Part shown: piece after piece, positions 1 to 29,875 of the stretch
How positions within the stretch are numbered: position 1 is the first letter of the stretch
Layout: each line of letters begins with the position of its first letter
Virus record (IMG/VR): IMGVR_UViG_3300025115_000041
Location: 1 to 29,875 of that record
Origin: a virus
Taxonomy: Duplodnaviria > Caudoviricetes
Length of the DNA stretch: 29,875 nucleotides
Direction: 5' to 3' (one strand)
The notes under the pieces: model-generated
Database searches by the model: none
What the model saw: only the letters and a program-made list of their open reading frames with translations
What the model was told of the DNA's origin: nothing
Program-made: the position numbers and the translations under genes

Positions 1-46
1 CATTCAAGGTCGCTTGACGCAATTGCAGCAAATAGTCTCGCGTCAT
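1..46 (-). CDS. Partial ORF (N-terminus MTRDYLLQLRQATLN), runs off the window
   Basis: ATG at 46..44 overlaps the TGA of the upstream gene (TGATG coupling); open to the window edge. Confidence 0.45.
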   Translation of the reverse strand, partial: MTRDYLLQLRQATLN

Positions 47-675
47 CAGGTGGGCTGCGCTGCGTACAGGGGAATCCAGTAGTTAGCGTTGCCAACACGA
101 ACCCGCAAACCACCATAAGCGGTTCCAAGGGTTGTGCCAGCTACCACCATGTGACCCGCGCCAGCAGTCACACCTTGCAGATTGAAAAACACGGCGTTGT
201 CGTCAACTTCACCAACTGCTGTGCCTTGGGTCGATGCGTGAATGAACGACGTCAGGGTGCCGGTCTTAGCACCGGACGGGGCGTTCAGTTCAAGTTCCAA
301 CGGGGCGTAGGTGCCGGACGTAGTGCCAGCCGATAGGGTCATTTCAGCCAAGATTGCTGAACCCAGGCCAGTCGTGCGGCCCGATGCGCCGTAAACCACT
401 TCGCCTTTAACGGCATTTGACCAGGCGCCAAGGGCTGCATTGATCGTGGTCAGGAATTTAGCGCGGCCACCAACGCCACCAGCGCCAGTCATCGTGGTCG
501 AAACCGATACCGGTTCGACGCTGGTGCTGCCGTCCGTGCTGTTGCTGGTCGTGGTGATGTTGACGTCGCCGCCAGTTAGGTCAACACCGCCCGCAAACGA
601 AGCGGCGCCAGTTACGTCGATTGAATCAAATTGCGGGTCAGCGTAGGCAACCCCGGTTGCTTTATTATTGGGCAT
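46..675 (-). CDS. Hypothetical phage protein, Gly/Thr/Ala-rich, probably virion structural
   Basis: 209 aa ORF with GAAAAGGA RBS; beta-rich composition; C-terminal YWIPLY resembles fibre-like termini. Confidence 0.75.
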   Translation of the reverse strand: MPNNKATGVAYADPQFDSIDVTGAASFAGGVDLTGGDVNITTTSNSTDGSTSVEPVSVSTTMTGAGGVGGRAKFLTTINAALGAWSNAVKGEVVYGASGRTTGLGSAILAEMTLSAGTTSGTYAPLELELNAPSGAKTGTLTSFIHASTQGTAVGEVDDNAVFFNLQGVTAGAGHMVVAGTTLGTAYGGLRVRVGNANYWIPLYAAQPT

Positions 676-689
676 GATTTAAGTTCCTT

Positions 690-965
690 TCAACAGTTCC
701 AGTTCTTTAAGGATGCTTTAGCCCGTTCCGCGGGGCCTTTCGCGTTCTTCACCACCCCTTCCATTCTCGCGCAAAAGGATGCTTTTCGTCCAGCATCGGT
801 TTTTGTTTTCGGGTTTGGTGCTGGCGGTTTCAAATTGGCATTGTTCTTTGCGTTGTATTCGGCACGGCCTTTGGCTGTCATACCGGCGCCCTTTTCCGTC
901 GGGTTGTAATTCTTACCCTTTCCGGTCGTGGTTCGCGCAATTGGTTTGTCGTGTCCTTTGGCCAT
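690..965 (-). CDS. Small basic phage protein (DUF6321-like)
   Basis: 91 aa; motifs GMTAKGR..YN, LKPP, RKASFCARM and terminal W-x-C; AAGGA RBS. Confidence 0.75.
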   Translation of the reverse strand: MAKGHDKPIARTTTGKGKNYNPTEKGAGMTAKGRAEYNAKNNANLKPPAPNPKTKTDAGRKASFCARMEGVVKNAKGPAERAKASLKNWNC

Positions 966-993
966 TTTATTTCCTTTTTACAAAGTATCGTGG

Positions 994-1254
994 TTATTCT
1001 TCAACCACGCAAGCAATGTCCGCTTCCTGGATGATTTGGTAATCCTGGCCATCAAAGTTTTGTACTGGCCAATCCAGGTACGTGCCATTGCCGTATTTAA
1101 TTTTGTCGCCCACTTTGGCGTCGTACACCTGGGGGCCAACGGCCACAATTCTGCCTTCGTTAAATTTTTCTTTGTTGACGACGTGAATAATGTCTGACAG
1201 TTTTCTGACAAACGGCTTCACAACAACACGATCATGCAGCGGGCGAATTCGCAT
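994..1254 (-). CDS. groES: Phage-encoded co-chaperonin GroES (Cpn10)
   Basis: IRPLHDRVVVK N-terminus, G.IVAVGP, KVGD and FDGQDYQIIQEADI motifs. Confidence 0.92.
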   Translation of the reverse strand: MRIRPLHDRVVVKPFVRKLSDIIHVVNKEKFNEGRIVAVGPQVYDAKVGDKIKYGNGTYLDWPVQNFDGQDYQIIQEADIACVVEE

Positions 1255-1486
1255 CTTTGGGTTTTCTTCCGGGTTTTTTACGGTCGGGAACGATAGCAGC
1301 GGGCACTTCGGCCTGTTTGGTTTCGTCCGTCATGATGTCGTAAACGGGCAGCACCACCGTTTTGATTTGGTGTTCACCGCACCAGTCCATTTCGTGCTTG
1401 TTTTGCATTTCGGGGTAGCGACGGCAAGCGCCCATCACCTGGCCTGTAACAAAAAATCGACAGGTCTTGCAGCGAACGCCACTCAT
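1232..1486 (-). CDS. Small Cys-rich hypothetical protein (putative metal-binding)
   Basis: CxxC...CRRYP...WCGEH pattern; basic RKKPGRKPK tail; overlaps the groES start. Confidence 0.75.
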   Translation of the reverse strand: MSGVRCKTCRFFVTGQVMGACRRYPEMQNKHEMDWCGEHQIKTVVLPVYDIMTDETKQAEVPAAIVPDRKKPGRKPKDANSPAA

Positions 1487-1578
1487 CTAATGGGCTTTCC
1501 AGCACGTACAGCAGCGTTAAGGGCTGCCGCCATGTCTTCAGCAATCGAACGCACTTTTGCTTCGTGCATCCGCTTCAT
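1483..1578 (-). CDS. Putative 31-aa micro-ORF MKRMHEAKVRSIAEDMAAALNAAVRAGKPIR
   Basis: Starts 7 nt after the zeta-like stop and ends in an ATGA overlap with the next gene, filling the gap exactly. Confidence 0.45.
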   Translation of the reverse strand: MKRMHEAKVRSIAEDMAAALNAAVRAGKPIR

Positions 1579-1585
1579 ACGATGT

Positions 1586-2515
1586 TCAGCGGGCGACGCC
1601 TCGCGTCCCTTCATAGATGGCTTGGCTGATACTGCCGCTTCGATAGGCTTTTTCAAGGGCATCATTTAATCCTTTCCTGACTTCATTGTGTTCCACGCTT
1701 GGCAATTTGTCAAGTCCGCTTACAACGGCAGCATTACCCAAACCGCGGCTGTTGTCGATGACCATCATGTGGAATCGGTGGTCGTCGCCGTACTTTTCTT
1801 GCAGCCGACCCATCACATCACGCGAACCTATGTGGGTTTTGAAATGCTCGTCAATCGGCACGGTGCGACCCGTGCCCATTTCGGCTTCCATGCGGCTGGC
1901 GCGTTTTAGGGCGCCGTTTTCCATGGCTTCCACGGGGTCGCGGTACGTGTACACGATGCCGACCTTGCGACCGGCTTTCAGGGCTTGCTGGATTTTTTTG
2001 TCCGCGGATTCAAACGTGTTCATGTTTGTGTCGTACTTGATTTCCGCGTTTTGAATGTGATCCGATACCTTTAGGGCTTCTTGCAAGCCAGTTGTTTTAC
2101 CCGCCCCCGTTCCACCAGCGGTAAACAACACCAGGTTGTCTTTACCCGATGGCGTATCTTGCGACAATTTTTCGGCGTACATCTGTTTGACAAACGCCGA
2201 TGACGGTTCGTGAACGTCTGCCGACCTGGTGCGATCTGCGCGGTATTCAGGCGACATTTCGCGGGCGTCATCCGTGTTTAGGATGCGTCCACCGTCAGTT
2301 GATGGCAAAGCCGCGTATTCGCTGGCCAGGCCGGTGTAGTCATTCGCCAGGCGATCAAAATACGCCTGTTCAATCGGGTTGGCCGACTGACCAGGAACCT
2401 GGGGCAGCGTAGGCTGCGGGACAAGCGAAGCCAGGCTGGCCTGGGTAGGCACGGCGCCCTGGGGCGCTGCCTGTTGTTGACCCGCCGCTGCCAGTTGCGA
2501 CAGCGGGATGGCCAT
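1586..2515 (-). CDS. Zeta-toxin-like P-loop kinase/ATPase
   Basis: VLFTAGGTGAGKTT Walker A; YDTN; ALKAGRKVGIVY; RA..TGRTVP; IDNS motifs typical of the zeta toxin family; TAAATG junction with the upstream gene. Confidence 0.8.
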   Translation of the reverse strand: MAIPLSQLAAAGQQQAAPQGAVPTQASLASLVPQPTLPQVPGQSANPIEQAYFDRLANDYTGLASEYAALPSTDGGRILNTDDAREMSPEYRADRTRSADVHEPSSAFVKQMYAEKLSQDTPSGKDNLVLFTAGGTGAGKTTGLQEALKVSDHIQNAEIKYDTNMNTFESADKKIQQALKAGRKVGIVYTYRDPVEAMENGALKRASRMEAEMGTGRTVPIDEHFKTHIGSRDVMGRLQEKYGDDHRFHMMVIDNSRGLGNAAVVSGLDKLPSVEHNEVRKGLNDALEKAYRSGSISQAIYEGTRGVAR

Positions 2516-2737
2516 TTACTTTTGGTACGACTTGCGACCGTGGGTGTAGCAAACGCCTTTGCTGCGGCCACCGTCAAATTTGTGGTCAGAGCCAGTTGCA
2601 TCGGCTTTGCCCATGGCGACACCGTTCACAACACGTTCACGGCGTTCGCCGGTGTTGTCGCTGGCAGTTGCGCCAGCGGGCGCCTTGGCGCTGGTGCCGT
2701 AGCCCTTGGGCTGCATTTCGGCGTTATCTTTGTTCAT
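2516..2737 (-). CDS. Hypothetical phage protein
   Basis: 73 aa; AAAGGA RBS; abuts the next gene. Confidence 0.75.
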   Translation of the reverse strand: MNKDNAEMQPKGYGTSAKAPAGATASDNTGERRERVVNGVAMGKADATGSDHKFDGGRSKGVCYTHGRKSYQK

Positions 2738-2748
2738 GGCTTTTCCTT

Positions 2749-3108
2749 TCAGTTTAGGAATTTCAAACGATACAACGTTTTATCAATCAACGAAACGATT
2801 TCGTCAATGATATTCTGAAGTTCAGAATCTTGTGGCAAATCTTCCCTGGCTTCGTCCACAAACTTTTGCAACGATTCCAAATACTTCACGGGGTCTTTGG
2901 CGTTGTGGAATTCTTCAGGGTACTTTTTGATTTTTTGGTATCGGCCCTGGAAGGCTTCGGCGTAACCGTCTGCCAGGTCAATAATTTCGACGTAGTATTT
3001 CCCCAGCGCCTTGTGTACCGAATACGAATCGGTGGACAGGTGCATGAAATGTGTCACCGTGCTGCTGTGCAGTAATGTGGCAATAAATTCGGCTGCGTCG
3101 TTTTCCAT
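2749..3108 (-). CDS. Ferritin/Dps-like four-helix protein (DUF5856-like)
   Basis: Start MENDAA at 3108; HFMHL.T.SYS.HKAL..YY..I.DL.D..AE..QG.Y and ELQNIIDEI..LI.KT.Y.L motifs. Confidence 0.85.
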   Translation of the reverse strand: MENDAAEFIATLLHSSTVTHFMHLSTDSYSVHKALGKYYVEIIDLADGYAEAFQGRYQKIKKYPEEFHNAKDPVKYLESLQKFVDEAREDLPQDSELQNIIDEIVSLIDKTLYRLKFLN

Positions 3109-3114
3109 GAGGCG

Positions 3115-3120
3115 ATGATA
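3115..3120 (-). promoter_or_regulatory. Putative -10 element TATCAT, 6 nt before the ATG (possible leaderless transcript)
   Basis: Minus strand reads TATCAT-cgcctc-ATG with no Shine-Dalgarno; no clear -35. Confidence 0.4.
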
Positions 3121-3124
3121 ATGG

Positions 3125-3151
3125 AAAAAAAGGGGGCTTACTAGCCCCCTT
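3125..3151 (-). terminator. Rho-independent terminator after the Nin region
   Basis: AAGGGGGCT-agta-AGCCCCCTT stem running into a T7 tract. Confidence 0.8.
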
Positions 3152-3515
3152 GAAAGTGGCTTTGGCAACTGTCAACAAGCCCGCACAATTGTTCCTCGGT
3201 TGGGATGGGAATGTCAACAGGCCATTGACCGGATTCGACCAGGGCGGCCACCGTTTTCATGTGGGCAATCGTCCAGGCTTGCTGCCTTTCCCGTTTTGAC
3301 CATTTGCTGCCCTGGTCAATGTCGTGGTGACAGGTCATGCAAAGCGCGGCCACCAGGTTGTCGTCGGCTTTGATCCCGCGGCCCTTGCCACCACCCCAAT
3401 TCGTGTGCGCCGCCTGGACAAAATGCGGGCTGCCGCAAAACTGACAATCCAGGCTGGCCACCAGGCGCAACAACTTTTTGCTGCGGATGTAGGCGTGTTT
3501 TGGGTAGGCGGTCAT
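3141..3515 (-). CDS. Zn-binding nuclease-like protein (DUF1364/DUF968-like Nin-region protein)
   Basis: Start at 3515 by ATGA overlap; CQFCG..QAAH..KGRGIKADD..ALCxxCH motifs. Confidence 0.8.
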   Translation of the reverse strand: MTAYPKHAYIRSKKLLRLVASLDCQFCGSPHFVQAAHTNWGGGKGRGIKADDNLVAALCMTCHHDIDQGSKWSKRERQQAWTIAHMKTVAALVESGQWPVDIPIPTEEQLCGLVDSCQSHFQGG

Positions 3516-3913
3516 ATTTCGATACCCTTTTCGGTTGCCCAAGCGTACAGCCATTCGATAAATTCGCTGGCGTCTTCCACGGTGAATTTGTGGCTTTGCC
3601 ACCCCAACTGGACGACCCTTTCGCCGTCCAGGCTGGGCGCCACGCGGCCAATCTTGCGTCCGGTTTCGTGCGCCCATTGGTCAATCAACAGGCGTTTCCA
3701 GTCGTCGTCAGTCCAGGTTGATCCAGCCTGGCGGGTGGCTGCGCCAACCATGCCGATCATGGCGTGAAACTTGGCGTTTTGATCCAGGCTGCGGGTGGCT
3801 TTTTTGATTTCCAATCGCATCCGTTGACCGGCTGCCAGGCTGGTTTTGATATCCGGCCACAACCGTTCCATCAAAATTTTGGCCTGTTCGGGTGTGTGCA
3901 GTTCAAAAATCAT
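3512..3913 (-). CDS. ninB: NinB/Orf-family recombination protein
   Basis: TRSLDQNAKFHAM, DDWK and PSLDG motifs; ATGA overlaps at both ends. Confidence 0.85.
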   Translation of the reverse strand: MIFELHTPEQAKILMERLWPDIKTSLAAGQRMRLEIKKATRSLDQNAKFHAMIGMVGAATRQAGSTWTDDDWKRLLIDQWAHETGRKIGRVAPSLDGERVVQLGWQSHKFTVEDASEFIEWLYAWATEKGIEI

Positions 3914-4200
3914 TTGATCGCCCCCAACGCCCGCAATGCAGCGTCAACACCATCAACAACAGCCAACGGGCCACCGCGCCAGGCGCCATGCCAATCCAGT
4001 TGGTCTTCAGTCAACCGCCGTTCCGAAGGCGGGCGGCGACCGTCTTTAACTTCCAGCAAAAGGGTTTTCCCCTGGTAACCCACCAGCAAATCAGGGACGC
4101 CTTTGCCAACTGCCGCCAAAGTTTGTACCGTGGCCCCAACTGCTCGTAGTGCCTCAACAATTTGTTCCTGGTTCGCATCAACTTTTGCCGCCCTTCTCAT
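3910..4200 (-). CDS. PD-(D/E)xK endonuclease (VRR-NUC-like, putative junction resolvase)
   Basis: MRRAAKVDANQ..IV.ALR..G, GVPDLLVGY, LLEVKDG and LTEDQ motifs; ATG at 4200 overlaps the upstream TGA. Confidence 0.85.
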   Translation of the reverse strand: MRRAAKVDANQEQIVEALRAVGATVQTLAAVGKGVPDLLVGYQGKTLLLEVKDGRRPPSERRLTEDQLDWHGAWRGGPLAVVDGVDAALRALGAIK

Positions 4201-4454
4201 TTTTTGATCCTGTTCATTTCCGCAATCAAGATATTTAGACCAGCCTGGCCACGTGCTTTCGCAATATCTTCCTTCGTCTGCGCCCACCAGGCATTCGCTA
4301 GGCGTGTGCCGCGTTCTTTGACGTGCAACTTGTACCTGTTGATCCAATACCTGGCTTCGCATTCCCGCCGCCAGGCTTCCGACCAGGTGTGTTTCGCGCC
4401 ATCCGGCAAGGTCGCCGGTTGCGATAAGGGCTGCGGTGATTTGTTCGTATTCAA
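4197..4454 (-). CDS. Hypothetical phage protein (DUF7696-like)
   Basis: TWSEAWRRECEARYW motif; stop coupled (ATGA) to the nuclease; TTG start uncertain. Confidence 0.6.
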   Translation of the reverse strand: MNTNKSPQPLSQPATLPDGAKHTWSEAWRRECEARYWINRYKLHVKERGTRLANAWWAQTKEDIAKARGQAGLNILIAEMNRIKK

Positions 4455-4509
4455 AGGTTTGCCCCTCTCGCACTTTGTTCAGCAGCGCGTGTCCTTCATC
4501 GCGTGTCAT
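4201..4509 (-). CDS. Overlapping hypothetical ORF (MTRDEGHALLNKVREG...ALIATGDL), open in frame into the nuclease
   Basis: ATG at 4509 coupled to the upstream stop (ATGA); no stop until 3910. Confidence 0.45.
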
Positions 4510-4913
4510 TTCGGCATCCTCATTTGCTGGGTCAGTTCGCGAAATTTGGCCAAGGCTTCCTGTTTGGCTTTTTCGGTCGCAATCTTTTCGTGGACAGTCT
4601 GCTGCCTGGTTATCAGGGTGTGCGGCTTGTCAGGAATGCGCGGGGCATCGTTCAGCAGTTTGGCAAACTGCAATGCTGACGGCGGGCGGTCGGGGTTCAT
4701 GTGTTTCAGGGCGTAATCCAGTTTTGGCCGGTATGTCAGGCCGCGCCCGCATTCCTCTGCCCATACCTGTCGAACCATGGTGTGATCCACACCTTCCCAA
4801 TGCCGAACAAACACAGCGCCGTAGATGGCGCCCATCCTGGCAAAGATGTAATCCAAGCCCTGTTCGACCTGGCAAAAATCCTGTTCGCGCCATTCACTTG
4901 AGTAATTTGACAT
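4506..4913 (-). CDS. Putative helicase loader (lambda P-like)
   Basis: Follows the initiator; IF.RM.AIYG..F..HW..V..VWAEE..YAL..RPP..QF pattern. Confidence 0.65.
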   Translation of the reverse strand: MSNYSSEWREQDFCQVEQGLDYIFARMGAIYGAVFVRHWEGVDHTMVRQVWAEECGRGLTYRPKLDYALKHMNPDRPPSALQFAKLLNDAPRIPDKPHTLITRQQTVHEKIATEKAKQEALAKFRELTQQMRMPK

Positions 4914-5610
4914 CGTGGCCACCCCCTATCAATCCGCGGGTCAATCCCGCCATGGTGTCGCGGTTGCGTTCACCAACGTTTTTGTTTTGCTTGTCAGCAA
5001 CCCATTCAGCCTTAAACCCGCGCCAGCCACGCGCGACACATTCCGACAGCGCGTTATCCAGCGACCAACCCGCTTTTTGGGCTTCCTGGGCGATTCTTTT
5101 GACCACGGTGGGGGTCACTATTGCCTTGTTGGTTTTTCGGGCCTGTAGGAACGATTCCCAGGTTTCTGGTTGAACACCATCAGGACAGGTCAATTTTTCT
5201 TTTTTTACTTTTTCTTTTTCTTTATTGGTTATTGGGTATTGGGTATTGGTTAGGGTTTTTTTGGGTTCGGTTTGGGTTAGCCCTGGGTTACCCATGGGTT
5301 TTTTCGGGCGCCCACCCTTGATTCCATTGGCTTTTTGCTTGGCAAGGAACGTGTAGTATTTTTCGATTTCCGCGTCTGCACGACGGTTTCTGTATCCTTC
5401 GGGGGTCAGTTCAAAGAATTCGATCAACACATTTGACACCGCTTCGGAACCCACCCGTATCCGACGGGAAACCCGTGGGATATCGTTGGGTATTGGTGAT
5501 TCCGTGTCGTAGTACAAATCCAGCATCCGACGATAGGCAAGGTCTTCATCTGCCGTCAAATGGGCGGTGTGTTTGGCGTAGTCGCCAACGTGAAACTGGT
5601 AGAAATTCAT
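4894..5610 (-). CDS. Replication initiator, YdaU/DUF1376 family
   Basis: MNFYQFHVGDYAKHTAHLT..EDLAYRRMLDLYYDTE N-terminus; NG.KGGRP; GWRGFKAEW C-terminus; internal iterons. Confidence 0.88.
   Translation of the reverse strand: MNFYQFHVGDYAKHTAHLTADEDLAYRRMLDLYYDTESPIPNDIPRVSRRIRVGSEAVSNVLIEFFELTPEGYRNRRADAEIEKYYTFLAKQKANGIKGGRPKKPMGNPGLTQTEPKKTLTNTQYPITNKEKEKVKKEKLTCPDGVQPETWESFLQARKTNKAIVTPTVVKRIAQEAQKAGWSLDNALSECVARGWRGFKAEWVADKQNKNVGERNRDTMAGLTRGLIGGGHDVKLLK
5191..5303. repeat. Putative replication origin: iterons plus AT-rich tract
   Basis: TGGGTT at 5262, 5273, 5284 and 5295 (11-bp period); four tandem TATTGGK at 5223-5250; T-rich tract 5191-5222; inside the initiator gene as in lambdoid ori. 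Confidence 0.75.
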
Positions 5611-5634
5611 GCCGCACCCTTTCATCACACCCAG

Positions 5635-5709
5635 AAAAAAGTGGAACCAAGGCGGGCGGGGTGGGGTCGCTGTTCAGGTGGCTCATGACTTCCACCCTAG
5701 CCTGGTTCC
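5635..5709 (-). ncRNA. Structured leader/attenuator-like RNA between cro and the initiator
   Basis: Closing stem GGAACCAGGC/GCCTTGGTTCC encloses a GGTGG/CCACC hairpin and is followed by T6. Confidence 0.5.
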
Positions 5710-5714
5710 GAACG

Positions 5715-5876
5715 CTATTTTGTCCGAAACCAGGAAGGCCGCAAAGCCTTCAGTTGCCACAAACGCGCCTGTGGTACGGCGTCACCCCATTGGCTGATGG
5801 CCTGTCGCGTGATCCCTAGCAACTTAGCCAGGGCCATGGCGCTGCCCGCTTTTTCGATTGCTTGTGCTTTGTCCAT
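5715..5876 (-). CDS. cro: Cro-like HTH regulator (53 aa, absent from the ORF track)
   Basis: Hand translation MDKAQAIEKAGSAMALAKLLGITRQAISQWGDAVPQARLWQLKALRPSWFRTK; first gene of the replication operon. Confidence 0.88.
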   Translation of the reverse strand: MDKAQAIEKAGSAMALAKLLGITRQAISQWGDAVPQARLWQLKALRPSWFRTK

Positions 5877-5882
5877 GTTCGC

Positions 5883-5911
5883 ATGGTAAGCCACCTTTCA
5901 AGTCTTGTCAA
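5883..5911 (-). promoter_or_regulatory. Sigma70 promoter for the cro/replication operon
   Basis: TTGACA-17 bp-TACCAT; cro ATG 6 nt downstream. Confidence 0.8.
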
Positions 5912-5956
5912 CACCATCAATACCCGACAAATGTGAGTGGGCTTTACAAATAGTTG

Positions 5957-5985
5957 TTGACATGGCGTGTAAGTGGGCTTAACAT
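5957..5985 (+). promoter_or_regulatory. Sigma70 early promoter P1
   Basis: TTGACA-17 bp-TAACAT with GTAAG-tggg-CTTAA palindrome overlapping the -10. Confidence 0.8.
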
Positions 5986-6005
5986 GGGAACCGTAGTGAT
6001 TGATA

Positions 6006-6025
6006 ACGCCCTAACGGGTCTTTTA
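6006..6025 (+). promoter_or_regulatory. Leader motif copy 1 (tetraloop hairpin plus boxA-like TCTTTTA)
   Basis: ACG-CCC-TAAC-GGG-TCTTTTA; second copy at 7684. Confidence 0.5.
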
Positions 6026-6038
6026 AGGAGAAACAGAA

Positions 6039-6626
6039 ATGTCCAAGCAATATCTCTCTTGTGCCGAAACCGCCAAACTGGTTCGTGCGGCTCTCAAGGA
6101 ATCTTTTCCTGGCGTTAAGTTCAGCGTTCGTTCTAGCGTGTACGCCGGTGGCGCCAGCATCAACATCGAATACACCGACGGCCCCAGCGCCAGCCAAGTC
6201 GAAGGCATCGCCAAGGCATTCCAGGGCGCATACTTTGACGGAATGACCGATTACAAAGGCCGCAACTACAACACCCTGGACGGCGAACAAGTCAGGTTCG
6301 GTGCTGACTTCATTTTTGTAAAACGCAACTTCACCGCGCCAACTTTGACTGGCATCGTTGTTCAGGTCTGCAATTACTACGGTTTCGACAACGAAATTTT
6401 GATCGACGCTGGCGGCCAATATTTTGGCGCATACGTCAAAGAAGTTGGCCCCAACGCCGACAGCGAAGCCCGCGGGTTCAGCAAGTACGACATTGAACGT
6501 TTGATCCGCGAAGCGGCTGGCAAGTACAGCATGGATGACGCAGCCGAAAGCAAAACCTTGGCCCGCGTTGCCTTCCTGGGCGACGACGGTTACGGCTACG
6601 GCGCTGTTGGCCGGATTGCTGCGTAA
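6039..6626 (+). CDS. LPD29 (large polyvalent protein-associated domain 29) protein
   Basis: TAKLVRAALK.SFPGVKFSVRS..Y.GG.SI.I.YTDGP...V......FQG..FDGMTD motif; TAAGGAG RBS. Confidence 0.82.
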   Translation: MSKQYLSCAETAKLVRAALKESFPGVKFSVRSSVYAGGASINIEYTDGPSASQVEGIAKAFQGAYFDGMTDYKGRNYNTLDGEQVRFGADFIFVKRNFTAPTLTGIVVQVCNYYGFDNEILIDAGGQYFGAYVKEVGPNADSEARGFSKYDIERLIREAAGKYSMDDAAESKTLARVAFLGDDGYGYGAVGRIAA

Positions 6627-6636
6627 GGGGGGCGCC

Positions 6637-6735
6637 ATGGACAAGGAACCAAGTGATTTGCAAGTCCTGTTGATGGTGCTGGTCATCGCGCCCATCCTGT
6701 ACGTGTTGCTTTACATCGCCATGGCGATTTTTTGA
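6637..6735 (+). CDS. Small single-pass membrane protein (32 aa)
   Basis: MDKEPSDLQVLLMVLVIAPILYVLLYIAMAIF; G-rich RBS. Confidence 0.65.
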   Translation: MDKEPSDLQVLLMVLVIAPILYVLLYIAMAIF

Positions 6736-6748
6736 AAGGGGTGTGGAA

Positions 6749-6931
6749 ATGTTTGCAGATAAGTATGAATTAGAAACCTGGGCAGGGCCGTCAATGGCCA
6801 CCATCAGGGCAAGGCAGCGGGCTGCGTGTGGCGGCGGCTGCAAGTGTGGAAAGTTGCGCGATCCCGTCACCAAGTCCAACGGGGTTCGCACCTGGCTGTC
6901 GTGTTTGCGGTGCCTTGGCACCATCGCCTAG
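6749..6931 (+). CDS. Small Cys-rich (zinc-ribbon-like) protein, 3' end altered by cassette insertion
   Basis: CGGGCKC...CLRC; its stop TAG lies inside the attC spacer. Confidence 0.6.
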   Translation: MFADKYELETWAGPSMATIRARQRAACGGGCKCGKLRDPVTKSNGVRTWLSCLRCLGTIA

Positions 6932-6973
6932 CTCACCGGCGCCGAAGGCGTCCGGTGCAGCGCAGTGTTAGGC
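6919..6973 (-). repeat. attC site of cassette B (55 bp) with a non-canonical R' (G|ATGGTG)
   Basis: R'' GCCTAAC, spacer ACTGC, L'' GCTGCACC, GGACGCC-TTC-GGCGCC, L' GGTGAGC, spacer TAGGC, then GATGGTG; two extrahelical bases on the L'' arm. Confidence 0.85.
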
Positions 6974-6994
6974 GTCAAGTTGAACGGAGGTTAT

Positions 6995-7225
6995 ATGGAC
7001 ACAAACAGACGATGGACACAGTTCGCAGCCGATGCCGAGGTTGACAGATTCGGCACCGCAAGACTATGCGCTGCGCACAACAGTCTGCGCGATGAAGTCG
7101 AAAAGCTGCGCAGGGTCGCCGAAGCCGCTGCGCGCTCTGTGACGCAGCCCGCATGGGCCGGAGTGTGCGACGAGGACATTGAACTGGAGTCCGCGTTGCG
7201 GGCGGCTGGGCTTCTTGACGCCTAA
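6995..7225 (+). CDS. Cassette B hypothetical protein (76 aa)
   Basis: GGAGG RBS at 6986; stop TAA is part of the core site GCCTAAC. Confidence 0.75.
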   Translation: MDTNRRWTQFAADAEVDRFGTARLCAAHNSLRDEVEKLRRVAEAAARSVTQPAWAGVCDEDIELESALRAAGLLDA

Positions 7226-7282
7226 CGCAGAGCTAAGGGGCCGGCCGCTTGCGGACGGTCCCGCTTAAGCGCCGGGTTAGGC
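7220..7282 (-). repeat. attC site of cassette A (63 bp), complete
   Basis: R'' GCCTAAC, spacer CCGGC, L'' GCTTAAGC, GGGACCGTCCGC-AA-GCGGCCGGCC, L' CCTTAGC, spacer TCTGC, R' GTTAGGC. Confidence 0.92.
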
Positions 7283-7296
7283 GCGGAGGATTGATG

Positions 7297-7680
7297 ATGG
7301 AACTAGGCGCAATAGAGGAAGTGAAAGAGATTGCCAGGCAGATCGAATGTCGGCTGATACCGCCACCGAACAAGGCGCAGTCACTGGTAATTATTCGACA
7401 GATGATCCGCATGGCAGAAAAGATCGAGTCGCTTGAAGCCAAGCTATTCCATGCCGAAGCGGAGCGCGACGAAAACCGCGCCGAGATTGGCAGGCTGCGC
7501 GACGAACTGCAAAGGATCGCTGACCCGATGAGTTTCCGGCACGAAGGGACAAGCCTTTCGTTGTGCCGGAAATACGAGGACATAGCGGCAGACGCTTTGC
7601 GAAAAGTCGGCTCTGACAAGACGGCAGATGTAGCGCCTAACAGACAGTTGACAGATAGCGTCAAGGGGGCTTACAATTAA
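7297..7680 (+). CDS. Cassette A hypothetical coiled-coil protein; reads out of the cassette into phage DNA
   Basis: GGAGGA RBS at 7285 next to attC R''; central heptad-rich segment; no stop before the 7640/7641 junction. Confidence 0.75.
   Translation: MELGAIEEVKEIARQIECRLIPPPNKAQSLVIIRQMIRMAEKIESLEAKLFHAEAERDENRAEIGRLRDELQRIADPMSFRHEGTSLSLCRKYEDIAADALRKVGSDKTADVAPNRQLTDSVKGAYN
7635..7653 (-). other. Array-proximal crossover site with attI/attG-like simple-site geometry
   Basis: TGTCAAC-TGTCT-G|TTAGGC (AAC-N5-GTT) with no attC hairpin upstream. Confidence 0.6.
7648..7677 (+). promoter_or_regulatory. Sigma70 early promoter P2
   Basis: TTGACA-18 bp-TACAAT with TCAAG-gggg-CTTAC palindrome overlapping the -10. 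Confidence 0.75.
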
Positions 7681-7683
7681 ATC

Positions 7684-7703
7684 ACGCCGGAAACGGTCTT
7701 TTA
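7684..7703 (+). promoter_or_regulatory. Leader motif copy 2
   Basis: ACG-CCG-GAAA-CGG-TCTTTTA. Confidence 0.5.
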
Positions 7704-7718
7704 CGGAAGGAAATTGAA

Positions 7719-7886
7719 ATGGAAAATCAAGCACTCATTCCCAACGCTGACTGGCAAACTCAGCAACGCGGAACCAACGACCAGGAATATCAAATCTACC
7801 TGGCTTGCGCTGACAACGGCAAAGGCGGCGACATTACTCGCAACGGCGCCCCCCTTTTGACTTACGACCAATGGGTGGCAGCATGA
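7719..7886 (+). CDS. Hypothetical protein (55 aa, absent from the ORF track)
   Basis: MENQALIPNADWQTQQRGTNDQEYQIYLACADNGKGGDITRNGAPLLTYDQWVAA; GAAGGA RBS; ATGA overlap with the next gene. Confidence 0.75.
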   Translation: MENQALIPNADWQTQQRGTNDQEYQIYLACADNGKGGDITRNGAPLLTYDQWVAA

Positions 7887-8050
7887 AAGTAAAACTTGTC
7901 AGCGTACCTGGGCCACAGGCCCAGGCGACCAAAGCGCCCAGCATCCTGGACAAACGATTTAAATACATACCGGCGGCCAAGACCGACATAGTGCAACGTT
8001 TTCGCGCTATGGGCTGGGTTCCACCGTCAGAAAAGCGGGGGGGCTACTGA
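7883..8050 (+). CDS. Hypothetical protein (55 aa, absent from the ORF track)
   Basis: MKVKLVSVPGPQ...FKYIPAAKTDIVQRFRAMGWVPPSEKRGGY; coupled start; ends 1 nt before the ERF ORF. Confidence 0.7.
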   Translation: MKVKLVSVPGPQAQATKAPSILDKRFKYIPAAKTDIVQRFRAMGWVPPSEKRGGY

Positions 8051-8051
8051 C

Positions 8052-8705
8052 ATGACCCAACAACAACATTACGAAACCATGCAACGTCAAGAGGAGTATG
8101 AGGAAATGACAACGTTCAACAAAGTCGCTGCGGCCTTGGTCAAGGCCCAAAAAGAATTCGGCCCTGCGCTGAAATCCAGCACCAACCCGCATTTCAAATC
8201 ACGCTACGCCGACCTGGCCGCGTGTGTTGAAGCGGTGGTGGACGCTCTCAACAACAACGGCATCGCGTTGACGCAGCGCGTCAGCCCGTCCGACAGCGGC
8301 GTGATCGTCGAAACCGTGTTTATTCACGAATCCGGCGAAATCATCAATTGCGGCCAGTTGCACGTACCGGCCACCAAACAGGACGCCCAGGGTTACGGAT
8401 CAGCGTTGACATACGCCCGCCGTTACTCGTTGATGGCCGCCTGTGGTATTGCACCGGAAGACGACGACGGCAACGCAGCCACAAAACGCCCGTCAGCGCC
8501 AGCGCAGCCTATTCCTGATATTACGGATCATCTGTCAGCCATTGATGGTGCCGCCAATAGCGACGAATTAACCAAGGTGTATGCCGCGGCCTACGACGCT
8601 TGCCAGGGCAATCAGCAACTTCAGGCCAAAGTGATTGCAGCCAAGAAAGCCCGCATTGAACGCGCCAAGAAAGAAAAACAATCGAAAGGAACCACAAATG
8701 AGTGA
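8052..8705 (+). CDS. erf: ERF-family ssDNA annealing protein
   Basis: NPHFKSRYADL, HESGE and GSALTYARRYSL..ACGIAPEDDDG motifs; alternative start at 8106. Confidence 0.93.
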   Translation: MTQQQHYETMQRQEEYEEMTTFNKVAAALVKAQKEFGPALKSSTNPHFKSRYADLAACVEAVVDALNNNGIALTQRVSPSDSGVIVETVFIHESGEIINCGQLHVPATKQDAQGYGSALTYARRYSLMAACGIAPEDDDGNAATKRPSAPAQPIPDITDHLSAIDGAANSDELTKVYAAAYDACQGNQQLQAKVIAAKKARIERAKKEKQSKGTTNE

Positions 8706-9324
8706 CATGGAACAACGCACCGACGACTGGTACGCGGCCCGCCTGGGCAAAGTCACGGCCAGCAGCCTGTACAAAGTCCTAGCCAAGACCAAGACCGGCT
8801 ACGGTGCCGACCGCGGCAATTACATGACCCAACTGGTGTTGGAACTCGTGACCCAATCTAAGGCCGATTCCTACACCAACGCGGCCATGCAATGGGGCAT
8901 CGACCAGGAACCATTTGCCAGGGCAGCCTATGAAGCCGCCAAGGGCGTTTTGGTAGAGGAAGTGGCGTTCGTACAGCACCCGACCATCGCCATGGCTGGT
9001 GCCTCGCCTGACGGCTTGGTGGGCGACGACGGCATGGTGGAAATCAAATGCCCCGACAGCAAGACAGCCTTGGAATGCTGGCTGTCCGACAGCCCCGTGG
9101 AAGGCAAGTATTTCGCGCAAATGCAATGGCAAATGCGCTGCGCCGACCGCGCCTGGTGCGACTACGTTGTATTCGACCCGCGGATGCCCGCCAAGGCCCA
9201 ACTGTTTGTCACCCGCGTTCAGCGTGACAACGAATGGTTGGCCATCACGGAAGCGGAAGTCGTCAAGTTTTTGGCTGAAGTCGATGCCAAGGTCGCAGCA
9301 CTCAAAAAAATCATCGGAGAATAA
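8698..9324 (+). CDS. YqaJ/lambda-exonuclease family protein
   Basis: QRTDDWYAARLGKVTAS, MQWG..QE, GASPDGL, EIKCP and QMQWQM motifs; AAAGGA RBS. Confidence 0.93.
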   Translation: MSDMEQRTDDWYAARLGKVTASSLYKVLAKTKTGYGADRGNYMTQLVLELVTQSKADSYTNAAMQWGIDQEPFARAAYEAAKGVLVEEVAFVQHPTIAMAGASPDGLVGDDGMVEIKCPDSKTALECWLSDSPVEGKYFAQMQWQMRCADRAWCDYVVFDPRMPAKAQLFVTRVQRDNEWLAITEAEVVKFLAEVDAKVAALKKIIGE

Positions 9325-9326
9325 TC

Positions 9327-9587
9327 ATGTCGAAAGTCGTAAAAGAAATTAGTTGCATTGTCGGTCAATACACCAACGCCCAGGGCGAACAGAAAAACCG
9401 CTATCAGCGGATTGGTTCGGTCATCAATACCAAAAACGGGGAAATGCTCAAACTTGACGTTATCCCGCTAAAGGATGGCGGCTGGGACGGCTGGGCTTAC
9501 ATGAACGACCCCAAACCCAGGGAAGACGCGCCGCCGCGCCCCGCGCCCCGCAGTTTTCCTGACGACGATTTACCTGACTTTTTCTAG
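9327..9587 (+). CDS. Small SSB-like protein
   Basis: Follows the recombinase/exonuclease pair; Y....GE.KNRY..IG pattern; acidic-aromatic tail DDDLPDFF. Confidence 0.6.
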   Translation: MSKVVKEISCIVGQYTNAQGEQKNRYQRIGSVINTKNGEMLKLDVIPLKDGGWDGWAYMNDPKPREDAPPRPAPRSFPDDDLPDFF

Positions 9588-9595
9588 GGGGCGCC

Positions 9596-10108
9596 ATGCA
9601 GTTTGACCTATTTGGAAGTCCTGAAAAGTACCTGACCAAATTACGGTCTGACTGGCGCAACACCATCGAAAGCGACGGGGGTTATTGCCCCTGTTGCGGT
9701 AAGTGGGGCAAGATATCACCCTTCACCATAACTGAAACACACGCCCTGGCGCTGTTATGGCTGTCCAAGGCGCCGTGTGACGGTGACGGGTGGGTGGAAG
9801 TGCCGCCAATTGCACCGGCCTGGATGCTGCGCGGCAAAAACTACACGACGATGGCCAAGTGGGGGCTGATCGAACACGGCGGCAACGATGACGAATCCAA
9901 ACGTTCCGACGGGTTTTGGCGGGTCACAACCAAAGGGCTGCACTTCATTTGTGGCGCCTTGTTGCTGCCAAAAAAGGCGTATATTTACAACAACAACGTG
10001 GAAGGTTGGTCAGACGAACAGGTGTATTTCAGGGATTGTTTTGGCCGACACTTCGACTACCAGGAAGTCATGGCCGACAATTTCAACTTGAATGCAATCA
10101 AACTTTAG
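9596..10108 (+). CDS. Hypothetical protein with CPCC motif and possible winged-helix region
   Basis: 170 aa; YCPCCG; WGLIE...GFWRVT.KG. Confidence 0.75.
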   Translation: MQFDLFGSPEKYLTKLRSDWRNTIESDGGYCPCCGKWGKISPFTITETHALALLWLSKAPCDGDGWVEVPPIAPAWMLRGKNYTTMAKWGLIEHGGNDDESKRSDGFWRVTTKGLHFICGALLLPKKAYIYNNNVEGWSDEQVYFRDCFGRHFDYQEVMADNFNLNAIKL

Positions 10109-10232
10109 ATGCCCACCTTGCAACGGCGATTGCCGCCAGGGACGTGATTGCCCCAATAGACCGCCGCCCATGTCCTGGGCGGTTTTTTTTCGTCGGCTGG
10201 TCAGGCTAGTTCAAAGTGTGGGCCGTCGATGA
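10092..10232 (+). CDS. Putative small Cys-rich protein (CPPCNGDCRQGRDCP)
   Basis: Hand translation, 46 aa; four Cys in 14 residues; overlaps the terminator. Confidence 0.45.
   Translation: MQSNFRCPPCNGDCRQGRDCPNRPPPMSWAVFFRRLVRLVQSVGRR
10164..10190 (+). terminator. Rho-independent terminator ending the early operon
   Basis: CCGCCCA-tgtcc-TGGGCGG followed by T8, at the convergence with the lysis genes. Confidence 0.85.
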
Positions 10233-10653
10233 ACGGCTTGCGTTTTTGGGCGCGGCGTTCGTCGATGTACGCGTTCATGGCTGACGCCATCGTGCCTTGC
10301 CATTTGCAAATGTCGTTGACCGTCCAGGCGCCACCCCACCGTATTGCCACGCCCTGTTCGATTGCAGCCGTTTTCATGGCGTCGGCAATGTCATCGTATA
10401 GGTTCAGTTCCCAAGACGCCCTGGCGCCGATATAGGCCATTAGATCGACCGCTTTGCCTTCTAGGTGTTTGCTGGCCATGATTTGACTGGCGCCCTGGTT
10501 AACCAGTTCGCGCTGGCGTTCCTGGGTTCGCAACCCTTCGACCACGCCAAAATCAATCTTGGTGATTTCGATGGCGCGTTTGACTACTTTAACCAGTTGT
10601 TCGTCAACGCCCACCAGGTTATCCAGCGAACGCTGCGACAGTTTGAACGTCAT
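10201..10653 (-). CDS. Endolysin, peptidase M15 family (L-Ala-D-Glu peptidase-like)
   Basis: EGLRT.ERQ, SKHLEGKAVDL, IRWGG.W and DGPHFEL motifs; start at 10653 by ATGA overlap. Confidence 0.92.
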   Translation of the reverse strand: MTFKLSQRSLDNLVGVDEQLVKVVKRAIEITKIDFGVVEGLRTQERQRELVNQGASQIMASKHLEGKAVDLMAYIGARASWELNLYDDIADAMKTAAIEQGVAIRWGGAWTVNDICKWQGTMASAMNAYIDERRAQKRKPFIDGPHFELA

Positions 10654-11021
10654 TTTCTTGCCCATCCCGCCACAATCCTAGCGCCAAACAAAAACCCAAA
10701 CGCAATGTTGGCCGCTTCCAGGGCCAGCGTCCTGATCTGCTCTTGAACCGGAATGTAAAGGGTCGAAATGCCCACGCCAATCACCACCAGCGCCCCGACA
10801 TAACGGGCGGCTGCGCGTAGGTCAATGACCCATTGGCTCGGCGTTCCCACGGGGGTATCCAGTCGGGCCAGGGCTTCCAGCCTGGCGACCTCGGCCTGGT
10901 CAAGTTTGATCTGTTCGTCAATGGTGGTGGGCTTCACGCCGCCGACCCATTTGGTAATCAGTTGCTTGCCGCTTTCAACGGCAACCGGCAGCAGGGCGCC
11001 GACAATGGTTTCAATCAGCAT
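10650..11021 (-). CDS. Holin-like membrane protein (3TM/GTA-holin-like)
   Basis: WVIDLRA..R then two hydrophobic segments ending FGFLFGAR; adjacent to the endolysin. Confidence 0.65.
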   Translation of the reverse strand: MLIETIVGALLPVAVESGKQLITKWVGGVKPTTIDEQIKLDQAEVARLEALARLDTPVGTPSQWVIDLRAAARYVGALVVIGVGISTLYIPVQEQIRTLALEAANIAFGFLFGARIVAGWARK

Positions 11022-11211
11022 GGGCTTTTCCAATCGTCTGGGTGGTAATGACCCGCAACAGAATGTTAACGACAGGCAATCCGACGGCCAAAATAACGTA
11101 CCAATGTTCGGGCAAGTACGGTTTCAGCAGTCCGGTGGTGGCTTCTAGGGACGCCAGCACGGCCACAAAAATGTTGACCCAAATTGTTTTCGACGTGTAC
11201 CAAGGCTTCAT
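11011..11211 (-). CDS. Small two-TM holin-like protein
   Basis: KPWYTSKTIWVN...NILLRVITTQ; two hydrophobic stretches. Confidence 0.65.
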   Translation of the reverse strand: MKPWYTSKTIWVNIFVAVLASLEATTGLLKPYLPEHWYVILAVGLPVVNILLRVITTQTIGKAHAD

Positions 11212-11213
11212 GG

Positions 11214-11447
11214 TTACCCCTTAAAAAAAGACATGATGTAACCAACAGCCGCGGATGCTGCGGACACAATCGACATTCCAACCCAAAAGCCACCGCGGCC
11301 CTGATTGGCCAGCGCGACCAGTTTTTCCAGGTTGCTTTCCATCTTGTCCATTTTCTTTTCCATGTCGTCGAACCGGCGTTCGTAATCTTGAACCTTCTGC
11401 CAAAGGACGCCGTATTTGACTGGATCAATGTCAGGTTGTTGCGCCAT
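11214..11447 (-). CDS. Coiled-coil protein with C-terminal TM (holin/XhlA-like)
   Basis: Heptad segment followed by GGFWVG.. TM; at the head of the lysis cluster. Confidence 0.65.
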   Translation of the reverse strand: MAQQPDIDPVKYGVLWQKVQDYERRFDDMEKKMDKMESNLEKLVALANQGRGGFWVGMSIVSAASAAVGYIMSFFKG

Positions 11448-13982
11448 TTACTGCTGTCCTTTTTGTATCTCTTGTAAGGTTGAACCAGCACCAGGTTGTA
11501 GTGCCTTTTCTGCCTCTCGACGTTCACGCGCTGACCTGATAACTCGTCGGGCTTCGCTGCCAATCGGATAGCCAAATGTTTTAAGTCCCGCCACGTTGCC
11601 AGCGGCTTCAAGTCCACCGGCGGCCTTATTGGCAAGGTATCCCACCAGGGTGTTGGAATTGTTGACAAACGATCCACGGGGTTGGAATTGGGTGTATGCG
11701 GCCACGTTCCCCAGGGTACGCAACTGCAACTGACTTTCGGGGTCAAACACCGCTTCAAAATTCTTTACGTCGTCCAGTTTTTTGACGGCCTTGTTGTAGT
11801 TGGCTTGGCTGAAATTGCCTTTGCCGTCCACAATACCGGCCTTGTCTGACAGCCAGTTGATCGTGCCAGCCTTCATGTGCTGGTGGGCCACCGATTCGCG
11901 GCCCAGCGTGTCCACCATCGTGTTGATGTTTTTGTTGACGCCGTTAATCACAAACTTGTCGAAATACTTGTCAGCCGGTACAGCGTCATCGACCGCGGCT
12001 TTGTAGGCTGGATCTTTTTTCAGCGCATCAAAACGGGCCTTGGCCAACGTGCGGGCCTGATCGGCCAGCGGCTTTAATGCGGCGGCTTCGCCTTTCAATG
12101 GCAACTGTTCCAAGGCTTCGCGCACAATGCTGGCGGCCATGGCTGCGTTACCGTCGCCCGACCGTTCGGCCTTGCGAATTTCGGCTGCCAGGTTGGTACG
12201 CATGGCTTCGAATTGCTCAAAGGTCATGGGTTCGCCGTTTTTAAACCGTTCCAACTGGTTTTTAATCGGCGTGGGCAAAAAGTCTGTTTTCAGTTTTTTG
12301 GCCAACGCCCGTTCAGCGTTCGTTGCCAGGGTCACGCCATCGACAGGGAATTGCCCACCGGCTGCGTCTTCCAGGGCCTTGTAAGCGGCTGAAATTTCAA
12401 CGTTGCGGGCGTCGTCCAGGGCTTTGTAGGCGTCAATAATGGCCTGGCTGGATTCAATGGTTTTCGTGGCGTACACATCCGGCGCTGCGCGTTCGCGGAT
12501 CAGCGGCACGTTGTCCACCAACTGCTGATTCTGTTGGTTGAATCGCTGGGCAAATTCAGGTTGTGTCCCGCGCAAATTCTGTTCACGCGACAACTTCACC
12601 ACGTCGCCGGTGGCCTGGCCTTCAGTCAGGCGAACAGGCACGGGCAGCGAATCGGCTTCCAGGTGACGCAACACCACGGGGGTGTTGACCTTATCCAGCG
12701 GCATATTGCCGTACAACTGCTGAAATTCAGGCGTGGCAGTCTGTAATGCCTGGCGAACAATCGTGGCGTCCGGCACACCGGCTGCGCCGATGCTGGCGCG
12801 GCCTGGGGCGGCTGTCATGGGTGCAACAGGCGGCACGGGCTGACCTGGGGCGCCAATAGTCGGGCGGGCGGTCGGCATGGTCGTAGTACCAGGCGCGACG
12901 GCTTCAGTTACGCGTGTAACGCCACGTTGAACCGCGGCTGGGGTAACGTCCTTGGCGGCTTCCAAAACCTTGCCACCGGCTTGTTTTACAGCCTGGCCAG
13001 CCGTTCCAACTTCACGTTGTATTGTCTTGCTGAACGGCGCGGCAGTCGCGCCCAGTTCCATGTAATACTGGACGTCCTGTTTTGGCATACCGGTTTGTTG
13101 GCTAATCCAGTCCGCGCCCTTTTCGATGTTTTCACCGATAAATTGCATCAATCGCTGACTGGCTTCGCCCTTGTATTCCGGTGTTTCGGTAATGCCAAAC
13201 GCCTTACCAAAAGGCCGATCAATCGCGCTGACCACTTTGCCTTTGGTGGCTTCGGCTTCTTCGGGGGTCTGACCCGCTGCGCGGGCGCCAGCATAAGTGA
13301 CCATACCGGCCACGCCAGGCACAACGCCCGTAATCGTGTCAGCCAAGGCTGCGCTGCTGCGTAAGAATGACGTGACCTTGCTGGCCACTTTTCCCTGTTT
13401 AGGCGGCTCGTTAAATGCTTCGGCCACAGCGGCGTTTACCGCGTCAGGCTTCATTAGGTCTTCAACGGTCAACGCGCCAGGCGTGGCGGCTGCTGGTGCG
13501 GCTGCTGGTGCGGCTGCTGGTGCCGACCGCGATGCAGCGGCTGCTGGTGCCGACCGCGGTGCAGCGGCTGGCGCAGCAGCAGGGCGGGCATCCGTAGTGG
13601 TGCCGGTCACGGCCTGGACATATTTAGTCGGGTCTTTTGTGACAAACCCGCCGTAGTCCTTTAGCGCCAATTCAATGTTGCCACCATGACGATCAAGCAG
13701 TTGGCCAAGGTATGTCCTGGCGGCTTCGCGGGCTTCCTTTTCGTCGAACGGGTTAAATTTAATGCCCTGTTTGTGCAGCATTTGAACCGTGTCAGGCAGG
13801 AATTGGTACGGCCCCATGGCCTTGGTCTTTTTGTTGATGGCAAACGTGTCGCCACCGCTTTCGACCTGGCGCAGCCGGTCTAGCTGTTCGTCGGTAACAA
13901 CTGCGGATTGGCGGGGCGCCATCTTCATGCCAAAGGCGTCATCCACCGCGGCGTCAATCGCCCTGGGGCCGAATCGTTCCAT
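11448..13982 (-). CDS. Large ejection (DNA transfer) protein with N-terminal lytic transglycosylase domain
   Basis: QVESGG..A.N....AMGPYQFLP.T and ALKDY motifs; last of three ejection genes. Confidence 0.85.
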   Translation of the reverse strand: MERFGPRAIDAAVDDAFGMKMAPRQSAVVTDEQLDRLRQVESGGDTFAINKKTKAMGPYQFLPDTVQMLHKQGIKFNPFDEKEAREAARTYLGQLLDRHGGNIELALKDYGGFVTKDPTKYVQAVTGTTTDARPAAAPAAAPRSAPAAAASRSAPAAAPAAAPAAATPGALTVEDLMKPDAVNAAVAEAFNEPPKQGKVASKVTSFLRSSAALADTITGVVPGVAGMVTYAGARAAGQTPEEAEATKGKVVSAIDRPFGKAFGITETPEYKGEASQRLMQFIGENIEKGADWISQQTGMPKQDVQYYMELGATAAPFSKTIQREVGTAGQAVKQAGGKVLEAAKDVTPAAVQRGVTRVTEAVAPGTTTMPTARPTIGAPGQPVPPVAPMTAAPGRASIGAAGVPDATIVRQALQTATPEFQQLYGNMPLDKVNTPVVLRHLEADSLPVPVRLTEGQATGDVVKLSREQNLRGTQPEFAQRFNQQNQQLVDNVPLIRERAAPDVYATKTIESSQAIIDAYKALDDARNVEISAAYKALEDAAGGQFPVDGVTLATNAERALAKKLKTDFLPTPIKNQLERFKNGEPMTFEQFEAMRTNLAAEIRKAERSGDGNAAMAASIVREALEQLPLKGEAAALKPLADQARTLAKARFDALKKDPAYKAAVDDAVPADKYFDKFVINGVNKNINTMVDTLGRESVAHQHMKAGTINWLSDKAGIVDGKGNFSQANYNKAVKKLDDVKNFEAVFDPESQLQLRTLGNVAAYTQFQPRGSFVNNSNTLVGYLANKAAGGLEAAGNVAGLKTFGYPIGSEARRVIRSARERREAEKALQPGAGSTLQEIQKGQQ
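13486..13570. repeat. In-frame 12-bp and 27-bp tandem repeats encoding a Pro/Ala linker
   Basis: GCGGCTGCTGGT x3 at 13486-13521; 27-bp unit x2 at 13510-13563. Confidence 0.85.
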
Positions 13983-15613
13983 TACTGCCCCCTAACTAAC
14001 TGGTTCATCTTCCCAATGTTGTCCACCAGGCGCTTGTACCCTGGGGAATTACGGCCGCCGGCAGCAGTCACCACTTCGCGGATTGCTTCTTTGTCGTTGT
14101 TTTTCATGGCATCAAACAATCGAACGGCGTTAATGTCCACCGTCGTTGACCACTTGTTTTGGAAGTCACGGGCAGCAAACGGGTCTTTGGTTTTTTCAAA
14201 GGAATTTTGAATGCCCTGGTTAAACAATTCGGTCGCGGTGGACAACGCACGGTTGACGCGGGCCGTCTGTTTGATGGCTGGCGCAGTCCAACTGGTTGTG
14301 CCGGAAATTTCACCAGCAATTCCGCGGGCTGCGTCTGTGCCGCCAAGGCCCGACGAATTGGCCAGCGATGCGGTTTGCAGCGCCATGTAGTGGCCCAACT
14401 GGTTCAGGTTGGCGGCGTTGTCGGAAGTCCATGGAAGGGCAGCGTAGCCACCCGTCAGGTTGCCCACAAAATTGGCGCCTTTACCGGTAATCACGTCGTC
14501 GGCCAGTTTGATGATTTGGTTGTTGTTAAACGTCTGCAACGGCACTTGCTGGGCTGCGTTCATGCTGTTGGTACGCAACTGGTTGGCTTCGCTCAATGTC
14601 TGCGGCGTTTCGCCAGGACGCAAACGCGCCACGGGCGTCGTGCCGCCAGGGGCAGCAGCGGGCGGCAAATTTTGCCCCTGAACGGTTGATGGCTGCATTG
14701 GGCCGCCAACTTGCACACCAGGGGCGGGGGCGCCAGGGGCCGTTGAAACAGGACGCGGCATTTGGCCACCAGGCAATTCGCCAGCGCCAGGTGTCCCCGT
14801 GCCAGCGCGTTGGCCAACAAACCGACCGTTGGCGTCGAATACGTTGACGATTGGGTTGTTGTTGATATCCACCTGGCCGGTTGGCACTTCGCGGCTGCCT
14901 GGGGCAAGTTGCGCGGTAACCAATGGCTGTTGCGCCACGGTGGTGACAGGCGCTTCGCCAGCCACCGACGGACGGGTGGTTGTTTGGAAAGTTGCCGCGC
15001 CTGTTGTGGCTGTGCCAGCCTGGGGGGCAAACAACTGCTGCTGCGTTTGTGGGTTCAGCAACGAATTGGCGCCGGAAATGGCCAGCGAAGGCAAATCCGC
15101 GTCACCAGGCAACACATCAATGGTCGTTTTGTACGCGTCAACCAGGCTGGCCAATTCGCGGTTATTAGGGTTTTCCTTAACCAACTGATCTAGTTCGGCC
15201 AGGTAGGCGCGTTTGTCGTTTACACCCAGGCGGCCCATGACGGCCAAGCGCGACGCAATCATTTCGCGCTGGGTCTGCGTCAAGTTTTGTGCAGCCTGGC
15301 TGGCCTGGGTTTGGGCGGTGGACAGCGTGGTGTATTTACTCATCCAGTCCGCGCCGGTCAGCGGGGCGATTTTGGGAATTTCTGCATTCAGTTTGTTAAT
15401 GTCCACGCGCCCGTCAGTTTGGAAATTTTCAGGGCGCGACAAAAATTCGGTGATGCGATTGCGTTCTTGTTCTTTTTGCTTTTCCAAAGTCAAACCGATT
15501 TCGCCGGTTTTGTAGTCTTGAACGCCGCGGGCAAAGTTGACCATTTCACCCAGGCTCATACCTGGGACGGGCTTAATGTTTTGTGCAACAGGGGTTACGC
15601 TTAGGTCTGCCAT
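13982..15613 (-). CDS. Ejection/DNA transfer protein (P22 gp20 position)
   Basis: 543 aa, Gln/Ala/Pro-rich; synteny between the gp7-like and large ejection genes. Confidence 0.7.
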   Translation of the reverse strand: MADLSVTPVAQNIKPVPGMSLGEMVNFARGVQDYKTGEIGLTLEKQKEQERNRITEFLSRPENFQTDGRVDINKLNAEIPKIAPLTGADWMSKYTTLSTAQTQASQAAQNLTQTQREMIASRLAVMGRLGVNDKRAYLAELDQLVKENPNNRELASLVDAYKTTIDVLPGDADLPSLAISGANSLLNPQTQQQLFAPQAGTATTGAATFQTTTRPSVAGEAPVTTVAQQPLVTAQLAPGSREVPTGQVDINNNPIVNVFDANGRFVGQRAGTGTPGAGELPGGQMPRPVSTAPGAPAPGVQVGGPMQPSTVQGQNLPPAAAPGGTTPVARLRPGETPQTLSEANQLRTNSMNAAQQVPLQTFNNNQIIKLADDVITGKGANFVGNLTGGYAALPWTSDNAANLNQLGHYMALQTASLANSSGLGGTDAARGIAGEISGTTSWTAPAIKQTARVNRALSTATELFNQGIQNSFEKTKDPFAARDFQNKWSTTVDINAVRLFDAMKNNDKEAIREVVTAAGGRNSPGYKRLVDNIGKMNQLVRGQ

Positions 15614-15617
15614 GTTC

Positions 15618-16259
15618 TTATCCTTTCAGCAACGAATACATCAACGCGCTGTTTCCGATGTTGCCAAATGCGTTCGCATAAGCATTTGCTGAACCAACTT
15701 GACCGGCTGCAATAGCCGATGCGCCACCAATAGCAGCCTGGCCAATGTTTCCAGCCATTGCCTGTCCGGCGCCTGTAACTTGGTTTTGCGCGGTCTGTCC
15801 GATGCCAGCAATACCCGCCAGCGTGTTGTAGATGTTTTGGCGTTGCGCGATCACCTGGGGCATTGCAGTTCCCAGCGTGTAATCCAGCGCAAACTTTTGT
15901 GCGGCGCGATCCACGTTTGAACCACCGCCACCAACGTTGACGTTTTGACGCGATGCGCCAACACCCTGGTCAATTGCAAACTGGTAACCAGGAAGGCCCA
16001 AAATTTCCTCACGGGAAACAGGTTTGGTCAAGCCAGGCAGTAATTCACCAATACGGGTCAGGGCGCCATAACCGGCTTCACGATACGGCTTTTGCTGTTC
16101 GTTGACGGTTTCAAACATTTGCCGCTGAACGTCAGCAGCATATTGCGTTGCGCCAGCCTGGGTTGATGCAGCCGATTTTGCGGCGCTTGATTGCATACCG
16201 GCGCCAATTAAGCCAGCGCCAGCCCCCAACAGTAGTGCGGTTCCGGTTCCGATTGCCAT
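15618..16259 (-). CDS. DNA transfer protein (P22 gp7-like)
   Basis: Gly/Ala N-terminus; QQKPYREAG and PGYQF motifs; Gly/Gln-rich C-terminus. Confidence 0.8.
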   Translation of the reverse strand: MAIGTGTALLLGAGAGLIGAGMQSSAAKSAASTQAGATQYAADVQRQMFETVNEQQKPYREAGYGALTRIGELLPGLTKPVSREEILGLPGYQFAIDQGVGASRQNVNVGGGGSNVDRAAQKFALDYTLGTAMPQVIAQRQNIYNTLAGIAGIGQTAQNQVTGAGQAMAGNIGQAAIGGASAIAAGQVGSANAYANAFGNIGNSALMYSLLKG

Positions 16260-16717
16260 TATTTCAACTCCTTAATGAACGTCCTTTCAAGCGGTCTAAA
16301 GCCAGCCCGAAAGTAAACTTTTTCCATTGCTGCTGCGCGTTCATCTTCTAATGCAATCATAAACAGCGCCCTTGCGTTTTTATTCTTTGCCCAGGCTTCA
16401 ATTTCCCTGAACATTGCGTGACCAATACCGCTGCCCCTGGCCGCGGGTGTCAGCCACCACCACAATTCCTGTGCCACCTGGTTATCGGGGCTGAAATAAA
16501 GCGGGTACAACAAACACGAAGTAACCCCAACAATTTCGCCATTCAATTCACCAACTAGCAAAAGAATACTGGTATTTTCCAGCGATGCTGCCAAAAATGC
16601 ACGGGTTTTTGGTGGGTCAAAATCAGCAACCCCAACCATTGGCGAAGCGGCGTGAAAATCGGCCAGCAATTCAATGTATCTGTCCAGGTCTTCCGCGGTT
16701 GCTTGTCTGACGTTCAA
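16259..16717 (-). CDS. GNAT-family acetyltransferase
   Basis: VRQAT.ED; ELWWWLTPAARGSGIG acetyl-CoA motif; Y.RAGF; TTG start overlapping the upstream TGA. Confidence 0.85.
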   Translation of the reverse strand: MNVRQATAEDLDRYIELLADFHAASPMVGVADFDPPKTRAFLAASLENTSILLLVGELNGEIVGVTSCLLYPLYFSPDNQVAQELWWWLTPAARGSGIGHAMFREIEAWAKNKNARALFMIALEDERAAAMEKVYFRAGFRPLERTFIKELK

Positions 16718-16953
16718 AATGTTCCCCCGCCAATACCGTTAAGGGCCGTTAACAGCGTGAACGTGCCTTGGGCCGGCGTTATGTTGCCGATCACCGTGTT
16801 GTTGATTTCACCGCCATCAATGATGATGTAGTTGACCGTTTGCGAAACTACCTGTGGATTTTGCAACCAAATGATCCATTCACGCGACGGTCTTCCAGTT
16901 GCCGGTTCAATGAACGGCGACGTTGGAAACCGAATGTTGGTGATTGTGGCCAT
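16714..16953 (-). CDS. Small tail-associated protein
   Basis: 79 aa; TGRPSREW; IDGG.INNTVIG..TP..GTFT fibre-like motif; ends GGGTF. Confidence 0.7.
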   Translation of the reverse strand: MATITNIRFPTSPFIEPATGRPSREWIIWLQNPQVVSQTVNYIIIDGGEINNTVIGNITPAQGTFTLLTALNGIGGGTF

Positions 16954-18422
16954 CAGTTATCCCCAGCGGATGCTTTCAGGTTTGCGGACACGACCACGGC
17001 TTTAACGGGATCGGTGATGGCCACTTCAAAAATGCGGTCACGCGACCAGCCCAATCGACGCCAAATGGCGCGGTTTTGATAGGCGCCTTGGCGGCCAATG
17101 CTTGTCCAATGCTCGTTTGACCAGGTGGAACCACCGTCATTCGACCAGCGCAACATAGCCTGGGGGTTTTCGCCTTGGCCAGTTGCAAGCCCCACGCCAG
17201 GTTGGAATTGGATTTGGAATTCCTCAAAATACTGGCGCTGCAAGTCGGTCGTGATGTGGGGGGCGCGGCGCAGCCGACGAATCGGGTTGCCCGCATCGGT
17301 GTATTGGTCAAAGTCCAGGCTGTAAATCTTGCCGTTTTCGTAATCGCCCACCAGGTTTTTGTTGGCAAACGCAATGCCGCAGTTGGCGCGGTGACGGTGG
17401 TATGTGGCCGTGGGCGAATCCCAATACAGCCATTTATGCCATTGCTGCGTGGTCAGGTCATAAACCCAGGTCAAGTCGGCATTGGGAAACGTGATGACGT
17501 AAAACTCATGGCCTTCAACCTGGTAAGTCCAGGCGCGGGCATCGGTCACGTCAACGCCAACCAGGCTGTTTTCAACAGCGTGGGTGGACAGGCGTTTGTA
17601 TTCGTAGCCCTGTTGAACACCGATGATCGCTGTGCCAAGGGTGTCACGCGCCAGGAACATGAACGTTTCGCCAAAGCGGGCGACTGAAAAAGCCGCACCG
17701 CAACCGTTTTGCGACGACGTGCCGGAAATGCGTTGGAAGGGAAACGTCAACAAGCCGGTGATTTGGCTGCCAACGTCCACCCAAACTTCGGTGGTCACTT
17801 CGCCCAACAGGTAAACCTGGCGGTGGTCAACGATCAACGACACGATGTTGTCGGGCGATCCGTTCTTTGTACCGTACCAGGCTTGCGTGGACAGGGGCGA
17901 ATCCAGGTCAGTCGATGACCAGTTTTGCGTGTCGGGTTCGTTGTAAATCACATACCCGTCCACCACGTCGGTGACGGACGCGCCTTGCCAGGGGCCATCG
18001 GTCGATGGCAACTTCACAAAAGTGTTTGACGGCACTTCGTAGTAGTAGCGGTTCACGCCGTCCACGATGTACGCGGTCAGCCCTTCGGTGGTCATTTGGT
18101 TGTCGGAAATCGACACCGGCCCCGTGCTGGTGGTCAGCGTTCCAACCTGGGTGTAGGCCAGGCTGGTGTCAATCCGGTACACGCGATTGCCGCACACGGC
18201 GATGGCGTATTGAAGGCCGGACAGCGCCCGCATACCGCGCACTTCCGCGGCGACGGGAAACGTGATTTCGGTCACCAGTCCAGGGGTAGGGTACAGGGCA
18301 ACAATACCGCGTTCGCCTGGCTGTTTAGTCGGGTCGATTTCGGGATAGAAATTGATGCACTCCTGGTCATCCTGGTAGATTGACCTGGTGGTGTACGACG
18401 CACCGACAAAACCAAAGTCCAT
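16953..18422 (-). CDS. Packaged DNA stabilization / tail hub protein (P22 gp10-like)
   Basis: MDFGFVGASY start; LYPTPGL, T.VYDLTTQQWH, LVGDYENG, SNDGG.TW and WRRLG motifs. Confidence 0.9.
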   Translation of the reverse strand: MDFGFVGASYTTRSIYQDDQECINFYPEIDPTKQPGERGIVALYPTPGLVTEITFPVAAEVRGMRALSGLQYAIAVCGNRVYRIDTSLAYTQVGTLTTSTGPVSISDNQMTTEGLTAYIVDGVNRYYYEVPSNTFVKLPSTDGPWQGASVTDVVDGYVIYNEPDTQNWSSTDLDSPLSTQAWYGTKNGSPDNIVSLIVDHRQVYLLGEVTTEVWVDVGSQITGLLTFPFQRISGTSSQNGCGAAFSVARFGETFMFLARDTLGTAIIGVQQGYEYKRLSTHAVENSLVGVDVTDARAWTYQVEGHEFYVITFPNADLTWVYDLTTQQWHKWLYWDSPTATYHRHRANCGIAFANKNLVGDYENGKIYSLDFDQYTDAGNPIRRLRRAPHITTDLQRQYFEEFQIQFQPGVGLATGQGENPQAMLRWSNDGGSTWSNEHWTSIGRQGAYQNRAIWRRLGWSRDRIFEVAITDPVKAVVVSANLKASAGDN

Positions 18423-18423
18423 G

Positions 18424-18927
18424 TCAAGCCCCTTCGCGCAATCTGTTACGGCGAAGCAAAGATTCAATAGTGTTTCGTTTATTGTTCATGTTCACTGCTA
18501 TTTGTCTTGCCGTTTGTCCTGATTTTCGCATTTGCAAAACCTGTTGGATTTCATCATTGGTGAATACCGATTTATGATGATTTTCGCCCGTTGGTAATTT
18601 TCTGCGTCCTTTTTTTACACAATCTTCATTGTTTGTCTTTATGTCGGCAACACGCAAATGCGCTGGATTGCAGCAGATTCGGTTGTCGCATAAGTGCATC
18701 AAAAATCCTTTTGCTCGTTTGTTTGCTGGCGCTCTAAGTTCAATCTGACCAGGATTGGCTAAGTTGAAAATTACCCGATGCGCGTAATAAGCAACATCAT
18801 TGATCCAAGTTCGCCCGTATCCTGATTTAGTCAAATGTCCTTTCCATGGCCAACATTCCTGTTCACTTCTTACTTCTACCTTGCTCCACAACACTTCCGG
18901 CGTATTTGCTGGTCTTCCTGCTTTCAT
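18424..18927 (-). CDS. Free-standing HNH homing endonuclease
   Basis: CWPWKG..GYG..YAHRV..HLCDNRICCNPAHL..N..D plus C-terminal HTH; visibly AT-richer than neighbours; start could be 18960. Confidence 0.88.
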   Translation of the reverse strand: MKAGRPANTPEVLWSKVEVRSEQECWPWKGHLTKSGYGRTWINDVAYYAHRVIFNLANPGQIELRAPANKRAKGFLMHLCDNRICCNPAHLRVADIKTNNEDCVKKGRRKLPTGENHHKSVFTNDEIQQVLQMRKSGQTARQIAVNMNNKRNTIESLLRRNRLREGA

Positions 18928-18971
18928 TTGGCGGCCCTCATAAAGCCACCATTCTATCATTACTATAAAAC

Positions 18972-19952
18972 CTAGTTGAAGCCTCCATCGAGGATAAACG
19001 CAGCGTCTTTTGGTCTGCCGGTCATTAACACGTCAGGGTACTTCGACACTTGCGGCGGTTTCATATTGGTGCGCTTGATCGTGGCCTTGGCCTGGGCGGC
19101 GTAAGCCGAAATCTGCTGCACCTGGATTTGGTTGATTTTGCCGTACATTGGCATCAATCGTTCAGCCAAACACCAGCGCAGCGCCATGTTGTAGCCCTGT
19201 GGAAACTGGATCGTGCCATACAGGTCGCCAAACTCACGGAAAATGGTCTGCGTGAACAGGTGCATTTCACCCTGGGCGGGGTTTGGCCACAAATAAATGG
19301 TTCCCAGCAGTTCGGACGGTTGATAGTAAAGCGATTTGGGCCACGGGCCGTTCAAAGTCTTCAGGCCGATAGATTCGTATTCTTCCAGGCTCAGAATGGC
19401 GATGGGATAGTCCAGGCCGCCACCGTAGATTGGGACGCCGTTAGACGTCGTGGTAACCCGCACAAAAGCCGATTCGATAGTCAGGGGGCGCTCATAGTAG
19501 GCGTCGATGATTTGGGCCACCACCGGCGTCGTGTGGGTGCGGCTGACCGTGTAGGTGCCGCCCTCGTTGACGTTACCGCCCGCCCCCGTACCAAACCCCA
19601 CAATGGTGGTGCCGGACAGTACGCCAGGGCCGGTCAGGGTCATGCCCATGGTAATCGCGCCCTTGGTCACGCCGTCCACCGGAACGGTTAGGGTCGTGCC
19701 GCTGATCGAACCCACAAACCTTGCCGACACGTTACCCGATGGCCCGATGGTGTACTGGGTCTGATTCTGCACACAGGGGAACACGATTTCGGTGCGATAA
19801 AACACCATCATGTTTTCGTTTGACCATTGGGCAATCATGTCATTCAACATATCCAGCCCGTCCTGGGCTTCGTCTGCTGTTGGGTTTTCGCCAGCGGCCA
19901 ACGCGCCAATGTCTTTCATGGCGCGGGTAATAATGTCCAATGGTCTTGTCAT
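18972..19952 (-). CDS. Head-tail adaptor (P22 gp4-like) with inserted beta domain
   Basis: DII.RAMKDIG.LAAGE.P..DE.QDGL..LNDM..QW N-terminus; PQGY.MALRWCLA.RL.P.YG C-terminus. Confidence 0.82.
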   Translation of the reverse strand: MTRPLDIITRAMKDIGALAAGENPTADEAQDGLDMLNDMIAQWSNENMMVFYRTEIVFPCVQNQTQYTIGPSGNVSARFVGSISGTTLTVPVDGVTKGAITMGMTLTGPGVLSGTTIVGFGTGAGGNVNEGGTYTVSRTHTTPVVAQIIDAYYERPLTIESAFVRVTTTSNGVPIYGGGLDYPIAILSLEEYESIGLKTLNGPWPKSLYYQPSELLGTIYLWPNPAQGEMHLFTQTIFREFGDLYGTIQFPQGYNMALRWCLAERLMPMYGKINQIQVQQISAYAAQAKATIKRTNMKPPQVSKYPDVLMTGRPKDAAFILDGGFN

Positions 19953-19961
19953 GTCATTTCC

Positions 19962-20279
19962 TTATAGTTCCGGCGTGAAGGTTTGGGGCAACCACGGCGC
20001 AACCGCGGTGGTCTGCGATTGCAAATAAGTCACCTGGTCGTCTAATCGACCCAGGATCATTGATTTGCCGTCGCGCACCGCTTCAGCCTTTACCCATTCA
20101 ATCACCATGTCTTCGGTGACTTCGGCAAAAGGTGTTTTGACCGTTGGTTCCAAAAACCGCCAACAACCTTCAGTTGAAACGGAAATGTCCTTGTTTTTTG
20201 CCGTGACAAAGTACCGCGCAGCGGTAATCAATTCGCCGTTGGCTTCAATCCCAAGAATTTTCCATTGATACGCGGTCAT
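19962..20279 (-). CDS. Small fibre-associated protein (DUF7936-like)
   Basis: YQWKI, TPFAEVTEDMVIEWVK and APW motifs; downstream of the tailspike. Confidence 0.65.
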   Translation of the reverse strand: MTAYQWKILGIEANGELITAARYFVTAKNKDISVSTEGCWRFLEPTVKTPFAEVTEDMVIEWVKAEAVRDGKSMILGRLDDQVTYLQSQTTAVAPWLPQTFTPEL

Positions 20280-20280
20280 T

Positions 20281-20532
20281 TCAGCAGTCCACGGCGCCCT
20301 GGAATTCAGGCAGCGTTTTCAGGTGGTTGTATGCCTGGGTAATGGCGTTTGCGCCAGCCAGGTCGTAAGGGGCCTGGTAACGTTTTTCGTCAAACCACGG
20401 GCTGTCAGCGTCTTTTTGCCAACGAACCATTGCCGTCATGCCGGATTTGTTCAGGTCGATTTGGTCAACGCGAATGTAAGCATTCGGGCAAGTCAAACCG
20501 TTTTCGTTTGCGTAATCTTTTTTCAAAGCCAT
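20281..20532 (-). CDS. Small fibre-associated protein
   Basis: MALKK..NAYIRVD..QAYNHLKTLPEFQGAVDC; AAAGGA RBS. Confidence 0.75.
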   Translation of the reverse strand: MALKKDYANENGLTCPNAYIRVDQIDLNKSGMTAMVRWQKDADSPWFDEKRYQAPYDLAGANAITQAYNHLKTLPEFQGAVDC

Positions 20533-20547
20533 GATGATTCCTTTCAA

Positions 20548-22641
20548 TTAAACCAGTTGATTGATGTTCCAGCGGAACGTTAATGCGCCATACGACGATC
20601 CAACAACAGCCTGGACGTCAAGCCCCGACATTTGGAATTGCAAAGCATTCACGCCTGGCGACGCATCATCGCCAGCAATTCTTACCGCAACAGCATTTGA
20701 ACCGTATGCATTGATGTAATACATCGCGGTGTGTGCGCCTGAACCTTGCTGCGAAATGGTCGCAACATAAATTTTTTGCACGTTTGTGTTGGCCAGCGTG
20801 GTCAACGTAAAAGTTTCAGCCGACCCCGATCCGGCGCTGCCAAAAAATCCGGTGGTCAAATTAAGGCTTGTTCCGATTAACGAACCGCCATTGATTTCAT
20901 ATCCGGTGATTGATTTTGTTCCCGACCTGGTGGTGATATATCCATTTGTGCCGGATGCTGCGTCAACGATGGTTCCGTTTGCGTACGAAATCATGTTGTT
21001 CGCGAACGTGATTGATCCAGCCGAATCCACGTCAGCCGCATACGGAACGGATGATCCGGTATCAACATGGAAAACGCAATCCGTTACGACTGCCGCAGTT
21101 CCAGTTTCGCATCGAACCGCGGCGGCTTCTGCGCCGGTAACAACACCACCAACACCCCAATTGTAAAATTGGCAACCGTCAACAATCACCGGTTGGTCAA
21201 TGTTGCTCACCAAATAAATTGGGTTGTGGTTCACGTCTTTGATGACGCAACCAGTAATGGCAATTGTTTTTGACCGCTGCGCTTTGACAAAGTAATCACA
21301 ATACAAATCAGCGGTTGCGCCCAACCCATTGCCGCGGATGACGATGTTGGAAATTGCGACTGCATCGCAATAATCCATGTAAATTCCGCCGTTCTTTTTG
21401 TACGTATCACCAGCCGTCGTTACCAGGTACGAATTGCTGAATTGCACTTCTTGAACCTTTTGCGCGGCAGTTCCAACCATTTCAATGATTGGGCGAACGC
21501 CAGCGGGGCTTTCCATCAACACTTCACCAGCATAAACGTTCACCATGCTGGTATTGATGTGCGTCGTGCTGGCATCAAATGGCGTCAACGTAATACACGC
21601 TGCTGCACCAGTATTGGCCCAAATGTTCACGATGCGGTTGCCGCCAGCCACAATTTTCAACGGAATACCACCGCCCGAAAATTCCGAATCGGTCACCGCG
21701 CTGTCGGAATACAAATGCAAACCAACAGCGGTCGGGTGATCCGTCGGGCTGGTGTTCATAAACACGCGGTCATAACGCGCCAAACCTTGTTTGTTGTACA
21801 CGCCAAAACTGGTGTAGTTGTACACCCCGCAATCCATCATGGTAAAGAACGCGCCATAAGTCGCATCAATACCAATTGCAGCCTTTTCGTCGCACTCAAA
21901 TCGAATTTGCGAAAACGTCAAACAGTCCGCGCCGGATGCGCCGCTGTTTCCAACACGCATGATGTGTGTTTGACCCGACGAACGGGCTTTGATGACGGTT
22001 TGCTGCGTGTCGGTGTAGTGATAAAACCCATCACCAAAATACACCGCGCCGCGGGCGTCATACGGGATCAAAAGTTCGTCAACCAGGTACACGCCCTGGG
22101 GAAAATAAACTGGTCTGTTGGTGTTTAACGCGGCCTGAACGGCTGCGGTCATATCCAACGTTGGCGCCCCACTTTGCGAATCGGTGATTTGCGCCTCGGT
22201 CATAAAGTCATGGACACAAAGGTAATCCATGAATTTTTGATGCACGGTTTTTCCAACCGATCCAGTCAAATTTCCCGAATAGTTTGCCTGACGGAATCCA
22301 ACCAGGGCATCACCCAACGCGGGGTTTGATGTGTTTGCCAGGTCGGTCGCAATGTAAGTGGAATTCACGTTGTCGTAAGTTCCAATTAAGTTGCCAGCCG
22401 AATCCTCAACAACAAATTTATAGGTCAACCCTTCGGTCAACCAAATTTCGTTTACGCGACCGGACGCGTCCAACACGATTGGATTGCTGTGTGCAATCAA
22501 TCCGGTGTAGGACGTATATGTGGCCAGGGGCGTGGTTGTTCCCGCGGCATACGTGTTGATTTTGCCGCCAGCCAGCGGAACGCCGGAATCGTCGAACAAC
22601 TGTGCGCCGACGCCCGCAAATAGTGAAATGTTCACGCCCAT
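20548..22641 (-). CDS. Tailspike with pectate-lyase-like beta-helix (putative depolymerase)
   Basis: N-terminal QLFDDSGVPLAGGKI.TYAAGTTTP..NPIVLDASGR attachment domain; D.TAAVQAAL..VYFPQGVY; beta-helix-type repeats. Confidence 0.85.
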   Translation of the reverse strand: MGVNISLFAGVGAQLFDDSGVPLAGGKINTYAAGTTTPLATYTSYTGLIAHSNPIVLDASGRVNEIWLTEGLTYKFVVEDSAGNLIGTYDNVNSTYIATDLANTSNPALGDALVGFRQANYSGNLTGSVGKTVHQKFMDYLCVHDFMTEAQITDSQSGAPTLDMTAAVQAALNTNRPVYFPQGVYLVDELLIPYDARGAVYFGDGFYHYTDTQQTVIKARSSGQTHIMRVGNSGASGADCLTFSQIRFECDEKAAIGIDATYGAFFTMMDCGVYNYTSFGVYNKQGLARYDRVFMNTSPTDHPTAVGLHLYSDSAVTDSEFSGGGIPLKIVAGGNRIVNIWANTGAAACITLTPFDASTTHINTSMVNVYAGEVLMESPAGVRPIIEMVGTAAQKVQEVQFSNSYLVTTAGDTYKKNGGIYMDYCDAVAISNIVIRGNGLGATADLYCDYFVKAQRSKTIAITGCVIKDVNHNPIYLVSNIDQPVIVDGCQFYNWGVGGVVTGAEAAAVRCETGTAAVVTDCVFHVDTGSSVPYAADVDSAGSITFANNMISYANGTIVDAASGTNGYITTRSGTKSITGYEINGGSLIGTSLNLTTGFFGSAGSGSAETFTLTTLANTNVQKIYVATISQQGSGAHTAMYYINAYGSNAVAVRIAGDDASPGVNALQFQMSGLDVQAVVGSSYGALTFRWNINQLV

Positions 22642-22653
22642 ATATTTTTTCCT

Positions 22654-23757
22654 TTATCCGCCAAATTGCACCAAGTACCAGCGCCAGGTTGTTGATCCAA
22701 ATCCTGACCCGATGACCAATTGGACATTAAGGCCGGACGTTGTAATGTTCATATCCAAAACAGGGTTTGTGTTGTCCTGATAAATGCGGAATGCGCCCGC
22801 GCTGGAACCGTAAGCATTTAACAACGCAAAAACCACGTTACCCGTACCGCCTTGTTGCGACAGCATGATGTAATAGTTTTTTTGAACGTTTGAATTAGTC
22901 AGCGTTGTGATGGTTGTTGTGCTGCTTCCCGATGCTGAAAACGAACCAGTAGATTGATAAACTGGCCCAACGCCAGTTAACGACCCGCCCGTAATGGCAA
23001 CGTTGTTGGCTGCCTGGGTGGACATTGTTCCCAGGCCGGTGATGTCGGTGTTGGGAATCGTTGATGACGCGGTAAATGCGCTGGCGCCGTTGCCTATCAA
23101 ATAGCCGGTCAGGGTGGTTGCACCGCTGCCGCCATTACCAACCGCCAGGGTTCCCGAAACGTGCGTTGTCAGGCCAATTTTCCCCCAGGAAGGGGCAACC
23201 CCAACGCCACCTGAAATCAACGCGTTGCCGGTGGCCACGTCGGCCAGTTTGGCCAGGGTTGTGGTGGTATCAGCATAAAGCAAATCACCCACGGCGTAGG
23301 ACGCAAATCCCGTACCACCATTGGCTGCAATCAAAGTACCCGCAACAGTCACGACCCCTTTGGTTGCGGTCGATGGTGTCAGCCCTGTTGTGCCAAACGA
23401 AATGGATTCAACAGCCAAATTGGCCACGGTTTCCCAGGCTGGCGCTGATCCAGTAGATTTCAAAATCGTACCGCTTGATCCAATGCCAAGTTTTGACAAT
23501 GTTGTGCCGGTGGCGTAATACAGCAAATCGCCCGCGGTGTACGAAGTCAGGCCCGTACCGCCCGCAGTTGTGGGGGTTGTTTTCCATCCAATAACTTGCA
23601 CCGCGTTGGCATTGTCTTTGTAAAACAATTTGCCGTCGGTGATATTGATGGCCAGTTCCGATCCCAACGTGCTGTTGGTCAAATTCGATGCCGACGGCAA
23701 TTGGCTTGCCGTGCTGCTCGAATAAATCAGAATTGGTGTATATCCGGTTTGTGCCAT
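22654..23757 (-). CDS. Tail fibre protein
   Basis: ELAINITDGKLFYKD N-terminus; GGTG..SY..GDLLY repeats. Confidence 0.8.
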   Translation of the reverse strand: MAQTGYTPILIYSSSTASQLPSASNLTNSTLGSELAINITDGKLFYKDNANAVQVIGWKTTPTTAGGTGLTSYTAGDLLYYATGTTLSKLGIGSSGTILKSTGSAPAWETVANLAVESISFGTTGLTPSTATKGVVTVAGTLIAANGGTGFASYAVGDLLYADTTTTLAKLADVATGNALISGGVGVAPSWGKIGLTTHVSGTLAVGNGGSGATTLTGYLIGNGASAFTASSTIPNTDITGLGTMSTQAANNVAITGGSLTGVGPVYQSTGSFSASGSSTTTITTLTNSNVQKNYYIMLSQQGGTGNVVFALLNAYGSSAGAFRIYQDNTNPVLDMNITTSGLNVQLVIGSGFGSTTWRWYLVQFGG

Positions 23758-26243
23758 TAAAATGTTCCCCCGCCCGCGCCACCAGTTGCAGTTAATACCC
23801 CTGTGGACGGATTAAATTTAAGTTTAGTCGATGACACTTTGGCGGGCAAGTTTCCGGTTGTGTTTGTCACCCAAGTCAAGTACATATCAGCAGCGGTCGT
23901 TGTGTCATCCGTGATGCCAATATTCGCTGCGTTTGTTGCGTTTGTTGCACTTCCAGCCGATCCGGCGCTGCCATCAATTGAAACGCCGGTCAGCGATTGG
24001 GTTGCGCTGGCGCGATTCAACGCAATGGTGGTTGTGCCAATGTGCAGCGACGAATTGCCCAAAACGGTTGACGGGATCGTGCCGGTCAGTTCGCCCGCGG
24101 GCAAACCAGTCAGCCCTGTGCCAGCGCCAGCAAATCCCGTTGCGGTAAAAATGCCGGTGGACGGGTTAAATTGCAGTTTGGTGCTGCTGACATATTCGGT
24201 CGTCAGGTTGCCCGTCGTGACGTTTGCAATCAACGGGTAAAACGTTGAATTGGTTGTCGTGTCGTCGGTCACGGTCGCGTAAGCGGTAGGTGTCACCCAG
24301 GAAGGGGGCGAAGTTCCGTTCGACTGCAACACCTTGTTTGCATCACCCGCGCCGGACGCCAAAAACGCCGTTGTACCGCTTGCGGATTGGTAGGGAATAC
24401 TGGCGGCTGCACCGCCCGCCAAATTCGTCGCTGTGGTCGCATTGGTGGCGTTGGTGGCTGTTCCAACGGTAATGGATGCGGGGTCAGTCCATGCGGGGGC
24501 CGATGCGCCCGCGGTCAGAATGTACGTGGACGACCCCAAACCCAGGAACGTGGTCGCGCCCGCGCCGGTTTGGTAGGGCAGCGAACCCGCAGCGCCAGCA
24601 GCCAGGTTGGTGGCTGTCGTGGCTGTGCTGGCCGATCCAGCCGAACCAGCGGTGGTTGCGTAACTGACGGACAGCGTGGATTGCGCCACGTTTGTCCATT
24701 TGGTTCCGTTCCAGGCAACCACGTCGCCGCTTGCCAGGGTTCCAAAACCCACGTCGCCTTCGTACTGGCCGAATGCGCCTCCAAATGTTGGACGCACAAA
24801 CAGCGAACCGTTGGGCGATGCTGCGTGAATAACCGCGCACACCTGGATTTTTGCGTTGGGCGCTGCGGGTGGGTTTTTGGTCAGCCCACCAGCAACCAAC
24901 GGGTTGTAATACAGGATTTGGCCATCCACCCAGGCTTCAGCGCCGCCGGTGGTGTCAACACCCCGCACCACGCCAAAGTGGGTCACATAACCCCAATTGC
25001 CCACGCCGATGTTTTCGGTGGCAATGCCCATCACATACGACGCGGTGGATGCCGTCAAACCGGACGCGGGCTGCGCTTCCAGGCCGCCGGATGCACCCAC
25101 CGAACCCGTGAACATGACAACCTGGCCATCGGAAATGGCGGCTGTGGCTTTCACGCGGTAATACGTTTCTTCGCCGATTTGCTGAACAACCGCACCACCT
25201 TGCATGGTCAGGTTCAGCGTTTTAGCATTGTCGTCGCCGTTCCAATACAAACGGCCAACCACGTCGGTGACGGTCGGGCTGGTGTTGAATTGAATGTATG
25301 TTGGCGTTGCGATTGCGCCGGTCAATCCTGACAAACTGGTGATGTCGCTGTTTGCGCCACTTGCTGCCGCGCCCAGGTTTGTCCTGGCCGTCGGCGCGTC
25401 GGATGCGCCCGTGCCGCCATGCAACACGGCAATGTCGGTGGCTTCCCAGGTTCCCGTGCCGATGGTTCCCAGCGTCGTGATGCTGGTTTGACCTGGCCAA
25501 GTGGCTGAAATTTTCAGGCCGCTGGCGCTGGCGTCCAGGGACGTGCCGTTCAGTTTGACGGAAAACGCGTTGGAAATCAGTTGCAGCCCGTCGCCCGCCG
25601 TGTACGTTCCCGCCCCCGAAAACTGCGTCCAGGGCATGGCGGTGACGCCAATCGTGCCGGTCGATGCTGCGGTCGTCACCCAGCCGGTGTTCAGCAATGA
25701 CGTTCCGGCCTCAATAAATGTGAACGCGCCTGGCACTTCAGCCCAATCGTTCATGTCCGCGGTGCGCGTCCAGCCGCTGGCGCTGGCCGCATAAATGCCG
25801 TTTTGCGCCTGGGCGGTTTGGTTTTTGACCAGGATGCGATCACCCGCGGTCAGCGCGGATGGCCAGTCGCCACCAGCCTGGGTGGAAAGGCCCGACAACG
25901 TAATGTTGTTGGTGGTCGTGTACAAACACGACGCCTTGATATCCAAACCCTGGGCGACCGAATCAACGTATGCCTTGTTGGCCACGTCAGCGTCCGCAGT
26001 AGGCGTTGCGGCCACCTGGGCGGTTGTGAAATACGCTGCTGCGGGGGCGCTTCCACCAATTACGGACGAATCAATCGTCGAATTCGTAATGGTTAACCCT
26101 GATTGAACAGGGTCAATCGGGGCAAAAAAAGGCGTTCCCGCTGGGCCAACAAGATATTGAACGGCAAACGTCGGTTCAGGGTCAAAAACGCCCTGAACCG
26201 GAACGATGTTGGTGGTCTGTTTGCTGGCGACCTGGTTGGTCAT
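23757..26243 (-). CDS. Long tail fibre protein
   Basis: ANKAYVD and GDRILVKNQT..AQNGIY motifs; GGTGAS.A..ARTNLG; duplicated ATNLA.GAA.S.PYQ and TDDTTT..SSTKL.FNPSTG repeats. Confidence 0.85.
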   Translation of the reverse strand: MTNQVASKQTTNIVPVQGVFDPEPTFAVQYLVGPAGTPFFAPIDPVQSGLTITNSTIDSSVIGGSAPAAAYFTTAQVAATPTADADVANKAYVDSVAQGLDIKASCLYTTTNNITLSGLSTQAGGDWPSALTAGDRILVKNQTAQAQNGIYAASASGWTRTADMNDWAEVPGAFTFIEAGTSLLNTGWVTTAASTGTIGVTAMPWTQFSGAGTYTAGDGLQLISNAFSVKLNGTSLDASASGLKISATWPGQTSITTLGTIGTGTWEATDIAVLHGGTGASDAPTARTNLGAAASGANSDITSLSGLTGAIATPTYIQFNTSPTVTDVVGRLYWNGDDNAKTLNLTMQGGAVVQQIGEETYYRVKATAAISDGQVVMFTGSVGASGGLEAQPASGLTASTASYVMGIATENIGVGNWGYVTHFGVVRGVDTTGGAEAWVDGQILYYNPLVAGGLTKNPPAAPNAKIQVCAVIHAASPNGSLFVRPTFGGAFGQYEGDVGFGTLASGDVVAWNGTKWTNVAQSTLSVSYATTAGSAGSASTATTATNLAAGAAGSLPYQTGAGATTFLGLGSSTYILTAGASAPAWTDPASITVGTATNATNATTATNLAGGAAASIPYQSASGTTAFLASGAGDANKVLQSNGTSPPSWVTPTAYATVTDDTTTNSTFYPLIANVTTGNLTTEYVSSTKLQFNPSTGIFTATGFAGAGTGLTGLPAGELTGTIPSTVLGNSSLHIGTTTIALNRASATQSLTGVSIDGSAGSAGSATNATNAANIGITDDTTTAADMYLTWVTNTTGNLPAKVSSTKLKFNPSTGVLTATGGAGGGTF

Positions 26244-26246
26244 GGG

Positions 26247-26588
26247 TTACCCCGCTGACAATGGGGTCACAAAGCATTCGCCGTTTGCAGCCGTACCAAT
26301 GATGCGGACGTAAAACGTGTTGCGTGGGGCTGGAATCACGATAGGGTAATTCATACTAGGCGGCAAAATCACACCAGGCGTTGAATTGCCGGACGTTGGA
26401 ACAGCCGGTGTTGCCGTGCTGGCAGCCGTAGTACCCAACGAAACCACAACGGAAGCCGTGCCGGTGTTAATCAGCGACACGTAGTTGTTTTCCACGTTGG
26501 ATTTGGGTTCGATTGCCAGGGCGGTTGAAGCGGACGACGGAACCGTGATTCGGTAGGTCGGCCCATTAGGTCTAAAACTTGGCAGCAT
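26247..26588 (-). CDS. Hypothetical virion protein
   Basis: 113 aa, beta-rich; AAGGGG RBS; between head and fibre genes. Confidence 0.7.
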   Translation of the reverse strand: MLPSFRPNGPTYRITVPSSASTALAIEPKSNVENNYVSLINTGTASVVVSLGTTAASTATPAVPTSGNSTPGVILPPSMNYPIVIPAPRNTFYVRIIGTAANGECFVTPLSAG

Positions 26589-26623
26589 ATTCGTTCCCCT
26601 TTCTTGGGAAATTATAAAGTTTC

Positions 26624-26660
26624 AAAAGGAAAAAGCCACCCCTTTTGGGGGCGGCTTTCC
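26624..26660 (-). terminator. Rho-independent terminator after the capsid genes
   Basis: AAAGCCGCCCC-caaaa-GGGGTGGCTTT then TTCCTTTT. Confidence 0.82.
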
Positions 26661-26679
26661 CGATTATTTTTCCATTCAA

Positions 26680-27105
26680 TTAAGAAAGGAAAGTTAGGTC
26701 GTAACCATAGATGTAAACGTCAGCAGTAGCAGCGGCGCCCTGGGCAGTCGTACAACGGATGTACAACTGAGAAACGTCGATTGCGTCAGTTGACGTTGCC
26801 GCCGTGACCACAACTTTTGCGCTGCTGGAATTGCCGGAAAGGGCGTAAGCCGATTTGATGGCAGTACCAGTTGCGCCAGCGCCGGTGTAAACGGCCAACT
26901 GTGCAGTTGTAAGGTTAATGGATGCGTTGGCAACGATCACCGCTTGAACGCTCACGTTGCCGGAATCGTTGACCATCTTTGCAACGGTGTCACCGACTGC
27001 ATTCAGTTCAACGCTTTGGGCCGACGCCAACAGGCGCAATGCCTGGTTGGTCGCAAGGTTCGACGGGTGGTTGGTGGTGGTAGATGCTGGGCCTGGATTA
27101 GACAT
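26680..27105 (-). CDS. Putative capsid decoration/cement protein
   Basis: 141 aa, Ala/Thr-rich; directly after the coat gene and before the terminator; AAAGGA RBS. Confidence 0.6.
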   Translation of the reverse strand: MSNPGPASTTTNHPSNLATNQALRLLASAQSVELNAVGDTVAKMVNDSGNVSVQAVIVANASINLTTAQLAVYTGAGATGTAIKSAYALSGNSSSAKVVVTAATSTDAIDVSQLYIRCTTAQGAAATADVYIYGYDLTFLS

Positions 27106-27138
27106 GATCTGTTTCCTTTCTTGGTTGTCGGTTGATGT

Positions 27139-28377
27139 TTAGGCTGCAACGCGGCAAGCCAGTTCAGGGTACAACGACGCCCAACCATACAGCACATCCA
27201 AACGGGTCGGGATGCTGTCGTTGTTGATCGTGTACTGACGAACCACGCGGATTGACAAGCCAAGTTCCTTATCGGACGCACGGCCAGCGAAGTGAACGCC
27301 ATCAGGCAGTTCCAAGTCAGCGGTTGCCAACGTGAAAGCATTGCGGTGCATGATGATGTTTTGCGGGCTGACTTCGCCGCTGTTCGCGAACGGAGTAACC
27401 ACGGCGCTGGCGCTGGTAGAAGTCACAACCACGTTCTGGAATTGACCGCCGGTGATGATGGCGGGCGAAACCGTCACGGATGTGCCGCCAGTTGCCACGG
27501 TAGTGGTTGCGGTCACAACGAAGTTGCGAAGTTTGCCGGAACCGTAGGCTGCGCGGTTTTGTGGGTTGACTGCGTACACGCCAGCGATCTGGATCACGTC
27601 GCCCTGGTTCAGGGTCAGACTTACGCTAGATGCGATGGTGATGCTAGAAGTCGAAGCCCAACCAGTCGCCAACGAACCAGTAAAGGTCGAAGTGCTGGTG
27701 GCCATTGTGCCGGTGTAGTTACCAAAAGTTTGGCTCACAATGTTCTGATCCATCTTCCAGTTCATGCCACCAGAATCACGACCCATCAGACCTTTTTGAT
27801 ACTGGGTGCTGACTTGGTTTTGAGGATTGAACAAACCTTTGAGACTGTCAACGATAGTCGCGCTGGTGAACGGTTCGATAATGCACGAACGGCGGCCATC
27901 GCGGGGTGCGCCTTCAGAATCAAGGTATGCCTGGCCAGTCAGGTAAGTGATAAGGCCAGTCGGCGGCGTGCCAGCAGTACCAACGATGTTGGCGGTGTTG
28001 TTTTTGGCCAAGGTTGCGCCGTCATAGTCAATCTTGTTGGCAATGGCAGCAATGGCGGGTTTCAACACACGGTCGCTGAACATATCAAGCGACAACGCCA
28101 AATCCTGGGTCGTGAATTGTGTGTCCACGTGGAATTGGGTTGACAGCGTGACAGGAACGCTGGTTTCGTTGAAGTCTTCAACGTTCAGGGCGGGGCCGGT
28201 AGTACCGATGAAACGACCAGGACGGCGAACGTTCAGCGTATTACCAATTTTCGCGCCCACGACGGCAAATTGATCGTCATACTCGCGGTTTACTTCGCTA
28301 GTAAAGGTCAATTCGTTTTCCAAGACCATCAACGCTTCGTTGGTGATCTTGCTAATGGTTAGCAAATTGTTGGACAT
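27139..28377 (-). CDS. Major capsid protein (P22 coat-like)
   Basis: MSNNLLT...IT.EAL..LEN.L; KIG.T..VRRP; F...DLALS.D.FS.R...PA; R.DVLYG motifs; TGAGGA RBS. Confidence 0.95.
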   Translation of the reverse strand: MSNNLLTISKITNEALMVLENELTFTSEVNREYDDQFAVVGAKIGNTLNVRRPGRFIGTTGPALNVEDFNETSVPVTLSTQFHVDTQFTTQDLALSLDMFSDRVLKPAIAAIANKIDYDGATLAKNNTANIVGTAGTPPTGLITYLTGQAYLDSEGAPRDGRRSCIIEPFTSATIVDSLKGLFNPQNQVSTQYQKGLMGRDSGGMNWKMDQNIVSQTFGNYTGTMATSTSTFTGSLATGWASTSSITIASSVSLTLNQGDVIQIAGVYAVNPQNRAAYGSGKLRNFVVTATTTVATGGTSVTVSPAIITGGQFQNVVVTSTSASAVVTPFANSGEVSPQNIIMHRNAFTLATADLELPDGVHFAGRASDKELGLSIRVVRQYTINNDSIPTRLDVLYGWASLYPELACRVAA

Positions 28378-28406
28378 GATTTTTTCCTCAAATACGGGTT
28401 AAGTTG

Positions 28407-29360
28407 TCAGCGGATTCTACGTGCTGCGCGGGCTGCTTTCCATTGCTGATACGTTCCATGGAAATTGCCATCGGCATCCAGGCCCGCATCAACGGTGTTA
28501 ACCGCACCACGCAGCGGCGAAATCGGCGCTGGCGCTTTTGACTTCCCAACAACAGGCTTCATTTCAGGGGCGCTTGCCTTTGATTCCCTCTCATAACGGG
28601 CCTCAATTTTTCCAATCTCACGGACGGCTGAAACAAGTGACATTTCGGACAACTTTTTTGCAAACTCGGTGTTTTCAGCCAAGTAATACAAAATTCGCGG
28701 CCCATGCTCTGATTCGATGATCGCATCGCGCACCGGATCGCTTACGCGAACGTCGCTGCTTTGCACCATGTCGTCAAAGTCCGGCATCTCGGATTTCACC
28801 GCGTTCACACGATCTGCCCAGGCTTTGAATTTCTGTTCCTGTTCAGCCGCGGCCTTGCGGTTCTTTTCTTCCCGATCCCGTTCTGCCAACTTTTTATCAG
28901 CGGTATATTCGGCCAACGCTTTCGCGTATTCGTACATATCGCTGAATTGTTCCGGCTTCGGTTCCTCGCCAACGTCATCCTGGGGGGCTTGCGCCTGGGG
29001 GGTGACTTTGGTTTCGTACTCCTTCAGCTTGGCTTCCAGTTGTTCACGTCTTTCACGCTCTACGCGGGCTTCCTCGCGGGCCGCTTCACGCTGTTTCGTG
29101 ATCTCTGAAAACCGCCTTTCCAACTTCGGATTGGGCTTGCGTTCCTTTTGATCCTCTGTTGCTGTCGCGTCCTTCCCTTCCCCGTCCTGTCCACTCTGAT
29201 CGTCCTGGGCATCCGGCTCGGCTGCGGCGCTGTTCGCGTCATCGCTTGCCGCCGCGGGTGCTGGCTCTGTATCAACTAGACCAAGTTTTTGGGCCGTGAA
29301 TTCCGCTAAATTCTCACTTGTCACCAGGTTACTGGCAACGCGTTCTGCTGTTTCCGACAT
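28407..29360 (-). CDS. Scaffolding protein
   Basis: Acidic coiled-coil between portal and coat; EPKPEQF, GPRILYYLAEN and SKAPAPISP motifs; basic C-terminus. Confidence 0.88.
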   Translation of the reverse strand: MSETAERVASNLVTSENLAEFTAQKLGLVDTEPAPAAASDDANSAAAEPDAQDDQSGQDGEGKDATATEDQKERKPNPKLERRFSEITKQREAAREEARVERERREQLEAKLKEYETKVTPQAQAPQDDVGEEPKPEQFSDMYEYAKALAEYTADKKLAERDREEKNRKAAAEQEQKFKAWADRVNAVKSEMPDFDDMVQSSDVRVSDPVRDAIIESEHGPRILYYLAENTEFAKKLSEMSLVSAVREIGKIEARYERESKASAPEMKPVVGKSKAPAPISPLRGAVNTVDAGLDADGNFHGTYQQWKAARAARRIR

Positions 29361-29411
29361 AGGTTCCCCTAAGAATTAACCCGATGAAAACCCATCGGTA
29401 GGTTTTGGGTT

Positions 29412-29440
29412 ATTGTCAACCCGTAATCTGTCCCTGTCAA
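29412..29440 (-). promoter_or_regulatory. Sigma70 promoter upstream of scaffold/coat
   Basis: TTGACA-17 bp-GACAAT immediately after the portal stop. Confidence 0.65.
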
Positions 29441-29875
29441 TCACATTACGCCAGGGGGCATTGGTTGGCCTTGCGGCTGTCCCATTGGCTGCCCCATTTC
29501 AGGCTGCATTGGTGCTTGCATAGGTTGTTGCATTGGCGGCTGCGCCATCAATTCCTGGCCAGCCTGAATAAATGGGTTGCCGGTGTCGTTTACTTCCATT
29601 TCCGCAAATGCCGCGGCGTCTTTTTGTTCCTGGTTGCGCCGTTCCATTTCGGCGGCCAATGCCTGTTGGGGCAGTCCGGCCAGCACCAGGCGAACCATGG
29701 CGTCCAGTTCCATCTTGTTTTGGTCGGTCACGGCCTTGATGTTCGACTGGTTGACCTTGGCTTCGTTGATCGTGTCGGTGTTGTAGGCGCGGCTGATTAC
29801 GTCCATCAACTTGCGACGGTTTTGGCCGTCTTCCTTGATCTGCGCGACCTGGCCACGGTTGTTGATTTCCAACTG
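29441..29875 (-). CDS. Portal protein C-terminus (partial)
   Basis: Open to the window edge; helical then Gln/Pro/Met-rich tail; position upstream of scaffold. Confidence 0.75.
   Translation of the reverse strand, partial: QLEINNRGQVAQIKEDGQNRRKLMDVISRAYNTDTINEAKVNQSNIKAVTDQNKMELDAMVRLVLAGLPQQALAAEMERRNQEQKDAAAFAEMEVNDTGNPFIQAGQELMAQPPMQQPMQAPMQPEMGQPMGQPQGQPMPPGVM

Follow-up and report, generated by a model that had tools for sequence, protein, structure and literature searches.

An integrase-free array of two integron cassettes, most likely inserted into a phage gene by an integron integrase acting in trans

The phage record analyzed here carries a real two-cassette array of integron attC sites without an integrase gene (CALIN), which was most likely founded by insertion in trans by an integron integrase (IntI) at a G|AT site within a phage gene. 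The window, i.e., the whole stretch of 29,875 nucleotides that was analyzed, is a linear, 88% complete virus contig of which roughly 4.8 kb are missing, between the two window ends. The insert covers 716 bp on the minus strand (6925..7640) and consists of cassette B (6925-7225, 301 bp) and cassette A (7226-7640, 415 bp). It interrupts ORF C (6749..6931, plus strand), whose product is 97% identical to that of the relative L099, where it is 71 aa long.

Both attC sites lie on the minus strand and show the imperfect palindrome R''-spacer-L''...L'-spacer-R' with the conserved AAC and G|TT, the latter being G|AT in the site of cassette B. The attC of cassette A (site A, 7220..7282, crossover at 7226) is composed of R'' (7282-7276), a 5-nt spacer, an 8-nt L'' (7270-7263) and a hairpin, followed on the other arm by a 7-nt L' (7238-7232), a 5-nt spacer and R' (GTTAGGC, 7226-7220). 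The attC of cassette B (site B, 6919..6973, fold z about -2.9 to -3.1) has the same anatomy, except that its R' is a hybrid, G|ATGGTG (6925-6919), instead of GTTRRRY. The bases past the G belong to the phage target: R' is of the GTT type in 219 of the 221 other phage attC sites, which identifies the GAT of site B as target-derived, and the site would regain G|TT in the circular cassette. An initial sequence-only reading of the window had described the arms and spacers of both sites correctly, but had left this non-canonical downstream core unstated. That site B represents a normal core with a 7-bp deletion was ruled out, both because 5 of 221 sites do have TAGGC as their spacer and by the empty site described below.

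A covariance model of 70 attC sites from cellular-genome loci (structure check, 89% of cells paired), chosen by our own detector, gave 61.8 bits for site A (E about 2e-12), a score that is partly built in because 25 of the 70 training sites are of its L'' type, and 31.1 bits for site B (E about 2e-5), which is thus the fairer test. The plus strand of site A scored 15.8 bits, and no other part of the 29,875 bases exceeded 11.0 bits; the E-values are rough. Hence the two minus-strand attC sites proposed from the letters alone are real, and the suggested covariance-model search yielded a CALIN-type result, i.e., two attC sites on the same strand, 247 bp apart by our model, with no integron integrase nearby in the 88% complete record. 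Rfam held no relevant family for the window. As also claimed at the outset, an unpaired extrahelical base sits on L'' in both sites, T in site A and G in site B (top strand). The usual extrahelical base is C (210 of the 221 other phage attC sites); the base is described as directing strand choice, its identity not being essential (Bouvier 2009, PMC2727003). We infer that the bottom (plus) strand of these sites would be the one recombined by IntI.

The own-end complementarities typical of the proposed cassettes are exact, 13 bp for cassette B (6967-6979 with 7214-7226) and 9 bp for cassette A (7276-7284 with 7633-7641). Cross pairings in the window (start of A with R'' of B, start of B with R'' of A) reach 8 bp, so that the 9 bp of cassette A, one base longer, are weak alone and the 13 bp of cassette B are strong. 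In 85 of 165 other phage cassettes the own ends pair over at least 9 bp; of 1638 cross pairings, 18 were that long and none extended to 13 bp. Own-end pairing alone does not reveal polarity. The hairpin of site A recurs at 14 viral loci, where its neighbours vary, and in 14 stretches of genomes, two of which have IntI genes beside it (451 and 480 bits, cut-off 265). Chromosomal integrons of betaproteobacteria (L116, Rhodocyclaceae; L117, Methylotenera) contain the identical 35-nt attC hairpin. The exact hairpin of site B had no viral match, and its arm begins at 6925 with a different flank in sequencing run X5.

Evidence for insertion by IntI comes from the empty site. Relatives of ORF C occur in 10 viral loci, and the insert was absent from all nine inspected. 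L099, L100 and L104 are colinear with the window, position 6924 being joined directly to 7641, and the same applies to L101 and L102 with 3 bp less; this colinearity defines the insert as 6925-7640. Insertion was accompanied by neither duplication nor loss, the sole ambiguity being one shared base, the core G. ORF C lost 11 residues and received its stop from the attC spacer. It ends with ...CLGTIKQLTTNVKRTYN in L099 and stops at CLGTIA in the window, and the tail RQLTDSVKGAYN of ORF A, on the other side of the insert, matches the C-terminus that ORF C has in L099 and L100. On the minus strand the crossover reads G|AT, also in L099, and AAT in L100 and L104. G|AT conforms to the GWT consensus of attG sites, which spans -1 to +2 around the crossover and is cleaved between positions -1 and +1; the motif CRGM at +6..+9 is absent and replaced by GCCA, but is described as a mark of hotspots and not of all attG sites (Loot et al., 10.1101/2022.09.11.507474). 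Taken together, the G|AT triplet and the exact junction fit IntI insertion outside attI.

The right junction forms an attI-like simple site on the minus strand (7635..7653), consisting of TGTCAAC (7653-7647), 5 nt and G|TTAGGC. Read on the other strand, TGTCAAC is a G followed by the -35 hexamer of a predicted sigma-70 promoter (TTGACA-18-TACAAT, 7648..7677, plus strand, 11/12 consensus match), which belongs to the phage backbone downstream of the cassettes. The lone third core noted earlier at 7641 is present, but it is an insertion scar adjoining this -35 box; that it is a truncated attC was ruled out, as the sequence from 7641 onward is backbone in the relatives. The junction TGTCAAC-N5-G is one base from sites at the attI position in betaproteobacterial integrons and matches 6/7 L-box bases. 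Among 18 intI-adjacent loci, TGTCTAC-N5-GTT is at the presumed attI position in seven, two have closely similar versions, and the remaining loci are different or yielded no call. The window has 2127 GWT triplets, of which only 2, including the one at 7641, differ from this arrangement by at most one mismatch. The -35 box probably acts as a mimic of the attI L box, judged post hoc from the sequence of one case; the promoter has 14 distinct copies in relatives, one of which has GWT at the mimic spacing. Figure S8 of Loot et al. reportedly shows a left-hand motif, which may bear on the -35 mimic. The ends of the arrays L161, L165, L136, L011, L146 and L132 show a GGTGTC...N5-GTT motif, and the resemblance of such starts in many phage arrays to bacterial intI-side sites suggests a retained attI.

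Two cassettes at one point and a junction that now reads AAC-N5-GTT, like a simple site, could also indicate that 7641 is a maintained attI-like platform where this phage family routinely gains or shuffles early genes. We consider this doubtful. None of four relatives searched whole contained an attC site, while a control phage gave 11, and no site scoring at least 26 was detected in 16 relative loci (102,896 bases); accordingly, the gain looks like a one-off event and not like the product of a standing shuffling platform. A scan for a second cassette insertion at a filled promoter or -35 box gave six matches, none with attC, and the junction sequence is explained as a promoter. The minus strand beside it holds no promoter-like site pointing into the array. 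The original proposal that the phage acquires or shuffles early genes using a host integrase in trans thus stands for the integron-type cassettes, their movement as units and the lack of an own integrase, but not for routine shuffling, given the attC-free relatives and the location of the array in a freshly split gene.

A further route into the phage would bypass IntI at the site. Genes for ERF (8052-8705) and YqaJ (8698-9324), both on the plus strand, are located 400 bp downstream, the region is highly mosaic among relatives, and a 7-bp 'GCGTCAAG'-like word is present at the end of cassette B and in the promoter, all of which would be compatible with homologous or microhomology recombination with a cassette-bearing phage. 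However, only a single base is common to the junctions and the empty site, the junctions coincide exactly with the IntI crossover and a GWT triplet, and both flanks match the backbone of the relatives, which makes such an origin of the block very unlikely.

Insertion by IntI at the G|AT site requires a source of the enzyme. No match to tyrosine recombinases (PF00589) was found in the 88% complete record, in line with the initial reading that the window has no integrase, or in five relatives, of which three are complete; the record thus lacks the intI gene of a complete integron, and action in trans is the best reading. Viral records with full IntI genes beside arrays of reversed cassettes do exist (L132:2899-3903, 479 bits; L147:3695-4681, 464 bits). 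As both are of the same attC class, the enzyme may come from the host or from another phage, which weakens the earlier attribution to the host. These two records and the linear, incomplete contig leave room for an own integrase in the roughly 4.8 kb that are missing, yet we give this little credence in view of the three complete relatives without a tyrosine recombinase and of the position of the missing part far from the array; intI normally adjoins its cassettes. Least probable of all is that the repeated attC produced a chimeric assembly. Unitigs of run X1, the probable source run, do break at site A, with depth rising from 19 to 71, but single X1 contigs cross each outer junction (6000-7253; 7255-8700) and a contig from run X2 of another study (6810-7058) crosses the left one with no differences, such that the A-B adjacency alone depends on the original assembly.

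In the scenario of insertion in trans, IntI would be supplied by the host chromosome or by a co-resident integron-bearing phage, and would act on a circular cassette whose plus (bottom) strand is folded, recombining this strand with phage DNA at the non-attI G|AT. This target was probably favoured by L-box mimicry, as G+TTGACA of the promoter lies five bases from the crossover and, in reverse complement, would resemble the attI L box. Insertion on the minus strand would leave ORFs B and A, which are reversed relative to attC, in line with rightward phage transcription, and would regenerate a GTT core at 7641 that is open to more cassettes; cassette A might have followed B, or both might have entered as one circle. 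Counting against this scenario are the 11 of 18 intI-adjacent loci without TGTCTAC, the absent CRGM hotspot and the record being only 88% complete.

Expression of the cassette genes is predicted to start upstream of the array, at a sigma-70 promoter (5957..5985, plus strand, 10/12 consensus match) that is divergent from a Cro-like gene and would transcribe ORFs C, B and A. Four sigma-70 promoters were predicted in the window, compared with 0.9 expected. The phage is podovirus-like according to Pfam, with a P22-type coat protein, the Cro-like gene and a rightward run of LPD29 (6039-6626, plus strand), ERF and YqaJ genes, which we interpret as an early operon from the gene layout. At both 5940-6025 and 7648-7703, the predicted promoter has a GTAAG/TCAAG-N3-CTTAC-like box in its spacer that is conserved in relatives, and just 3' a short hairpin with CTTTT behind it is likewise kept, likely representing an operator and a transcription signal. 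Elsewhere in the window, a phage gene near the left end (1586-2515) encodes a Zeta_toxin-family P-loop domain (E 3e-11), and an HNH/His-Me endonuclease gene (18424-18960) lies in a low-GC patch amid structural genes. Cultured phages gave weak ERF/YqaJ matches only (7 records). Relatives of the coat protein are scattered over inconsistent MAG bins, and isolate matches (43-60%) are Burkholderiaceae. The distribution of the attC sites makes a betaproteobacterium the likely host.

ORF B (76 aa, 6995..7225, plus strand) is preceded by GGAGG (6986-6990) and ends with a TAA within the core at 7220. ORF A (128 aa, 7294..7680, plus strand) has no stop of its own but reads through the core, 13 codons past 7641, into the former C-terminus of ORF C. 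Each unit does hold one ORF, as initially noted, albeit ORF A does not terminate inside its cassette. Breakpoints among homologues of the same ORFs fall at the cores, as expected from the proposal of mobile cassettes. ORF A is 94% identical to P0002 up to 'APN', followed by a different tail, which in P0002 appears from its sequence to be the translation of another attC arm. ORF B has six homologues with 72-80% identity, five of which share 'PN' at the core position before continuing into unrelated tails. In addition, one contig of run X1 exits the end of cassette A exactly at 7641 into another attC-like arm. The units hence move as gene cassettes do, with boundaries at the core crossover. The attC's bottom strand (7227-7270) also provides an in-frame stop to ORFs that read through the core, which gives rise to the tail PNAELRGRPLADGPA that recurs in many phage proteins.

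The first 79 bp of cassette A (attC, ribosome-binding site and start; 97%) and its last 41 bp (88%) recur in a cassette of the L116 integron and of the viral L159, with an ORF that gave no alignment to ORF A. Joint inheritance of the upstream attC and the far end in L116 and L159 independently fixes the assignment of site A to ORF A. It also suggests, from this one sequence comparison, that a gene might be replaced inside a common cassette frame. The cassette cargo has no Pfam or PHROG family, its PADLOC matches were only at E 0.001-0.009, and its Atlas neighbours are all hypothetical; ORF B in particular was assigned to none of the families of Pfam, PHROG or PADLOC. Viral contigs contained no relative of ORF A, and none of ten partial ORF B matches is directly flanked by a detectable attC. 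An excision joint was not seen in contigs of 8 of the 24 listed runs, but contigs drop rare variants and absence is not demonstrable from them. DNA methyltransferase-like and RNA ligase-like genes are recurrent cargo of other reversed phage cassettes (L006, L007, L008, L123, L134, L145, L166).

Canonical cassettes are coding sequences ended by their own attC (Loot et al., 10.1101/2022.09.11.507474). Here, both ORFs are encoded on the attC bottom strand with the attC upstream, instead of a top-strand ORF with the attC behind it, and this antisense polarity was missed in the sequence-only reading. Canonical plus-strand polarity was ruled out by the strand scores of the covariance model and by the co-inheritance of the upstream attC, and is also contradicted by the junctions at 6925 and 7641, not 6967. 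We counted polarity with an attC pattern that is blind to ORF direction and gene calls by our own scoring, the genome scan covering 19 of 64 parts. Of 45 distinct viral sites, 40 were reversed and none canonical (three unclear, two with short flanks), whereas 125 cellular sites comprised 59 canonical and seven reversed ones (eight unclear, 51 with short flanks). The reversed fraction of callable sites is thus 40/40 in viruses and 7/66 in cells, a difference whose Fisher p of 2e-22 overstates the significance, since the viral sites, with 38 distinct ORF starts, cannot count as independent. Among the cellular sites called "reversed", at least one (L234) is an intI gene. Six of 11 reversed ORFs tested from the bacterial arrays L114-L117 and L121 match PHROG families. 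The bacterial integrons L116:1186-4738 (Rhodocyclaceae) and L117:1318-4984 (Methylotenera) have arrays of apparently mostly reversed ORFs; three ORFs of L117 match PHROG families, one of them a DNA methyltransferase.

Phage CALINs, with two or more attC sites in a 3-kb stretch and no intI, are known already, as is their competence for IntI1, given that five phage attC sites were recombined with attI1 (Qi et al. 2023, PMC9892861). The array described here is likewise a multi-attC phage array without intI, but its ORFs are reversed in comparison with TJE1, whose attC1 and attC2 are canonical and which is called typical together with PH101. As the route of entry, that account suggests off-target homologous or illegitimate recombination; the empty/filled pair presented here points to IntI insertion. 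Also known is attG insertion, described together with SALINs and small CALINs (Loot et al., 10.1101/2022.09.11.507474), which shares with our case the GWT crossover outside attI, the precise, gene-disrupting insertion and possible expression from a nearby promoter. It differs from that description in that the target is a phage and not a chromosome, CRGM is missing and an attI-L-like AAC box is 5 nt from the crossover. Compared to betaproteobacterial integrons, of which that of L116 contains the cassette with both ends common to cassette A, the phage array has neither intI nor Pc, and 59 of 66 callable cellular sites in the wider attC class are canonical. Full-text literature searches, whose coverage leaves most subscription journals outside, listed no paper with systematic reversed polarity in phages or a -35/attI mimic in its title or opening lines, and reversed phage polarity is absent from the portions consulted of Cury 2016, PMC8946536, PMC13676570 and 10.64898/2026.09.14.751636.

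It is tempting, but for now speculative, to propose that phages and betaproteobacterial integrons share a separate pool of reverse-polarity cassettes suited to phage transcription that are silent from Pc in bacterial arrays and expressed in phage operons, that swap genes in a common frame and that seed arrays at sigma-70 -35/attI mimics, with the window representing an array in the process of being founded. The frame swap in this proposal derives from the 79-bp and 41-bp ends that cassette A, L116 and L159 share around unrelated ORFs, and bears on how cassettes form. That viral and cellular sites belonging to a single attC class are split almost completely by polarity implies a pool of cassettes adapted to phages. 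Irrespective of such a pool, the interrupted ORF C and its intact relatives provide a natural before/after pair for the birth of integrase-free arrays in phages, for which the published account offers illegitimate recombination only.

Follow-up and report, generated by a model that had tools for sequence, protein, structure and literature searches.

Can an integron cassette carry its gene on the wrong strand and still be of use to the genome that holds it? In the accessible text of PMC5027507, the attC bottom strand is the one recombined by IntI, and an integron is taken to work only if gene and attC point the same way. The locus described here raises the question directly: two attC-bounded genes in the early operon of a tailed phage both read on the attC bottom strand. 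An earlier note on this DNA had proposed that the two inverted genes face a phage promoter and hint at a phage-specialised pool of inverted cassettes. The window, meaning the whole stretch of DNA analysed, is an entire contig of 29,875 bases.

The host phage and its early operon

The contig encodes major head, scaffold and head closure proteins, an endolysin and NinB, together with an O-like replication gene (4894-5628), a cro-like gene and the ERF and YqaJ recombination genes. The sequencing run that best matches it, X1, is a freshwater metagenome and may be its source. Another contig, of 34.6 kb, encodes the same ORF A and ORF B proteins, and consequently about 5 kb of the phage genome may lie outside the window. 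The features of the region are listed below; the arrow marks the crossover, and R1 is the covariance model described in the next section.

5715-5876, minus strand: cro-like gene (P22_Cro match)
5911-5883, minus strand: divergent promoter opposite P1, separating the leftward cro-replication arm from the rightward early operon
5957-5985, plus strand: P1, a predicted sigma70-type promoter (10/12 consensus) heading the rightward early operon
6039-6626, plus strand: LPD29-domain gene, first in the operon (PF18847, E 6e-25)
6749-6931, plus strand: ORF C, a resident phage gene truncated by the insertion, 60 aa (70 aa in L489 and L492)
6923-6925, minus strand: left junction, where the top strand has G↓AT in place of G↓TT; the crossover separates 6924 from 6925
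6925-6973, minus strand (top strand): attC of cassette A; L' 6931-6937, R'' 6967-6973, GAA loop 6944-6946, extra bases 6951 and 6958; R1 33.4 bits, fold z -4.77
6986-6990, plus strand: ribosome-binding site (RBS) of ORF A, GGAGG
6995-7225, plus strand: ORF A, 76 aa, helical, without Pfam or PHROG family
7220-7282, minus strand (top strand): attC of cassette B; R' 7220-7226, L' 7232-7238, L'' arm 7263-7270 with extra base 7267, R'' 7276-7282; R1 59.2 bits
7285-7290, plus strand: RBS of ORF B, GGAGGA
7297-7680, plus strand: ORF B, 127 aa (128 from the ATG at 7294), helical, likely a coiled coil
7635-7641, minus strand: right junction, formed by cassette B's core site, past which no attC body follows
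7648-7677, plus strand: P2, a promoter immediately right of the insertion (11/12 consensus), kept in empty-site relatives
8052-9324: ERF and YqaJ genes, just downstream of the cassette array

The promoter P1 is present where the earlier note had placed it, and the operon that it heads is presumably the counterpart of the lambdoid PL operon. Both divergent promoters are contained in a long inverted repeat (5877-5913 and 5955-5991), and the stretch that separates them carries no repressor gene. Repeats of 17 bases, related to each other, occur at 5932 and 5968, and a promoter-leader block is copied at 6003 and 7681. Within the O-like gene, short direct repeats at 5225-5290 are likely to mark the replication origin.

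Polarity of the two attC sites

Polarity was assigned with R1, a covariance model of 40 bacterial attC top strands, each oriented by its own canonical ORF, which avoids circularity. In the window, R1 returned 59.2 bits (E 1e-13) at 7220-7282 and 33.4 bits (E 1e-6) at 6919-6973, both on the minus strand, against a best plus-strand score of 12.9 bits, and no further match fell below E 1. The minus strand is therefore the attC top strand and the plus strand the bottom strand, the same polarity that the earlier note had read from the extra L'' base. Both sites show the R''/R' core boxes (RYYYAAC, GTTRRRY), the L''/L' boxes and the central spacers of an attC, and the polarity is also marked by extrahelical bases in the L'' arms at 6958 and 6951 and at 7267. 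The extra bases themselves are atypical, being A and C on the bottom strand vs G in 157 of 180 viral sites, and this may lower the recombination activity of both attC sites.

Plus-strand DNA folding of 6920-6980 gave a z score of -4.77, with none of 200 shuffles equally good, and that of 7214-7289 gave -2.27 (6 of 200 shuffles equally good). The R' of cassette A is the G↓AT target when the DNA is linear, and it pairs in full with the cassette's own core site in a modelled circle. Damage to the left attC by a 7-base loss was considered and rejected: by comparison with locus L030 and by the R1 alignment, the site is complete to the crossover, and its odd bases belong to the insertion target, not to the attC. 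Our own attC detector called no site in six block-shuffled windows. It is imperfect, missing the AT-rich sites of PH101 and all sites of MW202573, and it made two false calls among 80 relatives of the locus, both outside the interval between the LPD29 and ERF genes. The Rfam search of the window returned one chance-level match, elsewhere.

Insertion into an empty site

The 80 relatives were retrieved with the LPD29 gene as anchor. Two of them, L489 and L492, carry the empty site: their ORF C joins P2 directly, is 70 aa long and ends at the stop now used by ORF B. The array at 6925-7640 is therefore a 716-base insertion that truncates ORF C. LPD29 and ERF were both present in 63 of the 80 relatives, and in none of these did the interval between the two genes give a detected attC. 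As a separate observation, the LPD29-to-ERF interval is widely variable across these relatives (L480-L559), from 564 to 1983 bases. The variation comes from modules that all open with nearly the same promoter block, and it represents a further route to mosaicism, one that involves no attC.

The left junction is, as judged from its letters, a GWT-type secondary (attG-like) target, GWT being the attG target consensus in the accessible text of 10.1101/2022.09.11.507474. The target is unrelated to attI or attC and is empty in relatives. One codon is left over: the rejoined target halves are one codon longer than L489 and L492, so that either the junction is not base-exact or the parent allele was different. 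The earlier note had set the left boundary at 6967; it lies at 6925, and the first attC belongs to cassette A. The GAT target and the empty-site relatives had escaped that note, as had the phage-borne integrase clade described below.

At the right junction no attI of the phage-integron type was found. A remnant attI was considered for this position and rejected, as the sequence is without the clade motif and is a promoter in relatives. The window gave no IntI match at E 1e-20, and there is no attI on the contig. The locus is not a complete integron, its right flank being a promoter conserved in the empty relatives; with two attC sites and no IntI in the window, beyond which about 5 kb of genome possibly lies, it classes as a CALIN of two cassettes, located at an attG-like site within the early operon of the phage.

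The assembly was checked against contigs from other sequencing runs. An independent low-depth contig from run X3 is identical over 6810-7058, and the left junction is therefore not an assembly error. The contigs of run X1 break within the second attC, with depths of 19 and 18.2 on the two sides; because these depths are equal and relatives link the flanks, a chimera is unlikely. One X1 contig matches 7602-7641 and then continues into a different attC-like body, and run X4 contains a relative contig with 306 letters vs 1063 in the window. Among the sequencing-run contigs listed, none has a joint skipping exactly one cassette. The runs listed as matching the window include no RNA run, which bears on expression in neither direction.

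The cassette genes read on the attC bottom strand

Cassette A spans 6925-7225 (301 bp) and cassette B 7226-7640 (415 bp). Read on the bottom strand, each unit starts with the C of AA↓C, continues through the hairpin, the RBS and the gene, and ends at the next AA. The ends are self-complementary over 13 bp in cassette A and 9 bp in cassette B, compared with 8 and 8 for the crossed pairs. With one ORF and one attC each, G↓TT bounds, complementary ends and occurrence in different contexts, both units are gene cassettes; they are not canonical ones, in which the ORF lies on the attC top strand, ends at R'' and can be expressed from Pc. The two RBSs that the earlier note had seen just inside R'' (GGAGG at 6986, GGAGGA at 7285) are present in the sequence. 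Its placement of the ORF B stop within the core site needs correction: ORF A is the gene that stops there (TAA at 7223-7225), while ORF B crosses the core site at 7635-7641 and uses a TAA at 7678-7680, that is, the former tail and stop of ORF C.

Minus-strand ORFs of 62 and 143 aa also exist, and if they were the true genes, the cassettes would be ordinary and the plus ORFs their shadows. Purines at the first codon position amount to 0.68 and 0.66 in ORF A and ORF B, similar to the known genes of the phage (0.67-0.69), and to 0.48 and 0.47 in the two minus ORFs. The minus ORFs have no coding bias or family match and overlap the attC sites. When examined as the possible conserved genes, they proved not to be conserved: each of their matches at other loci is an antisense shadow, cast either by the plus motif or by the attC. 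The plus ORFs have RBSs and homologues, six besides itself for ORF A (72-80%) and three besides itself for ORF B. It is thus extremely improbable that the minus ORFs are the genes, and the assignment of the real ORFs to the plus strand made in the earlier note stands.

Five of the six ORF A homologues end in Pro-Asn, followed by variable, unrelated tails, and the ORF B homologue P0002 (89%) diverges directly after the Pro-Asn encoded by the core site. Such stereotyped Pro-Asn-led tails are a possible protein-level marker of inverted cassettes. In P0002, P0003 and the ORFs of locus L314, many cassette genes are without their own stop and continue into whichever attC or attI comes next. In 29 loci, partial relatives of ORF A are found as ordinary genes of phage-like operons in which no attC was detected, which suggests that the cargo is drawn from the phage gene pool. 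The earlier note had also asked whether homologues sit in ordinary chromosomal integrons in standard orientation. No homologue in a canonical integron was found, the full-length homologues having come without DNA context.

Searches of Pfam, PHROG and the ESM Atlas gave no function for ORF A or ORF B, the nearest Atlas clusters being unnamed small proteins. No relatives of ORF B were found in IMG/VR, and blastn of 6900-7700 against 50,697 named phage records returned two weak unrelated matches. Judged by their position and by the cargo of the family, the two products are likely accessory early proteins.

Gene orientation in phages and bacteria

The comparison of phage and bacterial orientation proposed in the earlier note was carried out and gave the predicted outcome. 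The first attC pattern, drawn from the window's sites, returned 63 viral loci and 126 bacterial or archaeal loci, the bacterial scan covering 12 of 64 genome-collection parts. To be scorable, a distinct site needed 250 or more bases on its cassette side (54 of 57 viral, 126 of 132 bacterial), and the window's own contig (L385) was excluded from the counts. A site was scored as inverted when a bottom-strand ORF of at least 30 aa, led by a Shine-Dalgarno (SD) motif, started within 60 bases. This was the case for 49 of 54 viral vs 3 of 126 bacterial sites (Fisher p 1.6e-34); a top-strand ORF of at least 80 aa ending at R'' was present at 14 of the 54 viral vs 88 of the 126 bacterial sites. Viral contigs thus show the inverted layout as a rule, bacterial genomes only rarely.

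PHROG families were matched by 16 of 51 viral bottom-strand ORFs vs 0 of 34 top-strand ORFs, the matches being six DNA methyltransferases, one PAPS-reductase-like protein and nine unknown proteins. Together with the survey, this supports the phage-specialised pool of inverted cassettes suggested earlier. A second, aadA7-like pattern, applied to viral sequences only and without a bacterial control, gave 119 viral loci, 98 of them scorable. Of these, 66 were inverted, with an SD-led bottom-strand ORF, and 92 were purine-rich on the bottom strand; 15 were canonical only, and of the two inspected, L191 and L210, the latter has a class 1-like attI next to it. Not all phage cassettes are inverted: TJE1, too, is canonical, including a methyltransferase cassette.

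Two further observations concern the variety of inverted units. At L025, L037, L039, L048, L063, L002 and L051, a sigma70-like promoter, not an RBS, follows R'' on the bottom strand, which makes these loci possible promoter-carrying inverted cassettes. L314 contains phage-integron inverted cassettes at 8088-8651 and 8729-9469; one product is PAPS-reductase-like, and the second we take to be Mom-like.

The pools of viruses and bacteria can also be compared by the attC bodies themselves. A body of 39 bases recurs unchanged in 17 viral loci and, outside these, only in the prophage-like L076/L077. The commonest bacterial body is identical in 24 bacterial and 3 viral loci, which indicates that the two pools touch.

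A phage-borne integron integrase clade

The TIGR02249 cut-off (265 bits) was passed by 2 of the 49 viral records with such sites, most of which are fragments, with scores of 464 and 417 bits. In both positive records, intI follows inverted cassettes on the same strand. The IntI of record G034 aligns with VchIntIA (2A3V) at E 1e-88 over residues 21-330, with no gap at the integron-specific insert, and is by family score and insert an integron integrase. A search with this protein returned 62 viral loci, and 30 viral IntI rows group together in a quick tree (SH-aLRT 97).

Among betaproteobacterial genomes, IntI was found in 196 of 351 and in 166 of 401, the second tally including two unpublished genomes; five of the matches listed exceed 64% identity. 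For a larger tree, the best 58 genome loci were added, restricted to full-length, stop-free rows and leaving out L451, from an unpublished genome. In this tree, like the first a quick or FastTree reconstruction, the phage clade comprises 35 rows, 30 viral and 5 genome-borne (SH-like 95). The five rows above 64% fall inside it, and the 54 other genome IntI rows form its sister. Four of the five genome-borne rows have a phage integrase within about 1 kb downstream, and two also have a CI-like repressor nearby. About 16 further viral IntI rows fall outside the clade. IntI-like viral genes outside the main clade (L356-L369, L373-L377, L379) mostly have no attC detected nearby, and the virus Rctr41k has an IntI-like gene with no attC found by our own detector.

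Within the clade, 37 loci were picked by hand, and 34 of them have an attI-like motif that starts exactly at AA↓C and is followed by an RBS and then intI; the sequence to its left takes 31 different forms. A LexA-like box (CTGT-N8-ACAG-like, within 260 bases upstream of intI) was found in 0 of 37, a search that another LexA motif of the host would escape. In 21 of 40 clade loci, attC sites lie upstream of intI, 39 in total, and for every one of them intI is on the same strand as the attC bottom strand. This strand is purine-rich at 38 of the sites and offers an SD-led start at 25, while 9 also have a top-strand ORF of at least 80 aa.

These data bear on the source of the inverted cassettes. 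They might come from an unsampled bacterial reservoir, for example self-promoted chromosomal arrays, with phages merely filtering those that face a promoter. The bacterial scan took in 12 of 64 parts and held 3 inverted sites of 126, and the attC body common to 24 bacterial loci also occurs in 3 viral ones, as such a reservoir would allow. However, where loci in bacterial assemblies are clearly inverted (L076, L102, L140), the genes around them are of phage type, the cargo matches phage families, partial relatives of ORF A sit in 29 phage-like operons with no detected attC, and the integrase clade is viral or prophage-like. Moreover, a filter acting on expression only would favour canonical cassettes inserted in sense. 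A bacterial reservoir is, on this evidence, quite improbable, and a phage source for the inverted cassettes is preferred.

The unit of movement

Pairs were compared over 180 distinct viral attC sites; they are few and not independent. Where two sites had the downstream gene in common but differed in the upstream one, their attC bodies reached 90% identity in 6 of 8 pairs; where they had the end of the upstream gene in common but differed downstream, 0 of 9 pairs did so. These counts, together with the divergence points after Pro-Asn, indicate a normal crossover and a mobile unit made of attC plus the following gene; on sequence comparison, the attC hairpin travels with the gene downstream of it.

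The same comparison separates recombination by IntI from a second possibility, namely that the attC-derived hairpins are now domesticated spacers or regulatory stems and that the genes between them are swapped by homologous recombination of the phage. The means for this exist: ERF and YqaJ genes lie at 8052-9324, the 39-base body identical in 17 viral loci offers enough homology, and IntI is absent from the contig and from 47 of the 49, mostly fragmentary, viral records. Exchange inside identical bodies, however, would not tie the body to the downstream gene as the pair counts do, and it cannot bring the array into a site without a prior attC. The boundaries at AA↓C and the existence of intact phage-borne IntI genes with attI-like sites are further points against it. 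Domesticated stems are consequently considered improbable, and IntI-mediated movement of attC with its downstream gene is retained.

Proposed mechanism

Taken together, 6925-7640 is an insertion of two inverted cassettes, probably placed at the GAT site by an IntI acting in trans and probably transcribed from P1. An integron integrase supplied in trans would have placed both cassettes at the GAT secondary site of the early operon, where the inserted genes could be read from the phage promoter. In this mechanism IntI would recombine the bottom strand in the normal way, and only the gene would be flipped relative to its attC.

In phage integrons proper, cassettes and intI would form one operon under the phage early promoter. 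Since intI joins the early-promoter operon, the integrase would be made at induction or infection, not under LexA control. New cassettes would land at the promoter-distal end of the operon. Phages without the integrase may gain cassettes in trans at GWT sites, the enzyme coming from a co-infecting phage integron or from the host.

As the reason for the flipped genes, we favour a firewall between host and phage arrays. Host cassettes entering a phage attI would lie antisense and stay silent; in the other direction, Pc would fail to express a phage cassette that had entered the attI of a host. Many host integron cassettes are anti-phage (10.1101/2024.07.02.601686, accessible text), and orientation alone might thus silence phage counter-defence and host defence cargo in each other's arrays. 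The nameable cargo of the family is mostly DNA modification, likely serving counter-restriction. A second benefit may lie in replication: the lagging-strand template favours attC folding (PMC8946536, accessible text), and an origin in the O-like gene at 4894-5628 would put the attC bottom strands on that template.

On a wider scale, we lean, if only a little, towards the view that temperate and lytic phages run an integron system of their own, the mirror image of the bacterial one, with a phage IntI, a compact attI, cassettes of phage genes and an orientation barrier. It would consist of a phage IntI lineage at the end of the early operon and of cassettes that are phage genes with an attC in front, and it would spread to phages lacking the integrase through attG insertion. 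If this is correct, phage genes with and without attC would make the birth of cassettes traceable.

Relation to known systems

The closest published counterparts are the phage CALINs of Qi et al. 2023 (PMC9892861), of which 17 are reported in the accessible text, where IntI1 recombined phage attC sites. The locus resembles them in having two attC sites and no integrase in a phage, and methyltransferase cargo is frequent in the family. That text is silent on bottom-strand genes and calls TJE1 and PH101 typical; the complete integrons that it describes are captured host or class 1 integrons, unlike the phage clade found here. Several of these records were re-read. MW202573 (L479) gives four R1 hits on minus, two strong and two weak, with its genes on plus, and is fully inverted; its published CALIN at 2069-3738 is an inverted array, and the phage that carries it, a P22-like one from freshwater, closely resembles the window in its construction. 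The annotated genes of PH101 lie on the bottom strand of the published attC sites, and extra opposite-strand ORFs may exist. The annotated gene at attC1 of P12002L lies on the bottom strand as well. In P12002L (L477), many intergenic stretches with AAC cores, between 29150 and 41010 on the minus strand, precede methyltransferase and Mom-like genes; they resemble additional attC-like or half sites on the coding strand, besides the two published ones.

Insertion at attG, or SALIN formation (10.1101/2022.09.11.507474), is similar in using a GWT triplet outside an integron, in disrupting a gene and in the nearness of a promoter. In the accessible text, it is shown for bacterial chromosomes and canonical cassettes, free of any bias in strand or transcription, whereas the present insertion is in a phage and has its genes flipped relative to attC. 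Betaproteobacterial sedentary chromosomal integrons have the same attC family, one body being base-identical, and their IntI is the sister clade; in both systems intI lies on the attC bottom strand. Their cassette genes, in contrast to the phage layout, occupy the top strand and point away from intI (at 88 of 126 sites an ORF of at least 80 aa ends at R''), and their attI-intI spacer is longer and AT-rich, while that of the phage clade is short, with an RBS and no LexA-like box. Inverted-integrase integrons (PMC13323075, citing IntegronFinder 2.0) likewise have intI and the cassette genes on one strand, but there, in the accessible text, it is intI that is flipped relative to attC; the phage system keeps the normal relation of intI and attC and flips the cassette genes.

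The literature search, which mostly covered papers outside subscription, found no description of inverted phage cassettes. The accessible parts of PMC13323075, PMC11551772 and PMC8352920 contain nothing on them, and a 2026 review (PMC13492144, accessible text) cites only Qi et al. on the topic of phage integrons.

Implications for phage and integron biology

The family is a variant integron system, real, not due to chance and enriched in phages, in which flipped cargo is combined with a phage integrase clade. Annotation that pairs each gene with the attC downstream of it misassigns inverted cassettes. To our knowledge, how cassettes arise is still an open question, and the family offers a handle on it, because one and the same attC body goes with genes of the top strand when in bacteria and of the bottom strand when in phages, and because partial relatives of ORF A exist without attC. 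For the phages, inverted cassettes provide a precise mechanism for part of the mosaicism of the early region, and they form a screenable library of candidate counter-defence genes. If the rule holds, integrons would extend from a tool of bacterial adaptation and defence to a tool of phages.
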